From: an uncultured Gemmatimonadales bacterium
Lineage (GTDB): Bacteria; Gemmatimonadota; Gemmatimonadetes; Longimicrobiales; RSA9
Direction: 5' to 3'
Length of the DNA stretch: 64,000 nt
Assembly: GCA_963798845.1 (NCBI GenBank)
Contig: CAWCUS010000003.1
Coordinates: 32,001 to 96,000, forward strand
The number at the start of each line of letters is the position of its first letter. Within the stretch, counting starts at the first letter, position 1. The translations under genes and the position numbers were made by a program. Shown here piece by piece: positions 1-64,000 of this stretch. Below the pieces are notes generated by a model. The model saw only the letters and a program-made list of their open reading frames with translations. It was not told the origin of the DNA and ran no database searches.

Positions 1-134
1 GTCGCCGGCGACATCGGACGCCGACTCCGGCGCTCCGGACGGTATCGCGTAGCCCGCCGCTGGGACCGTGCCGCCGCCGCGCTGGCCGCCCGGGAGCACG
101 CACTGTCGCCGCCGTCGGCGGAGTAGCGGGCGGG

Positions 135-350
135 GTGAGCCAGCCGTACACGGCCGAGGAGCGCGGACGGATCGGGCGGGCGCTGGAGGCGGGCGAGCCG
201 CTGCGGTGCCCGGCGTGCGGAGCAGGGCTCACGCGGCGCGAGGTGCCGCCGTCCCGGCAGGTCTCCTACGTGCGGCGGCGTGTGTGGGTGCTCTGTCCCG
301 AGTGCGGACGCTCCGCGGCGGTGGACGTCAGAGCGGGCGGGCCACCATGA
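135..350 (+). CDS. Small hypothetical zinc-ribbon protein
   Basis: 71-aa ORF (GTG start) with two CxxC pairs, CPAC and CPEC. Its 3' end overlaps the 3' end of the convergent gene by 23 nt. Confidence 0.55.
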   Translation: MSQPYTAEERGRIGRALEAGEPLRCPACGAGLTRREVPPSRQVSYVRRRVWVLCPECGRSAAVDVRAGGPP

Positions 351-1374
351 TGCCGTCCTGCCCATCGATGCGAAGGATGCGCTCCGGGAGCGGCAGAGCG
401 CTGATCTCGACGGACCGCCCCGCCAGCGGCGCGTTCATGAGGTGGACCCGTCCGTTCACGCGTACGGCGATGCCGGTGTGGGCCACGTCCAACCCCGGGA
501 CCGTGCTCGTCATCGCGATGACGTCGCCATCCCGGATGCGGCCGGCCACCTCGCCCACTTTCCCCTGCGGGATGACGTAGCGCGGCTCCGCGCTCAGCGT
601 CTCCTCGATCTCCCGGATGCTCTCCACGCGCTCGGGGTGCCCGTCCAGCGGGGCGTACGCGTCGGCGTGGGTGGACATGAAGTCGATGGTCGAGGTGTCC
701 GGCCGCCCTCCCAGCTCACGGGTGACATCGCGCACAAGCCCCAGCTCCGCGTTGTCGCGGATCCACTCGCTGAAGTAGTGCAGCCGGCTGGTGTACCCGT
801 CCATCCGCCCGTTCCGGTATCGGATCCTGCGCAGCTCGGCCGTGAACGCGTTGAAGTCCGGCAGCTCGCCGCCCCGGCTCGCCCGGATCACGCGGGCAAG
901 CGCCAGCACGCTCTCCACGTAGGTGACGCAGTCGAACCCCCGCAGGTCGACCACCAGTCTCTCCGGCCCCGGCGGGTCGAGCGTGTAGGGGGTGTAGGGA
1001 CTGCCCACGAACCGCTTCCCCACGCGAACCATGATCTGGCCGATCGGAAGCGCCTCGACCCCCTCGTCGCGGGCCCAGCGCACCGTCTCCCGGAAGATGT
1101 CCCGATCGCGCGGCTCGAACACGACGTCGCCCACGACCTCGGCATCCGAGTCGCCGCTCCGGGCCGGGACGGGCGCGGCAGGCCCGCCCACGACGCCCGT
1201 TCGCCCGGCGAAGTCGGGCGGTGAGCCGGCCCCGCGTACGACGCCGGGCTCCCCGGCCACTGCCGTCCCGGCGCGGCCGTGCCCGGTGAGATCCGGCAGC
1301 GCCTGGAAGAGGAGCCACGCGATGAGCAGGGCGCCGGCGAGCGCGGCGAGGGTGACGGCGTGTGTCTTTCCCAT
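328..1374 (-). CDS. DUF1460-family N-acetylmuramoyl-L-alanine amidase-like protein (NlpC/P60 fold), membrane-anchored or secreted
   Basis: N-terminal hydrophobic segment; motifs FVGSPY, LRGFDCVTYVE (catalytic Cys), RLHYFSEW and GLDVAHTGI (His). Start placed at ATG 1374 (MGKTHAV). Confidence 0.85.
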   Translation of the reverse strand: MGKTHAVTLAALAGALLIAWLLFQALPDLTGHGRAGTAVAGEPGVVRGAGSPPDFAGRTGVVGGPAAPVPARSGDSDAEVVGDVVFEPRDRDIFRETVRWARDEGVEALPIGQIMVRVGKRFVGSPYTPYTLDPPGPERLVVDLRGFDCVTYVESVLALARVIRASRGGELPDFNAFTAELRRIRYRNGRMDGYTSRLHYFSEWIRDNAELGLVRDVTRELGGRPDTSTIDFMSTHADAYAPLDGHPERVESIREIEETLSAEPRYVIPQGKVGEVAGRIRDGDVIAMTSTVPGLDVAHTGIAVRVNGRVHLMNAPLAGRSVEISALPLPERILRIDGQDGIMVARPL

Positions 1375-1425
1375 TCTGCATCGCTCCGGTGCAAGCGGCA
1401 TTCCGGGCCCGGCTCCAACGCCGCT

Positions 1426-1454
1426 TTGACATCCCGGCGAGGATCGGGGATTTT
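1426..1454 (+). promoter_or_regulatory. Possible sigma70 promoter of the formate dehydrogenase operon
   Basis: Perfect TTGACA at 1426-1431, a 17-nt spacer, then a weak -10 (GATTTT), about 40 nt upstream of the ATG. Confidence 0.3.
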
Positions 1455-1492
1455 TCGACTCTTACGTTCAGTCCCCGCGGCGGAACACGCTC

Positions 1493-3181
1493 ATGCCGAA
1501 ACATACGGAAGCCGGACTGCCGGTTCTACGGATGCGCCCCGTGCCCAAGGGCCGCACGTTCGATGTCGAAGCGCTGGAGGAGGTCCGGGAGATGCTCGGG
1601 GACGCGCCGCGTCGTCGGGACCTGCTGGTGGAGCACCTGCACCGGATCCAGGACGCGTACGGCCACCTCTCCGACCGGCACATGCTCGCACTGGCCGGGG
1701 AGATGTCGCTGAGCGCGGCGGAAGTGTGGGAAGTGGCCACGTTCTACCACGGCTTCGACGTGGTGAAGGACGGGGAGGCGCCGCCGCCTCCGCTCACCGT
1801 CCGGGTGTGCGACTCCATCGCGTGCGAGATGGCGGGCTCGGCCGAGCTGCTCGCCACGCTGAAGCAGCGGCTCGGAGCCCGCGTGAGGGTCGTGGGCACG
1901 CCCTGCATCGGGCGCTGCGACCACGCCCCCGCGACCGTCGTTGGGCAGCACGCCGTGGACTGCGCGACGGTCGCGGCCGTGGAGGGCGTGGTGCTGCATG
2001 ATGACACGAAGGCGGAGGTCCCGCCGTACCGGCACCTGGACGAGTACCGGGCTTCGGGAGGCTACGGGATCCTGGCCTCGTGCGCGGGCGGCGAGCGGAC
2101 GCTGGATGCCGTGCTCGCCGAGGTCAAGGCGGCGGGGCTGAAGGGGCTCGGCGGCGCGGGGTTCCCGTCGTCGCGGAAGTGGGAGTTCGTGCGGGCGGAG
2201 CCGAAGCCGCGGATGGTGGTGGTTAACGCGGACGAGGGGGAGCCGGGGACGTTCAAGGACCGCTTCCTCCTGGAGACCGATCCACACCGGGTGCTGGAGG
2301 GGGCGCTCATCGCGGCGTGGGCCGTGGAGGCCGAGGCCGTCTGGATCTACCTGCGCGACGAGTACCCGCAGTGCCGCGCCATCCTCCAGGACGCGATCCA
2401 CTCGCTCGAAGCGGACCCGCCGTGCGCGCTCCCGGAAATCCACCTGCGGCGAGGCGCTGGCGCGTACATCTGCGGCGAAGAGACGGCGCTCATCGAGTCA
2501 CTGGAAGGGAAGCGGGGCGAGCCGCGGCTGCGACCCCCTTTCCCCGCGCAGAGAGGCGTCTTCGACCGTCCGACACTGGTGCACAACGTCGAGACGCTGT
2601 TCTGGATCCCCGAGATCCTGCGACGCGGCGGCGGCTGGTTCGCAGCCACTGGGCGGGAGGGACATCCCGGGCAGCGCTACTTCTCCGTGAGTGGCCGCGT
2701 GAAGGATCCGGGCGTCTATCTGGCCCCGAACGGCGTCACCGTAAACGAGCTGATCGACGGCCACGCCGGCGGTATGCTCGACGGGCACGCATTCTACGCG
2801 TACCTGCCGGGCGGCGCGTCGGGCGGGATCCTTCCGGCATCCCTGGGCGACATCCCGCTGGACTTCGGCGGCGCGCTCGGCGAGTACGGCTGCTTCGTGG
2901 GGTCCGGCGCCATCGTGATCCTCTCGGATCGGGACTCGGCCCGGGCGGCGGCGGCGAACATCATGCGCTTCTTCGCGCACGAGTCGTGCGGCAAGTGCAC
3001 GCCGTGCCGCGTGGGCACGGCCAAGGCCGTGGCGCTCATGGAAGCGCCGACGTGGGACCGGGCATTGCTGGAGGAGCTGGGCGCGGCGATGGCGGACGCG
3101 TCCATCTGCGGCCTGGGGCAGGCCGCCCCGAACGTCATCCGCCGCGTCATGGAGCACTTCCCGCAGGAGCTCGACGCATGA
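1493..3181 (+). CDS. NAD-dependent formate dehydrogenase beta (diaphorase) subunit, fused NuoE-like and NuoF-like domains
   Basis: VATFYH and CDSIAC...CIGRC (2Fe-2S); GLGGAGFP, NADEGEPGTFKDR and GAYICGEETALIES (FMN/NADH); ESCGKCTPCR...SICGLG (4Fe-4S). Confidence 0.92.
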   Translation: MPKHTEAGLPVLRMRPVPKGRTFDVEALEEVREMLGDAPRRRDLLVEHLHRIQDAYGHLSDRHMLALAGEMSLSAAEVWEVATFYHGFDVVKDGEAPPPPLTVRVCDSIACEMAGSAELLATLKQRLGARVRVVGTPCIGRCDHAPATVVGQHAVDCATVAAVEGVVLHDDTKAEVPPYRHLDEYRASGGYGILASCAGGERTLDAVLAEVKAAGLKGLGGAGFPSSRKWEFVRAEPKPRMVVVNADEGEPGTFKDRFLLETDPHRVLEGALIAAWAVEAEAVWIYLRDEYPQCRAILQDAIHSLEADPPCALPEIHLRRGAGAYICGEETALIESLEGKRGEPRLRPPFPAQRGVFDRPTLVHNVETLFWIPEILRRGGGWFAATGREGHPGQRYFSVSGRVKDPGVYLAPNGVTVNELIDGHAGGMLDGHAFYAYLPGGASGGILPASLGDIPLDFGGALGEYGCFVGSGAIVILSDRDSARAAAANIMRFFAHESCGKCTPCRVGTAKAVALMEAPTWDRALLEELGAAMADASICGLGQAAPNVIRRVMEHFPQELDA

Positions 3182-6069
3182 GCACGAACGGCGACACGAT
3201 CCCCTTCACGCTCGATGGCCGGCAGATCGAGGCGCGGCCGGGCGAGACCATCCTCCAGGCGGCCGGGCGCAGCGGCATCGCCATACCGCACCTCTGCTAC
3301 ACGGAGGGCATGCGGGTGGACGGGAACTGCCGCGCGTGCGTGGTCGAGATCGAAGGCGAGCGCGTGCTGGCGCCTTCGTGCCACCGCAAGCCGTCGGCCG
3401 GGATGAAGGTGAGGAGCGCGAGCGAGCGGGCCCGCTCGTCGCAGAAGATGGTGCTCGAGCTGCTCCGCAGCGACATGCCGGAGGAGCAGTACCGCGCCGA
3501 CTCCGAGCTGGCGCTCTGGGCCGCCCACCTGGGCGTGGGCGACGGCCGGTTCCCCCGCCGTCGCCAGCCGGCGCCCGACGCCTCGCACCCCGCCATCCTG
3601 GTGCGCCTGGACGCGTGCATCCAGTGCACTCGGTGCGTGCGGGCGTGCCGGGAGGTGCAGGTGAACGACGTCATCGGCTACGCCGCGCGCGGCGCCGACG
3701 CCCACATCGTCTTCGATTTCGACGACCCGATGGGCAGCAGCACGTGCGTGGCGTGCGGGGAGTGCGTGCAGGCGTGCCCGACCGGCGCCCTCATCCCGAA
3801 GCGCATCGCGGAGCCGAACGCGGTGATGTTCCCGGTGGACGAGTCGCTCTATGCGCCCTCGCTGGCCGGCCGCGCGTCCCGTGAGGAAGAAACCGTGGTC
3901 GCCGAGGCGAGCGTGGGCGACGCCACGACCAGCGTGCCATCGCTCTGTCCTTACTGCGGCGTGGGGTGCCAGGTCACGTACCACGAGAAGGGCGGGCGGA
4001 TCACGCATGTGACGGGGCGCGAGGGACCGGCGAACCTGGGCCGCCTGTGCGTGAAGGGGCGATTCGGCTTCGACTACGTTCACAACCGCCAGCGGCTGAC
4101 CACCCCGCTGATCCGGCGGGACGGCGTGCCCAAGAACCCCGACGCGCTGGTGGACCCGATGGACTGGGCGGACACGTTCCGGGAAGCCACGTGGGAGGAA
4201 GCGCTCGACGTCGCCGCGGCCGGGCTGCGCAGGATCCTGGACGAGCAGGGCGGCCAGGCGCTGGCGGGGTTCGGCTCGGCGAAGGGGAGCAACGAGGAGG
4301 CGTACCTCTTCCAGAAGCTGATCCGTGCGGGGTTCGGCACGAACAACGTGGACCACTGCACGCGGCTGTGCCACGCGTCGTCGGTCGCGGCGCTCATGGA
4401 GATGATAGGGTCGGGCGCCGTTTCCAACCCGTTCGCCGACGTTCAGTACGCGGACGTGTTCATCGTGATCGGGGCGAACCCCACGGTCAACCACCCCGTG
4501 GCCGCCACGCTCATGAAGAACGCCGTGAAGCGGGGCGCGAAGCTGATCCACATCGACCCGCGCGCCACGGAGATCTCCCGCTTCGCCACGCACGCGTTCC
4601 ACTTCAACCCCGGCACCGACGTGGCGCTGCTGAACGCCATGCTCCACACCATCGTGGAGGAGGACCTGGTCGACCGATCGTTCATCGACGCCCGTACGGA
4701 TGGCTGGGACGCGTTCCGGTCCAACCTGACCGCCTACGCGCCCGAGGTCATGGAGCCGATCTGCGGAATCCCCGCGGAGGAGATCCGGGCCGCCGCGCGC
4801 CTCTACGCCACGGCGAAGGCGTCGATGATCTTCTGGGGCATGGGCATCGCCCAGCACACCCACGGGACGAACAATGCCCGCTGCCTGATCAACCTTGCGC
4901 TCATCACGGGCCAGATCGGCCGGCGCGGCGCCGGGCTGCACCCGCTGCGCGGGCAGAACAACGTGCAGGGCGCGTCGGACATGGGACTCATCCCCATCGT
5001 CTACACCGACTACCAGCGGGTGACCGACCCGGCCGCCCGGTCGAAGTTCGAGACGTTCTGGGGCCGGAAGCTGGACCCGGAGAACGGACTCACCGTCGTC
5101 GAGATCATGAACGCGGCGCTGCGGCGCGAGATCCGGGGCATGTACATCATGGGGGAGAACCCGGCCATGTCGGACCCCGACCTGGAGCACGTGCGCGAGG
5201 CGCTGGCCACCATGGACTGGCTCGTGGTGCAGGAGATCTTCCTGACCGAGACCGCATCGTTCGCCGACGTGATCCTCCCCGCCACGGCGTTCATGGAAAA
5301 GACGGGCACGTTCACCAACTCCGACCGGCGGGTTCAGCTGGGCCGGAAGGTGCTGGATGCGCCGGGCGAGGCGCGGCAGGACCTGTGGATCATCGCAGAG
5401 CTCGGCCGGCGGATCGGGATGGACTGGACCTACGAGGGCCCGCAGGAAGTGTGGGAGGAGATCCGGCAGTGCACGCCCAGCATGGCCGGGATCACGTGGG
5501 ACCGGCTCGAACGGGAGCACGCAGTCACCTATCCCTGCCGGAACGTGGGAGACCCCGGCACCGAGGTGCTGTTCGAGGAGCGCTTCCCGACCGGGACCGG
5601 CCTGGGGCACCTGAAGCCGGTGGACTACACCCCGGCCGCCGAGCTGCCGGACGACGACTACCCGGACGTCCTGATCACCGGACGGATCCTGGAGCACTGG
5701 CACACGGGCGCCATGACGCGTCGCGCCGAGGTGCTGGACGCCATCGAGCCGGTGCCCATGGTCTCCATGAACCCCGGCGACATGCGCGCCCGCGGCCTCG
5801 AGGCCGGCGCCACCGTGACGCTCGAGACGCGCCGCGGGCACGTGGCCGCGCTGGTCCGGCTCGACCCGTCGATTCCTCACGGCGCCATCTTCCTGCCGTT
5901 CTGCTATGCGGAGGCGCCCGCCAACCTGATGACGAACCCGGCGCTGGACCCGGACGGCAAGATCCCGGAATTCAAGTACTGCGCGGTCCGGGTCACGCCG
6001 GGCGGGAATGTCCAGCGTGTGGGCTTCGCGGCCGCCACGGCCGGGAGTGGAGCCGGGCGGACGGGCTAG
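3178..6069 (+). CDS. fdhF: Formate dehydrogenase alpha subunit (Mo/W-bisPGD, Cys-ligated)
   Basis: ATG overlaps the upstream stop (ATGA). Motifs: IPHLC..GNCRAC (2Fe-2S), CIQCTRCVRAC and CVACGECVQACPTG (2x 4Fe-4S), CPYCGVGC, DHCTRLCHA, LRGQNNVQG and IPEFKYCAV. Confidence 0.95.
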   Translation: MSTNGDTIPFTLDGRQIEARPGETILQAAGRSGIAIPHLCYTEGMRVDGNCRACVVEIEGERVLAPSCHRKPSAGMKVRSASERARSSQKMVLELLRSDMPEEQYRADSELALWAAHLGVGDGRFPRRRQPAPDASHPAILVRLDACIQCTRCVRACREVQVNDVIGYAARGADAHIVFDFDDPMGSSTCVACGECVQACPTGALIPKRIAEPNAVMFPVDESLYAPSLAGRASREEETVVAEASVGDATTSVPSLCPYCGVGCQVTYHEKGGRITHVTGREGPANLGRLCVKGRFGFDYVHNRQRLTTPLIRRDGVPKNPDALVDPMDWADTFREATWEEALDVAAAGLRRILDEQGGQALAGFGSAKGSNEEAYLFQKLIRAGFGTNNVDHCTRLCHASSVAALMEMIGSGAVSNPFADVQYADVFIVIGANPTVNHPVAATLMKNAVKRGAKLIHIDPRATEISRFATHAFHFNPGTDVALLNAMLHTIVEEDLVDRSFIDARTDGWDAFRSNLTAYAPEVMEPICGIPAEEIRAAARLYATAKASMIFWGMGIAQHTHGTNNARCLINLALITGQIGRRGAGLHPLRGQNNVQGASDMGLIPIVYTDYQRVTDPAARSKFETFWGRKLDPENGLTVVEIMNAALRREIRGMYIMGENPAMSDPDLEHVREALATMDWLVVQEIFLTETASFADVILPATAFMEKTGTFTNSDRRVQLGRKVLDAPGEARQDLWIIAELGRRIGMDWTYEGPQEVWEEIRQCTPSMAGITWDRLEREHAVTYPCRNVGDPGTEVLFEERFPTGTGLGHLKPVDYTPAAELPDDDYPDVLITGRILEHWHTGAMTRRAEVLDAIEPVPMVSMNPGDMRARGLEAGATVTLETRRGHVAALVRLDPSIPHGAIFLPFCYAEAPANLMTNPALDPDGKIPEFKYCAVRVTPGGNVQRVGFAAATAGSGAGRTG

Positions 6070-6749
6070 TCGCCCCTCGCCGCGCGGCTCGACGCCGCCA
6101 GCACCCTCTCCAGCCACTCCATGGCGTCCCGGAGCTCGTCCGGGATGATGCCGTGGTTCATGGCGTAGTCGTGGGCCTCCAGATCGGCGCCCGCCGAGCG
6201 GAGCGATTCCCGCCCCCGTCGCGCCAGCGCCAGCGGGATGGCCGGGTCCCTGGCGCCGTGGCCCCAGAAGAAGCGCGTGCGGCCGACGGTCTCCGGCGTG
6301 ACCACCACGTCGGGGTGGCTGGGGAGGAACCCGCTGAGGTTCATGACCCCTGGAACGGCGTCCGGATGGCTGAGGGCGTAACCCAGCGCCAGCGTACCGC
6401 CTTGCGAGAACCCGCCCAGCACAATGGCCCCCGGCTGGAAGCCCAGGTCCGTCTCCAGGGATGAAATCAACCGCCCCAGCGCCGCCAGGGAGTCGGAAAA
6501 GCTGGCAACGTCCGGACGATCGTCACCCTCGTACCTGTACCACGCCCACCCGTCGCCGTAGCCCCACGGCGCCCCGGGGTGGGGCGCCTGGGGCAGGGCG
6601 AGGGCGACGCGGTCGGGCACCCAGCCGCGGAACCCCGCCAGATCCGCAGCCCCCGCGCCCCGCCCGTGCATCAGGACGAGGACTGGCGTGCCGTCGCGAG
6701 GGTGGGTCGGTGGCAGCAGCTGCATTTCCAGATCCGCAGGCATCGGCAT
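6066..6749 (-). CDS. Phospholipase/carboxylesterase (alpha/beta hydrolase)
   Basis: LMHGRG, GGFSQGG nucleophile elbow, GHGARDPAI and a C-terminal His (MNHGI). Start estimated. Confidence 0.88.
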   Translation of the reverse strand: MPMPADLEMQLLPPTHPRDGTPVLVLMHGRGAGAADLAGFRGWVPDRVALALPQAPHPGAPWGYGDGWAWYRYEGDDRPDVASFSDSLAALGRLISSLETDLGFQPGAIVLGGFSQGGTLALGYALSHPDAVPGVMNLSGFLPSHPDVVVTPETVGRTRFFWGHGARDPAIPLALARRGRESLRSAGADLEAHDYAMNHGIIPDELRDAMEWLERVLAASSRAARGD

Positions 6750-6783
6750 CCCCGCAGTCCGCGGCGAGACATCCGCATCCCGC

Positions 6784-8172
6784 CTACCGTTTCGACGTCC
6801 GCTCGCTGCGGCCACCCTCCGCGGCGTTCTTCCCCCGGCCGGTCACGTCCCGGAACTGCACCACCGCGCCGGTCGAGATGCGCCTGGCAAGAAAGGCGGC
6901 GTCCCAGTTCGTGAGGCGAACGCAGCCGTGGGAAGTCACGTACCCGATCGTCTCGGGCGCGTTGGTCCCATGGACTCCGTAGTGGGGCTTGGACAGCTGC
7001 ATCCAAACCACTCCGACTGCGTTGTTCGGGCCGCCCGGCAGCATGGCGTCGTCCCGTGTCGAGTCCTCGCCCGTGAGCAGCTTGGGCTGGTAATGCCACT
7101 GCGGATCGAAGGTGATGGACTCCACGCTGAAGCTCCCCGTGGGCGACGGCGCGTAATCGGAGCCGAGGGTGGACGGGAAGTGGTAGAGCAGCCTGCCGTC
7201 TGCGCCGAGAGCGTGGACGTAGTGCCCACCGTCGGAGATGACCAGCCTCTTCACCTCACTCCCGCCACGATACGAGCCCGAGGGGAGGTCGCCGGCCAGG
7301 AACGGGGTCACGGCCGGCACCTGCAGCGTCTGCCCGGCCTCGACCGAGTCGAGGTCGACGCCCGGGTTCAGCTGGCCGAGCAGCGCGGGCGTGCTGTGGA
7401 ACACCTCCGCCAGCTTCTCATGCAGCGACTGGTAGCAGAGGCAGTCCATGTCGGCGCGCTGATAGACGTCCTCCGGCAGGTCGACGAACGGCCCCGAGAC
7501 TTCCGCCCGGGTGAGGGTGTGCTTGCGCACCTGCGCCGGCCCCGCGTGTTGCACGAGGGCGTCCAGGGTCGCCCCGTCCACGGACCCGGTGGCGTCCAGC
7601 CCCTGCGCGCGCTGGAACCAGTACACGGCCTTCTCCGTGTTCTTCCCCCACCGGCCGTCGATGATCCCCGGGGAGAACCGGGCCTGGTCGAGGAGGATCT
7701 GGATCCGTGCGACCGCCGGACCCTCCACGTCACCCCCGATGGGGAACGAGGCGGGCTGCGCGTTCACGGCGCGGGGGCTTATCTCGTCCCACGACTGCGT
7801 CGCCGCGCCCGCGCCGCCTGCCACCGCGCTCCCGCTCGCGGGCTTGCCGCCGGCATCGGCCGCAGCGCTGCTGTCCGGGCCGGGCGAGGTGCCCTGGCTG
7901 GCCGGGCCGACGCCTTCGGTGTCGCTCCGGGCGAAGGGGCGCCAGGAGGAGTCGAGGCGGCCCGCCTCGAGCTCTGCGCGAGAGAGCGTGTCCGTGCCGT
8001 CCGCGAACGCGTCTGCGACGCCCGCCGCCCCCGACGCGGCGGAATCGGTGCCCGGGGCCGGCGTCGCCGCGGACGCCACGGTGTCCCCCGACCGGGTGGC
8101 GGGGGAATGATCGTTTCCGCCGCACCCGGCCATCAGCAGCGTGGCCAGGAGCGCGAGATGCGTGTGCTTCAT
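6784..8172 (-). CDS. L,D-transpeptidase (YkuD) lipoprotein with peptidoglycan-binding and LysM-like domains
   Basis: Lipobox LMAGC; PG-binding segment IQILLDQARFSPGIIDGRWGKNT; LysM-like LNPGVD...GQTLQVP; catalytic YGVHGT...SHGCVRLTN. Confidence 0.9.
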   Translation of the reverse strand: MKHTHLALLATLLMAGCGGNDHSPATRSGDTVASAATPAPGTDSAASGAAGVADAFADGTDTLSRAELEAGRLDSSWRPFARSDTEGVGPASQGTSPGPDSSAAADAGGKPASGSAVAGGAGAATQSWDEISPRAVNAQPASFPIGGDVEGPAVARIQILLDQARFSPGIIDGRWGKNTEKAVYWFQRAQGLDATGSVDGATLDALVQHAGPAQVRKHTLTRAEVSGPFVDLPEDVYQRADMDCLCYQSLHEKLAEVFHSTPALLGQLNPGVDLDSVEAGQTLQVPAVTPFLAGDLPSGSYRGGSEVKRLVISDGGHYVHALGADGRLLYHFPSTLGSDYAPSPTGSFSVESITFDPQWHYQPKLLTGEDSTRDDAMLPGGPNNAVGVVWMQLSKPHYGVHGTNAPETIGYVTSHGCVRLTNWDAAFLARRISTGAVVQFRDVTGRGKNAAEGGRSERTSKR

Positions 8173-8239
8173 GCTTGTTTCCCCGTCGGTGATGGATCCG
8201 GACAGGGAAAGGAGCAATGGGCGTGCCCGCCGCGCTGGT

Positions 8240-9823
8240 TCAGCCCTGGGTGCCCTTCAGCCTTTCGACGTAGCCGAACAGTCCAGCCTGCCGGGCGCCA
8301 CCCTGGCGGATGACGTCCATGGCGCGCAGCAGCTGCACGTCGGCGTCCACGTCCCGCTCCTTGACGAAGGCGTCGCCAAAGGCCATCCGGCCGACCAGAC
8401 TGAGCAGCGCGCGGTCGACATACGCGGAGCCCGCGTCGTAGACGGGGCGATCGATGTCCACGCCCTTTTCGCTCAGCCGGCGATAGAGCTCGTCGCGCCA
8501 CGCCTGCGTGACCTGGAAGTCCCGGCTCACCCCCTCCTTCAGCTGCGACGCGTAGTCGAACACGGTCACGTTGAAGTCGGGCGACTTGGGCGCGATGGCC
8601 TTGATCAGCGCCTGCTCGGCCGTGCTGAACGTGTCCGCCTTCACCTCCAGGTCTGGCATGATCCCGCCGCCGCCGTACACCGTGCGGCCTGCGTCCGAGT
8701 GGTACGTGGGTCGCTGGTCGCGTCCGGCGGCGAAGTGCGTGGAGTCGTCCACCTCCACGAGCCTGCCGTTCTGGAGCACGCGCTCCCGGTGGATGCTCCG
8801 GCCGCTCGGCGTGTACCACTTCCCAGTGGTCATCTTCAGCACGTACCCGCCGTCGACCCGGTACGCGGTCTGGACCAGCCCCTTCCCGAACGACGTGGTG
8901 CCCATGATGACCGCGCGGTCGTGGTCCTGGAGCGCGCCCGCCACGATCTCGGACGCCGAGGCGGAGCCGCCGTCCACCAGCACGACGAGCGGCACATCCG
9001 GGGCGACCGGGTCGTCGTGATTCACGTAATCCGTGTCATCGCTGCCGCGCTCCCACTGCCGGGCGATCTCCGCGTCCTTCGGCAGGAACAGCCCGGCTAT
9101 GTCCACGGCCTGATCGACGATGCCGCCGCCGTTGCCGCGCAGGTCGAACACGATCCCGTGCGCGCCCTGCTGCACGAGCTGCTCCACGGACTCACGCATC
9201 TCCTTGCCGGCCGTCTCGTTGAACTGGAGCAGCGGGACATACCCGATGCTGTCCTCGAGCATGACCGCGTAGGGCACCGCCGGGATGCGGACCACGGCGC
9301 GTGTGATGCGCGCGCGGATCGGATCCGTCGCTCCCCGTCTGAGGAAGTTCACTTCCACGATCGTCCCGGGCTCGCCCTTCAGCGCGTTGGCGACCCGATC
9401 CAGCGACCAGGCGCTCACGTCATCGCCATCGATCCCGGTGACGCGATCACCCACCTGCACGCCGATCCGCTCCGCCGGCGTGTTCGGGAACACGCGCTGC
9501 ACCACGGCCGACCCGGCCTGCGCCTCGATGAGCATGCCGACGCCGGCATAGTGCCCCTCGTACGCCACCTCGAACTCCTCGAGCTCCTCGGGCGTGAAGA
9601 GGTCCGCGTAGGGGTCGTCGAGGCGGTCGACCAGCCCCTCGGCCGCCCGCTCGTAGACGTCGGAGACGTCGAGCGTGTCCACGAACCGCGTCGAGATCAG
9701 CGTGACCACGTCCCGGAACAGGTTCGGTCCCGTCTGGTCCTCGGGGTCCGGCAGGATGAAACCGCCGAGCGCGAAGGCGGCGGCGATGACTGCGACGAAC
9801 CCGGCCTTCTTGGCGTGACGCAT
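8240..9823 (-). CDS. S41-family carboxy-terminal processing protease (CtpA-like, PDZ domain)
   Basis: DPYA, GVGM (PDZ), FDLRGNGGG, SASASEIVAGALQD, FGKGLVQ and TPSGRSI. Confidence 0.93.
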   Translation of the reverse strand: MRHAKKAGFVAVIAAAFALGGFILPDPEDQTGPNLFRDVVTLISTRFVDTLDVSDVYERAAEGLVDRLDDPYADLFTPEELEEFEVAYEGHYAGVGMLIEAQAGSAVVQRVFPNTPAERIGVQVGDRVTGIDGDDVSAWSLDRVANALKGEPGTIVEVNFLRRGATDPIRARITRAVVRIPAVPYAVMLEDSIGYVPLLQFNETAGKEMRESVEQLVQQGAHGIVFDLRGNGGGIVDQAVDIAGLFLPKDAEIARQWERGSDDTDYVNHDDPVAPDVPLVVLVDGGSASASEIVAGALQDHDRAVIMGTTSFGKGLVQTAYRVDGGYVLKMTTGKWYTPSGRSIHRERVLQNGRLVEVDDSTHFAAGRDQRPTYHSDAGRTVYGGGGIMPDLEVKADTFSTAEQALIKAIAPKSPDFNVTVFDYASQLKEGVSRDFQVTQAWRDELYRRLSEKGVDIDRPVYDAGSAYVDRALLSLVGRMAFGDAFVKERDVDADVQLLRAMDVIRQGGARQAGLFGYVERLKGTQG

Positions 9824-10012
9824 GCGATCTCATCGATGAGGGTGAAGGGCGCTCGGTGGCCCGTAGCTACTACTCGGCACCCACGTGGGCGTTCCGGCGT
9901 ACGCACCGGGCTCACCAGTGTAAACGCGTCAGGGCGGTGTTTCCAGCCTGTCGCGGGCGGAACCCGGGTCTTTCACGAGCCGGAGCCCGCCACGCCGGCG
10001 TGGCGACGCGGC

Positions 10013-11071
10013 TCAGTCCAGCGTGGCGACCTCAATGTTCCGGATCTGCTCGCCGTGGTGGCGGCGGTAGAACACCTTGCGCTCCACGGCCTCGATCACG
10101 GCCGGGCCGAAGTCCACGCCTTCCAGCTCGCGCGCACTGTGCAGCCCGCCCGCGCTGATGGCGTTGATCTCCACCAGCCGATCCCCGACCACGTCCAGGC
10201 CGGCGAAGAAGATGCCGTCCTTCACCAGCCTGGGCCCCACGATGCGGGCGACCCGAAGCATGCGCTCGTCCACTTTCGCCCGCTCCGCGCTCCCGCCCGC
10301 GCTCATGTTGCTGCGGAAGTCCCCGGGTGCTGCCCGCCGCCGGATGGCTGCGCACCGGCCGTCGACGCAAAGTGGGCTGCCGTTCACCAGGAACAGGCGC
10401 GTGTCGCCCTCGGCCGCCGCCGGGAGGTACTCCTGCGCGATCACATAGCTGCCGCGGGAGAGCGACTCGATGATCTGCCGGAGGTTCTCGGCGTCCCGGT
10501 CCACCAGGAACACGTCCGTCCCCCCGTGGCCGAGGAGGGGCTTCAGCACCACGCGTCCGCCCACCCGCTCCTGGAACTCCACCACACGCTCGTAGCTGCG
10601 CGTGATGATCGCCGCGGGACGCACCGCCGCGGGGAACTGCTGCAGGTACATCTTGCTGATTGCCGCGGGGAGGCTGTGCGGGTGGTTCAGGACGATCACG
10701 CCACGCTCCACCGCCACCTGCCCGAACAGGATCCCCGCGTTCTGCGCCCAGGCGTCCTCCCCCACTTCTTCGGTGGGGTTGTAGCGCAGCCAGATCACGT
10801 CCAGGTTCCGCGTGGTCACGGTCTCGCGCGGGGCAGCGGGGCCGCGCACGGCCTCCAGCAGCGCCGCTTCCGATTCGGGCGCCACGCTCCCGGCCCCGCC
10901 CGGGCACAGGCGGGCCCGCGCGCCCACCTGCCCGTCGGCGAAGTACTCCAGCTCCCGCACCCCGGCCAGAAAGACATCGTGGCCGCGCCGGCACGCGGCG
11001 AGAGCCAGGAGCGTGGTGGTGGCCACCTCCAGCTCGGTGTCCGGGTCGTTCACCACCAGCAGCAGCCGCAT
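10013..11071 (-). CDS. Glutathione synthetase-like ATP-grasp ligase
   Basis: DVIWLRYNP, KMYLQQFP, VLKPLLGHGG, QEYLP..EGDTR, DFRSN and GLDVVGDRLVEIN. ATG overlaps the upstream TGA. Confidence 0.85.
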   Translation of the reverse strand: MRLLLVVNDPDTELEVATTTLLALAACRRGHDVFLAGVRELEYFADGQVGARARLCPGGAGSVAPESEAALLEAVRGPAAPRETVTTRNLDVIWLRYNPTEEVGEDAWAQNAGILFGQVAVERGVIVLNHPHSLPAAISKMYLQQFPAAVRPAAIITRSYERVVEFQERVGGRVVLKPLLGHGGTDVFLVDRDAENLRQIIESLSRGSYVIAQEYLPAAAEGDTRLFLVNGSPLCVDGRCAAIRRRAAPGDFRSNMSAGGSAERAKVDERMLRVARIVGPRLVKDGIFFAGLDVVGDRLVEINAISAGGLHSARELEGVDFGPAVIEAVERKVFYRRHHGEQIRNIEVATLD

Positions 11072-12921
11072 CAGCGCCCGTCCCCGCCAGACCCGGCCAT
11101 GGCGTGCATCGGGATCCCGGCGCGGAGCGCGTCCAGCCGCTCGCGCACGGACGGCCGCTCCAGGAAGCGGGGAAGCAGCGGCACGGCGTGCAGGACCCCC
11201 CGCTCCCGCAGCTCCTGGAGGATTTCCAGGTGGGCCGGGGCGATCTTCCCCACGTACAGCGGCTCCAGCTCGCCGCCAGCTCGCAGGTGCGCCACCACTT
11301 CGCTGAACCCGCGCAGGTAGATCATGTCGCGGGTGAACCCGCCGGCGGTGTGCACCCGGGCGATCAGGTCGAACGCGCTTCGGGGCGGAAAGCCGTGGTC
11401 GCGGTGGAGCGACCGGAACCCGTCCACGAAACCGGCGCCATCCAGCAGCTCGCTCACCGCGACCACTCGCCCGGCCAGGTGGCGCAGGCGAGCCGGAGTG
11501 AGCCCGCCCACCAGGTACTCGGCCAGAACGCCCAGCCCCTCCTGAAAGCCGTCGTACCCCGCCAACCCCTGCCTGAGCTGCTGGAATGGCTGCGCTGCGC
11601 CGTTCACGTACGTGAGCACGTGCGTCCCGACCTCGTGCTGGAGCAGCGCGTCGACGCGGGCCGGGGCCAGCGCCAGGGCGCGGCCGACCAGCAGCTTGCC
11701 CGACGACACCATCAGCCCCGAGACGTCCGGGCGCACCTGGGCTTCCGAGCGGAATTCGGGATACGCGCGACGGTACGCCGCGAACTCCTGCCTCGCCACC
11801 GCCGCGAATTCTTCCGCGCCCACGGCGCCTTCGGACGAAGAGGGCGAAGAGGGCGGAACGCGCTCGAGGATTTCCGTCGCCTGCTGGCGCAGCGCCGCGT
11901 CCGGGTGGCCGAACAGCCGGATGCTCGAGTGGAGGAACGCCGGCGTGTTCCGGTCGTCCACCAGCGACACCTCCCGGTCCAGCTCGTCCCGTTTCTCGCG
12001 CAGCAGCCGCCATACCGCCGGATCCTCCACTTCCTCGACGCGCAGCTCGTACAGGCGCCGCTTCACGAGGTCGGGGTCCAGCGGCAGGAGCCGGTAGTGG
12101 AACTCCGGCGCCCGCTCGAAAGCGTCGTGGCGGAAGCGGTGCCACGCCTCCTCCGGGTTCACGGGCGCGACCAGGAGAAGCGAGTCGAAGGACGCGCTGA
12201 TGTGCGCGAGCGAGCGGTCCACCTCCCACACCGCGGGCCCCAGGCGGCGGCGCCCGAGCGCACGATAGCTCGACAGCTGCGCGCCCGTCTGAACGCGCAC
12301 GAACTCGAACACGGCACGGCGAAGCACGCGCGAGAGGCCGTGGGCCAGCCGGCGGAGAAAGACGGGATAGAGTGCGCCGGTGTCCGGGTCACGGTAGAGC
12401 GGCGGGACGGCGACGCCCACGAGGAGCGCCCCGGCGGCGTGCGACTCGTGGACGGTGAGCAGCGGAGGCAGGCCGGGAGGATGGCGTTCGTCCGTGGCCT
12501 CCACCTCCACGGGCTCGCGACGCCGCCCCACGTCCAGCTCCTCCAGCCCGACGGCCATCGTCCGTACCGTGGCCGGGGCAGGGCCGTCCGGTCCGAGGAC
12601 GCGGAAGCGCGCCGCGCCCTCCCACAGCTCCACCACCAGGAACGAGCCGTGAGCGGCCACGCCGGCGTCCACCACTTCGTGCACCAGTGCGCGCACGGCC
12701 GAGGGCTCCGCGGCGGCATCGGCCACCAGCCACGACGCTTCGCCGGCCACGAGCTGCGCCACCGGGTCGGCTTCGCGACGCTGCCGCACCACCAGGAGGA
12801 ACGGCCGCGACCCGTCCAGCACCAGCCGCCCGGCCGGCGTGCGCCGGTCCAGGGACTCCCCACCCTCGAACACGGCGCGCAACCCGCGCTCGCGCTGGCG
12901 GGGGGATCGCAAACGGGACAA
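11071..12921 (-). CDS. QEGLA-motif / DUF1704 (MATCAP-like tyrosine/phenylalanine carboxypeptidase) metallopeptidase
   Basis: LLQHEVGTH (HExxxH), FQEGLGVLAEY and GGFTRDMIYLRG. Start is uncertain (TTG at 12921 or 12882). Confidence 0.82.
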   Translation of the reverse strand: MSRLRSPRQRERGLRAVFEGGESLDRRTPAGRLVLDGSRPFLLVVRQRREADPVAQLVAGEASWLVADAAAEPSAVRALVHEVVDAGVAAHGSFLVVELWEGAARFRVLGPDGPAPATVRTMAVGLEELDVGRRREPVEVEATDERHPPGLPPLLTVHESHAAGALLVGVAVPPLYRDPDTGALYPVFLRRLAHGLSRVLRRAVFEFVRVQTGAQLSSYRALGRRRLGPAVWEVDRSLAHISASFDSLLLVAPVNPEEAWHRFRHDAFERAPEFHYRLLPLDPDLVKRRLYELRVEEVEDPAVWRLLREKRDELDREVSLVDDRNTPAFLHSSIRLFGHPDAALRQQATEILERVPPSSPSSSEGAVGAEEFAAVARQEFAAYRRAYPEFRSEAQVRPDVSGLMVSSGKLLVGRALALAPARVDALLQHEVGTHVLTYVNGAAQPFQQLRQGLAGYDGFQEGLGVLAEYLVGGLTPARLRHLAGRVVAVSELLDGAGFVDGFRSLHRDHGFPPRSAFDLIARVHTAGGFTRDMIYLRGFSEVVAHLRAGGELEPLYVGKIAPAHLEILQELRERGVLHAVPLLPRFLERPSVRERLDALRAGIPMHAMAGSGGDGR

Positions 12922-13149
12922 CGGCTCGCGGGCAGTCAGGAGCAGCCTCTGGTCTGGTGGCGCTGCGGCCCGGCAGGCGCGCCGCGTGGCCGCATCGTTT
13001 GGCCGCTCGCGGGGTGCAAGGCAGGTGCCAGCTGCGGCCGCGTGTTTGCCCGATGGGGCCCGGCCGCAGACATTGTCGCCAACCCACCCGCCAAGGAGGG
13101 CACCGTTCATCACCACGTCGACAGGACCCGCAGGGGCTCCGGCATCCTG

Positions 13150-14607
13150 GTGGAGATCCCGCCCCGACCCAGGCTGAGCGACTACGAGGGCGTCGCGCAC
13201 CTTTCCCCGGCCGTGGCGGAGCTGCGCGAGCGGGCGGCGGGCACCGCCCAGCGGTTCGGCGACCGCACGCTCTGGATGATCAACTCCACCGCTCAGGGCG
13301 GCGGCGTGGCAGAGATGCTCCCCACCATGGTGACGCTGCTGGAGGAGCTCGGAATCCGCACGCGCTGGTTCGTCATCGAGGCGCACGATCCCGAGTTCTT
13401 CCGGCTCACGAAGCGGCTCCACAACCTGATCCACGGCACGGGCGATCCGGACCTCGGGAGCGCCGCCCGCCAGGTGTACGAGGCCGTGAACGCCGAGAAC
13501 GCCCGCACGCTGGCCCCGCTGGTGCGCGATGGCGACGTGGTGGTGGTGCACGACCCCCAGCCGATGCCGCTGGCCGGGCTCGTCTCCCGGGACCTGGACG
13601 TGAAGACCGTCTGGCGCTGCCACATCGGGCTCGACCAACGGAACGCGGCCACCGACGCCGCGTGGTCCTTCCTCGAGCCGTACGCGGGCGACTACGACGC
13701 CGCGGTCTTCTCCGCCTCCGAGTACGTCCCGCCGTACCTGAAGGACCGGTCGAGCATCATCTATCCCGCCATCGATCCGCTGTCGCAGAAGAACCGGGAC
13801 CTGAACCTGCACACGGTGGTGGGCATCCTTGCCAACGCGGCGCTCACCGTGCCGCCGGGACCGGTGGTGCAGCCGCCGTTCCCCGACACCGCACGGCGCC
13901 TTCAGTCCGACGGACGATGGGCGCCGGCCATCCTCCCCGAGGACATCGGTCTTCTCATCCGCCCGATCGTCACCCAGATCTCCCGCTGGGACCGGCTGAA
14001 GGGCTGGCTCCCACTTCTGCGCGGGTTCGCCGCGCTCAAGGAGCGGATCTACACGAAACGCAACGAGCGCCCTCCCGAGCAGCGGCGCCGGCTGCGCCAC
14101 GTCCGCCTCGTCATGGCCGGGCCCGACCCCGCCTCCATCCAGGACGACCCGGAAGGGCTGGAAGTGATCGAGGAGCTGCGCGCCGCCTACGTCGCCCTGG
14201 ACGACGAGCTGAAGAGCAATGTCGCCATGATCGCGCTCCCGATGCAGAATCCGGATCATAACGCGCTCATGGTCAACGCCATCCAGCGCGCGTCCACGGT
14301 CGTGGTGCAGAACTCGCTCCGGGAAGGGTTCGGTCTCACCGTGACCGAGGCGATGTGGAAGCGCGTCCCCGTCCTCAGCAACAGTCGCGCGGTGGGCCCG
14401 CGACAGCAGATCCGGCACGGCAAGGACGGCTGGCTCATCGACGACCCCGAGGACCCCATCCAGATCGCCGACGCCCTCGACGCGCTCCTCAACGACCGCC
14501 TGCGCCGCGCAGCCCTGGGCCGCACCGCCCAGCGGCGCGCCCATGACGACTTCATGGTCTTCAGTCAGCTCCGCCGCTGGCTCGATCTGCTGGAGACGTT
14601 GACCTAG
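13150..14607 (+). CDS. GT4 glycosyltransferase, trehalose synthase TreT-like
   Basis: INSTAQGGGVAEM, VHDPQP, WRCHI, QISRWDRLKG and QNSLREGFGLTVTEAMWK. Start estimated at GTG 13150. Confidence 0.85.
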   Translation: MEIPPRPRLSDYEGVAHLSPAVAELRERAAGTAQRFGDRTLWMINSTAQGGGVAEMLPTMVTLLEELGIRTRWFVIEAHDPEFFRLTKRLHNLIHGTGDPDLGSAARQVYEAVNAENARTLAPLVRDGDVVVVHDPQPMPLAGLVSRDLDVKTVWRCHIGLDQRNAATDAAWSFLEPYAGDYDAAVFSASEYVPPYLKDRSSIIYPAIDPLSQKNRDLNLHTVVGILANAALTVPPGPVVQPPFPDTARRLQSDGRWAPAILPEDIGLLIRPIVTQISRWDRLKGWLPLLRGFAALKERIYTKRNERPPEQRRRLRHVRLVMAGPDPASIQDDPEGLEVIEELRAAYVALDDELKSNVAMIALPMQNPDHNALMVNAIQRASTVVVQNSLREGFGLTVTEAMWKRVPVLSNSRAVGPRQQIRHGKDGWLIDDPEDPIQIADALDALLNDRLRRAALGRTAQRRAHDDFMVFSQLRRWLDLLETLT

Positions 14608-14703
14608 CCTGGGACGGCGAGAACCGCGGCTCCCACGGTTGCCGCCGCGGCCCTGCGCGACGACATTGGCCTCGCCCCTCCATTCCCCCGAGCACGCACG
14701 CCC

Positions 14704-17016
14704 ATGAACCGACGCACTGCCGCTCGCCTGCTGACCATCGGCGCGATCACTTCCGCCGCCGCATGCGCATCCACCGGAGCCCGGCCGGTCCCCCCCACCG
14801 ACGATCCCGACCTGGCCACGGCCTACCGGGTCCTGTCCACGACGCCGCTCGTCGACGGCCACAACGACCTGCCGTGGGTCATCCGCGAGCGGACCGGCGA
14901 GACGGGCGACCTGTCGGCGTACGACCTCCGCTCGGCGACCTCCGGCCAGACGGACATCCCTCGCCTCCGGCAGGGAATGGTGGGCGGGCAGTTCTGGTCG
15001 GTTTACGTGCCGGCCAGCGCCCAGGAAGACGGCACGGCGGCGAAGCAGCAGCTGGAGCAGATCGACATCGCCCGCCGGATGATCGAGCGCTACCCCGACG
15101 CGTTCGAGCTGGCGCTCACCCCCGCCGACGTGACCCGCATCTTCGACGAAGGGAAGGTCGCGTCGATCATCGGGATGGAGGGCGGTCACGCCCTTCAGAA
15201 CTCGCTCGGTGCGCTCCGTGCCTACTACCGCCTCGGCGCCCGCTACATGACGCTCACCCACTCCGAGAACATCGACTGGGCGGACTCGTGCTGTGAGGCG
15301 CCCGAGCACGGCGGCCTCACGCCGTTCGGGGAGGCCGTGGTGCGCGAGATGAACCGGCTGGGGATGCTCGTGGACCTGGCTCACGTCTCTCCCGAGACCA
15401 TGAACGACGTCCTCGACGTCACCGCCGCGCCCGTCATCTTCTCCCATTCCTCCGCCCGCGCCCTCACCGACCACGAGCGGAACGTGCCGGACGCGGTGCT
15501 CCGGCGGGTGACCGAGAACGGCGGCGTCGTCATGGTCACGTTCGTCACCATCTTCGACAACGAGGCGCTGCGGCAGTGGGCCGAGCTGCCGTCGGCGGAG
15601 CGCACCGGGCCGGCACCGGTGGCGACGCTCGGCGATGTCGCGGACCACATCGAGCACGTGCGCGACGTCGCGGGGATCGACCACGTCGGCATCGGCAGCG
15701 ACTTCGACGGCACCAGCACGCCAGAAGGGCTGGAGGACGTGTCGAAGTTCCCTGCCCTGTTCGCCGAGCTATCCCGCCGCGGGTGGAGCGAGGAAGACCT
15801 CCGCAAGCTGGCCGGGCAGAACGTCCTGCGAGCCTGGCACCAGGCGGAGAGAGTCGCGGCCAGGCTGCAGTCGGCGGAGCCGCCTATCACGGCCACCATC
15901 GCGCAGCTCGACGGCGTCGTTCCCGAGGGGAGCGGGGCTTTCGTCACCCGCCTCGGCGACGACACGCTCGCCGTCGAGCGCTTCCGCTACGGCGCCACCA
16001 GCTTCGACGCCGACGTGGCGCTGCGCGTCCCGCGCACCGTCCTGACCCGCTATCGTGCCGAGCTGGACCGGCTGGGCCGCGTGCGCAGGCTCACGGCCAC
16101 GACGTACGACCCCGCAGGGGAGGGCGGGGGTCCGCCACTCGGCCGGACGACGTACGAGTTCCGCGGCGACTCCGTTCGGGTCGACATCCGCGACCATGAG
16201 GAGGCGCGGCAGATCACGGTCGCCGCGGGGCGCGACGCGCTCCCGTTCATCGACATGGTGCACTGGCCGTTCGAGCTCGCCTTCCTGCGCCACCAGCCGG
16301 TGGTCGGCGGCGAGGAGATGGAGGTCCCCATGATCATGGGGACCCGGGTCGGAAGCTTCGGATTCAGCGCTCCAGCGACCGGGCACGCCGTCATCCGCCA
16401 CCCGTACCGCGGCACCATGGACGTGCGCGTGGACAGCCTCGGGCAGATCACGGAGCTGGACGCCAGCGGAAGCACCCGGAAGCTGACCGTTCGACGCGCC
16501 GACACCGCCGCCGTCGACGTCGCCGGGCTCGCCCGCGATTTCGCCGCCCGCGACGCTGCGGGCCACGGCATCGGGGCGCTGTCCGGGCGTGCCACCGCCG
16601 AGGGGGAAGTCGGCGGCGCGAGCATCACGGTCGACTACGGCGTGCCCCACAGCCGCGGCCGCGACATCTTCGGCGCGCTCGTCCCGTTCGGAGAGGTGTG
16701 GCGCACCGGCGCCAACCGGGCGACGCACTTCGCCGTGGACCGCGACCTGGTGATCGGGGACCGGCGGTTGCCCGCCGGCACATACACGCTGTTCACGATC
16801 CCCGGCCCGGACGCGTGGACGCTGATCGTGAACCGCCAGACGGACATCGCCGGCACCGCCTACGACGCCAGCGCCGACTTCGCCCGCATCCCCATGCAGG
16901 TTCGGACGCTCGGCGCCCCGGTCGAGGACCTAACGATCACGGTGGATCCCGCGGGCTTCCTCCGCATCGCGTGGGGCCGCACGGAGGCGAGCGTCAGGGT
17001 GCGGCGGGCGCCCTAG
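14704..17016 (+). CDS. Lipoprotein: M19 membrane dipeptidase fused to a C-terminal DUF2911-containing module
   Basis: Lipobox AAAC. M19 motifs DGHNDLP, MEGGH, DLAH, FSHS and GIGSDFDG. C-terminal DYGVPHSRGRDIFGALVPFGEVWRTGAN is DUF2911-like. Confidence 0.82.
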   Translation: MNRRTAARLLTIGAITSAAACASTGARPVPPTDDPDLATAYRVLSTTPLVDGHNDLPWVIRERTGETGDLSAYDLRSATSGQTDIPRLRQGMVGGQFWSVYVPASAQEDGTAAKQQLEQIDIARRMIERYPDAFELALTPADVTRIFDEGKVASIIGMEGGHALQNSLGALRAYYRLGARYMTLTHSENIDWADSCCEAPEHGGLTPFGEAVVREMNRLGMLVDLAHVSPETMNDVLDVTAAPVIFSHSSARALTDHERNVPDAVLRRVTENGGVVMVTFVTIFDNEALRQWAELPSAERTGPAPVATLGDVADHIEHVRDVAGIDHVGIGSDFDGTSTPEGLEDVSKFPALFAELSRRGWSEEDLRKLAGQNVLRAWHQAERVAARLQSAEPPITATIAQLDGVVPEGSGAFVTRLGDDTLAVERFRYGATSFDADVALRVPRTVLTRYRAELDRLGRVRRLTATTYDPAGEGGGPPLGRTTYEFRGDSVRVDIRDHEEARQITVAAGRDALPFIDMVHWPFELAFLRHQPVVGGEEMEVPMIMGTRVGSFGFSAPATGHAVIRHPYRGTMDVRVDSLGQITELDASGSTRKLTVRRADTAAVDVAGLARDFAARDAAGHGIGALSGRATAEGEVGGASITVDYGVPHSRGRDIFGALVPFGEVWRTGANRATHFAVDRDLVIGDRRLPAGTYTLFTIPGPDAWTLIVNRQTDIAGTAYDASADFARIPMQVRTLGAPVEDLTITVDPAGFLRIAWGRTEASVRVRRAP

Positions 17017-17188
17017 TCTCCCGGACGGGAGCGCGCCGCCGTCCACCTCGACGACTTCGCGGGCCTGGGCCCCGACCCGCGACGACGGCGGGCCCCGACG
17101 GGTGATTCCCGTGGGGGCCCGCCGTCCTGCCGATCGACCCGGACCGGCCGACCGTGCGGCCGCGCCGGTCTCGGGCGCCCGGCGCTCG

Positions 17189-20100
17189 CTATGGCTCCAG
17201 CCACTCCTCGTCCAGCAGCTCGGAGCCGCCGGCCGCGGGATCGAACCCGGCCGCGCGCACCACCGTGATCGGGCGCGTGACCGTCTCGTCGCCCGCGGGC
17301 AGCGCCACCGTGTAGCGACCGTCCGCGACCAGCCCTGGACCGCCGCCCGAGCCGCCACGGAAGCTCATGCGCACCCCGCGCTCCCGCATGGCCGAGAAGA
17401 TCTGGCGCATGGCACCGCGGATGTCGTCCTGCGACGGCTCCGGCGTCTGCTCGGCCGAAGGCTTTGCACCCTCCGCCGGCGGGGACTCCACCTCGCCGGA
17501 GGGCTTTGCGGCCTGCGCCGCCCGCGCCCCGGCGCCCGCTGCGGGCGGCCCGGACTCGGCCTTCGGCTCCGGGTACCGTTCGCCCGGACGGTCAGTGGTC
17601 CCGCCACCAGCGCCGCGGCCGCCCCACATCCGGGAACGGTCGCCACTCCGCAGCATGGCGATGGCCCGGTCCGCGGCCGCGCGCGCCAGGCCCTCGTGCG
17701 CCACCAGCGAGTCGGCCACTTCCACCATTGCGGCGTCGGCCCGGATACTGTCCCGGACTTCGGAAGGCGACTTCGGCTCCTGCCCTTCCGACCGCTTCTG
17801 CAGGTTCCAGGTCACCCGGTGCAGCCCGGGCGACGCCGGCCCCTCCAGCGTAGCCACGGTATCACCGGCGGCGCCCAGCACCGCCAGCTTCAGGCGTGCG
17901 CCGCGCTCCGGCCGCTGTGAGCCCGGCCTGCCGGGCCCACCGAACGGGAGGTCGGTGTCCCCGGCCGTCTTCACGGTGGCGCCCGCCGCTCCAGTCCCGA
18001 CATCAGGGCGCGGCCCGCCGAGCGGAGCATCGGTGTCCCCGGCCACACGCGTCGCGGGCGGGGTCCAGCCTTCGGGCACGTAGTACGCGATCTCGGCGCC
18101 GAAGGGCGCGGACTCTCCTTCGAAGTAGCGGTGGCCCGTGGATTCGCCGCCGGACGGTGCGTCGCCGAACTCGAGCCCGGGGGCGGGAGCGAAGAGGACG
18201 GGCGAATCCGCCAGCCGCACAGTCGACAGCTGCTGGAGCGGCGCGATGTCCACGATCCAAATGGAGCGTCCGTGCGTGGCCGCGATCAGCTCGTGGTCGC
18301 GCGGATGGATCTCCAGATCGTGAACGGGAACGGTGGGCAGCCCTTCCATGAACCGGCGCCACGTGGCGCCGCGGTCGGTGGACACGTACGCCCCCACGTC
18401 CGTGCCTACGAACAGCAGGTCGGGGTTCACCAGGTCTTCCCGCACCACGTGCACGAAGTCCGGCCCGCCGGCAGGCAGCCCGGCGGCGAGCGTCCGGAAG
18501 CTGCCTCCGCCATCGTTGGTGACGAAGACGTACGGAGCGAAGTGGTCGCTGCGATGACCGTCGAATGTCACGTAGAAGCGCTGCGGGTCGAAGTGCGACG
18601 GCTCGATCCGGCTGACCCACGTGTGCTCCGGCACGCCCTTGAACAGCTTCGGCCGGATCTGCTGCCACTCCGCACCCGGCCGCCGCATCCAGACGTTCCC
18701 ATCATCCGTGCCGGCGAAGAGCAGCCCCTCCACCAGCGGCGACTCGGCGAGCGCCACGATGGTCGCGTGCGTCTCCGCACCCGTCACATCCTTCGTGATC
18801 CCGCCCGTGGTCTTGGTGCTGACCTCGATCTTCTCCGGGTCCCGCGTGGTCAGGTCCGGGGAGATCACCTTGAACGTGTCACCCCGGTCCGTCGACATCA
18901 GCACTCGGTTGCCCGCCGTGTAGATCGTGTGCGGCGCGTGCGGCGACAGCACGATCGGCGTGTTCCAGTTGTAGCGCAGGTCGTAGGTGGCGGAATCCTC
19001 AGCGGCCTGCTTCTTCCACGCTTCCACCTTCGCCTGCTCCGCCGCGGTCATCTCCCGCGGCTCCTTCACTCCCTCGTGGACGGCAATGGAGTCCAGGATT
19101 GGCCGCGCCCTGTCCTGCCACTCGGGCTTGCCCATCCTGGAGCGCTCGCCCGTGACCAGGTTCACCCGCGACATGCTCCCGCCCTGCGACTCGGCGTAGA
19201 CCGTTGCCGGGTCGGTCGGGTCCTGCTGGCTGTAGAAGCCGTCCCCACCACTCACCGTGTACCACATGTGGTGGTCGATCCCGCCCCTCGCCCGGCGGCT
19301 CGGGCCGCACCACGTGCCGTTGTCCTGCAGCCCGCCGCACACCCGGTACGGCACGCTCATGTCGTAGCTGACGTGGTAGAACTGTCCGATCGGAAGCGTG
19401 TTGACGAAGTCGTACGTGCCGCCACGGTCCCAGGTCACGGCGATCCCGCCATCGTTGCCGACGATGAAGTGGTCCGGGTTCGACGCGTCCCACCACATGG
19501 CGTGATGGTCCACGTGGATCCCAATGGTGGCCTCGCCGACCGTCTTCCCGCCGTCCTTCGAGAACTGGACGGGCGTGGACGACCAGAACACCAGGTCCGG
19601 GTCATCCGGCGCGACGCGCACCTGCGAGTAGTAGAACGGCCGCGTGTCCACCCCGTTCATCCATCGCCACGTGTGCCCGCCGTCGGCCGACCGGTAAAGG
19701 CCCGTCCCCTTGAGCCCCGACGACGCCGCGTCGTCGTCGCTCATTCCCTTCGTATCGTCCGCCTTCGCTTCCACCAGCGCGTACATCACGTCCGGGTCGC
19801 TCGCGGCCATGGCGATCCCAATGCGGCCCTTTTCCGTGCTGGGGAAGCCGCCGCCGGTCACCTCCGTCCAGCGCTCCCCGCCGTCCGTGGACTTCCACAG
19901 CCCGCTCCCCGGACCGCCGCTCTCCAGGAACCACGGGCCGCGTACCCGTTCCCAGCTGGACGCCCACAGCACGTCCGGGTCTCGCGGGTCGAGCGCCAGG
20001 TCCACGAAGCCGGCCCTGTCGCTGATGAACTTCACCCGCCGCCACGTCTTCCCCCCGTCCGTGGTCTTGTAGACGCCCCGCTCCTGATTGGCGCCCCAGA

Positions 20101-20602
20101 TGTGGCCGAGCGCCGCCACCCACGCCGTGTTCGGGTCGCTCGGGTGGACGACGATCCGGCCGATCGCCTGCGTCTCCTTCAGCCCCGAGAACGTCCAGCT
20201 CTCTCCGCCGTCCCGGGACACGTACACGCCCCCACCCGGGGAGATCGAGTTGCGGGAGTCCTCCTCGCCCGTGCCCGCGTACAGCACGTTCGGATCGCTC
20301 GGTGCGATCGCCAGGTCCCCCATCGAGGCCACTCGCCCCACATCGAACAGCGGCTTGAACGTGGTCCCGTTGTTCGTGGTCTTCCATATGCCCCCCGCCA
20401 CCGACGCCACGTAGAACGTGGCCGTGCCGGGAACGCCCTCCACGTCCGTGATCCGCCCCGACATGTTCGGGGGGCCGATGTTGCGCCACTTGAACCCGGC
20501 GTAGAAAGCCGAGTCGGGGCCCTGCGCCAGGAGGGGCCGGGGGGCCACGAGCGCCGCGAGCGCCAGGATGGCGGCCGTGGCCAGAGGAACACGCGTTCGC
20601 AT
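17189..20602 (-). CDS. Secreted BNR/Asp-box (VPS10/sortilin-like) beta-propeller protein, often annotated as a glycosyl hydrolase
   Basis: Signal peptide; WRNIGP..MSGRI; many S/TxDGGxTW Asp-boxes; CGGLQDNG, GGDGF and ATHGRSIW. Confidence 0.85.
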   Translation of the reverse strand: MRTRVPLATAAILALAALVAPRPLLAQGPDSAFYAGFKWRNIGPPNMSGRITDVEGVPGTATFYVASVAGGIWKTTNNGTTFKPLFDVGRVASMGDLAIAPSDPNVLYAGTGEEDSRNSISPGGGVYVSRDGGESWTFSGLKETQAIGRIVVHPSDPNTAWVAALGHIWGANQERGVYKTTDGGKTWRRVKFISDRAGFVDLALDPRDPDVLWASSWERVRGPWFLESGGPGSGLWKSTDGGERWTEVTGGGFPSTEKGRIGIAMAASDPDVMYALVEAKADDTKGMSDDDAASSGLKGTGLYRSADGGHTWRWMNGVDTRPFYYSQVRVAPDDPDLVFWSSTPVQFSKDGGKTVGEATIGIHVDHHAMWWDASNPDHFIVGNDGGIAVTWDRGGTYDFVNTLPIGQFYHVSYDMSVPYRVCGGLQDNGTWCGPSRRARGGIDHHMWYTVSGGDGFYSQQDPTDPATVYAESQGGSMSRVNLVTGERSRMGKPEWQDRARPILDSIAVHEGVKEPREMTAAEQAKVEAWKKQAAEDSATYDLRYNWNTPIVLSPHAPHTIYTAGNRVLMSTDRGDTFKVISPDLTTRDPEKIEVSTKTTGGITKDVTGAETHATIVALAESPLVEGLLFAGTDDGNVWMRRPGAEWQQIRPKLFKGVPEHTWVSRIEPSHFDPQRFYVTFDGHRSDHFAPYVFVTNDGGGSFRTLAAGLPAGGPDFVHVVREDLVNPDLLFVGTDVGAYVSTDRGATWRRFMEGLPTVPVHDLEIHPRDHELIAATHGRSIWIVDIAPLQQLSTVRLADSPVLFAPAPGLEFGDAPSGGESTGHRYFEGESAPFGAEIAYYVPEGWTPPATRVAGDTDAPLGGPRPDVGTGAAGATVKTAGDTDLPFGGPGRPGSQRPERGARLKLAVLGAAGDTVATLEGPASPGLHRVTWNLQKRSEGQEPKSPSEVRDSIRADAAMVEVADSLVAHEGLARAAADRAIAMLRSGDRSRMWGGRGAGGGTTDRPGERYPEPKAESGPPAAGAGARAAQAAKPSGEVESPPAEGAKPSAEQTPEPSQDDIRGAMRQIFSAMRERGVRMSFRGGSGGGPGLVADGRYTVALPAGDETVTRPITVVRAAGFDPAAGGSELLDEEWLEP

Positions 20603-20801
20603 GGTCGCTGCTCCGGAATTCGGGTTGTGACGGTGAGCGCCTGATCAGGCAGGGGCGGTCGCAGAGATGACGCGCTGGCGCCGCGGAACGTTGGGAGCCC
20701 GTGCGGCCGCGGGGTCAGGACCGGTTGTCGCGCCCGCAGGGTGCGCCCGCGCCCCGCAGCCCACGGCCTGCGTCCCGCGGCGGCGCCGCCGCGCCCCCCC
20801 T

Positions 20802-22478
20802 CTACCAGCGGTCCAGGTCTTCCGAGAGGTTGTCCCGAACCTCGTCCGTGGCCAGCAGGATCAGCCGGTCGCCCCCTTCCAGCTGGCTCTCTCCGCGGGG
20901 TGGCCGCATGCGCTCGCCGCGCAGCAGGGCGATGAGCTCCGCGTCCGTGCCCAGCCGCTTCATGGCATCGGCCACGGTCAGGCCCACGAGTCCGCTCTCC
21001 TCCTTCAGGACCCCCACGGTGATGTGGCGCCCGCCCGGCAGCGTGACAGGGATCCCGGAGCGCAGGAGCGACAGCAGGTTCAGTGAGCCGATCTCCTCGG
21101 GATTCAGCAGCCCCCGGTGCTCCAGGAGCCGTAGCGCGATGTTGAGGTGCTCGGTGTGGAGCGCCGGCGAGTCGGCGCGCGTGGGCACCTGCGCTTCGTA
21201 CAGGCTCGGGTAGGGCACGCGGGCGGACAGCCACACGTGGACCAGGTAGCTGATGAACACCGCCAGCGCGGCGGGCACCAGCAGCGTGTACCCGCCCGTC
21301 ATCTCGGTGACCATCATGAGCGTGGCCAGCGGGACGTTGGCTGCACCGGCGAAGAGCGCCGCCATCCCCACGACCGCCATGGGCCCGGCCGGCTGGTGGA
21401 GCACGGCCGCCAGGAAAGCGCCGAGCATGGCGCCCGAGAAGAGCGTGGGGGCGAACACGCCGCCGGACCCGCCGGAAGACACCGAAAGCGCCATGGCGAT
21501 CATCTTGGCGAAGATGAGCACGGCGAGGGTGCCCATGACGAGCTGCCCGTTGATCGCCTGCTGGATCCAGCCGTAGCCGCCGCCCAGCACTTCGGGATAG
21601 AGCAGCGCGATGAGCCCGAGGAGCAATCCCCCGATGCCCGGCTTCAGCCAGACCGGGACGGGCAGCCGGCGGAACCCGGCGCGGGCGCCGTAGAAGATCA
21701 CCGGCACGAGCGTGGCCAAGAGCCCGCACGCCACCCCGAGGACCACGTACCAGCCGTAGTCGTAGACGTGCGGCAACCCCGTGTAGGGGGGAAAACGGAA
21801 GAGCGGCTGCCATCCGGTGAACAGCCCGTTCACTGCGTACGCCACGATGGACGCAAGCATGGTGTAGATCAGCGCACCGAACTCGAACTCCATCTCGGCG
21901 TACAGCACCTCGATGGCGAAAAGCGCAGTCCCCACGGGCGACCGGAAGATGGCCGACAGCCCCGCCGCCATGCCCACGGTGAGCAGCAGCCGCCGCTCCT
22001 CGTCGTCTCGCTTCGTGATGTCGGCATACCACGCGCCCACGCCGGCCGCGATGAGCGCGATCGGCCCCTCGCGCCCGGCGGCGCCGCCCGACCCGATGGT
22101 GATGGCGGACGCCACGGCCTTCACGGGCGCCACTCGCCCGCGCAGGAACCCGTTCTCCCGGTGGAACGCCCTCACCGCCGTGTCGGTGCCGTGCCCCTCC
22201 GCCTCGGGCGCCAGCCACGTGATGATGATGCCGACCACGAGCCCGCCGAGCGCAGTCGAGATCGGGATCAGCCACAGGCCGTGCGCACCGATCACCTGCT
22301 GGAGAACGCCGCCTTCGCCGGGGAGCCCCGGGGGTGAGTAGCCGGCGATCCGGCCGAGGAAAAGCCCGCTCGCCGCACGCAGCAGGAAGGTGAAGACCTG
22401 GGCCGCCGCGGCGCCGGCGAGTCCCAGGAGGATGCTGTCGACGATCAGTCGCCGCTGACGCTGCCCTTTCTCTGCCAC
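20802..22478 (-). CDS. ClC-family chloride channel/transporter with a C-terminal TrkA-C (RCK_C)-like domain
   Basis: GHGTD, GREGP, GGSGGVFAP and SLYEAQ; C-terminal SGLVGLTV...IALLRG...LEGGDRLIL. Start estimated at GTG 22478. Confidence 0.9.
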   Translation of the reverse strand: MAEKGQRQRRLIVDSILLGLAGAAAAQVFTFLLRAASGLFLGRIAGYSPPGLPGEGGVLQQVIGAHGLWLIPISTALGGLVVGIIITWLAPEAEGHGTDTAVRAFHRENGFLRGRVAPVKAVASAITIGSGGAAGREGPIALIAAGVGAWYADITKRDDEERRLLLTVGMAAGLSAIFRSPVGTALFAIEVLYAEMEFEFGALIYTMLASIVAYAVNGLFTGWQPLFRFPPYTGLPHVYDYGWYVVLGVACGLLATLVPVIFYGARAGFRRLPVPVWLKPGIGGLLLGLIALLYPEVLGGGYGWIQQAINGQLVMGTLAVLIFAKMIAMALSVSSGGSGGVFAPTLFSGAMLGAFLAAVLHQPAGPMAVVGMAALFAGAANVPLATLMMVTEMTGGYTLLVPAALAVFISYLVHVWLSARVPYPSLYEAQVPTRADSPALHTEHLNIALRLLEHRGLLNPEEIGSLNLLSLLRSGIPVTLPGGRHITVGVLKEESGLVGLTVADAMKRLGTDAELIALLRGERMRPPRGESQLEGGDRLILLATDEVRDNLSEDLDRW

Positions 22479-22695
22479 CTCGTGCTCCGGACCCCGATCC
22501 GTCCCGTGTCTTCCGCCGCCCACGCCGAGGCGACAACGTCCCGCCTGCAGGCATAAACATTCAACATGGCGCGGCCTGGCGGGACCCGCCACCGCGAGCA
22601 TCGTACCGCGCCGCACACCGCGGCGCGGGCGCTCGGCACCACTCGGCGCGCTCCCCGGTTGTACGGGGGACGGGACACCGCCATCTTCAGCGCCG

Positions 22696-24534
22696 ATGAA
22701 ACGGAATCGGCTACGCCGCCGCTGGCGCCGCGCCCTCCTCCGGGGGGCGGGGCTGTGGCAGCGTTTCGTGGAATGGTTCAACGGCCTCAACCTCGCCGAG
22801 GACAACATCCTCCTCGTCTTCGGCGTGGCCGTGGGCGTCGTCGGCGCGCTGGGAGTCATCGTCTTCTTCCACCTGATCGATCTCGCCTTCGACCTCTTCT
22901 ATCGCTGGCTCCCCTCCGAGCTGCCGCACCCCGACATGCCGTTCTACCGGCCGTTCCTCACCGCGATCGGCTTCGCGGCGGCTACCTGGGTGGTCCAGCG
23001 TGCCACGCGGCCTACGGACAAGCGTCCGAAGTCCGCCCAGCTCATTCCGCTGGTGCAGGTGGCCGTGGCACGGAACGACGGCAAGCTCCCGTTCAAGAGC
23101 ACGGTGGCCCGGATCATCGCCGCCATCTTCACACTCGGAAGCGGTGGGACGGCGGGAAGCGAAGGGCCGCTCGGGGTGGTGGGCGCCACTGCCGGGTCCT
23201 ACTTCGGCCGCGCGTTCCGCTTCGACGCGAGCCGCGTCAAGGTGCTGGTCGCGGCCGGCGCCGGCGCGGGCATCTCTGCCGCGTTCAACACGCCGCTCGG
23301 CGGCGCGTTTTTCGCCTTGGAAGAGATCCTCGGCGGCTTCGCGGTTTCCACGTTCGCCCCGGTGGTGGTGGCAAGCGTGGTTGCCGCGGTCATCTCCAGG
23401 TCCGTCTTCGGGGACCACCCCGCGATCGTGATCCCCATGGAGTACGGGTATCACGGTGTGCAGGAGGTGGTGTTCTTCTTCCCGCTCCTGGGCATCCTCG
23501 CGGGGCTCACGGTGGTGCTGTTCGTCAAGGTGTTCTTCGGCGTCGAGGAGCTCCGCGAGCGGATCCGCATCCCTCCGGCCGCCATCCCGTGGGTGGGCGG
23601 GTTCCTGGTCGGGCTGCTCGTGCTGGCTTCCCGGGGCATGCTGACCGGCTACGGCCACCTGGCGATCCGCCTCGACACCATGGCCCACCTGAGCGCGGGC
23701 GCCCTCCTGCTCCTCTGTCTCGGCCAGATCCTGGGCAACTCCCTCACGCTCAACACCGGCGGCTCCGGCGGTGTGTTCGCCCCTTCCCTCTTCGTGGGAG
23801 CCACGCTCGGCGCCTCCTACGGCGTGGCGCTGAAGGGGCTTTTCCCCTCCATGCCGCTCCAGCCGGAGGCGTATGCGCTCGTGGGCATGGGGAGCGTGTT
23901 CGCGGCCGCCACGGACGCCCCGCTCGCCGCCGTGCTCATGGTCTTCGAGATGACCAACGACTACGCCATCGTTCTCCCGCTCATGCTGGCCGTGGTGCTG
24001 AGCTACAACGTCGCCAAGCGGCTGGAGCCGGACTCCCTCTACAGCGGCTGGCTGCGACGACGGGGCGAGAGCCTCGAGCACGGCGTCGCCCGCGACGTCC
24101 TGGCCACGCTCACCGTCCGTAACGCCATGGAGGAGAACCCGCAGGTCATCGGGGAGAGTGCGTCCGTGAGCCAGATGATGGAGCACCTGGGGCGGGGCGA
24201 GCAGACCGATTACCCCGTGGTGGACGGGCAGCTCCGGGTCACCGGGCTCCTCCGGATCGGCGAGATCGGCCGCGTCGCCCGCGACCAGGCAGCCCTCGGA
24301 CCACTCCTCCTCGCCTCCGATATCGCCGACCCCGTCGAGACCGTCACTCCCGACGACACCCTCCTGGCCGCCATCCGCCGCATGGGCACCCGCGGCACCG
24401 GCATGCTCCCCGTGGTAGACCCGGTGAGCAATCGGCTGGTCGGCGTGGTCACCCGCGCCGCCATCCTGGCGCTCTACGAGAAGCAGGTGGCCGAGGAGGC
24501 CGCGGAGGGGCGGCCGGCCGACCCGCTGGAGTAG
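22696..24534 (+). CDS. ClC-family chloride transporter with a C-terminal CBS pair
   Basis: GSEGP, AAFNTPLGG, FFALEE, GGSGGVFAP and SLYSG; CBS-type segments YPVVD and LPVVD..LVGVVT. Confidence 0.9.
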   Translation: MKRNRLRRRWRRALLRGAGLWQRFVEWFNGLNLAEDNILLVFGVAVGVVGALGVIVFFHLIDLAFDLFYRWLPSELPHPDMPFYRPFLTAIGFAAATWVVQRATRPTDKRPKSAQLIPLVQVAVARNDGKLPFKSTVARIIAAIFTLGSGGTAGSEGPLGVVGATAGSYFGRAFRFDASRVKVLVAAGAGAGISAAFNTPLGGAFFALEEILGGFAVSTFAPVVVASVVAAVISRSVFGDHPAIVIPMEYGYHGVQEVVFFFPLLGILAGLTVVLFVKVFFGVEELRERIRIPPAAIPWVGGFLVGLLVLASRGMLTGYGHLAIRLDTMAHLSAGALLLLCLGQILGNSLTLNTGGSGGVFAPSLFVGATLGASYGVALKGLFPSMPLQPEAYALVGMGSVFAAATDAPLAAVLMVFEMTNDYAIVLPLMLAVVLSYNVAKRLEPDSLYSGWLRRRGESLEHGVARDVLATLTVRNAMEENPQVIGESASVSQMMEHLGRGEQTDYPVVDGQLRVTGLLRIGEIGRVARDQAALGPLLLASDIADPVETVTPDDTLLAAIRRMGTRGTGMLPVVDPVSNRLVGVVTRAAILALYEKQVAEEAAEGRPADPLE

Positions 24535-24642
24535 CGGAGCCGCGGAGAAATCCGGAGCCGTTGAGAAATCCGTAGCGGCGGAGAAACCCGGAGCCGCGGA
24601 GAAATCCGGAGCCGCGGAGAAATCCGGAGCCGCTGAGAACAC
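24535..24642. repeat. Tandem repeat, 6 x 18 bp (consensus CGGAGCCGCGGAGAAATC)
   Basis: Six consecutive units start immediately after the ClC stop codon. Three match the consensus exactly and three carry substitutions. Confidence 0.95.
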
Positions 24643-24723
24643 CGGACCACCCAGAGGCGCGGACCGCGCAGGGGAATCCCGGGATCCCGCGGTCCCGATC
24701 TCAGGTACAGACCGGCGGTCCGT

Positions 24724-25647
24724 TCAGCGGTTCCGCTCGACCCTCCCCGAATTCTCCCGGATCACCGTCTCACGCAGCCGCACTGCGTCCTCGTCGGGCT
24801 CGATGCCATGGCCGCGGCGCCGGGCGTAGACCTGGGTGAACTCGGCGCCCATGAGGAAGATCATGGAAGAGTAGTAAACCCACAGTAGGAGGATGGCGAG
24901 TGAACCGGCGGCGCCGTACGCGCCGCCCGGATGGCTGCGTCCGATGTAGAATGCGATGAGGAATCGGCCGATCACGAACAGGACGGTGGCGGCGAGGGCG
25001 CCGTGCCACACGTCGCCCCAGCGGACCCTGGCGTCGGGGAGCACCTTGTATACGGCCATGAACCCGATGGTGATGACCACTACCGAGGCGGCGAGGTCGA
25101 CCACCCACACCGTGACCTGGCCGAAGCCGCCGGGCATCACGGAAGCGGCGGCGCTACCGGCGGAGCTGAGGAGCGTGCCCACCACGATGGAGGCGAGCAG
25201 CAGGGCGGCTACGCCGAGGATCATCCCGAAAGACAGCGCGCGCTGAACGGCGAATCGGATCAGCCCGCTCTTCTTCGGGTCCTTCTGCACTTCCCACGCT
25301 TCGTTCAGCGCCGTCTGGATCTGGGCGAACGCGGTGGTGGCGCCGAAGATGAGCCCGGCAAGACTCAGCCCGGTGGCGAGCACGCTTCCGCCCCCGGCCC
25401 GGCGCGCGTTCCCGATCATGGACGCCACCGCCCGCGCGCCCGACTGCCCCATCACCGTCCCGATCTGCTTGACGAGCTGTCCCTGCACTTCCTGCTCGCT
25501 CATGAACAGCCCGGCCACCGTGACGACGATGATGACCAGCGGAGGGAGCGAGAAGACCGTGTAGTAGGAGAGCGCGGCCGCCATGCGCGGGGCGTCGTCG
25601 TCGAAGAACTCGTGGACCGTTTCCTTGACGAGGGCAAGATTGCTCAT
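24724..25647 (-). CDS. YihY/virulence factor BrkB family membrane protein
   Basis: AAALSYYTVFSLPP, YKVLPD and YGAAGSLAILLLWVYYS...GAE. Confidence 0.92.
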   Translation of the reverse strand: MSNLALVKETVHEFFDDDAPRMAAALSYYTVFSLPPLVIIVVTVAGLFMSEQEVQGQLVKQIGTVMGQSGARAVASMIGNARRAGGGSVLATGLSLAGLIFGATTAFAQIQTALNEAWEVQKDPKKSGLIRFAVQRALSFGMILGVAALLLASIVVGTLLSSAGSAAASVMPGGFGQVTVWVVDLAASVVVITIGFMAVYKVLPDARVRWGDVWHGALAATVLFVIGRFLIAFYIGRSHPGGAYGAAGSLAILLLWVYYSSMIFLMGAEFTQVYARRRGHGIEPDEDAVRLRETVIRENSGRVERNR

Positions 25648-25730
25648 GGGCGTCGAGTCGGCGCTCCCGGGGCGTGATTCCATCCAGCGATCCCGGGATG
25701 GACGCAGAAACGAGGCCGGCGCCCCAGCCG

Positions 25731-26216
25731 CTACCGGCTCGCCTTGACCTTCCGGAACACTTCCGCGAAGCCCTCCACGTCGGCCTGGCTGAAGGCCTCC
25801 GTCGCTGGCTGGTCGTCGACGCTGAAGCTGTCGTCGAGCCGCCGATCCGGATCGGTGAACACGAACCGCATCTTCCCGTCCTCCCAGCGGATGTCCTGGA
25901 CATCCGCCACCGCGTAGCGGGCGCGGAACCGGAGGGCCTTGCCCACCGTCTTCTGCACGAGACCGCCGATGAAGCCGGGGGCGTCCTCGGCGTCCGTGGA
26001 CGAGTCCACCTGCGCCCGTGCCGCCTGTACCACGCTGTCCGAAAGGGCGAAGTACACGAACTCCGGAGTCAACCCCATCTTCACACCGCCGTCGCGGCTG
26101 TGGATGGCATACATGTCCGGGCCGAGGTCGCTGCCACCGAAGTCGACGTCGGGCCGGTCCCGATCACCGCATGCAGCCAGCGGCACCAGCAGGGCGAGGG
26201 CGAGGAAGCGCTTCAT
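25731..26216 (-). CDS. Hypothetical lipoprotein
   Basis: GGAG RBS-like site, then MKRFLALALLVPLAAC lipoprotein signal. Confidence 0.75.
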   Translation of the reverse strand: MKRFLALALLVPLAACGDRDRPDVDFGGSDLGPDMYAIHSRDGGVKMGLTPEFVYFALSDSVVQAARAQVDSSTDAEDAPGFIGGLVQKTVGKALRFRARYAVADVQDIRWEDGKMRFVFTDPDRRLDDSFSVDDQPATEAFSQADVEGFAEVFRKVKASR

Positions 26217-26378
26217 GATCCGTTCTCCTGGCGGAGGGCCCATTCCTATGGAGTAGTAGAGCGGCGGCGGGATTGGCGCCAGGGCTCCGGCCGGCCGCGT
26301 GCGACGCGGGGGCGGGACGGGGGCGGCGGCCGTGCGGCGCGCGATTGTCGCCCGCGGACGCTGCGTCGATATTCGGGC

Positions 26379-27500
26379 ATGGCGAAGAGATCGGGAGCGG
26401 CGGACCTGCCGCTGCACGGGGGGAAGGCGCCGCGCTGGCTGTTCGACCGGATGCGCTCGCTGGCGCCGGCGGTGGTGGAGGCCATCGTCGCCGAGTATGG
26501 CCCGGGCGAGGTGCTGCGGCGGCTGTCGGACCCCTGGTGGTTCCAGGCGTTCGGCTGCGTGCTGGGGTTCGACTGGCATTCCAGCGGTGTGACCACCACC
26601 GTGTGCGGCGCGCTGAAGGCCGGGCTGGGGGGGCGGGGCATGGACACCGGGATCTGGGTGGCGGGCGGGAAGGGCCGCGCATCGCGCCAGACGCCGGCGG
26701 AGCTCACGGCCATTGCCGACCGGCTCGGCCTCGACGGAGAGCGGCTGGTCTACAACAGCCGGATGAGCGCCAAGGTGGACAGCGCTGCTGTACAGGACGG
26801 CTTCGGCCTCTACCACCACTCCTTCTTCCTGACCTCCACGGGCGAGTGGGCCGTGGTGCAGCAGGGGATGCGGGAGATGGACCGCTCGGCCCGTCGCTAT
26901 CACTGGCTGGGGGAGCGCGTCACCGACATGGTGCGCGAGCCCCACGCGGCCATCGCCAGCGAGCGCTCCGGTTGCCGCGTGCTCGACCTGACAGCCGCCG
27001 CCTCCGACCGGGCGCGCGCGGCGGTAGCCGACCTCGCGCGCGAATCCCCGGACCGGATCGCCCGCGAAGTGGACCGTCTCACGATCCTGGAGATGCCGCG
27101 CGGCCACGCCGTGGACCTGCGTCGCGACGTGGACCCGAAGCACCTCCACAAGGTGCTCACGTCCACCTATGCCGCCGCGCCCGCCACGTTCGAGGAGGTG
27201 CTCGGCGTCCGCGGGGTCGGCGCGAAAGGGGTGCGCGCGCTGGTCCTCCTGGCCGAGCTCCTCTACGGCGCTCCCGCCAGTGCCCGCGACCCCGCCCGCT
27301 TCTCCTTCGCCCACGGAGGAAAGGACGGCCACCCGTACCCAGTGGACCGCGCCACGTACGACAACACCATCGAGTTCCTGCGCACGGCGGTTGCAGGGGC
27401 GCGGGTGGGGCGCACCGAACGGGTGCACGCACTGAAACGCCTTTCGAGGCTGGACCAGGAGGCGGACTGGAAGACGGGAGCGGAATCGACAGGGCGGTGA
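26379..27500 (+). CDS. DUF763-domain protein
   Basis: DLPLHGGKAPRWLF, GFDWHSSGVTT, AKVDSAAVQDG and FAHGGKDGHPYPV. Confidence 0.9.
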   Translation: MAKRSGAADLPLHGGKAPRWLFDRMRSLAPAVVEAIVAEYGPGEVLRRLSDPWWFQAFGCVLGFDWHSSGVTTTVCGALKAGLGGRGMDTGIWVAGGKGRASRQTPAELTAIADRLGLDGERLVYNSRMSAKVDSAAVQDGFGLYHHSFFLTSTGEWAVVQQGMREMDRSARRYHWLGERVTDMVREPHAAIASERSGCRVLDLTAAASDRARAAVADLARESPDRIAREVDRLTILEMPRGHAVDLRRDVDPKHLHKVLTSTYAAAPATFEEVLGVRGVGAKGVRALVLLAELLYGAPASARDPARFSFAHGGKDGHPYPVDRATYDNTIEFLRTAVAGARVGRTERVHALKRLSRLDQEADWKTGAESTGR

Positions 27501-28723
27501 TCGCCCTCGGGTTCGCCCGGATGGCGGACGCGGTGGCGAATTCCTTCCTTGTGGTCGTGCTCCCGCTGTACATCGCGAGCACGCACGTCACCGGCACGGC
27601 GCTCGGGCTCAGCGACTCCGCGATCACAGGCGTGATCCTGGCCGCATTCGGCATCTTCAACGCCCTCATGCAGCCGTTCGCCGGCCGCATGTCGGACCGT
27701 GCCGGGAAACGCAAGCTGTTCGTGCTCGGCGGACTGATCGCGCTGGCCGGCTTCAACGCCCTCTACGGCTTTGCGGCCAGCTACCTCGCGCTCCTCGCCA
27801 TCCGAATCGGTCAGGGGCTCTGCGTAGCGTTCACCATCACCGCCACCGTGGCGCTCGTGAACGAGATCAGCACCCGCGAGAATCGGGGCGCGAACATGGG
27901 CGTGTACAACTCGCTGCGCCTCGTGGGCTTCGGCGTGGGGCCGCTCGCAGCCGGGTTCGTCGTCTCCAGCGGACCGTACGATGTGCTCGGCATGCGCTTC
28001 ACCGGCTTCGATGGCGCGTTCGCCATCGCCACCGTGGGCGCGCTGGTCGGCGCGGTGCTCGTTCTCGTCCTGGTGCACGACCCGGAGAGCACGACGGCCA
28101 CGCCGCGTCGCGTCGAGATCTCCGTCCGCTCCGCCGAGCCGGGCCACGTGCTCGACCCCCTTTTCACGCTCGGCCTGGCGACGCTGGTCATGGCCGGCTG
28201 CATCGCCCTGCTTGCGTCCATCGAGCCCCACGTCAACGCCCACCTGCACCAGGGGCCGCGCTGGTTCGGCATCCAGTTCGCCGTGTTCATCCTGTCGCTT
28301 GCGGTCGCGCAGCCGTTCATCGGCAAGCTCAGCGACCGGTGGGGCCGTCGCGGCTTCATCATCGTCGGGCTCATGCTGCTGGCGCCCACCACCCTGGCAC
28401 AGGGCCTGGTGGGCTCCTCCTGGGGGATGCTCGGCGCCCGTCTCGCCCAGGGACTCGCCGGCGCCATGGTCTTCGCGCCCGCCCTCGCACTCGGCGGCGA
28501 CCTCGCTGCCGCCGGACAGTCCGGACTCCAGCTCGCCATCCTCACCATGTCCTTCGGCCTCGGCCTCTCCGCCGGGCAGCTGGCTGCGGGCTTTCTCGTC
28601 GGATTGGGCTACATTGTCCCGTTCGCCATCGGCGCCGGCCTCGCTCTCGTGGCCGCGCTCGTCGTCCGCGCGGAAGTGGTGGCGCCGCCGAAGGCGGAAA
28701 CGGGACCTGAGAACGGAGGTTGA
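27497..28723 (+). CDS. MFS transporter
   Basis: About 12 hydrophobic segments; motif A twice (GRMSDRAGKR, GKLSDRWGRR). GTG start overlaps the upstream stop (estimated). Confidence 0.9.
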   Translation: MIALGFARMADAVANSFLVVVLPLYIASTHVTGTALGLSDSAITGVILAAFGIFNALMQPFAGRMSDRAGKRKLFVLGGLIALAGFNALYGFAASYLALLAIRIGQGLCVAFTITATVALVNEISTRENRGANMGVYNSLRLVGFGVGPLAAGFVVSSGPYDVLGMRFTGFDGAFAIATVGALVGAVLVLVLVHDPESTTATPRRVEISVRSAEPGHVLDPLFTLGLATLVMAGCIALLASIEPHVNAHLHQGPRWFGIQFAVFILSLAVAQPFIGKLSDRWGRRGFIIVGLMLLAPTTLAQGLVGSSWGMLGARLAQGLAGAMVFAPALALGGDLAAAGQSGLQLAILTMSFGLGLSAGQLAAGFLVGLGYIVPFAIGAGLALVAALVVRAEVVAPPKAETGPENGG

Positions 28724-28726
28724 CTC

Positions 28727-29098
28727 GTGCGCTTCCTGCTTCGTCTGCTCGCAACCGCCGCCGCCCTCTGGGTGGCCGTGCTCCTCATCCCCGGGATCGG
28801 CTATACGGGCGGATGGGCCGGCTTGCTCGGAGTGGCCCTGGTGTTCGGCTTCGTCAACGCGATCATCCGGCCGATCCTGAAGCTCCTGACCTGCCCGCTC
28901 GTGATCCTCACGCTCGGCCTCTTCGTCTTCATCCTCAACGCCTTCCTGCTCTGGCTCACGGCCCAGTTCGCCCAGGCGCTCGGACTCGCCTTCTACGTCC
29001 ACGGCTTCTGGGCGGCGCTCGTCGGCGCGCTGCTCGTGGGCATCGTGAGCACGGTGCTGAACCTGTTCGTCGGGAATACGGAGAAGGGGAAGGACTGA
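28727..29098 (+). CDS. Phage-holin-family (YvlD/DUF360) four-TM membrane protein
   Basis: FVNAIIRPILKLLTCPLVILTLGLF..ILNA signature. Confidence 0.88.
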   Translation: MRFLLRLLATAAALWVAVLLIPGIGYTGGWAGLLGVALVFGFVNAIIRPILKLLTCPLVILTLGLFVFILNAFLLWLTAQFAQALGLAFYVHGFWAALVGALLVGIVSTVLNLFVGNTEKGKD

Positions 29099-29201
29099 CC
29101 GGGGAAACCGCGCCTGGCCCCGCGTCCCCCTCCTTTCCGGCGTGCATCTTGACGCCTGGACGCTCGCACGCCTTCTTATCCCCGCATCCCGAACCGGGCC
29201 G

Positions 29202-29516
29202 ATGACCGATCCGACGATACAGGACCGCGCAGACGAGCAGCGCTTCGTCGCCGAAGTGGACGGGCACGAGGCGGAGCTCGAGTATGCCCGCGAAGGGGGT
29301 CGTCTGCGCCTGATCCACACCTCCGTTCCGGAAGCGGTGGAAGGCAGGGGCGTGGGGAGCGCGCTCGCCCGCCACGCCCTCGACCGGGCCCGGGAGCAGG
29401 GGCTGACCGTCTGGCCGGACTGTCCCTTCGTCGCCGCCTGGATCGAGCGTCACCCGGACTACCAGGACCTGGTCGATCCCGGGTTTCCCCGCCGCAAGGA
29501 GCTCGGTGCCGACTGA
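29202..29516 (+). CDS. Small GNAT-family (YjdJ-like) acetyltransferase
   Basis: HTSVPEAVEGRGVGSAL and PDCPFVAAWIERHPDY. Confidence 0.9.
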   Translation: MTDPTIQDRADEQRFVAEVDGHEAELEYAREGGRLRLIHTSVPEAVEGRGVGSALARHALDRAREQGLTVWPDCPFVAAWIERHPDYQDLVDPGFPRRKELGAD

Positions 29517-31012
29517 TGCGCGTCTGCCTCCTCACGTACGACGACCGCCCGCTCGACTCTCCCCACTCCGACACGGTCAAGGCCGACCCCAGACCGTTCC
29601 TGCCGGAAGCGGAGTGGGACGTGGCCGAGCTCGAGAAGACCACTTCCGTCGCCGACGTGATCCGCCTCACACGCGAGCCCTACGACCTGTTCTTCAACTT
29701 CTGCGATGGCGCATGGGACGCCGACGCACCAGGCATCGAGGTCGTTCAGGCGCTCGAGCGCGCTGACGTCCCGTTCACCGGGGCCACGTCGGAGTTCTAC
29801 GAGCCGTCGCGCGAGGCCATGAAGCGCGTCTGCGCGGCCTGGCAGATCGACACGCCCGGCTACGTGATCGCCACGGGCGACGCCGGCATCGAACGAGCGG
29901 CGGACACGCTCCGCTTCCCGCTCATCGCGAAGCACCCGAGCAGCTACAGCAGCATCGGCATGACGCGGGACTCCCGACTGGAGGACGCCGCAGCGCTGCG
30001 CGGGCAGGCCGCGAAGATGATCGGGCGCTTCGGCGGCGTCCTGATCGAGGAGTTCATCGAGGGCGGCGAGGCCACGGTGCTGGTGGCCGAGAACCCCGCG
30101 GACCCCGCCTCGCCCACCGCGTTCACGCCCATCGCCTATCGCTTCCCCGATGGGGAGACCTTCAAGCATTTCGACCTGAAGTGGCATGATTACCATGGCC
30201 TGCGCGCATACCCTGTCGAGGACGGCGAGCTGGCCGACCTCCTGAGCGAGCTCTCCGTCCGCATGTTCACCGGCCTCAACGGCGCCGGCTACGGCCGCTG
30301 CGACCTCCGCATCGACAGGGACGGGCGGCCGTTCATGCTGGAAATCAACCCGAACTGCGGCATCTACTATCCCGCCAGCGACCCGGGGAGCGCCGACCTC
30401 TGCCTCCTCCACGACCCCGCCGGACACGCGGGCTTCACGCGACAGATCGTCGAGGCCGCTTTCCAGGGGGCCGACCGGCGACGCCGGGGGTGGCAGGTGC
30501 GCCCGACCGGGCCGGGGCATTACGGCCTCTTCGCCACACGCGCCTTCGAGCACGGCGAGACCGTCGTCCGCTTCGAGGAGCAGCCCCACACGCTGGTGAC
30601 GCGCTCGCGGGTGGAACGAGAGTGGGACCGGCGCGCGATCGACTGGTTCCGCCGCTACGCGTGGCCGCTCACCGACGAGGTCTGGATCATCTGGTCCCGC
30701 GACCCGGAGCAGTGGCGCCCCGTCAACCATTCGTGCGAGCCGACCACCTGGCTCGACGGCCTCGACCTCACCGCCAGGCTCCCCCTCGACCCCGGCGACG
30801 AGATCACCGTCGACTACGCCACGTACAGCAACGAGCTCATGCCGGCGTTCGACTGCAGCTGCGGCGCCGAGAGCTGCCGCGGCACGATCCGGGGAACCGA
30901 CTACCTCTCCCACGCCGTCGCGCGCTACGGCGATCACGTCTCCGAGTACGTCCGCCTGCGACGCCAGCAGGCCGGGAGCCAGAGGATCCGACGTCGGCGC
31001 GCCGCCCCGTGA
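29516..31012 (+). CDS. Fusion of a D-Ala-D-Ala ligase-like ATP-grasp domain with SET and post-SET domains
   Basis: ATP-grasp: FPLIAK..SYSSIG, IEEFIEGGE, GRCDLR and LEINPN. SET: YGLFATR, NHSCEP and GDEITVDY. Post-SET: CSCGAESCRG. Confidence 0.88.
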   Translation: MRVCLLTYDDRPLDSPHSDTVKADPRPFLPEAEWDVAELEKTTSVADVIRLTREPYDLFFNFCDGAWDADAPGIEVVQALERADVPFTGATSEFYEPSREAMKRVCAAWQIDTPGYVIATGDAGIERAADTLRFPLIAKHPSSYSSIGMTRDSRLEDAAALRGQAAKMIGRFGGVLIEEFIEGGEATVLVAENPADPASPTAFTPIAYRFPDGETFKHFDLKWHDYHGLRAYPVEDGELADLLSELSVRMFTGLNGAGYGRCDLRIDRDGRPFMLEINPNCGIYYPASDPGSADLCLLHDPAGHAGFTRQIVEAAFQGADRRRRGWQVRPTGPGHYGLFATRAFEHGETVVRFEEQPHTLVTRSRVEREWDRRAIDWFRRYAWPLTDEVWIIWSRDPEQWRPVNHSCEPTTWLDGLDLTARLPLDPGDEITVDYATYSNELMPAFDCSCGAESCRGTIRGTDYLSHAVARYGDHVSEYVRLRRQQAGSQRIRRRRAAP

Positions 31013-31200
31013 CGCCAGGAGCGGAGCCGCGGCACGATGCGGGGCGACGACCCGTGTGATCTGCTCGTGAACGCGCCCTGGCGCGTCCCGGGTAACCGGT
31101 CCGGAGCGGGGGCGCCGCAGTTGACGGGCGCGGACCCCGCCGCGACGATCGGTGTACCGCTTTTCGGCGATCTCCGGACGTCCCCCCGAACCCGAGCGAC

Positions 31201-32427
31201 ATGAGCGAGACGATTGCCGCGGCTTCCGCCGCGCCTGCCGAGGAATTCCACGACGACATCATCTACCCGGCCGCGATCCCGTTCCTCGTGGTCCACCTCT
31301 CCGCCCTGGCGGCCATCTGGACGGGCGTCACGGTGGGCACCGTGGTGGCCTGCATCGCGCTCTACGTGGTGCGGATGATCATCGAAACCGCCGCCTACCA
31401 CCGCTACTTCTCGCACCGCTCGTTCAAGACCAGCCGCATCGGTCAGTTCGTGATGGCGTTCCTGGCCCAGACATCGCTCCAGCGAGGCGTGATCTGGTGG
31501 GCCGCGATCCACCGGCACCACCACAAGCACTCGGACACCGTGCTGGACGTCCATTCTCCCAGGCAACGGAGCTTCCTCTACTCCCACGTGGGCTGGATCT
31601 TCTCCAACAGGAAGGATACGCCGGACTACTCGGTGGTCCAGGACCTGACCGCGTATCCCGAGCTGCGATTTCTGGAGAGGTTCCACCACCTGCCGTGGGT
31701 GATCGCGGGAACGGTGGTGTTCCTGATCGGCGGGTGGACGGCGCTGGTGGTGAGCTGGATCTGGAGCACCATCCTGCTCTATCACGGCTCCTTCTCCATC
31801 AACTCCCTGGCCCACGTGCACGGGCGCCAGCGCTATGTCACGGGGGACGATTCCCGCAACAACTGGTGGCTCGCGATCATCACGATGGGCGAGGGTTGGC
31901 ACAACAACCATCACGCCTACCAGAGCTCCACGCGGCAGGGGTTCCGCTGGTACGAGTGGGACCTGACCTATTACACGCTCAAGGCACTCTCCTGGATCGG
32001 GGTGGTCTGGGATCTCCGCGCCCCGCCGCCGGAGGTGGTCAACAACGAGCGGCGCCTGGGCCGCCGGGTCGTCGACCAGGTTGCCCACCAGATCGCGGAG
32101 ACCTTCCCGGTGGACCGGATGGCGGCGCAGCTGCGTTCGGCGTGGGACCAGGTGCCCGGACTCGACGACATCCGCGCCGACCTGGCCGACCGCGCGGCCG
32201 GCGCCCGCGCCCGCGCCACCGATGCGCGCGCGTACCTGGCCGAGCGCCTCGAGGGCCTGCACGTGCCGCATGTGCCCACGCTGGACGAGGTGCGCGAACG
32301 GGTGCGCAACCGTTTCGACCAGGTGCCGGAGGTCTCCATCGACGAGGTCGCCCGGAGAACGCGTCGGATCCTCCTGGAAGCGCTGTCCGTCCAGCTGCTC
32401 GCGACCACGGGGCCGCTTCCGGCGTGA
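31201..32427 (+). CDS. Delta-9-type acyl-CoA/lipid fatty acid desaturase with a long C-terminal extension
   Basis: His boxes YHRYFSHRS, HRHHHKHSD and GEGWHNNHH. Confidence 0.92.
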   Translation: MSETIAAASAAPAEEFHDDIIYPAAIPFLVVHLSALAAIWTGVTVGTVVACIALYVVRMIIETAAYHRYFSHRSFKTSRIGQFVMAFLAQTSLQRGVIWWAAIHRHHHKHSDTVLDVHSPRQRSFLYSHVGWIFSNRKDTPDYSVVQDLTAYPELRFLERFHHLPWVIAGTVVFLIGGWTALVVSWIWSTILLYHGSFSINSLAHVHGRQRYVTGDDSRNNWWLAIITMGEGWHNNHHAYQSSTRQGFRWYEWDLTYYTLKALSWIGVVWDLRAPPPEVVNNERRLGRRVVDQVAHQIAETFPVDRMAAQLRSAWDQVPGLDDIRADLADRAAGARARATDARAYLAERLEGLHVPHVPTLDEVRERVRNRFDQVPEVSIDEVARRTRRILLEALSVQLLATTGPLPA

Positions 32428-32535
32428 TCGGCGCAGGCGCGGCAGGTTCCGCGACGTCCACGCCAGCGGCGCGGAACGGCCGGCTCCGTCGACGCTGAAA
32501 CCCGTCCAACACAGACACCTCACCTCTCGAACGCC

Positions 32536-33009
32536 ATGGCCAATCCGACTGCGACCATCGACACCAACCGCGGCACCATCCGGGTGGAGCTCTTCGAGGA
32601 CCGCGCGCCCGGGACCACCGGCAACTTCATTGAGCTCGCCGAAAAAGGCTTCTACGACGGGGTGATCTTTCATCGCGTCATCGAGGGCTTCATGATCCAG
32701 GGCGGCGACCCGGAGGGGAGCGGCCGTGGCGGGCCGGGCTACACCATCCCCGATGAATTCCACCCCGAGCTCCGTCACGACGGGAAGGGGATTCTCTCCA
32801 TGGCGAATGCCGGTCCCGACACGGGCGGCTCCCAGTTCTTCATCACGCTGGCGCCCACCCCGTGGCTGGACGATCGCCACGCGGTCTTCGGCCGCGTGAT
32901 CGAGGGGATGGAGGTCGTCGACGAGATCGGGAGCGTGGACACCGGCGCGGGCGACAGGCCGCGCAAGGAGGTCCGCATGGAGACGGTCACCGTCGAGCGC
33001 GGAGACTAG
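32536..33009 (+). CDS. Cyclophilin-type peptidyl-prolyl cis-trans isomerase
   Basis: [31 protein letters not shown] and HAVFGRV. Confidence 0.97.
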
Positions 33010-33770
33010 GCCGGGCGCGACCTCTCGGGAGCCAGCTCCTCCCCCGTCAGCGGCTCGACCAGGCCGTGCGCGCGGAGCAGCTCGGCGTCCGCCAGGATCT
33101 CCGGGATCGCACCCGTCGCCGCGACCCGGCCGCCCGCCAGCACCAGCGCCCTGCCGCACGCGGCCGCGGCCAGATCCAGGTCGTGCGTGGCGAGGATCAG
33201 CGTTTCTCGCCGTGAGCGGAGCAGCCGTGCTACCGTTGCCCTCGCCCTGGCATCCAGTCCCGCTGTGGGCTCGTCCAGTACCAGGATCGACGGACGCGAG
33301 ACCAGGACCGTGGCCAGCGCGGCCAGGCGCCGCTCTCCTCCGCTGAGGTGATGCGCCGCCCGCTCCGCGTGCGCGGCCAGCCCCAGTGCCTCCAGTTGCG
33401 CGCGCGCCCGAGACTCCGCCTCGGGCGCCGACTCGCCGGCGTTCAGCGGCGCGAACGCCACATCCTCCAGCAGTGTCGGGAGGAAGAGCTGGTCGTCCGC
33501 GTCCTGGAAGACGAAGCCCACCCGCCGGCGCACGGCCCGGACCGATGCGTCGCTCACCACCATGCCCTCCACCACCACACGCCCGCTCGTGGCCCGCAGA
33601 AGCCCGTTCGTGTGGAGCAGGAGCGTGCTCTTCCCCGCACCGTTGGCGCCCAGGACCGCGACCCGATCCCCCGCGCCGACCCCCCACGTCACCCCGGACA
33701 GGACGGGATTCCCGCCCGGGTAGGCGAAGTCCACGTCCTCGAATCGGAGCACTTCCGCCATTGCGCTCAT
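33006..33770 (-). CDS. cbiO: ECF Co/Ni transporter ATPase
   Basis: [14 protein letters not shown] and LDEPT; overlaps cbiQ. Confidence 0.9.
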
Positions 33771-34528
33771 ACCAGCGCGCTCGCCACGATGGCCCCGACC
33801 AGGACCGCCAGCACGCCCAGCTCGAGCATCGGCCGCCCAACGGCTTCCGGCGCCCGCAGGACGGGGAGCGTCCCGTCGTACCCGCGGCTGAGCATGGCGT
33901 GGTAGACCCGCTCGCTCCGATCCAGGCTCCGCTGCACGGCCGCGGCCGTGACCCCGACCAGCACGCGACGACGTGAGGCGCTGCCGGCACCCGCGTTCCG
34001 ACTCCTCGCCGCCCGCCGCAGCCGGTCGACCTCGTCCGACAACGTGTACAGGAATCGGTACGCGAGCCCCAGCGACGACGTCACCACCCGCGGCAGCCGC
34101 AGGGCCCGCAGCGCCACGATCAGGTCGTTGAAGCGCGTGGTGCTGACCAGCACCACCGCCGCCCCGATCGCGACGGCCGCACGACCTGCCGCCGAGCCGA
34201 ACCGCAGCAGCCCGGCGTCGGTTACGGTCACGCCCCCGACACGGAGCACCGGGGCGCCCGGGACGAGAAAGAGGATCGCGACGGAGACCAGGATGACCAG
34301 GGCCAGCGGCGGTGCCAGCCGGGTCAGGAACGGGCGGGGTCGGATCCGGGCGAGGGCGGCGAGGGCGAGCACGAGCGCGGCCAGCGCGCCCAGCTGCGGC
34401 CATGCACCGAGGGGGAGGAGGGCCGCGCCGGTCGCCACGAGGACCGTGCCGACCAGGCGCACGGTGGGGGAACGGCGCGTCAACGCCGAGTCAACGTGCG
34501 CGTATTCGTCGATATGGTGGAAGCTCAC
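33767..34528 (-). CDS. cbiQ: ECF Co/Ni transporter T component
   Basis: LAYRFL...ARSR...AMLSRGYDG. Confidence 0.9.
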   Translation of the reverse strand: MSFHHIDEYAHVDSALTRRSPTVRLVGTVLVATGAALLPLGAWPQLGALAALVLALAALARIRPRPFLTRLAPPLALVILVSVAILFLVPGAPVLRVGGVTVTDAGLLRFGSAAGRAAVAIGAAVVLVSTTRFNDLIVALRALRLPRVVTSSLGLAYRFLYTLSDEVDRLRRAARSRNAGAGSASRRRVLVGVTAAAVQRSLDRSERVYHAMLSRGYDGTLPVLRAPEAVGRPMLELGVLAVLVGAIVASALV

Positions 34529-35442
34529 GCCGCCCCGCGCGGCCGACCCGCCAGCCGGAACACGATCCAGCCCACCAGGAACACCACGGCCACCCCGATC
34601 AGCCCGGCCAGCCAGGCCCCTCCAACGGGCGACGCGTACCGGGCCAGCGGCGACGCCGACGCCCCGGTCGGCGCGTGCAGGCCCACCGCCGCCGCTGCGT
34701 TCTCGAGGGCATCAGGCAGGCTCGACGCCCACGTGGCGGCGGACAGTGCCACCACCACCGCTGCCGCCCCCGCCACGGCCACCACCCGCCCCCGCCGCGT
34801 CACGGGCGCGTCCGTGCGCAGAAGCTCCGGGCGCGATCGCAGCACCGTCGACAGCACGCCCGCCGTGATCACGGCCTCGGTGACGCCCACGACAACGTGC
34901 GCTCCACCCACAGCCATCACCGCGGTCCGCATGGGTACCACGCCCGACAAACCCAGCTCGACCCCCACCGCGGTCCCAGTCGCGAGCGCCGACACGAACG
35001 CCGCCGCGGCCGCCGCGGCGATCCGGCCGCGCCCGCGATCCCCCAGCGCCAGCACCCCCCACCGATACACCAGCCAGCCGCCGCCCGCGCCGATCACGGC
35101 GAGGTTGAACGCGTTGGCCCCCAGCGCCGTGATCCCGCCATCCTGGAACAACAGCGCCTGCACCAGCACCACGGAGAACATGGCGAGCATCCCCGCCCAC
35201 GGGCCGGCGATCGCCGCCACCAGGACCCCACCCAGCAGGTGCGCGCTCGTGCCCGCCCCCAGCGGGAAGTTGAACATCTGGGCGGCAAACACGAATGCGG
35301 TCGTGGCGCCCAGGACCGGAGCCTCGCGCTCGCCCAGCGTCCCGCGCGTCCGGTGGGCCGCCATGCCGAGCGCCACGGCGCTCATCGCCGCCGTCCCCGC
35401 CAGCACCGAAGGGCTGAGGAATCCGTCCGGAATGTGGGCCAC
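34525..35442 (-). CDS. cbiM: ECF Co/Ni S component CbiM/NikM fused to a PDGLE-type (NikN-like) domain
   Basis: N-terminal (M)AHIPDGFL, GTSAHLLG and QALLFQDGG; C-terminal ASSLPDALE. Confidence 0.9.
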   Translation of the reverse strand: MAHIPDGFLSPSVLAGTAAMSAVALGMAAHRTRGTLGEREAPVLGATTAFVFAAQMFNFPLGAGTSAHLLGGVLVAAIAGPWAGMLAMFSVVLVQALLFQDGGITALGANAFNLAVIGAGGGWLVYRWGVLALGDRGRGRIAAAAAAAFVSALATGTAVGVELGLSGVVPMRTAVMAVGGAHVVVGVTEAVITAGVLSTVLRSRPELLRTDAPVTRRGRVVAVAGAAAVVVALSAATWASSLPDALENAAAAVGLHAPTGASASPLARYASPVGGAWLAGLIGVAVVFLVGWIVFRLAGRPRGAA

Positions 35443-35467
35443 GAATCGATCTCCTCGGGAGTTCGAG

Positions 35468-35500
35468 TTGATCGTAACCGCCCGGCCGCCCCGCGATCAA
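35468..35500 (-). promoter_or_regulatory. Candidate cbiMQO promoter (TTGATC-N18-TACGAT) overlapped by the inverted repeat TTGATCG-N19-CGATCAA
   Basis: Read directly from the sequence. A GAGGAG RBS lies between it and the GTG start. Confidence 0.45.
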
Positions 35501-35634
35501 GCCGGAAAACGCCGAGCCTCGCTGTGGGGGAACCTCCCTCCGCCCGCTCCCGATCGGCCCCCCGCACTCTCGCCCCGCCCCGGGCAGCGGCGTATTCTCC
35601 CTCGGAACTGCAACGAGACCACAGGGAGCGAGCC

Positions 35635-36507
35635 GTGCCCCCCTACACTGCGGAAGATCTCGTCGATCTCCTCGAGCTGGAGCCGCTGGAGTACAACATC
35701 TACCGCGGCCGCAACCGGGACATCGGCACGCCCCAGATCTACGGCGGCCAGGTGCTCGCCCAATCCCTGGTGGCCGCCAGCAGGACCGTGGACGAGGACC
35801 GCCCGATCCACTCGCTGCACGGCTATTTCATCCTGCCGGGCGAGCTCGACGCCCCCGTCGTGTACTTCGTCGACCGCCTCCGGGACGGAGGGAGCTTCAC
35901 CACTCGAAGAGTGACCGGGATTCAGCGAGGGAAGGCCATCTTCAACATGTCGGCATCCTTCCATCGCGAGGAGCCCGGGCCCGACCATCAGACGCCCATG
36001 CCGGCTGTGCCGGACCCGGAGGATCTTCCCTCCGAGCTCGACCTGCTCCGCGCCATGCGCGACCGAATCCCGGAGAAGCTCCGCGACGTCCTCACACAGG
36101 ATCGCCCGCTGGACTGGCGACCCGTGGACCCGGTCGACCCGTTCGACCCGGAGCCGCGCCCGCCCCTCCGCCGCACCTGGGTCCGCGCCATGGGCAGGGT
36201 GGACTCCCCGCTCCACCACCGGGCGATCCTCGCCTACGCCTCCGACTACGGAATCCTCGGTTCTGCCCTCCAGCCCCACGGCATCACGTACCGCCGCGGC
36301 AATGTGATGGTCGCCTCACTCGACCACGCCATCTGGTTCCACCGCCCCTTCCGCGTCGATGAATGGCTCCTCTACGCCATGGAGAGCCCCTCCGCCGCCG
36401 GCGCACTCGGCTTCGGGCGCGGCGCGTTCTACACCCGCGAGGGAGTGCTCGTGGCGTCCGTCGCCCAGGAGGGACTGGTCCGGGTGCTCGACGGGACCGG
36501 GAAGTAG
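35635..36507 (+). CDS. tesB: Acyl-CoA thioesterase II
   Basis: YGGQVLAQ, HSLHGYF, LRDGGSF, LAYASD, ASLDHAIWFH and SVAQEG. Confidence 0.95.
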   Translation: MPPYTAEDLVDLLELEPLEYNIYRGRNRDIGTPQIYGGQVLAQSLVAASRTVDEDRPIHSLHGYFILPGELDAPVVYFVDRLRDGGSFTTRRVTGIQRGKAIFNMSASFHREEPGPDHQTPMPAVPDPEDLPSELDLLRAMRDRIPEKLRDVLTQDRPLDWRPVDPVDPFDPEPRPPLRRTWVRAMGRVDSPLHHRAILAYASDYGILGSALQPHGITYRRGNVMVASLDHAIWFHRPFRVDEWLLYAMESPSAAGALGFGRGAFYTREGVLVASVAQEGLVRVLDGTGK

Positions 36508-36596
36508 GCACGCACGGGAACGGCGGGCGAGGCCGTCGCCTGCGACCCCGTCCCGCCGCCTCTCGCCGTCACCGCGGCGCCACCGCCGCTCGACCG

Positions 36597-37526
36597 CTAT
36601 GCTGCCGCGGACTCCGTCTCGGCCCGGCGCGTGCTGTGTCCAACCAGCACGGGGACCGGCGACGCACGCACGACCTTGTCCGCCACGCTCCCGAGCACCG
36701 CACGCGCCACGGTGCTCCGGCGGTGCGTCCCCACCGCCACCAGGTCGCACCCCAGGTCGTCGATCGCGGTCAGGATCCCGCGCGCCGGGTGGTACGCCCG
36801 CACCAGATGCGCGCGGCTGTTCAGGTCCGCCGGGAGACGCGCTTGCGTGGCCGCCAGCCCTTCCTCCGCCTCCCGCTCCCGCGCCGCGCTCAGGTCGCGG
36901 TCCATCTCCGCAGCGTGCGGGATGTAGGGCGAAGCCAGGCCGCCGGGCACGGACACGACGCGGAGCACGGTGAGGCGAGCGTCGAAGAGTCGTGTGAGCG
37001 CGACCGCGTGGTCCACGGCCGCCTCGGCGGCCTCCGTCCCGTCCGTCGCGGCGAGAACGTGCCGCGGAGCCGCGTCCGGCGGCACGCCCTCGCCGTTCTC
37101 CGGACGCACCAGGAGCACGGGGACCGAGGCGTGCCGGACCACGTTGTCCGCTACGCTCCCCAGCCACGCCCGCTCCACGCCGCCGCGCCCGTGCGTGGCC
37201 ATGACCACCAGGTCCGACTCTCTCCCGGACAAGTCCACGATGGACGCCGCCACTTCGCCTTCCATCAGCGCCGCTCGCGTCGCGATTCCATCATCCCGGA
37301 GCCGGCGCGCCCGCTCGTTGAGGTAGTCGACCTCGCGCTCGTGCAAAGCCGTCTGCCATTCGTCCAGCGCCATCACCGCCATCTCCACCGCGTACCGGTA
37401 CGTGGCGGCGTGCACGAGAGTGAGAGTGAGATCGGCGCCGGCGAGGCGCGCGATGGGACGCGCCCAGGCCAGCGCATGCTCGGAAAAGGTCGAGCCGTCC
37501 AGTGGGACCAGCACGCGACGATACAT
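36597..37526 (-). CDS. Tandem-domain universal stress protein
   Basis: VLVPLDGS, VMATHGRGG..LGSVADNVVR..PVLLV, then a second USP domain ending GSVADKVVRASPVPVLV. Confidence 0.93.
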   Translation of the reverse strand: MYRRVLVPLDGSTFSEHALAWARPIARLAGADLTLTLVHAATYRYAVEMAVMALDEWQTALHEREVDYLNERARRLRDDGIATRAALMEGEVAASIVDLSGRESDLVVMATHGRGGVERAWLGSVADNVVRHASVPVLLVRPENGEGVPPDAAPRHVLAATDGTEAAEAAVDHAVALTRLFDARLTVLRVVSVPGGLASPYIPHAAEMDRDLSAAREREAEEGLAATQARLPADLNSRAHLVRAYHPARGILTAIDDLGCDLVAVGTHRRSTVARAVLGSVADKVVRASPVPVLVGHSTRRAETESAAA

Positions 37527-37768
37527 GCCCCCTCCTGGCGGACGCCAAGCGGCCCCGCGCTCACCCGTGGTCCAGACGGACGGCGCCGTCGAGCGCCTGG
37601 CCCGGCGGCCGACTACCGGACCCCGACGCCCTGGGCCGCCGGGTGAGCGCCGCCGCTCGCGTTGCCGCCGCTCATGGCCATTCCTCCCTCGGGTCCATAC
37701 GGCCCCGCACCTCGAATATGGGCGCCAGGCCACCGGCCCGACATGATGTCGTGGGCCGCACCGAGCCG

Positions 37769-38491
37769 TCAGACCGCGCCCAGAAGCAGGTCGACGGCGG
37801 CAGAGAAGGAAGGGACGCGTGGGAAGCCGTTGTGCAGCGGCTCCACGACGTCGTGGTGCCAGGGGCGGGCCGCTTCCACCAGGATGGCGCCGGCACCGAT
37901 CTCCAGCGCCGGGTTGATGTCGCTGCGGAGGCTGTTGCCCACCATGCAGGCGCGGACGGGGTCGTGGATGTCGAACTCCGCGAGCGTGCGACGGAGCGTT
38001 TCCGCCGTCTTCACGGGCACCACGCGGACCCTGGCTTCGCCGACCGCGGCCACGGCGCCGGATTCGCGCAGGCAGCCGAGCTGGTAGTCGGTGTCACCGG
38101 ACTGCGTGTACAGGACCGTGGGCAGCCCGGCGGCCAGTCGCTTGAGCGCATCCATCGCGCCGTCGAGCGCCGGCGGCGTGCCGGCGACGGCATCGCCGAG
38201 CGCCCCGCACCGCTCGAGCAACGCGGCATCCAGGGCCCGCCCCGATCGCCCGCACAGCACGCGGTAGGTTTCCCGGAATGCCACGCCCATGCGCCGCGGC
38301 CCGAACCCGAAGCGCACACGCATCCCCGGATCCACGTCTTCATGGTGCACCCGCTCGATGAGGGCGTGCTCGAAGCCTTCCGCTTCCAGGAGGTCGAACA
38401 GGGAATCCCGCGCTTCGGCGAAGCGAGGCGCAGTGTCCACCAGCGTGTCGTCGAAATCGACGAGTACGAGATCGGGCGTTCTTCTCTGCAT
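37769..38491 (-). CDS. HAD-superfamily hydrolase
   Basis: DFDDTLVD (motif I) and MVGNSLRSDI (motif IV). Confidence 0.88.
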   Translation of the reverse strand: MQRRTPDLVLVDFDDTLVDTAPRFAEARDSLFDLLEAEGFEHALIERVHHEDVDPGMRVRFGFGPRRMGVAFRETYRVLCGRSGRALDAALLERCGALGDAVAGTPPALDGAMDALKRLAAGLPTVLYTQSGDTDYQLGCLRESGAVAAVGEARVRVVPVKTAETLRRTLAEFDIHDPVRACMVGNSLRSDINPALEIGAGAILVEAARPWHHDVVEPLHNGFPRVPSFSAAVDLLLGAV

Positions 38492-38886
38492 GGCCCGCCA
38501 AGTTGAACGCCTCCGCCGGCGTCGCGCAACGGGTTCCAGAGTCGCGGAAGCTGCCTGTTCCACCGTGCGTCGCGGAAGTCGCGCTTCGCGACCACATCCC
38601 CCATCTTCTCCCTGGCTGGCGGAGCGGATCAGTGTTCGGGGGTGGCGATACGCCCTTCCCGCGAGCCGCTCCTCGCCCGCGCCCTGGACGACGCCAGGCG
38701 CAGTCTCGAAGTCGTCGACGCGGACCGGCTCCTGACCTTCCCGGCCGAGCGTCGCCTCGGCCACCGGATCGCCGCCTTCTGGTCCGAGCCAGAGAGCCGC
38801 ACCGCCTCCTCCTGGACCGACCACCCGGACATCAACGCGGTCATGCACGCCACGGCCCTCGCCCCGGATGGGTGGCTCGGGTCGGT

Positions 38887-39723
38887 CTAGGCACCCAGAC
38901 GGGCTCGCTCCGTTCCCGTGTCCGGGTTGGCCCCTCCCTGGCAGGCGGGGCAGAAGTACGTCGCCCGGGCCGTGTCTCCCTGGCGGAACCACTCGATCGG
39001 GCTGCCGCACTCCAGGCACGGCCGTCCCGCGCGCCGGTAGACCCGGAGTCGCGGGCTCGACGGGAGGGGTCGCGCCCGCAGCGGGATCGACGTGGGCCGC
39101 CCGGTCCGCAGGTTGAGCCGCAGGAGGCGGGCGGCGGTGTCGTAGATACGGGCGAGGTCGTCGGGATCGAGGTCGCTCACGCGCGTGCGCGGGTCCACCC
39201 GCGCGGCGAAGAGCGTCTCGCTCTTCCAGATGTTGCCGATCCCGGCGGCGATCCGCTGGTCCAGGAGCACGTCGCCGATCTCGCGTTCGGCGAGCGCGGG
39301 GTGCCGGGCGCGCCGCACCGCTTCCCCAATGTCGGGAGGGTCCGCGAGGAGGTCGGGACCGAGGCGCGCCAGCCTGGGGTGGCTGCGCAGCGTGGCCGTG
39401 CGCAGCGGCTCGGCCGTGTACGCCCGCTCGCACAGGTAGACGGCGCTGCCGCTGACGAGGGCGGCGGTCGTGCGGGCGGGCCACCGCTGGGCGGCGTGCA
39501 GGCGCGACCACCGCCCGTGCATCCCCAGGTGCACCCGCAGGCTCCAACCGCCCTCCAGATGGACCATGAGGTGCTTGCCCCGGGCTTCCACGGCCGTCAC
39601 CGTCCGACCCGTCAGCTCCTCCACGTCGCCCCGGTCGCGCAGCCAGACCCGGTCGAGCGGACGACCGGCCAGTGCGGACCTCAGGCGAGCCGCGATACGG
39701 TGGACGGTGTCGCCTTCCGGCAC
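38887..39723 (-). CDS. nei: Fpg/Nei-family DNA glycosylase (endonuclease VIII-like)
   Basis: N-terminal PEGD, GKHL, HLGMHG, LGPDLL, LLDQRIAAGIGN and the zinc finger CLEC...CPACQ. Confidence 0.93.
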   Translation of the reverse strand: MPEGDTVHRIAARLRSALAGRPLDRVWLRDRGDVEELTGRTVTAVEARGKHLMVHLEGGWSLRVHLGMHGRWSRLHAAQRWPARTTAALVSGSAVYLCERAYTAEPLRTATLRSHPRLARLGPDLLADPPDIGEAVRRARHPALAEREIGDVLLDQRIAAGIGNIWKSETLFAARVDPRTRVSDLDPDDLARIYDTAARLLRLNLRTGRPTSIPLRARPLPSSPRLRVYRRAGRPCLECGSPIEWFRQGDTARATYFCPACQGGANPDTGTERARLGA

Positions 39724-39730
39724 GCCCGGA

Positions 39731-42700
39731 TCACTCCGCCGCCACGCGGATGAACCGGTAGTCCGCGACGTAGCCCGCCCCGACCAGCACCGCCTTCAGC
39801 GACGATCTGAACGCCGGTTCCCCGTCCACCTCTTCCAGCGAAAGAGCGCCGCGCGGGTGACGGCGCGCCACGTCGCGCAGCGCCGGCACCGCGCGTGTCA
39901 CCATCTCTCGATCGGCGCCGGAGAAGGTGCGCAGGCGACGGCCCCGCCGGTCGAGGAACAGCGCCGGCACCCCGCCCACGAGCACGACCGCAGCCCCCGT
40001 CGACCTCGTGGGTGGCCGCCCTCCCGTTTCCGTCAGCTCGGGCCACGGCAGGAGCCAGCCGTACGGATTGGCCGGGTCCGAAGCAGCCAGGACGACGACT
40101 CCTTCCTCGCCGGCGTCGTCCCGGATCCCGCGCAGCCGGTCCACGATCCCGGGGTAGGCGAACTGGGCGCCGCCCAGACCCTCCACGAAGTAGCCGCGCC
40201 GGGCCTTCCCCGCCTCTTCCATCGACCGGAGCACCTGGTAGACGGAGGAGAAGCCGCCGCCGAGCGCCTCCACTGCCGCGGTCTCACGCGCCACCAGACC
40301 ATGCCTGTCCAGGAGCGTCGACGCCCACGCAGCCGCCCGCTCCGTCGAGCTCACCGGCCACCGCACCAGGTCCCGAACCAGCGACCACCGGCCGCCCGGG
40401 GACCCGACCCCGCCCGCGTGCAGCGACGAGACCGGCGCCCACGCCGCCCTGCGTCCGTGCCGCCCGACCGGCCCCGGGCGCCCGTGTGAGCCGGGCCAAT
40501 GCCCGGATCCGGGGCGCCCCGGACTCGACCGCGAACGTACGCCAAGCGACCGGAGCGCCGCGAAGGTGTCATTGGTCACCAGGCCCGCCCACACGAGGTC
40601 CCAGAGGGCTTCCAGGACCCGCTCCGCCTCGCGGCTGCCGGCCCCGCCCTGCCCCTCCGGGAGGCCGCCGTCCGGCGCGCCCACCCCCGCCACGAGCTCT
40701 CCATGGAACAATGCGCCCCGCCGCTCCAGGTGCTCGAGGATGGCCTGATGGCGCTCGCCGAACCCCTCCACCCGCTCGCACGCGTCCTCCATCACCGGCG
40801 GCACGAGGAGGCGGTCCACGCGGTCGCGGCGGTAGAGCAGAATGCGGCCGTCGTCGCCGCGGAGCGGCGAGTGCCCCACCCACACCAGCCACCCCATGGC
40901 CCCGAGGTCGTCCAGCTGCGACGGATGGAAGGTGCGCACGCGGGACGGCAGGATCATCCGGACCAGCTCCCGGTAGCTCAGCGGGATTCCCTCCAGCTGC
41001 GCCACCGCTTCCTCCAGCCGCTCGTACGGGTCGCCGGCGGCGCGGTGCCAGACGGGGAGGAAGCGGGCCAGCACGGACGCGGGCACCGGGGCGACCTGAC
41101 CCCGCAGCCTGGCGATCGTGCGCCGCTTGATCTGGCGAAGCACGTCCGGCTCGACCCACTCCTCCGTGTCCCGGCCCGGCCGGAACTCCCCGCGCAGCAG
41201 CCGCTCCTCCACCGACTCCAGCAGCAGCCTCACCTGCGCCGGGACGAGGCCCCAGCGCCCTGCCACTTCCGCCGGCGTGAACGGGCCGTGCGTCCTCGCC
41301 CACCGCAGCAGCAGCGCTTCCACCGGCCGCTCCACCGGCTCGAGAAACACCGCGGCCACCCCGGCCGGCGGCGCTGTGCCCAGCGCGTCCCGGTAGAGCC
41401 CCGCATCCTCGACGGCGATCCACGCATCGCGACCACCGACGCGCACCCGCACCACCCGGCGCGCCCGCTCCAGCTCGTCCAGCCACTCCGCAGGGTCCTC
41501 GGCCGATCGCTCCCGCACTTCCTCCAGCGTGAGGTCCCCCAGCTCCCGCAGGGTGTCGTGCAGCGCGTCGGCGTGGCGAGCCCGGCGAGGCTCCGTCCGG
41601 CGCTGGAGCTGCGCTTCGACTTCCGCGATCACGTCGGCGTCCAGCAGATCCCGCAGGTCCGCTTCCCCCAGCAGCTCACGCAGCAGGGTCACGTCCACGG
41701 ACAGCGCCTGTGCGCGCCGCTCCGCCGCCGGGCTGTCCCCCTCGTACAGGTACGCGGCCACGTACGCGTACACGAGCGACCGGGCGAACGGCGACGCGCT
41801 CCGCGTCTCCGCCTCGTGCACTCGCACCTCCCGCCGCTGCACCGCGCTCAGCACGTCCCTTAGGGCAGGGACGTCGAACACGTCCTGGAGGCAGGACCGG
41901 TACGTCTCCATGACGATCGGGAAGTTGGGGTACTGCATGGCCACGGACATGAGCTTCTGCGCCCGCAGCCGCTGCGCGAAGAGCGGCGTCCTCTGACCGG
42001 GCCGCCGCCGCGGCAGCAGCAGCGCACGCGCCGCGTTCTCCCGGAACTGGCTCGCGAAGAGCGGTGAGCGCGCCAGCTCCTCCAGAAGTCGCTCCTCCAG
42101 CTCCTCCTCGTCAGGGATCAGGAGGTCCGTCCCCGGCGGCTCGTCTCCGTCGGCGATGGTAAGGACGATGCCATCGTCGCTCCACACCGCCTGGACGTCA
42201 TAGCCCACGCGCTCGCTCACGATGCCGCGGATCGCCAGCGCCCACGGCGCGTGCACCCGGGCGCCGAACGGCGTCATGATGCACACCCGCCAGTCGCCGA
42301 GCTCGTCGCGGAACCGCTCCACCGTGATGTCCCGGTCCGTGGGAAGCGTGCCCGTGGCCTCCCGCTGCTCGGCCAGGTAGTCGAGGAGGTTGCGAGCCGC
42401 GAGCGGATCCAGGCCGTCCGCGCCGGTGAGGCGGCGGAGGGCGTCGTCCTCCGCCATGGTCGACAGCTCCCGCGTGAACGCGCCCACGGCGCGACCCAGC
42501 TCCAGCGGACGACCCGGCCCCTCCCCCTTCCAGAACGGCAGCCGACCGGGCTCCCCCGGCGCCGGCTCCACCAGCACCCGGTCCCGCGTGATCTCCTGGA
42601 TCCGCCACGTGCTGGCCCCCAGCGTGAAGGTCTGCCCGGGACGGCTCTCGTGGACCATCTCCTCGTCCAGCTCCCCCACCCGCGGACCGCCCTCGCCCAT

Positions 42701-44329
42701 GTAGACGCCGAACAGGCCCCGGTCGGGGATCGTCCCCGCGTTCACCGCCGCGAGCATCCTCGACCCGCGGCGCCCCTCGATGACGTCGCGCTCCCGGTCC
42801 CACGTGATGCGCGGGCGCAGCTCACTGAACTCGTGCGACGGGTACAGTCCACTCAGCATGTCCAGCACACCCGTGAGCGCCGCGTCGGGCAGATCCCGGA
42901 AGCTCGCGGCCCGCCGGACCAGCGTCGCCAGCTCGTGCACCGGCCACGGCCGGACCGCAGCCATGGCCACGACCTGCTGCGCCAGCACGTCCAGCGGGTT
43001 GCGCGGGACGCGCAGCGCTTCGATCTCCCCCTCCCGCATGCGTCGGGCGACGACCGTCGCCTCCAGCAGGTCGCCCCGGTGCTTCGGGAACACCCGCCCC
43101 TTGCTGGGCTCCCCCACGTGGTGCCCGGCGCGCCCCACGCGCTGCAGGCCGCTCCCCACGCTTCCGGGGCTCTCGACCAGGATCACCAGGTCCACCGCCC
43201 CCATGTCGATCCCCAGCTCCAGCGAGCTGGTGGCGACGATGGCCGGGAGCGTCCCCCCCTTCAGCGCCTCTTCGATCTCCCGGCGCTGCTCGTGCGCCAG
43301 GCTGCCGTGGTGCGCCCGCACCAGCTCTTCCCCCGCCAGCTCGTTCAGCCGCTGGGCCAGCCGCTCGCACAGGCCCCGACTGTTCACGAACACCAGCGTG
43401 GTGCGGTGCGCCTTGATGAGCTTCAGGATCTCCGGATACACCGCCGGCCAGATCCCGTACTGCCGGGTCACCTCCTCCTCTTCCGCCAGCATGAGCGACG
43501 CCGGCTCCGCGCCTTCGTCCGGGATCACGTAGCCGTGACCACCCCCGTCTCCGCCCACCTCCCGACCACCGGGGCCGGCGCCGTCGCCATTCCCCACAGC
43601 CACCACCGGCCGCGTCATGTCCTCCACCGGCACGACCACGCCAAGGTCCAGCGCGGGCGGGATGTGCGTGTCCACGATGCTCACCGGACGATCGCCACCG
43701 AGGAAGCGCGCCACTTCCTCCGCCGGCCGCGCCGTCGCCGACAGCCCGATCCGCTGCGGGTCCGATTCCGCCAGCGCGCACAGCCGCTCCAGCGACAGCG
43801 CCAGGTGGGCTCCCCGCTTCGTGGCCGCCATGGCGTGGATCTCGTCCACGATCACCCAACGGACTGTGCGAAACGTCTCTCTCGCCTGGGAGCCCAGCAG
43901 CAGATAGAGCGATTCGGGCGTGGTGACCAGGATCTCCCCCGGATCCCGGGCTTGACGACGACGGTCCGATTGCGACGTGTCGCCCGTCCGCACGTCCACA
44001 CGGGGAGCCCGAAACGGCACCGCCAACTGTGCCGCCGCACGCTCCATCCCCGCCAGCGGCGTGCGGAGGTTGCGCTCAATGTCGTAGACCAGGGCCTTCA
44101 GCGGGGACACGTACACGACCCGCACTCCCGGCTCCGCGTCCTCGGCATCCCGTCCGAGCCGGTCCAGCGCGAACAGGAACGCAGCCAGCGTCTTGCCGCT
44201 ACCCGTGGGGGCGATCAGCAGCGCGTGGTCGCCCCCCTGGATCCGCTCCCACCCCGCCGCCTGGACGGGTGTGGGCGCGGCGAAGGCCGCGTCGAACCAG
44301 CGGCGCGTCGCGTCGGTGAAATAATCCAA
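39731..44329 (-). CDS. lhr: Full-length Lhr-family SF2 helicase with C-terminal domain
   Basis: APTGSGKT, DEIH, IGLSAT, HHGSL, ATSSLELGID, QRVGRAGH, SPFA; C-terminal RGYFVEGLGGAQFA and ASDPANPYG. Confidence 0.95.
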   Translation of the reverse strand: MDYFTDATRRWFDAAFAAPTPVQAAGWERIQGGDHALLIAPTGSGKTLAAFLFALDRLGRDAEDAEPGVRVVYVSPLKALVYDIERNLRTPLAGMERAAAQLAVPFRAPRVDVRTGDTSQSDRRRQARDPGEILVTTPESLYLLLGSQARETFRTVRWVIVDEIHAMAATKRGAHLALSLERLCALAESDPQRIGLSATARPAEEVARFLGGDRPVSIVDTHIPPALDLGVVVPVEDMTRPVVAVGNGDGAGPGGREVGGDGGGHGYVIPDEGAEPASLMLAEEEEVTRQYGIWPAVYPEILKLIKAHRTTLVFVNSRGLCERLAQRLNELAGEELVRAHHGSLAHEQRREIEEALKGGTLPAIVATSSLELGIDMGAVDLVILVESPGSVGSGLQRVGRAGHHVGEPSKGRVFPKHRGDLLEATVVARRMREGEIEALRVPRNPLDVLAQQVVAMAAVRPWPVHELATLVRRAASFRDLPDAALTGVLDMLSGLYPSHEFSELRPRITWDRERDVIEGRRGSRMLAAVNAGTIPDRGLFGVYMGEGGPRVGELDEEMVHESRPGQTFTLGASTWRIQEITRDRVLVEPAPGEPGRLPFWKGEGPGRPLELGRAVGAFTRELSTMAEDDALRRLTGADGLDPLAARNLLDYLAEQREATGTLPTDRDITVERFRDELGDWRVCIMTPFGARVHAPWALAIRGIVSERVGYDVQAVWSDDGIVLTIADGDEPPGTDLLIPDEEELEERLLEELARSPLFASQFRENAARALLLPRRRPGQRTPLFAQRLRAQKLMSVAMQYPNFPIVMETYRSCLQDVFDVPALRDVLSAVQRREVRVHEAETRSASPFARSLVYAYVAAYLYEGDSPAAERRAQALSVDVTLLRELLGEADLRDLLDADVIAEVEAQLQRRTEPRRARHADALHDTLRELGDLTLEEVRERSAEDPAEWLDELERARRVVRVRVGGRDAWIAVEDAGLYRDALGTAPPAGVAAVFLEPVERPVEALLLRWARTHGPFTPAEVAGRWGLVPAQVRLLLESVEERLLRGEFRPGRDTEEWVEPDVLRQIKRRTIARLRGQVAPVPASVLARFLPVWHRAAGDPYERLEEAVAQLEGIPLSYRELVRMILPSRVRTFHPSQLDDLGAMGWLVWVGHSPLRGDDGRILLYRRDRVDRLLVPPVMEDACERVEGFGERHQAILEHLERRGALFHGELVAGVGAPDGGLPEGQGGAGSREAERVLEALWDLVWAGLVTNDTFAALRSLGVRSRSSPGRPGSGHWPGSHGRPGPVGRHGRRAAWAPVSSLHAGGVGSPGGRWSLVRDLVRWPVSSTERAAAWASTLLDRHGLVARETAAVEALGGGFSSVYQVLRSMEEAGKARRGYFVEGLGGAQFAYPGIVDRLRGIRDDAGEEGVVVLAASDPANPYGWLLPWPELTETGGRPPTRSTGAAVVLVGGVPALFLDRRGRRLRTFSGADREMVTRAVPALRDVARRHPRGALSLEEVDGEPAFRSSLKAVLVGAGYVADYRFIRVAAE

Positions 44330-44485
44330 GGTTCTCCCGGTCGGCTGCGTCCGTCTCGCGCGCGTGAGGCCGTTCTCCTACCCCGCCCCCGCCACGCCGG
44401 GTCCCCCCCGACCCACCCGTGCCGCAGGCGGCTTGGCGCCCTCGCTCCATTGAGCAAAACGCCCACTCCCGCTATCCTGCGCCCC

Positions 44486-45226
44486 ATGCTCGACAATGCG
44501 TTGGTCCGCCAGGGCAACTGGCTGTTCCGGTGGCGCAGCTACCTGCCCGTGCCAGTGCTCCTCGGCCTCATGGTCTGGGTGCTCTTCGCCCCCGAGGCGC
44601 GGGCGGTGGCCATGGGCAGCACGGCCTGGCAGGGCGTCTGTCTGGCCATCGGCGCGGCCGGTCTGGCCATCCGCGTCTGGGTGGCCGGGCAGGTGCCGAA
44701 GGGAACGTCCGGGCGGAACACGGCAGAAGGGCAGGTCGCCGACACGCTCAACAGCACCGGACCGTACTCGCTCGTCAGGCACCCGCTCTACGTGGGCAAC
44801 TTCCTCATGTGGGTGAGTGTGGCGCTCTTCACGCAGACGCTCTGGGCGATCCTCCTGGCCATCGGCTTCTTCTGGTTCGTTTACGAACGGATCATGCTCG
44901 CCGAGGAGGAGTTCCTGCGCGCCAGGTTCGGCGAGCGCGTGGCGACGTGGGCCGCGGCCACCCCCGCCGTCTTTCCCGCTCTCACCCGCTGGCGCCGAGC
45001 CGAGCTGCCGTACTCGTGGAAGACCGCGCTTCGCCGCGAGTACTCGGGGATGTTCGGGATGATCCTCGCGCTCGCCCTCATGGAGGTCCTCCGCGAGCTC
45101 AACCTCACCGGCACCGTCTGGCTCACCACGCTCTGGCGCGTCCTCCTTCCCGCAGCCACCGCACTTTACCTCCTCCTCCGCACGCTCAAGCGCCGCACCG
45201 GACTGCTCCGCGTCGAAGGCCGCTGA
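44486..45226 (+). CDS. ICMT-family membrane methyltransferase, resembling lipid A 1-phosphate methyltransferase LmtA
   Basis: QGNWLFRWRSY, GTSGRNT, GPYSLVRHPLYVGN and YERIMLAEEEFL. Confidence 0.8.
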   Translation: MLDNALVRQGNWLFRWRSYLPVPVLLGLMVWVLFAPEARAVAMGSTAWQGVCLAIGAAGLAIRVWVAGQVPKGTSGRNTAEGQVADTLNSTGPYSLVRHPLYVGNFLMWVSVALFTQTLWAILLAIGFFWFVYERIMLAEEEFLRARFGERVATWAAATPAVFPALTRWRRAELPYSWKTALRREYSGMFGMILALALMEVLRELNLTGTVWLTTLWRVLLPAATALYLLLRTLKRRTGLLRVEGR

Positions 45227-45281
45227 CCAGCTCACCTGCCGCCCTTTCAGAAGGCCGGCGCCGAATGCTGCCGTCCGCCAT

Positions 45282-46169
45282 TCACCGTCCTGCTTCCCCG
45301 GTCCCGCTGACGTCCCCTCGCCGCACCGTGATGTGGTACACCGGCTCCAGCTGCTCCAGCGTCACCAGCACCTCGCCCCGCGACTGCGCCTCATGCAACA
45401 CTCCGCCGAGGATCGCCTCCAGCTCGCGCGACTTCCTCGCCGCCACACGCTCCAGCGTTCGGCGCGCCACTTCCTCCAGTGCTGGCTTCGCCTCCGCCAA
45501 TGCGGCCGCAATGGTCCGCGCGACATCCACCGGCAGCACCTGCGGCGCGGCGTAGCCGGAGTACGCCACATCGACCGTGGTACCATACTCGTGCGCGCTC
45601 ATCCCGGCAGCGGCGTTCACGTTCGTCCGGCGCAGCGACGCCTGGTCCTCCGCGGTCCGCAGCGCGCTCGAGATCTCGAGTCGTAGCGGCGGCAGCTCCA
45701 ACTGCTGAAGGCTACCCTGGAATGCGGCCCCGATTCGCTCCAGCAGCGCCTTCGTCGCCGGCGTGACGAACGGCTGCGAAGCATCCAGGTCCCGCACCAC
45801 CCAGTACCGCCCATCCTCGAGGCGGACCAGCCGACCGGCGGCCACCAGCGAGTCCAGCGCCGACCGGTCGCGCGCCCGCACGCCGTAGAGCCTGGCACTG
45901 GCGAGGTTCTCGGCATTCGAGTATCGCCGCAACGCCGCCTTCTCGTCCGGACGCAGGAGGTGGACGGGGCGAAGCCGGGCCTCGACGCTGTCCGCCAGCG
46001 CTCCGGATTGCGCAACGACCGCCGCGAGCGCCGCGGCAGCGCCCGTCGCCCCTTCCCGCCCCGCAGCGGGCGTCGAGTCCGCCACCTCGTTCGACGCGCC
46101 GTGCCCGCCTCGCTCCGCTCCTCCACAGGCGGCCGCCACGAGGATCATCACCAGCCCCACCCCTCTCAT
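45282..46169 (-). CDS. DUF5715-like lipoprotein (M15/DD-peptidase-like fold)
   Basis: Lipobox AAAC; SSALRTAEDQ...NVNAA..SAHEYGTTVD and C-terminal E..VYHITV. Confidence 0.75.
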   Translation of the reverse strand: MRGVGLVMILVAAACGGAERGGHGASNEVADSTPAAGREGATGAAAALAAVVAQSGALADSVEARLRPVHLLRPDEKAALRRYSNAENLASARLYGVRARDRSALDSLVAAGRLVRLEDGRYWVVRDLDASQPFVTPATKALLERIGAAFQGSLQQLELPPLRLEISSALRTAEDQASLRRTNVNAAAGMSAHEYGTTVDVAYSGYAAPQVLPVDVARTIAAALAEAKPALEEVARRTLERVAARKSRELEAILGGVLHEAQSRGEVLVTLEQLEPVYHITVRRGDVSGTGEAGR

Positions 46170-46310
46170 CCTTGCCGTCTCCTCTCCCTGTCGCGCTCCC
46201 ACGAGCCTGGACGGTCCGCGGGCGTCCGGTTCGGCTCCGGTTCCCGCATGGACCGATCCACGCCCGCCCCCCAGATTGATGTCAGCCCGTTCCCCCGAAC
46301 CACTCCACCC

Positions 46311-49220
46311 ATGCAACGAATCGCTTACGTCGTCGCCGCCGCTCTCGCGGTATGCGCGCTGCCCATCCGGACGGCAGCACAGGCGCCCCCCTTCTCCGTT
46401 GGCCCGTGGCAGCGCGTCGACACGGAGCACTTCACCTTTCTTTTCCCGGAAGACATGGAGGAGTGGACGCTCCCGATGGCGGCGCGCATGGAAGCCGTGC
46501 ACGACGCGGTCGAGGGCTTCGTCGGGCACGCCCCCGAGGGCCGCACGACCGTTCTCGTCGACGACCCGACGAACGTGTCCAACGGCTCCATGCTTCCCGG
46601 TCCGCTCCTCTTCCTGTGGCCCACACCGCCGTCGCCGCGCTCGACCATTGGCGAGAACCGGGGCTGGAGCGAGATCCTGGCCGTGCACGAGTTCACCCAC
46701 GCCGCACACCTGACCCGCCCTTCCCGCAACCCGGGAGCGCGCCTGTTCTGGAGCCTGTTCCCCGTCCCCGTCACGCGCATCATGGCCACCACGCCGCGCT
46801 GGGTCACGGAGGGGTATGCCACGTACGTGGAGGGGAAGCTGACGGGGAGCGGACGCCCCCACGGCGCATGGCGCGCCGCCGTACTTCGGACGTGGGCGCT
46901 CGACGGCCGGCTCCCGTCCTACGACGCCGTGAGCGGAACCGGCGGATACTGGGGCGGCTCGATGGCCTATCTGGTCGGCTCCGCCTACCTCCAGTGGCTG
47001 GTCGAACGCGAGGGCCGCGGCGAACGCGTCCTGCCCGATCTCTGGGCGCGCCTGACCGCCCGCGACGTGCGCCGCTTCCGCGAGGCCTTCGTCGGCGTCT
47101 TCGGCGCCCCACCCGACGAGATGTACGGCCACTTCAAGGTGGACCTCACGGCCAATGCGCTGGCCGTTCGAAGCGCCATCGACGCCGCCGGCGGGGAGGT
47201 GAGCGGGGAGTTGTTCCAGCGTCTCCAGGGCTCCACTGGCGACCCCGCGGTGTCCCCGGACGGCGAGCACCTGGCCGTCGTCCTCCGGCCGCCGGACGAG
47301 CCGTCGCGCCTGGTCGTCGTGTCCACCACCCCGGACACGCTCACCACCGGACAACGCGAGCGCGAGGCCAGGGTGTTCGAGCGCGATCCGGAGGATGTCC
47401 GCCCCGTGGCGGGCTATCCGAGAGCTCAGAAGCCGGAGGCCACGCTCCGGCCGGCGTTCGGCCAGGAGTACCACAGCCCGGCCTGGCTCCCCGATGGCAG
47501 CGGCGTCCTCGTCGTCCGCAACGACATCGCGGACAACGGCAGGATGCGCCCCGATCTCTTCCTCTGGCGCTGGGAGGACGGCAGCATCCGACGGATCACT
47601 CACGGCGCCGCTGTCCGCAGCCCGGACGCGTCCCCGGATGGCCGCTGGGCGGCCGCGGTCCGCTGCGTCCACGGCCGCTGCGACCTCGTGCGCGTCGATC
47701 TCGCCTCCGGCCGCGTCACCACCCTCGCCGCCGCCGACCCCATGACCCCGTTCGACCACCCCCGGGTGTCACCGGACGGACAGACCATCGTCGCCAGCGT
47801 CCAGGACCCGCGCGGCTGGCAGCTCGTCGCCCTCGATGCCGATGGCTCGGACATCCGCGCCCTCGGCCCGGCAGATGGAGCCAGCCGCTTCGACGCCGAT
47901 TTCCTGGCCGACGGCCGGTCGCTGGTCCTGACCTCCGACCACGGCGGCGTTCACGACCTGGAGATCCTCGATCTCGAAACCGGCGACGTCCGGGCGCTCA
48001 CACGCGTGCTCGGTGCAGCCGTGGCGCCGGCGCCCGGCCCCGGAGCGGACGTTTTCTTCCTGTCCCTCCACAGCCGGGGCTGGGACATCCGCCGCATTGC
48101 GCTCGACTCCGCACCGGGCGGCCCGCCCGTGTTCCTCCCGCGCACCCTGGCCCCGGCCGTCCCTGCCCTGCGGGAGCCGGGCGACACGTTCGCCCCCACA
48201 CCCCTCGGGCCCCTCCACCCCTACGGCCTGGGGCCGCGCTTCCGGGCCCTCCTTCCGATGACCAGCCTCGCCGTCGACGGCTACGCGGGCGGCCTGGCGC
48301 TCGCCGGCACCGATCCCATAGGCCGGCTATCCTGGCAGCTCCAGGGGATGTACGGAACGGATGACGCCTGGAAAGGAGCGTCCCTCCGCGTGCTCTGGCG
48401 CGGCACGCGCCCCTGGGTCGGGTTCTCCGGCTTCTGGGCCGACCAGCTCCGAACGCGCGACGTCCTCCTGCCGCCGCTCCCGCTGGGCGCCGACACTCTC
48501 GCCCCCGGCGCTCGGCGCATCGGCCTGCGCTACCGCGGCGGCGAAGCCACGCTCGAGCTCTCGAGGCGCGGCCTGGCGCACCGCACTCTGGCTCGCTTCG
48601 GCGGCTCCGCCGGTGTGGTCGACGCGAGCGGACTCCAGGAAGCAGCCCGCTATCTCGCCTTCGGCGACGTCGCCCTCACACTCCGTCAGAGGCCCTTCGG
48701 CTGGGGCTTCGACGAGTCGCTCGCCCTCCACGGATCCGTCGGCCGGACCGGATCCCTCGACTGGCGACGCTGGCTGGGCTCCGCCAGTCTCGCCCTCGCC
48801 GGCGATCACGGCCACCTCGCCCTTTCCGGCACGGCAGGCCGCACGGACGCACCCCTCGGATCCATGGAGGAGTTCCAGATCGGCGGCGTGCCGCCGATCC
48901 TCTTCGAGGCCGCTCTCCTGTCCCAGCGCGTGGCCATGCCGGCGCTGCCGGACGCTTTCCTCCGCGGCCGGAGCATCCGCACGGCCCGCGCGGAGCTCGG
49001 CGGCGTGCTCCCGTTCACGCCGTTCTACTGGGTCGGCGAGGCGGAGCAGGACGGGCGGGGCTGGTACTCCGTTGCGGGCGGCGAGCTGACCGGAGGCACT
49101 CCCGCGCTCCCGTTCCTCCGCCTCCCGGCAGCCGACGTCCACGCGGGCGTCGCCCGCACGCTCTCGTCGCCGGACCGCGGGGAATGGCGCGGCTGGCTGG
49201 TCCTGGGATTCAGGCCCTGA
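46311..49220 (+). CDS. Secreted gluzincin metallopeptidase domain + TolB/PD40 beta-propeller + probable C-terminal beta-barrel
   Basis: Signal peptide; HEFTH...WVTEGYA; repeated SPDG/LPDG motifs; amphipathic C-terminal strands. Confidence 0.75.
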   Translation: MQRIAYVVAAALAVCALPIRTAAQAPPFSVGPWQRVDTEHFTFLFPEDMEEWTLPMAARMEAVHDAVEGFVGHAPEGRTTVLVDDPTNVSNGSMLPGPLLFLWPTPPSPRSTIGENRGWSEILAVHEFTHAAHLTRPSRNPGARLFWSLFPVPVTRIMATTPRWVTEGYATYVEGKLTGSGRPHGAWRAAVLRTWALDGRLPSYDAVSGTGGYWGGSMAYLVGSAYLQWLVEREGRGERVLPDLWARLTARDVRRFREAFVGVFGAPPDEMYGHFKVDLTANALAVRSAIDAAGGEVSGELFQRLQGSTGDPAVSPDGEHLAVVLRPPDEPSRLVVVSTTPDTLTTGQREREARVFERDPEDVRPVAGYPRAQKPEATLRPAFGQEYHSPAWLPDGSGVLVVRNDIADNGRMRPDLFLWRWEDGSIRRITHGAAVRSPDASPDGRWAAAVRCVHGRCDLVRVDLASGRVTTLAAADPMTPFDHPRVSPDGQTIVASVQDPRGWQLVALDADGSDIRALGPADGASRFDADFLADGRSLVLTSDHGGVHDLEILDLETGDVRALTRVLGAAVAPAPGPGADVFFLSLHSRGWDIRRIALDSAPGGPPVFLPRTLAPAVPALREPGDTFAPTPLGPLHPYGLGPRFRALLPMTSLAVDGYAGGLALAGTDPIGRLSWQLQGMYGTDDAWKGASLRVLWRGTRPWVGFSGFWADQLRTRDVLLPPLPLGADTLAPGARRIGLRYRGGEATLELSRRGLAHRTLARFGGSAGVVDASGLQEAARYLAFGDVALTLRQRPFGWGFDESLALHGSVGRTGSLDWRRWLGSASLALAGDHGHLALSGTAGRTDAPLGSMEEFQIGGVPPILFEAALLSQRVAMPALPDAFLRGRSIRTARAELGGVLPFTPFYWVGEAEQDGRGWYSVAGGELTGGTPALPFLRLPAADVHAGVARTLSSPDRGEWRGWLVLGFRP

Positions 49221-49262
49221 GCGCCGACCGGGGCGTGTGCCCCGTTCGTAGCGCGTATGCGA

Positions 49263-49293
49263 AGTGGCGCGGCCCCGTGGGGACCGCGCCACT
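49263..49293. terminator. GC-rich hairpin between convergent genes (possible bidirectional terminator)
   Basis: AGTGGCGCGG...CCGCGCCACT, a 10-bp perfect stem with no clear U-tract. Confidence 0.55.
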
Positions 49294-49320
49294 CGCCTCG
49301 CAGGTACCACGTTGTACCGG

Positions 49321-50403
49321 TCAGTTCGCCGAGAGCCAGTTGCTGGTGGCGGTGAGGAGGTCCTCCACCCAGTGCGGGTTGTGCACGCCCAGGCTCCGGT
49401 CCTCCATGATCATGTTGTAGTTGAGGAACGCCTTCACCAGGTCCGTATCGTACGTCCCCGGGACCGGCTCCCCCCCTTCATCCACGATCCCGTGGTCCTC
49501 CAGCTTCCCGGCCACGGTCGCGAGCAGCCCGGCGATCTTGTCCTGCAGGCCGAACTCGCCGCTCGGCGTGCCGGAGTGGCAGGCGTTGCAGCGCCCGTCG
49601 TTGAGGACATCCCCGTTGTCCAGCGTCACCCGCCACGTGTGGCCGCCCGCCTGCACGTCCACCGCGTCCTGCATGTGACAGCCCACGCACCCGAACTGCG
49701 TGTGCGCGTCGAAATCCGTCTGCGCCGGCATGCTCACCCCCGGCAGATCGAATGCGCCCATCCCCGACATCACGTTGGACTGCGGACCGTGGTGCACGCC
49801 GAAGCGATTGCTGGTGATCGTGAACGTCTCACCCGAGATGTTCCCGGGATTGCGCGCCTGATGGCAGTGCGCGCACAGGTTCGCGCCCGGAAAGGCGAGG
49901 CTGTCCAGCGAAGCGTTCGGGGTCGCCAGATCACTCATGGCGAACGTGCCGCCCACGATCAGGTCCACCGGCTGCGCCGTCGTGAACGACCAGTCCGCAT
50001 CCGTGTACGTCTCGTGGATGTTGTGGCACGTCCGGCAGCCGATCCGCGTCAGCAGGTGGATCTCGTCCGCCTGCAGCGTGTCCTGGATCGGCTCCTCGTT
50101 CACCGCGACGAAGCCGTTGTGCGTGTGACACGTGTTGCACGGCGCGTCGTCCCGCAGCCATGTCGTCCCGGAGCCGTGCGCCGACGTCTGGTACTGCACC
50201 TCACGCCCCACGATCGTCACGTCCGACGTGTGGCAGTCCGAGCACGTGTTGAGCGCGTTCTGCCCCGCGGGTCCCTGCGGCCCCTGGGGACCCTGCGGGC
50301 CCGCGGCTCCCTGTGGGCCGGCCGGGCCCTCCGGCCCCTCGCATGCAGCAAGCCCGAACAGGAGCAACACCGATCCGAGCAGGAGAGGGAGTTTCTGCCG
50401 CAT
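49321..50403 (-). CDS. Hexaheme cytochrome c lipoprotein with a collagen-like linker (copy 1)
   Basis: Lipobox GLAAC; Gly-X-Y tract; CSDCH, CNTCH, CRTCH, CAHCH, CVGCH and CNACH; C-terminal EDRSLGVHN. Confidence 0.93.
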   Translation of the reverse strand: MRQKLPLLLGSVLLLFGLAACEGPEGPAGPQGAAGPQGPQGPQGPAGQNALNTCSDCHTSDVTIVGREVQYQTSAHGSGTTWLRDDAPCNTCHTHNGFVAVNEEPIQDTLQADEIHLLTRIGCRTCHNIHETYTDADWSFTTAQPVDLIVGGTFAMSDLATPNASLDSLAFPGANLCAHCHQARNPGNISGETFTITSNRFGVHHGPQSNVMSGMGAFDLPGVSMPAQTDFDAHTQFGCVGCHMQDAVDVQAGGHTWRVTLDNGDVLNDGRCNACHSGTPSGEFGLQDKIAGLLATVAGKLEDHGIVDEGGEPVPGTYDTDLVKAFLNYNMIMEDRSLGVHNPHWVEDLLTATSNWLSAN

Positions 50404-50564
50404 GGGTTCAGCTTCCTTTCGCTGGTGGTCCTATCCCGCGCTGCGGGCGGCTCCGGGGCGGCCGACGCTCCACCCCCACCGCCGCCGTGGAGGTGTCCGG
50501 TCGACCGGATTTCGCAGGATGCAGGTACCGAGCCGCTGGTCCAAACACACGTGCCCCCGCATGA

Positions 50565-50600
50565 CGAAGCGCCGCACCCCGGGAGGGGCACGGCGCTTCG
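50565..50600. terminator. Intergenic hairpin between the two cytochrome genes
   Basis: CGAAGCGCCG...CGGCGCTTCG, a 10-bp perfect outer stem about 30 nt after the stop of copy 2. Confidence 0.55.
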
Positions 50601-50630
50601 CTCCTGCTGACCTTCGGGTCGGGAGACCCG

Positions 50631-51707
50631 TCAGTTCGCCTTCAGCCAGTTCAGCGTGGCCGTCAGCACGTCCTCGGCCCAGTGCGGGTTGTGCACGCCC
50701 AGGCTGCGGTCCTCGAGGATCATGTCGTAGTTCAGGAACGCCTTGACCAGCGGCGTGGCATAGGTGCCCGGAACCGGCGAGCCGGCCGCGCTCAGGATCC
50801 CCTTCTCCACCAGCTGCGCCGCGACGGCGTCGAGCTTCTGCTGGATCTTTTCCTGGAACCCGAACTCGCCCGACGGCGAACCCGAGTGGCAGCCATTGCA
50901 GCGGCCGTCGTTCAGGACCTCGCCGTCATCCAGCGCGACGCGCCACGTGTGGCCTCCCGCCTCCTGACCAACCGCGTCCTGCATGTGGCAGCCCACGCAC
51001 CCGAAGGCCGTGTGGCCATCGAAGTCCACCGACGCCGGCATCGGCGCGCCCGGCAGGTCGTACGCCCCCTGCCCCGACAGCACGTTCGACTGCGGCCCGT
51101 GATGCATCCCGAAGTGCGTGCTCGTCACGCGGAACGTCTCCCCCGACAGGTCGCCCGGGTCCCGCGCCTGATGGCAGTGCGCGCACAGGTTCGCACCCGC
51201 GAAGTCGCCCACCGCCGCGTTCGGCGACGCGTTCAGCGCGTTGATGTCGAACGTGCCCCCCACGATCAGGTCGACCGGCTCCGTCGTGGTCAGCGCCCAG
51301 TCCGCGTCCGTGTACGTCTCGTGCACGTTGTGGCAGGTCCGGCAGTTGATCCGGGTCAGCAGATGGATCTCGTCGCCAGCCAGCGTGTCCGGGTTCGCCG
51401 CGTTCGCCGCAATGAACCCGTTGTGCGTATGGCACGTGTTGCACGGCGCATCGTAGCGCTCCCACGTGTCACCCGCGCCGTGCGCCGACGTCTCGTACTG
51501 CGCTTCCCGCGCCACGATCGTTACGTCCGACGTATGACAGTCCGAACACGTGTTCAGCGCGTCCTGCCCCGCCGGCCCCTGCGGCCCCTGCGGCCCCGTG
51601 GCGCCCTGCGTGCCACCAGGTCCCGCAGGACCCGCAGGCCCTTCACAGGCCGCCATGCCCAGAGCCAGGAACATGGCTCCGAGCAGGAGAGGTAGCTTCT
51701 TTGTCAT
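50631..51707 (-). CDS. Hexaheme cytochrome c lipoprotein with a collagen-like linker (copy 2)
   Basis: Start MTKKLPLLL; lipobox GMAAC; Gly-X-Y tract; CSDCH, CNTCH, CRTCH, CAHCH, CVGCH and CNGCH; EDRSLGVHN. Confidence 0.93.
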   Translation of the reverse strand: MTKKLPLLLGAMFLALGMAACEGPAGPAGPGGTQGATGPQGPQGPAGQDALNTCSDCHTSDVTIVAREAQYETSAHGAGDTWERYDAPCNTCHTHNGFIAANAANPDTLAGDEIHLLTRINCRTCHNVHETYTDADWALTTTEPVDLIVGGTFDINALNASPNAAVGDFAGANLCAHCHQARDPGDLSGETFRVTSTHFGMHHGPQSNVLSGQGAYDLPGAPMPASVDFDGHTAFGCVGCHMQDAVGQEAGGHTWRVALDDGEVLNDGRCNGCHSGSPSGEFGFQEKIQQKLDAVAAQLVEKGILSAAGSPVPGTYATPLVKAFLNYDMILEDRSLGVHNPHWAEDVLTATLNWLKAN

Positions 51708-52085
51708 TGATCTCGTCTCCCTGTCGGGTAGTCGAAGAAATGATGCTGAGTCCTTCACCTTCCCTGCCCCCCTGCCGTGGCCCGCTCCCGCATCCATCAC
51801 CTTCGACTTACCGAAGGGTAGGAGGCACGGACCCCCCCGTCGCATCGCTACGCGGCGGCGTGCTCACACCCCAGGGCTCAGGGACGTTCGAATTATCGGC
51901 CCGGTTCCAGCACCACGCTATCCGGAAACCCGTGGAAACTGCCTTGGGAATTTTCCCTACAAACGGCAGCCCTCAGACAGCGGGGCAAAGTCCCACTCGC
52001 CGGTCGGGGTCTCCTCACGCACGCGCCCGCGCGCAAAAGCATTGGCGGAAACGTGCACCGGTGGGAGAGGGCGCGCGGCCGGGGG

Positions 52086-52838
52086 TCAGTAGACGGTCCA
52101 GGTCAGTCCGGCCAGCAGCATGACGTCGTGCTGCTGCTTGCCCCAGTAGTTGCTGATGGCATCGCGGACGAGGAGGTCGACGCCGATTCCGGAGAGATGG
52201 AAGGTGAGGCCGGCTCCGACGTTCCCTGTGAGGACGGTTCCGCTTTGTGGCAGCACCATCTCGCCCTCGTACCGGTCGATCTCGCTGTTGTCGAACGCGT
52301 ACCGCTTTCCGCCGATCCCGGCAGTGACGTACGGCTGGATGCCGAGGGGCAGCCGGAACGCGGTAGGCAGGCCGATGTCGAAGCTGCCGGTTGTGATGCT
52401 CGTGGCGACGCGGAAGGGAGTGCGCTCGACGCGGGCCGGTCCGGCGGTGCTGGCGGGGATGAGCACGGCATAGGTGACGGCCGTCTCGTCGCCCAGCGTC
52501 GTGAGAAACTCGCCGCGCAGCCAGAGCCGGCTTCCGGTGGGCTCCACCTCGGCCGTCACGCCTACGAGCGGCGCCTGGAGCACGGCGGCTTCGGTCCACT
52601 CCATTGGGTCGGTGCCGAAATGCGGGAACTCCTCGTAGAACCAGTCCGCCGGCGTCAGGAGGCCAGCGCGGGGTGTCACCCTGACCTTCACGAAGTGCTG
52701 CGCCGTCGCGGAGCCGGGCAGGAGCACGGCCACGGCGACCAGCGCCAGCGCCAGCGCGGTGCCGCAGCGGTGCTGCTGCCGTGCCGGCCTCTCCGTCGGT
52801 CCGTTCCGCCGCCCGCATCGGGTCATGGGCTTCTTCAC
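52086..52838 (-). CDS. Probable small outer-membrane beta-barrel protein
   Basis: Signal peptide ending ATAQ; PYVTAGIG, GNVGAGLTF and the C-terminal aromatic strand LLAGLTWTVY. Start uncertain. Confidence 0.72.
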   Translation of the reverse strand: MKKPMTRCGRRNGPTERPARQQHRCGTALALALVAVAVLLPGSATAQHFVKVRVTPRAGLLTPADWFYEEFPHFGTDPMEWTEAAVLQAPLVGVTAEVEPTGSRLWLRGEFLTTLGDETAVTYAVLIPASTAGPARVERTPFRVATSITTGSFDIGLPTAFRLPLGIQPYVTAGIGGKRYAFDNSEIDRYEGEMVLPQSGTVLTGNVGAGLTFHLSGIGVDLLVRDAISNYWGKQQHDVMLLAGLTWTVY

Positions 52839-53109
52839 GTCGTGTGGTACCTGGGGCCCCGAAGAATGACTGCGCCCGGCCCCGCCAACAAGCCGTCCCC
52901 CGCCGATCGCGGGAGTTTCCCCACCGGTACGTCGGTTTCTCCGTAACGTTCCGGCCGTCCGCTTCCGGGTTCTCCCCTATCTCCGGAGCGCCAAACGGGT
53001 GATAGTATCCGTGAGAAGTGCCCGATCGCGTCCGCTGCCGGGTTGAGCGGAGCCGATGAGCGCGGTTGGCGGACGGGCGATGAGCGAGGGGCGATACGCG
53101 GGAGCGGCG

Positions 53110-53532
53110 ATGATCGACGCCAGGGGAGTCAACCACATTGGGATCGCGGTCCGATCACTGGAAGCGCAGCGGCCCTACTACGAGGAGGTGCTCGGGGCCA
53201 CGTACGAGGGGGAGGAGGAGGTGGCGAGCCAGAAGGTGCGGGTGGCGTTCTACCGCCTCGGGCCCGAAGAGTCTCCCGTCCTGCTGGAGCTTCTGGAGCC
53301 CACGTCGCCGGACTCGCCCGTGGCGCGTTTCCTGGAGAAGCGTGGAGAGAGCGTGCACCACGTGGCATACACGGTTGTGGATCTCGACGCGCGGCTGGCG
53401 TCGCTGGCGGCGCGGGGGATTGCGTTGATCGATGAGCATCCTCGTGACGGCGCGCACGGCAACCGGATCGCCTTTCTCCACCCGAAGAGCACGGGCGGTG
53501 TGCTGACCGAGCTCTGCGAGCCGAAGGCCTAG
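53110..53532 (+). CDS. mce: Methylmalonyl-CoA epimerase
   Basis: NHIGIAV, LELLEP, HHVAY and IAFLHPKSTGGVLTELCE. Confidence 0.95.
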   Translation: MIDARGVNHIGIAVRSLEAQRPYYEEVLGATYEGEEEVASQKVRVAFYRLGPEESPVLLELLEPTSPDSPVARFLEKRGESVHHVAYTVVDLDARLASLAARGIALIDEHPRDGAHGNRIAFLHPKSTGGVLTELCEPKA

Positions 53533-53573
53533 CACCGGATGACGACCCCGACGACGAAGCGAGTGTAGCCGCC

Positions 53574-55103
53574 ATGTCACCCAGCCTGCCATTCCCGGTC
53601 CTCACTGCCGAGGAAGCCGCCGAGATGATCCAGCACGGCATGACCGTCGGCTTCTCCGGATTCACACCCGCCGGGGCCGCCAAGGCGGTGCCCACCGCAC
53701 TCGCGCAGCGCGCCCGGCGGCTGCACGGGATTGGCGAGCCGTTCCGGCTGCGCATCCTCACGGGTGCGTCCACCGGCCCGGCGTTCGACGACGCGCTTGC
53801 GGACGCAGATGCCGTGGCGTGGCGGGCGCCGTACCAGTCCTCGCGTCCCCTGCGCCAGCGCATCAACAGCCAGGAGACGCAGTTCGTGGACATGCACCTG
53901 TCGCATGTGCCGCAGATGCTCGAGTTCGGTTTCTTCGGCCAGCTCGACTTCGCCGTCATCGAGGCGACGGAGGTCACGCGCGACGGTCGCGTCTACCTCA
54001 CCACTTCCGTCGGGGCCTCGCCGACGCTCCTCAAGCACGCCGGGCGGGTCATCATCGAGATCAACCGCCACGCCTCGCCCCGGCTCGGTGAGATGCACGA
54101 CATTGGAGTGGTTCCGCCTCCGCCGCACCGGAACCCGATCCCGATCTTCCACCCCATGTCCCGCATGGGCGTGCCGTACGCGGCCGTGGACCCGCGCCGG
54201 ATCGTCGGCGTGGTCCACACCGACGCGCCGGACGGCGTGGCCCCGTTCGAGGAGCCGGACGAGACGAGCCGCAGGATCGCCGATCACGTCGTCTCGTTCC
54301 TCCTCGGTGAGCTGCGGGCGGGCCGGATTCCGGACGAGTTCCTCCCGGTGCAGGCCGGCGTCGGCAACATCTCCAACGCGGTGATGGCGAACCTGGGCCT
54401 CAGCCCGGTGCCGCCGTTCTACATGTACACCGAGGTCATCCAGGACGCCCTGATCGACCTGATGACGGAAGGACGCCTGCTGGGCGCGTCGACGTGCGCG
54501 CTCACGCTCTCAGACGACACCATGGACCGCGTCTACGAGGCCATGGACTTCTTCTCGCCCCGCATGGTCCTGCGACCCCAGGAGCTGTCGAACAACCCCG
54601 GGATCATCCGACGTCTGGGCGTGATCGCCATCAACACGGCGCTCGAAGCGGACATCTACGGCAACGTCAACTCGACCCACCTGCTCGGGACACAGTTGAT
54701 GAACGGGATCGGCGGCTCCGGCGACTTCGTCCGCAACGCGTACCTGAGCGTGATGGTCTGCCCCAGCACGGCGAAGGGCGGCACGATCTCGACCATCGTG
54801 CCCATGGTGACCCACGTGGACCACAACGAGCACTCCCTCCAGGTGCTCGTGACCGAGCAGGGCCTCGCGGATCTCCGAGGCAAGGGCCCCCTGGAGCGGG
54901 CGCGCACCATCATCGACCAGTGCGCCCACCCCGGCTATCGCGATTACCTGCACGACTACATCGACAGCGCGCCCATGGGCCACATCCGGCACGACCTCTC
55001 GCGCTGCTTCGAGCTGCACCGCAACCTGGCCGAGCACGGCGCCATGCTCCCGAAGCCGAGCGCTTTCGGACCCGCCGTGCCCAACCCGAACCCACGCTCC
55101 TGA
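53574..55103 (+). CDS. Succinate CoA-transferase (acetyl-CoA hydrolase/transferase family; propionyl-CoA:succinate CoA transferase-like)
   Basis: GFSGFTPAG, DMHLS, QAGVGNI, YTEVIQD, MNGIGGSGDF.RNA and VTEQGLADLRG. Confidence 0.92.
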   Translation: MSPSLPFPVLTAEEAAEMIQHGMTVGFSGFTPAGAAKAVPTALAQRARRLHGIGEPFRLRILTGASTGPAFDDALADADAVAWRAPYQSSRPLRQRINSQETQFVDMHLSHVPQMLEFGFFGQLDFAVIEATEVTRDGRVYLTTSVGASPTLLKHAGRVIIEINRHASPRLGEMHDIGVVPPPPHRNPIPIFHPMSRMGVPYAAVDPRRIVGVVHTDAPDGVAPFEEPDETSRRIADHVVSFLLGELRAGRIPDEFLPVQAGVGNISNAVMANLGLSPVPPFYMYTEVIQDALIDLMTEGRLLGASTCALTLSDDTMDRVYEAMDFFSPRMVLRPQELSNNPGIIRRLGVIAINTALEADIYGNVNSTHLLGTQLMNGIGGSGDFVRNAYLSVMVCPSTAKGGTISTIVPMVTHVDHNEHSLQVLVTEQGLADLRGKGPLERARTIIDQCAHPGYRDYLHDYIDSAPMGHIRHDLSRCFELHRNLAEHGAMLPKPSAFGPAVPNPNPRS

Positions 55104-55104
55104 G

Positions 55105-55392
55105 ATGATCGTCAGAGTGATCCTGCTGCGGCATGTGTCGCCGGAGAAGGCGGACGAAGTCAAGCCGCTCCTCCTGGAGATGCGCGCCCTCGCCCTCGCC
55201 CAGCCCGGCTATATCTCCGGGGAGACGCTCATGAACGCGGACGACCCGGAAGAATACCTGGTCATCAGCACGTGGGCCGACATCGACCACTGGAAGACCT
55301 GGCTGAAGAACCCGGAGCGGATCATGGTCCAGCGCCAGATCGACGGTCTGCTCGGACGGGAGACGCTCTACCAGGTCTACTACAACGCATAG
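55105..55392 (+). CDS. Antibiotic-biosynthesis-monooxygenase (ABM)-fold small protein
   Basis: [10 protein letters not shown]...YLVISTW...W; starts 2 nt after the upstream stop. Confidence 0.82.
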
Positions 55393-55408
55393 AGAGCGGG
55401 ACGGGACG

Positions 55409-56965
55409 ATGGACACCATGGAACGGCGGATCGACGACCTCCTCGAGCGACGCCGGGCCGCGCTGGCGGGCGGCGGCGAGGAACGCGTCGCCCGGCACCA
55501 CGCCCGCGGTCGGCTCACGGCCCGCGAGCGCCTGGCGCTCCTCCTGGACGAGGGCTCCTTCGAGGAGTTCGACATGCTGAAGGAGCACCGCTGCACCAAC
55601 TTCGGCATGGACGCGCAGACCGTCCCGGGCGATGGCGTGGTCACCGGATACGGCACCATCGACGGTCGTCTGGTCTACGTCTACGCCTTCGATGCCACCG
55701 TTTTCGGCGGGTCGCTTTCTGAGACCGTGGCCGAGAAGATCTGCAAGGTGATGGATTTCGCCGAGCACAACGGCGCTCCGCTCATCGGGCTCAACGACTC
55801 TGGCGGCGCCCGCATCCAGGAAGGGATCGAGAGCCTGGCCGGGTACACCGACATCTTCCTCCGCAACGTCATGCTCTCCGGCGTGGTCCCCCAGCTCTCG
55901 GGCGTATTCGGCGCGTGCGCCGGTGGCGCCGTCTACTCTCCCGCCCTCACCGATTTCACAGTGATGGTGGAGGGCGGCTCATACATGTTCCTCACGGGTC
56001 CCAAGGTCGTGAAGATGGTGACCCACGAGGACGTGGACGAGGAGACGCTGGGCGGAGCCGCCGTCCACACCGGGCGAAGCGGCGTGGCACACCTCGCCGC
56101 GCCGTCGGAAGCGGAAGCGCTGCAGCTACTCCGCACCCTGCTCTCGTTCATGCCCTCGAACAACCTGGGCACGCCGCCTCGCCGCGACCCCTCGGACCCG
56201 CCGGACCGGGAGGTGCCGGAGCTGAACGCCGCGCTGCCGGCGGACGCGGACAAGCCCTACGACATGAAGGAGGTCATCCGCGCCACCGTGGACGACGGCG
56301 AGCTTCTGGAGGTCCAGCCGAGCTTCGGCGCCAGCCTCGTCGTCGGCTTCGCTCGCTACGCCGGGATGCCCGTGGGCGTGGTCGCCAACCAGCCCGCGCA
56401 CCTTGCCGGTGTGCTGGACAACGACGCGTCCGTCAAGGGCGCCCGTTTCGTCCGCTTCTGCGATTGCTTCAACCTACCCGTGGTCACGTTCGTGGACGTG
56501 CCGGGCTTCATGCCGGGAACCGTGCAGGAGTACGGCGGGATCATTCGAAATGGGGCCAAGCTCCTGTACGCCTACGCCGAGGCGACCATTCCCAAGGTGA
56601 CCATCACCACCCGCAAGGCGTATGGCGGCGCGTATTGCGTCATGAGCTCCAAACACCTCCGGGGCGACCTCAACTACGCCTGGCCGAGCGCCGAGATCGC
56701 CGTCATGGGGGCTCGCGGCGCCGTCGGCATCCTCTACGCCCGCGAGATCCGGGACGCGGGAGAAGCGGGCGGCGCGGTGACCGCGGACAGGGAGGCCGAG
56801 TACGCCACCCGCTTCCAGAACCCGTACGAAGCTGCCAGGCGCGGCTATGTGGACGCGGTCATCCGCCCCGCCCAGACGCGCGTGCGGATCTGCAAGGCGC
56901 TTCGGATGCTCGAGAACAAGCAGGCCAGCAACCTGCCGAAGAAGCACGGCAACATCCCGCTCTGA
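55409..56965 (+). CDS. mmdA: Acyl-CoA carboxyltransferase (methylmalonyl-CoA decarboxylase alpha / PccB-like)
   Basis: [36 protein letters not shown] and KKHGNIPL; operon context. Confidence 0.88.
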
Positions 56966-56976
56966 GGACATGGGCC

Positions 56977-57387
56977 ATGGGGTTCGACAACGTGGTGGCC
57001 GGGAACGGCGTTTCAATGGCGCTCATCGGCATGGCCATCGTATTCGCCGGCCTCGTCCTCGTCAGCGCCTTCCTGGCCGTCATCCCCAGGCTCCTCGACC
57101 GCGGCGAGACCCGCGTCCGGGACATGGCCCGTCGCGGCGCCGCCTGGCGCGCCGAGCACGCGCGCTCTACCGCAGGTACGGCGGGCGCCCGCATGGGCGG
57201 CGAGCAGGCGGTGGCCGGGATGGAGGCCCTGTCGCCGGAGGCCCGCGTCGCCGTCGCCTACGTCCTCCAGGCCGAGCGGGAACGAGAGCTTTCAATGGAC
57301 AGACAGCAGATCACGCAACGAGACGGCCAGGAGCAGCGCGTCTGGACCGCGATCGGGAAGATGCGCACCCTTGCAACACGGCTTTGA
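56977..57387 (+). CDS. OadG/MmdD-type membrane subunit of a Na+-translocating decarboxylase
   Basis: Single N-terminal TM (GMAIVFAGLVLV) and C-terminal WTAIGK; lies between the alpha subunit and the biotin carrier. Confidence 0.78.
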   Translation: MGFDNVVAGNGVSMALIGMAIVFAGLVLVSAFLAVIPRLLDRGETRVRDMARRGAAWRAEHARSTAGTAGARMGGEQAVAGMEALSPEARVAVAYVLQAERERELSMDRQQITQRDGQEQRVWTAIGKMRTLATRL

Positions 57388-57391
57388 CCGC

Positions 57392-57841
57392 ATGCGCCGC
57401 TACGAGCTCGATATCAACGGAAACCACGTCACCGTCGCCGTACTCTCGTTTTCGGCCACGGCGGCCGAGATCGAATTGGACGGCACCCGCTATACGGTCC
57501 GCGTGGACGACGTGGTCACGGATGGCGAGCACCCGTTCCCCTCAGCGACCGCCCGCTCCTTCACGCAGCCGGCGCCCGACCCGCCGCTGCCCGCGCGAGC
57601 GCCGCGTCCCGCCGGAGTCGGTACCGACCCCGGCAGCGTCGTCGCGCCGATCCCCGGGCAGATCCTCGAGATCCTGGTCCGGGAGGGGGACCAGGTCCGC
57701 AAAGGACAGCCGCTCCTGAAGATGGAAGCGATGAAGATGGAGAACCTGGTGAACGCCCCGGTACCCGGCACCGTCGCCCATATCCGGTGCAATCCGGGCG
57801 ATGCAGTGGGCCAGGGCCAGGAGCTGATGGTCATCGGCTGA
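57392..57841 (+). CDS. mmdC: Biotin carboxyl carrier subunit
   Basis: EAMKM biotinylation motif after a Pro/Ala-rich linker. Confidence 0.88.
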   Translation: MRRYELDINGNHVTVAVLSFSATAAEIELDGTRYTVRVDDVVTDGEHPFPSATARSFTQPAPDPPLPARAPRPAGVGTDPGSVVAPIPGQILEILVREGDQVRKGQPLLKMEAMKMENLVNAPVPGTVAHIRCNPGDAVGQGQELMVIG

Positions 57842-57844
57842 GCC

Positions 57845-58972
57845 ATGGACACCTTCGACCAGTTCCTGGCGCAGAGCGGCTTCGCCAACCTGACCGCCGG
57901 CAACCTGCTGATGATCGCCATCGGCTGCCTCTTCATCGGGCTGGCCGTGGTGAAGCACTACGAGCCGCTGCTCCTGCTGCCCATCGGGTTCGGCATCATG
58001 GTCGGCAACCTCGCCGTCGCCCCCGGGATGAACCTGGGCGTCTACGACCGCGGCAGCGTCCTCTACTACCTCTACTTCGGCGTCACCCAGGGGATCTACC
58101 CGCCCCTCATCTTCCTGGGCATCGGCGCCATGACCGACTTCTCGACGCTCCTTTCCAATCCCAAGCTCGTGCTCCTCGGCGCCGCCGCACAGATCGGCAT
58201 TTTCGCCACCCTCATCGGCGCGCTCTACCTCGGCTTCACCCCCGCCGAGGCCGGCGCCATCGGGATCATCGGCGGCGCCGACGGCCCGACCGCCATCTTC
58301 CTCTCGGCCAAGCTCGCGCCCCACCTCCTCGGCTCGATCGCCATCGCCGCCTACTCCTACATGGCCCTCGTCCCCGTCATCCAGCCGCCGATCATGAAGC
58401 TCCTGACCACCCGGAAGGAGCGGCTCATCCGCATGCGCGCCCCGCGTCGTGTCTCCCGGCGCGAGAAAGTCATCTTTCCCATCGGGACGCTCATCATCTG
58501 CGCCCTCATCGCCCCCGGCTCCCTCATCCTGATCGGCATGCTCATGTTCGGGAACCTGCTGAAGGAGAGCGGCGTCACCGAGAGGCTTGCCCAGACAGCC
58601 CGCACCTCGATGATCGACATCGTGACGATCCTCCTCGGCTTCTGCGTCGGCGCCAGCACCCAGGCCCAGACGTTCCTCACCACCCAGTCCCTCGGCATCT
58701 TCGCCCTCGGCGCCGCCTCCTTCGCCGTCGCCACCGCCGGCGGCGTCCTCGGCGCCAAGGCCATGAACCTCTTCCTGAAGGAGAAGATCAACCCGCTGGT
58801 CGGCGCCGCGGGCGTTTCAGCCGTGCCCGACTCCGCCCGCGTCGTCCAGATCATCGGGCAGCAGGAAGACCCCAACAACTTCCTCCTCATGCACGCCATG
58901 GCCCCCAACGTCGCCGGCGTCATCGGCTCCGCTATCGCCGCAGGCGTCCTCTGGAGCGTCCTGGTCAGCTGA
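57845..58972 (+). CDS. mmdB: Na+-translocating decarboxylase beta subunit (OadB/MmdB)
   Basis: YEPLLLLPIGFG, GAMTDF, IIGGADGPT, AYSYMAL, GVSAVP and MHAMAPNVAGVIGS. Confidence 0.95.
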   Translation: MDTFDQFLAQSGFANLTAGNLLMIAIGCLFIGLAVVKHYEPLLLLPIGFGIMVGNLAVAPGMNLGVYDRGSVLYYLYFGVTQGIYPPLIFLGIGAMTDFSTLLSNPKLVLLGAAAQIGIFATLIGALYLGFTPAEAGAIGIIGGADGPTAIFLSAKLAPHLLGSIAIAAYSYMALVPVIQPPIMKLLTTRKERLIRMRAPRRVSRREKVIFPIGTLIICALIAPGSLILIGMLMFGNLLKESGVTERLAQTARTSMIDIVTILLGFCVGASTQAQTFLTTQSLGIFALGAASFAVATAGGVLGAKAMNLFLKEKINPLVGAAGVSAVPDSARVVQIIGQQEDPNNFLLMHAMAPNVAGVIGSAIAAGVLWSVLVS

Positions 58973-58993
58973 CCCCCCCCGGAGCCAGCCCCT

Positions 58994-59305
58994 CCCTCTG
59001 CGAGCCCGAAGGCCCGAGCCCCCCTGCGAGGCCGAATGGCCGAGCCCCTCTGCGAGGCCGATGGCCGAGCCCCCCTGCGAGGCCGAATGGCCGAGCCCCC
59101 TGCGAGGCCGAATGGCCGAGCCCCTCTGCGAGGCCCAATGGCCGAGCCCCTCTGCGAGGCCGAATGGCCGAGCCCCTCTGCGAGGCCGAATGGCCGAGCC
59201 CCTCTGCGAGGCCGAATGGCCGAGCCCCTCTGCGAGGCCGAATGGCCGAGCCCCTCTGCGAGGCCGAATGGCCGAGCCCCTCTGCGAGGCCGTCAGGCCG
59301 AGCCC
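58994..59305. repeat. Tandem repeat, about 12 x 26 bp (GCCGAGCCCCTCTGCGAGGCCGAATG)
   Basis: Twelve CTGCGAG cores at 25-26 nt spacing with no spacers. Each unit junction carries the palindrome GGCC-GAAT-GGCC. Confidence 0.95.
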
Positions 59306-59745
59306 TTGAACAACTCCGTCAAATCCAGCGATTCCACCCGCGTCCGCGATGCCAACGACACGTATTCCACCGCCAGCGCCTCCTTCCCGGCGCCGAGCAC
59401 GGTGCTCACCAGACCGAACGCCTCCGGATACTCCGACGGCTCCAGCGCTTCCACCACCCGGCGCCACAGGACTTCCTCGAACACATTGAACGCGGCGTGC
59501 ACTTCCTGCAGACCGTAGCCCGCCGCGTGTCTGGCTCGCGCTACCGCCTGCGCGTGCCCGACCATCGGCACGAGCGTCCGGTCCCGCATGCATTCCGCCG
59601 CCAGCTCGTGCAGACGCGCGATCCGCTCCCGCCGCTCCGTTGCCGTGCTGGACGCGTAGTGCTTCAGCTCCGGACGGCCCAGCCCCCGCACCGCTTCGTC
59701 GAGAATTTCCTCTCGCTCCTCCGCCAGCAGCTCCAGCAGCGTCAT
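59293..59745 (-). CDS. Stand-alone RsbRD_N-like (globin-like sensor) protein
   Basis: MTLLELLAEEREEIL...ARARHAAGYGLQEVHAAF pattern; GGAGG upstream. The family call is tentative. Confidence 0.6.
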   Translation of the reverse strand: MTLLELLAEEREEILDEAVRGLGRPELKHYASSTATERRERIARLHELAAECMRDRTLVPMVGHAQAVARARHAAGYGLQEVHAAFNVFEEVLWRRVVEALEPSEYPEAFGLVSTVLGAGKEALAVEYVSLASRTRVESLDLTELFKGSA

Positions 59746-59972
59746 CCCCCGCCTCCGGTCTCGTGGTCCCCTGCCTCCCTCGAAGCTAGACCGCCACTCC
59801 CACCCCGGCGAGTGCTGCCGCGTCGGCGGCGGTCCGCGCGTGTGCGCGGACGATCCATCACCACTGCCGAAACGCCTGTTTTGGGGCACGATTCTTCCCA
59901 CACGTCCCGCCGGCCCGGAACCTGGAGCCGGGCTCCCGAGTGAATACGTGTCAACCTGAATCGAGAAGCATC

Positions 59973-61136
59973 ATGAAACACCCGTATGCAACGGCAGCGC
60001 TCGCTGCGCTCATGGTCTCGAGCATCGCTGCCTGTGACAGCAATCCTTCCGGCCCCGGTAGCACCACCGACGCGCCGTTCACCGTGACCATGCAGTCGCA
60101 GAGCGCGAACGGCGGCTCGGCCATGCTGCGCCTGATGGCGAATGGGCGCGTCGCGCTGGCGAACGTCGAATCGATCACGCTTCCAATCGGAGACGTGGAA
60201 GCGCGGACGGCCGCTGGCGAGTGGGTGAGCGCGGGGACCGTGGACGAGAGCATCGACCTGTTCGGCCTTCCCGCGGACGGTGTCGTGCTACTCGACAGCT
60301 CGCTCCCGGAAGGATCGTACGACGCGCTTCGCTTCTATCTGAGCGGCGATCCGACCATCACCCTCGCCGAGGACGTCACGGTCGGCAGGACGACGTACGC
60401 GGCCGGAACGCACACCCTGGTGATCCCGAGCGCGGACCAGAACGGCATCCGCCTCGCGGCGAGCTTCGACGTGGGACCCGAAGGGCAGGACCTCACCGTC
60501 CTCTTCGACGGCGACCAGACCGTGAACCACGTCACTGCCACCGGCTCCGGGAAGATCATGATCGCCCCCGTACTCGAGGTCCGGAACCAGGAAGGCGAGG
60601 ACGTCGGCGGGATCGATGAAGGCGAAGGCGAGGGTGCCGTCCAGTTCGCGGACTCCGTCGCCTCCACCATCGAGAACGGCCTCACGCTCGCCGACGGCAC
60701 GGTGGTCCTCATCGACGAGGACACCCGGATCGAAGGCGACATCCTGAGCCTCGCCGCCGTCGCCGACGCCCTCGCCAGCGGCGAAGGCGTCTACGCCGAA
60801 GGCGTCGGCTCTTACGACACCGACGGCGCGTCCATCATCGCGAGCACCATCGAGTTGGAGGCCGAGAACGAGCCCGACCACCTCGGCGGTTCCGTGGGTG
60901 AGGTCAATCTCGAGGCGGGCACCTTCACCGTCGTGAACGACTCCGAAACCACCACCGTCGTCATTGCCGACGACACCGAGCTCAGCTTCGAGGACGGCCT
61001 CGCCGATCTCCAGGGCGTCATCGATGCCATCGGCTCCGGCACCACCGTCTACGTCGATGCCGAAGGTGCATTCCAGAGCGACGGCACCTTCGCCGCCAGC
61101 GAGGTCACGTTCAACACGTCCGCCGCGAGCGACTGA
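59973..61136 (+). CDS. Acidic lipoprotein with DUF4382-like and two DUF5666-like domains
   Basis: Lipobox IAAC; IDLFGL...LPEGSYDALRF...IPSADQNGI...VLFDGDQTV..TGSGK.MIAPV; two repeats of the pattern VVID.DT...V.AEG. Confidence 0.75.
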   Translation: MKHPYATAALAALMVSSIAACDSNPSGPGSTTDAPFTVTMQSQSANGGSAMLRLMANGRVALANVESITLPIGDVEARTAAGEWVSAGTVDESIDLFGLPADGVVLLDSSLPEGSYDALRFYLSGDPTITLAEDVTVGRTTYAAGTHTLVIPSADQNGIRLAASFDVGPEGQDLTVLFDGDQTVNHVTATGSGKIMIAPVLEVRNQEGEDVGGIDEGEGEGAVQFADSVASTIENGLTLADGTVVLIDEDTRIEGDILSLAAVADALASGEGVYAEGVGSYDTDGASIIASTIELEAENEPDHLGGSVGEVNLEAGTFTVVNDSETTTVVIADDTELSFEDGLADLQGVIDAIGSGTTVYVDAEGAFQSDGTFAASEVTFNTSAASD

Positions 61137-61149
61137 ACGGAGGCGGGAT

Positions 61150-61196
61150 GAAAAGAGAACCCCCGGCGCCGGATAAGATCCGTTGCCGGGGGTTCC
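61150..61196 (-). terminator. Intrinsic terminator oriented for a minus-strand transcript
   Basis: Stem GAACCCCCGGC...GCCGGGGGTTC (61157-61195), followed on the minus strand by TCTTTTC. Confidence 0.75.
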
Positions 61197-61440
61197 ATTG
61201 TACTGGCGAGTTCGGGTTTTCTCGTTTCGGTGGCAGTGCGTTTGGCGCACGCCCTCGCCCGTCCTCTTACCCTCTCCGCGCGACCCGCGGTTCAGGTTGC
61301 CCCTTGGCCTGGGGCTCCGACTGCGGCCAGTCACCTCACAGTCGGCTCGTCGGTTCCGAACTCCCAACGAGCGCCCCCGTCGAGCGTCCTCTCGGGAAGC
61401 GACGGAAGAGGCCTCGGTCGCTGGCCTGCTGTCCGCCTGA
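61150..61440 (-). ncRNA. Candidate ~290-nt structured non-coding RNA of unknown family
   Basis: Seven adjacent stem-loops plus a terminator, lying between a promoter-like element and a U-tract; no convincing CDS. Confidence 0.6.
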
Positions 61441-61444
61441 ACAC

Positions 61445-61473
61445 AAGATGCAATCGCGCAACCGCCGATGCAA
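61445..61473 (-). promoter_or_regulatory. Candidate sigma70 promoter of the ncRNA (TTGCAT-N17-CATCTT)
   Basis: The minus strand reads TTGCAT cggcggttgcgcgattg CATCTT, immediately upstream of the hairpin array. Confidence 0.5.
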
Positions 61474-61503
61474 GGATTTCTTTTGTCGCTGTAACTGCAT
61501 TAG

Positions 61504-61695
61504 CACCAACGTCTTACGAAATCAGCATCCACAGATGCGGAAAACCGCGGACAGCCACATCGCCGCATCCGCCCCACCACCAATGACTTCGGAGTTTGTA
61601 ACAGATGTGATCCACACGATTTCTGAAGTTCTCCACTACCAACGACAGGGTTTTCCCCACACGATGCCCCGGATTTCCACAGAGCCGGTGGAAAG
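61504..61695. promoter_or_regulatory. Lower-GC tract with an IHF-like site and a cluster of DnaA-box-like 9-mers
   Basis: CACCAACGTCTTA (61504-61516) matches 11/13 of WATCARNNNNTTR. Box-like 9-mers: GCATCCACA 61525, TTTTCCGCA (minus) 61536-61544, TGATCCACA 61608, TTCTCCACT 61629, TTCCCCACA 61653, ATTTCCACA 61673 and CTTTCCACC (minus) 61687-61695. Confidence 0.45.
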
Positions 61696-61778
61696 ATGCC
61701 CCTTCGCCGCAGCCGCATCTCACCGCTCAGTCCGCGCTTTCCCGTTCCTGGCGCGTCGGGCGGACGGTGCAGAGGCGC

Positions 61779-63230
61779 TCAGCTGCCGAGCCCCTCCTCG
61801 ACGATGGCCTCGCGGGCGATCTGCTCCTCGAGGCGCTCTTCCGCGGAGAGTTCGGGGACGCGCCAGCGCTCGCGAACGAACCAGCCGAGAGCCAGGAGTG
61901 CGCCCATGACGTTGGAGATGGGATAGGCCCACCAGATCCCCTGCTCGCCGAGACCGCCGCGGGAGGAGAGCGTCCAGGCGAGGGGGAAGAGGAAGACCCA
62001 GAGGGAGATGACGGTGATCAGGAGCGCGCTGCCGGTGCGTCCGGCGCCGCGGAGGGAGCCGGTGGTTACCTGCTGGACGCCGAGGAACCCGAAGGAGAGC
62101 GCCATGATGTGGATGAATCGGGTCCCCACCCGCACGACCTCGGGGTCGCCCGGGACGAAAGCGCGGGTAATGGGCGCGGCGAGGAAGAAGAGCAGGATGC
62201 CGGCGGCGGTCATCCCGGTGAACGCCACGGCCATGGCGGTGCGGGCGGTTGCCCGCGCCCGGTCCGGGGCTCGCGCGCCAATGTTCTGGCCGACGAGGGT
62301 GGTTGCGGCCATGGAGAGTCCGAGGGCGGGAATGATGATGAAGCTGAGGATGCGGGTCCCGATGCCGTAGGCCGCGACGACGGTCGTCCCGAAGCCAGTG
62401 ACCAGGAGCATCATGACGGAGAAGCCGAGGCCTCGCGCGGACTGCTCGAGAGAGGAGGGGAGCCCGAGCTTGAAGATGCGTGAGACCAGGGCCAGGTCGG
62501 GCACGAGATCCCGCCGATGGAGGTGAATGCCGAACCGGCCGGTGGTGAGCACGCGGATTCCGACCACCGCCGCGAGGCTCTGGGTCGCGACGGTGGCGAC
62601 GGCCGCCCCTGCCACGCCGAGCTCGGGGAACGGTCCCATCCCCAGGATGAGGACCGGGTCGAGGAAGAAGTTGAGCAGGACGGTGCCCGCGACGATGAAG
62701 AGCGGGGTCCTCACGTCGCCCACGCCCCGCATGAGTGACTGGACGACGAAGTAGAGGAACACTGCAACGAGGCCGAGGAAGGATATGGCGAGGTAGCTGG
62801 TGGCGAGGCGTCCCACTTCGGGGTCGGGAGCGAAGCCCCGCATGATCGGCCCGGAGATGTAGTAGCCGAGGACCGAGAGCCCGATGGACACGGTGCCGAC
62901 GGCCAGAAGCGTCTGCGCGGCGACGTGGTTCACCGCCCGCATGTCGCCGGCCCCGTAGTACTGGGCGACCAGGATCGCCCCGGCGATGGACAGACCTCCG
63001 CCGAGCGAGATGATCACGAACAGAACGGGAAAGCTCACGGAAACGGCGGCCACTGCGGCGGCGCCGAGGCGGCCTACCCAGAACGTGTCGATGAGCTGGT
63101 ACACCGTCTGGAGGACGTTGGCCGCGACGATCGGCACGGCCAGCGCGAGGAGCGCCTTCCAGATCGGCCCCGTGGTCAGGTCACGGCGCCCTCCGCCGCG
63201 GCCGGCTCCCGGCTGCCGCGCGCCCCGCAT
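61779..63230 (-). CDS. MATE-family efflux transporter
   Basis: DLTTGPIWKALLALAVP, DTFWVGRLG, RGVGDVRTP, LNFFLDP and VGQNIGA. Start estimated. Confidence 0.93.
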   Translation of the reverse strand: MRGARQPGAGRGGGRRDLTTGPIWKALLALAVPIVAANVLQTVYQLIDTFWVGRLGAAAVAAVSVSFPVLFVIISLGGGLSIAGAILVAQYYGAGDMRAVNHVAAQTLLAVGTVSIGLSVLGYYISGPIMRGFAPDPEVGRLATSYLAISFLGLVAVFLYFVVQSLMRGVGDVRTPLFIVAGTVLLNFFLDPVLILGMGPFPELGVAGAAVATVATQSLAAVVGIRVLTTGRFGIHLHRRDLVPDLALVSRIFKLGLPSSLEQSARGLGFSVMMLLVTGFGTTVVAAYGIGTRILSFIIIPALGLSMAATTLVGQNIGARAPDRARATARTAMAVAFTGMTAAGILLFFLAAPITRAFVPGDPEVVRVGTRFIHIMALSFGFLGVQQVTTGSLRGAGRTGSALLITVISLWVFLFPLAWTLSSRGGLGEQGIWWAYPISNVMGALLALGWFVRERWRVPELSAEERLEEQIAREAIVEEGLGS

Positions 63231-63550
63231 CCTCCCGGTTCGCGGCCGCCCGCCCGAGCCACGATTCACTCCACCCTCCCGCTCGCGGCGTCGTAGCGGC
63301 CGCGCCCGTGAGCTGCGATAGCTCCCCGGCGTGTCGTGTCTTCCCGGGCGTGCCAGCCCCCAGGGGTGGGCGGGCCGGCCGCCGACGGGCGGCTCCGCGG
63401 CCGCATCTTCGTTGGTGTCCCGGCCTCCCATCGCTGTCGATTTCCGGTTCACGCCAATGCCGCGCCAGGCGGCCCTGGTCCGCCGCCGTGTGCAGGTATC
63501 GCGCCGCGACGCCACCACCGGTTCCCGCGCGCCGGGGTTACTTTTCGGAC

Positions 63551-64000
63551 ATGAGCGAAGCCACCACGGGAATGGGGCCGCGGAAGGCGGGGGGAAGCGG
63601 CGTCGGAGCCGCAGGTGCGGAGCAAGGCCCGGCCGGCGGTGGCAGGGGAGCCTCGGAAGGCCGGCGGCACCGGGTGCCCGTCGCTCGGATCGTGCTGGTG
63701 CTGGCTGGCTGGCTGGCTCTCTGCTGGACGGCGCTCGGCCTTCTGTTCGCACCGGTGGTGCCCGGGGGCTGGACGCTGATGGTGCTCCTCGCGCTCGCGT
63801 CGGCGCTTCCCATCGTGGTGCTGGCCCGGGGATTCGCGAGCAGGGTCTACCCCGGGGCCGGCGTTCGCGTCTGGGTGCTCCGGCCCTTCTGGTACATGCA
63901 GATGGCGCTCCCGCTACTGCTGACCGCCGCCGCCGCGGGCGCGGTGGTGGGCGTGATCGTCGGAGGTCCCGGGCGGGTGGGGCGGGGCTTCGTCCTCCTC
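63551..64000 (+). CDS. Membrane protein, 5' part only (runs off the window)
   Basis: Open frame from ATG 63551 with several hydrophobic segments (IVLVLAGWLALCWTALG...YPGAGVRVWVLRPFWYMQ). The catalytic part, if any, is not visible. Confidence 0.65.
   Translation, partial: MSEATTGMGPRKAGGSGVGAAGAEQGPAGGGRGASEGRRHRVPVARIVLVLAGWLALCWTALGLLFAPVVPGGWTLMVLLALASALPIVVLARGFASRVYPGAGVRVWVLRPFWYMQMALPLLLTAAAAGAVVGVIVGGPGRVGRGFVLL

Follow-up and report, generated by a model that had tools for sequence, protein, structure and literature searches.

A putative family of trans-acting structured RNAs with three long-range pairings in the class Gemmatimonadetes

We describe what is very probably the stand-alone gene of a new family of trans-acting structured noncoding RNAs, about 290 nt in length, in the class Gemmatimonadetes. 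The gene lies at positions 61149-61439 on the minus strand of a 64,000-nucleotide stretch of DNA from an uncultured Gemmatimonadales bacterium (assembly GCA_963798845.1, contig CAWCUS010000003.1), called here the window. A conserved promoter and a conserved terminator bracket a covarying structure, the mark by which we recognize a stand-alone noncoding RNA gene, and we infer that the RNA is a transcription unit of its own. A preliminary description of this DNA had proposed an independently transcribed structured RNA of unknown class; that core proposal is supported, its transcription being predicted from the sequence.

RESULTS

The RNA gene and its signals

The intergenic span covers window positions 61137-61778. 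Downstream of the RNA, a DUF4382 gene on the plus strand ends at 61136 and is convergent with it. Upstream, a MatE gene on the minus strand has its stop at 61779, 340 nt from the RNA start; the distance of about 600 nt given for this gene in the preliminary description holds if counted from the terminator (about 630 nt) but not from the start of the RNA. The gene and its signals are as follows.

61149-61439, minus strand: RNA gene, matched by covariance model R1 over its full length (positions 1-295 of the model; 177.5 bits, E = 5e-58)
about 61438 +/- 2, minus strand: predicted 5' end of the RNA
about 61151-61156, minus strand: predicted 3' end of the RNA
61468-61473, minus strand: -35 element TTGCAT (family consensus TTGACC/TTGACG)
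61445-61450, minus strand: -10 element CATCTT, after a 17-nt spacer from the -35 element (family consensus TATCAT)
61150-61196, minus strand: two-tier terminator hairpin GGAACCCCCGGC...GCCGGGGGUUC, followed by UCUUUUC

Both signals had been noticed beforehand, the promoter as TTGCAT-N17-CATCTT and the terminator as a stem with a U-tract on the minus strand, and both are borne out by the homologues. The promoter occupies 61473-61445, and a sigma-70-type promoter (TTGNNN-N16-18-NANNNT) lies at a fixed distance, 3-7 nt before the model start, in 29/29 loci of the window's own family, f1. The terminator stem, which is long and GC-rich, spans 61196-61157 on the minus strand ahead of the UCUUUUC tract, and the hairpin is conserved, with 96% pairing in the outer tier and 94% in the inner tier of alignment A1 (see below). 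When the homologues obtained by DNA search were aligned with their flanks, a TTGAC-N17-TATCNT promoter, a shared start, and a shared terminator were found to be conserved. A simple consensus scan of the region called 0 promoter and 0 terminator sites, the promoter because it agrees with the consensus at fewer than 9 of 12 positions and the terminator because its hairpin falls outside the stem, loop, and T-run criteria of the scan. The minus strand of 61145-61450 has a minimum free energy of -147.7 kcal/mol (z = -3.17; 0/100 shuffles as good), and the plus-strand fold of the RNA region has z = -1.99.

The genome has two copies of the RNA gene. The paralogue, at C2:257804-258096, shows 72% identity to the window copy by BLAST, with the DNA match spanning C2:257812-258061, and scores 232 bits with model R1, against 177.5 bits for the window copy. 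The promoter of the window copy (TTGCAT/CATCTT) is also weaker than that of the paralogue (TTGACC/TATCGT). On account of its weak promoter and lower score, the window copy could be the less expressed of the two. A search for sequencing runs listed three DNA metagenome runs, all from a single study, and no RNA run.

Conserved helices

Alignment A1 comprises 36 distinct full-length members. RNAalifold predicted 52 pairs from it, of which 35 have compensatory changes. The hand-curated structure on A1 adds two long-range pairings and the two tiers of the terminator to a nested set of eight helices (H1-H8). In this structure, 86.1% of cells are paired, compared to 78.0% in shuffled alignments (0/500 shuffles reach 86.1%), both sides have changed in 66/91 pairs against 44.1 expected, and the covariation score reaches 0.321, whereas sliding the partners gives no more than 0.114; because the member sequences are related, shuffle controls of this kind, here and below, overstate significance, and the control figures are not probabilities. 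The eight nested helices and the terminator hairpin covary. The check for homologues and covariation that the preliminary description had suggested thus yielded a homologue family, with the use of nhmmer, and extensive covariation. In the window, the helices and the strands of the three long-range pairings (PK1 to PK3) are located as follows.

61401-61437, minus strand: H1 hairpin with the loop GCGAC (61421-61417), which provides the 5' strand of PK1
61373-61400, minus strand: H2 hairpin; its apical GGACGC (61389-61384) is near-invariant
61345-61372, minus strand: H3 hairpin with the loop GUUCGG (61361-61356), which provides the 5' strand of PK2
61317-61345, minus strand: H4 hairpin, conserved in its loop GAGGUGACUGGCC; the PK3 5' strand is ACUGGC at 61331-61326
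61299-61315, minus strand: H5 hairpin GCCCC/GGGGC with loop AGGCCAA
61270-61296, minus strand: H6 hairpin with the 7-nt loop GGGUCGC; GUCGC (61284-61280) is the 3' strand of PK1
61208-61264, minus strand: 3' domain, with the H7 outer stem, the H8 hairpin GUGCG/CGCAC, and a joining strand
61230-61225, minus strand: joining strand CCGAA(A) inside the 3' domain, the 3' strand of PK2
61202-61207, minus strand: 3' tail GCCAGU just before the terminator, the 3' strand of PK3

In A1, H4 is paired in 99.6% of cells, and the 5' side of its loop carries an invariant GAGG beside PK3. H2 is paired in 93.5% of cells, with 11/12 pairs changed on both sides; G51 and A52 are invariant, and no pairing partner for its apical loop was found. 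In H1, 12/13 pairs are changed on both sides. H7, whose alignment is poor, is 57% paired; its register is uncertain. A kissing interaction between CUGGCC of the H4 loop and GGCCAG of the H5 loop was also considered. The two loops are complementary in many f1 members, yet the interaction was not taken to be conserved because the H5 loop varies while H4 stays unchanged.

The stems listed in the preliminary description are all present in the window, and six of them correspond to conserved helices; the exception is CCGUCG/CGACGG, which is not conserved.

61427-61423 with 61413-61409, minus strand: AGGCC/GGCCU
61405-61400 with 61382-61377, minus strand: CCGUCG/CGACGG, whose bases belong to H1 and H2 in the family
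within 61372-61345, minus strand: GCUCGU/ACGAGC
about 61345-61317, minus strand: CCGACUG/CAGUCGG
61315-61311 with 61303-61299, minus strand: GCCCC/GGGGC
61290-61276, minus strand: CCGCG/CGCGG
61259-61254 with 61210-61205, minus strand: GGCGAG/CUCGCC, enclosing GUGCG/CGCAC
61250-61246 with 61240-61236, minus strand: GUGCG/CGCAC

A further helix, GTTCAGG/CCTGAAC, had been suggested to close a multibranch domain. This suggestion is not supported: the helix would begin with positions 61442-61440, ahead of the conserved start, and would use CCUGAAC, which already serves as the H6 5' strand, and an unbiased mutual-information scan showed no covarying pair between the 5' end and H6.

Three long-range pairings

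Three long-range Watson-Crick pairings, all absent from the preliminary description, make the architecture more complex than was described there. The H1 loop pairs with that of H6 (PK1), the H3 loop with the strand that joins the parts of the 3' domain (PK2), and the H4 loop with the 3' tail before the terminator (PK3).

61421-61417 with 61284-61280, minus strand: PK1 of the window
61361-61356 with 61230-61225, minus strand: PK2 of the window, 5 bp and a G-A mismatch
61331-61326 with 61207-61202, minus strand: PK3 of the window

PK1, between GCGRY of the H1 loop and RYCGC of the H6 loop, was predicted by RNAalifold itself; it is paired in 36/36 rows of A1, with 12 and 10 double changes at two positions. 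An alignment of distant members (A2) revealed two further pairings, and all three were then unambiguous. Their variants among the members are as follows.

PK1: GCGAC:GUCGC, GCGGC:GCCGC, GGACGG:CCGUCC, CGGUC:GACCG, GCGGUG:CACCGC, and CGGACGGG:CCCGUCCG
PK2: GUUCGG:CCGAAC, CUUGAG:UUCAAG, UUUGGA:UCCAAG, GUCUGA:UCAGAC, GAUCAG:CUGAUC, GGUUGG:CCAACC, and AUUCG:CGAAU
PK3: ACUGGC:GCCAGU, GCUGG:CCAGC, GCCGG:CCGGC, and GUUGG:CCAAC, with up to 11 bp in some members

The pairings were also evaluated on alignment A3 (83 matches, 70 distinct rows), which was fitted to the nested model only and not to PK1-PK3. There, 87.9% of the PK1-PK3 cells are paired, compared to 82.1% in shuffled alignments (0/500) and 20-49% with partners slid, and 15/20 pairs are changed on both sides. 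For instance, the pair at columns 199:478 (PK3) is AU in 39 rows and GC in 25, that at columns 24:276 CG in 32 rows and UA in 20. For the three pairings, the best complementarity between a loop and its own partner region scored 6.00, 6.29, and 7.00, above the highest values of 4.98, 6.08, and 6.33 among 200 permutations, and four control region pairs showed no excess complementarity in the same test. When all column pairs were ranked by APC-corrected mutual information, 28 of the top 30 were annotated pairs, PK1 and PK3 included; the other two form no base pairs and look like clade markers. PK1-PK3 dock the 5' hairpin loops onto the 3' part of the molecule, which suggests a compact fold. The covariation fits intramolecular and intermolecular pairing alike.

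Distribution of the RNA family

As far as searched, the RNA family occurs solely in the class Gemmatimonadetes of the phylum Gemmatimonadota. A DNA search gave matches in 10/41 relatives, all in f1; several f1 genomes have more than one such match, some in tandem. We then scanned contigs of one genome per species for the H4-loop motif and obtained 73 loci, where by our own arithmetic about 69 chance matches are expected. Among these 73 loci, nhmmer identified 34 as members of the family, in full or in part. Each of the 34 belongs to a record labelled Longimicrobiales, Gemmatimonadetes, Gemmatimonadaceae, Gemmatimonadales, or Gemmatimonadota, most of them Longimicrobiales. The similarity of the other 39 loci to the family is limited to the motif by nhmmer.

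Covariance model R1 (295 positions, 80 pairs) was used on two samples of genomes. In the order to which the window's genome belongs, it matched 80/151 genomes (42/50 in f1, 31/50 in f2, and 6/50 in f3). There are 1-6 matches per genome in f1, often in tandem, and one match in each of the 31 positive f2 genomes; a few of the weakest matches in this sample are partial or cover the terminator only. In the phylum-wide sample, R1 matched 24/151 genomes (9/16 in f2, 10/31 in f5, and 2/71 in f4) and none of the 29 genomes of f6-f12. The f5 carriers belong to another order of the class Gemmatimonadetes. When 40 genomes of f4 were searched with higher sensitivity, a single strong match emerged; f4 is essentially without the RNA, which is therefore not universal in the class. 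Twenty further loci are full-length R1 matches with 40-111 bits, and genus g27 has a shortened form of the RNA that lacks H1 and H2.

Four unpublished genomes are included in these analyses. Rows L009 and L120 in A1 and A3 come from G017, among them one example of the GCUGG:CCAGC variant of PK3; G148 provides L128, the f1 instance of the lipB/rnhA neighbourhood described below; G020 and G026 enter the tallies only. The main conclusions are independent of these genomes.

Genomic context

The flanking genes vary between lineages. No gene family was found that recurs next to the RNA across lineages, and the downstream gene is convergent at 11/20 single-copy loci. Vertical descent of the RNA is suggested by a common lipB/rnhA neighbourhood, which is present in one f1 genome and parts of f2. 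Loci of the g25 type have a TTGACA-N17-TACCAT promoter about 50 nt further upstream, suggesting that the RNA is longer at its 5' end there. In g27, the RNA lies just downstream of rplU-rpmA without a visible promoter and may be cotranscribed with these genes. One locus in a single genome (L146) has a sigma-54-like CTGGCACGGAAGGTGCA promoter and a divergent gene for a sigma-54 activator.

Three readings compete with a stand-alone trans-acting RNA. The RNA of the window follows the MatE gene, both being on the minus strand, and the g27 short form lies directly 3' of rplU-rpmA with no promoter in sight, as a cis-acting element would, whether a MatE 3' UTR or terminator region or a leader or riboswitch of the downstream gene. 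However, every one of the f1 copies examined has a promoter of its own, tandem copies occur without intervening genes, the next downstream gene in the window is on the opposite strand, and the flanks differ in nearly every lineage, with the convergent downstream genes noted above. The variable flanking genes exclude a MATE 3' UTR or leader, and we regard a cis-acting element as highly improbable. The multiple and often tandem f1 copies could instead be explained by an RNA of a mobile or defence element or by a repeat (omega RNA, bridge RNA, retron noncoding RNA, or intron fragment). Against this, none of 126 flanking ORFs (80 and 46) has a transposase, integrase, reverse-transcriptase, TnpB/IscB, or Cas domain, the RNA is single copy in all 31 positive f2 genomes, and vertical descent is indicated by the lipB/rnhA neighbourhood that parts of f1 share with parts of f2, so that a mobile origin is scarcely tenable. 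Finally, GC-rich intergenic DNA folds well anyway, and ORFs of 40-359 amino acids overlap the RNA region, as would be seen with chance hairpins or a small protein-coding gene. Yet conservation and compensatory changes extend across two orders, the longest overlapping ORFs (253 amino acids on the plus strand and 359 on the minus strand) match no Pfam family, and the alignment indels sit in loops and follow no reading frame. Chance or coding is already contradicted by the covariation of the aligned sequences and is extremely improbable.

Comparison with known RNA families

No Rfam 15 family, 6S RNA included, matched the window at the gathering score, in line with the novelty that had been surmised beforehand. 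In E-value mode, the region 60900-61900 gave five chance-level matches, none on the minus-strand RNA; two of them, BSnc120 and sodF_sRNA, cover only the terminator hairpin on the plus strand. In eight diverse members searched at E <= 0.05, the sole match was an unrelated eukaryotic lncRNA (E = 0.042) elsewhere in one locus. Hallmarks of tmRNA, RNase P RNA, or SRP RNA had not been recognized in the preliminary description, and the genes for all three are indeed present elsewhere in the genome (RNase P RNA on contig C6, tmRNA on C4, and SRP RNA on C1).

Other known classes were considered and set aside. OLE, ROOL, GOLLD, raiA, HEARO, and riboswitches gave no Rfam model match in the window or the eight members. 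A constant position upstream of a recurring same-strand gene, as in a cis-regulatory leader or riboswitch, was not observed. Guide RNAs (omega, bridge, or retron noncoding RNA) would be adjacent to TnpB/IscB, an IS110 recombinase, or a reverse transcriptase, which are absent among the 126 ORFs. CsrB/RsmZ sponges and bacterial Y RNAs resemble the window RNA in being multihairpin RNAs with multiple or tandem copies in some genomes. The sponges carry many GGA motifs in their hairpin loops; the 291 nt of the window RNA contain nine GGA triplets, of which the one in the H2 loop alone is conserved, and no CsrA gene (PF02599) was found in the genome, which is 96% complete. Likewise, no Ro60/TROVE gene (PF05731), to which Y RNA genes are usually adjacent, was found in this 96% complete genome, and no Rfam Y RNA model matched.

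The orphan large RNAs (raiA motif, OLE, ROOL, GOLLD, and HEARO) are likewise lineage restricted and independently transcribed and have covarying, complex, pseudoknotted folds; the window RNA differs from them in helix layout and host phylum and is smaller than OLE, ROOL, and GOLLD. Orphan motifs named after lineages include Bacteroidales-1 and Acido-Lenti-1. We found no description of the RNA in the openly accessible literature that was searched. The string "Gemmatimon" occurs 0 times in PMC11109978.

6S RNA binds the RNA polymerase holoenzyme, and Bacillus has two 6S RNAs. Ms1 is an actinobacterial RNA of about 300 nt that is independently transcribed and binds the RNA polymerase core. Like the RNA proposed here, 6S RNA acts in trans and has a stand-alone chromosomal gene, mostly a single one per genome, that carries a promoter and a terminator of its own; it is a rod of about 185 nt with a central bubble, whereas the window RNA is a string of hairpins of about 290 nt with three long-range pairings. 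Identity with 6S RNA was rejected: RF00013 had no match in the window at the gathering score, in 60900-61900 at E <= 10, or in the genome at E <= 1, and the architecture differs, the 5' end being part of H1, a local hairpin, and the terminator containing the 3' end. A covarying helix between the 5' and 3' ends was absent in RNAalifold, in pair counts, and in the mutual-information scan. Ms1 resembles the window RNA in length, in the independent transcription that is predicted for the latter, and in its occurrence in a lineage where 6S RNA is undetected; the window RNA is from another phylum, Gemmatimonadota, and has no Rfam match.

DISCUSSION

The proposed mode of action follows the fold. The RNA would be transcribed on its own and would act in trans as a folded particle, rather than as a cis-regulatory leader, a 3' UTR, or a simple antisense small RNA. 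Nearly all loops are in RNA-RNA contacts, and the H2 loop and the GAGG are invariant, which argues for a rigid particle recognized by a partner over an antisense small RNA. Most likely, such a particle would present a fixed three-dimensional surface to a conserved cellular partner, with the H2 loop GGGACG, which is invariant and unpaired, and the GAGG on the 5' side of the H4 loop as parts of this surface.

As to the partner, there is about an even chance that the RNA forms a protein-binding RNP of some kind, the case of a 6S/Ms1-like polymerase binder being included in this estimate. An RNP of unspecified kind is a substantial but minority possibility, and small-molecule sensing seems improbable. 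The leading specific guess, offered tentatively from comparison with known RNAs, is that the RNA may be the functional counterpart of 6S RNA and Ms1 in the class Gemmatimonadetes, that is, an abundant RNA polymerase binder that tunes global transcription with a different fold. The two RNAs are distributed in a roughly complementary way within the phylum. RF00013 finds nothing in the window's own genome at E <= 1, and in the phylum-wide sample of 151 genomes, 6S RNA was detected in 4/13 genomes of f10, 3/3 of f11, and 3/3 of f12, where the new RNA was not found (0/13, 0/3, and 0/3). Conversely, 6S RNA was detected in 0/1 genomes of f1, 0/16 of f2, 0/71 of f4, and, weakly, 2/31 of f5, and the new RNA is present in f1, f2 (9/16), and f5 (10/31). 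No genome of this sample has both. The length of about 290 nt, the RNA's own promoter and terminator, and the extra copies in one family are also reminiscent of Ms1 and of the 6S pair of Bacillus. On the other side, the new RNA lacks a 5'-3' closing stem and a large central bubble, f4 (71 genomes) shows neither RNA, which makes the complementarity partial, and the pattern rests on related genomes. Moreover, the 6S model was positive in just 4-5 of 14 control genomes, so that divergent 6S RNAs may be missed; a single weak 6S match in f3 comes from G026. Given the absence of both RNAs from f4, the kinship of the genomes, and the sensitivity of the 6S model, we keep the 6S/Ms1-like reading as an unlikely one, even as the leading specific guess.

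An RNA machine rather than a passive protein binder is quite unlikely. The RNA would then be a new ribozyme or an RNA-only, self-assembling homo-oligomeric particle, with some of the long-range pairings intermolecular. With three covarying long-range pairings in 290 nt, the fold is as dense as is typical for catalytic or ornate RNAs, RNA-RNA contacts occupy almost every hairpin loop, and ROOL, GOLLD, and OLE are reported to be homo-oligomers (PMC12286853), which lends this reading some credit. Against it, no candidate substrate, conserved cleavage-site signature, or associated gene was found, and the covariation fits a wholly intramolecular fold equally well. The preferred reading is a trans-acting folded RNA that would present its invariant loops to a partner.

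Gemmatimonadota are abundant in soils and sediments, and, to our knowledge, they have hardly been studied at the RNA level. The RNA described here would be the first lineage-wide structured noncoding RNA of this phylum besides the universal ones. With about 290 nt and three supported long-range pairings, it joins a small group of bacterial RNAs with complex folds, and such complexity suggests a sophisticated role; the RNA could, for example, be catalytic, assemble an RNP, or control polymerase. It can be tested directly with the alignment, the covariance model, and the pairing map. If it were a true 6S-type regulator, it would represent a further independent solution, after 6S RNA and Ms1, to the RNA-based control of RNA polymerase.

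A paralogous copy and sequences around the window copy

The genome from which the window derives (G000) carries a second copy of the structured RNA gene on contig C2, where it adjoins an asparaginase-family gene. This paralogue outscores the window copy (232 versus 177.5 bits), and its promoter, TTGACC-N17-TATCGT, is better than that of the window copy.

G000 contig C2, 257804-258096, minus strand: paralogue of the RNA (loci L011 and L104)
Window 61492-61516, minus strand: palindrome-like TAAG-N17-GTTA, just upstream of the -35 element of the RNA

An element similar to the palindrome-like one, TAAS-N12-24-BTTA, was found in 12 of the 29 promoters from the window's own family (f1), and the element may be a transcription-factor site governing the RNA. 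Farther upstream, the 330 nt that separate the RNA promoter from the MatE stop codon hold a cluster of three TCCACA motifs, all on the same strand, and two CCACACGAT copies (window 61528-61681); TCCACA occurs 25 times across the 64-kb window, including these three. The clustered motifs could be DnaA-box-like sites or sites bound by another factor.

At the 3' end, most f1 members have a conserved UUGCAUCC, not a U-tract, after the terminator (columns 369-377 of A1, the alignment of 36 distinct full-length members; window about 61149-61156), and the window copy carries UCUUUUCA at this place. In many f1 members, the H4 loop (CUGGCC) is complementary to the H5 loop (GGCCAG) as well (window 61325-61331 and 61304-61309), and the H5 loop could compete for the H4 loop with the 3' tail, the partner of H4 in pseudoknot PK3. 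Because no covariation supports the H4-H5 loop pairing, we regard it only as a possible alternative state. On the plus strand, a weak Guanidine-II-like match (window 60955-61002) falls within the DUF4382 coding region. It reaches 19.4 bits, where the gathering score is 32, has an E value of 0.24, and was taken as chance.

Lineage variants and genomic neighborhoods

In genus g27 of f2, a second family of the same order, the RNA (L141-L143) lacks helices H1 and H2 and therefore also PK1, the pairing of the H1 and H6 loops. These genes have no recognizable promoter and directly follow rplU-rpmA, which encode ribosomal proteins and have the same orientation. At L146 (about 3990-4030), a sigma-54-type promoter (CTGGCACGGAAGGTGCA) immediately precedes the RNA and is adjoined by a divergently oriented gene for an NtrC-type sigma-54 activator, a layout that resembles that of the Qrr sRNAs and luxO.

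Another family of the class Gemmatimonadetes, f4, with 71 genomes in the phylum sample, shows no recognizable 6S RNA and essentially lacks the new RNA as well; its members may carry a further RNA, either divergent or of a different kind.

In one f1 genome and several f2 genomes, the RNA gene is flanked by a LipB-type lipoyl-ligase gene, an RNase H gene, or both.

L144, L139, L145, L147, and L128: RNA with LipB-type and/or RNase H neighbors

This recurring neighborhood may represent the ancestral location of the RNA gene.
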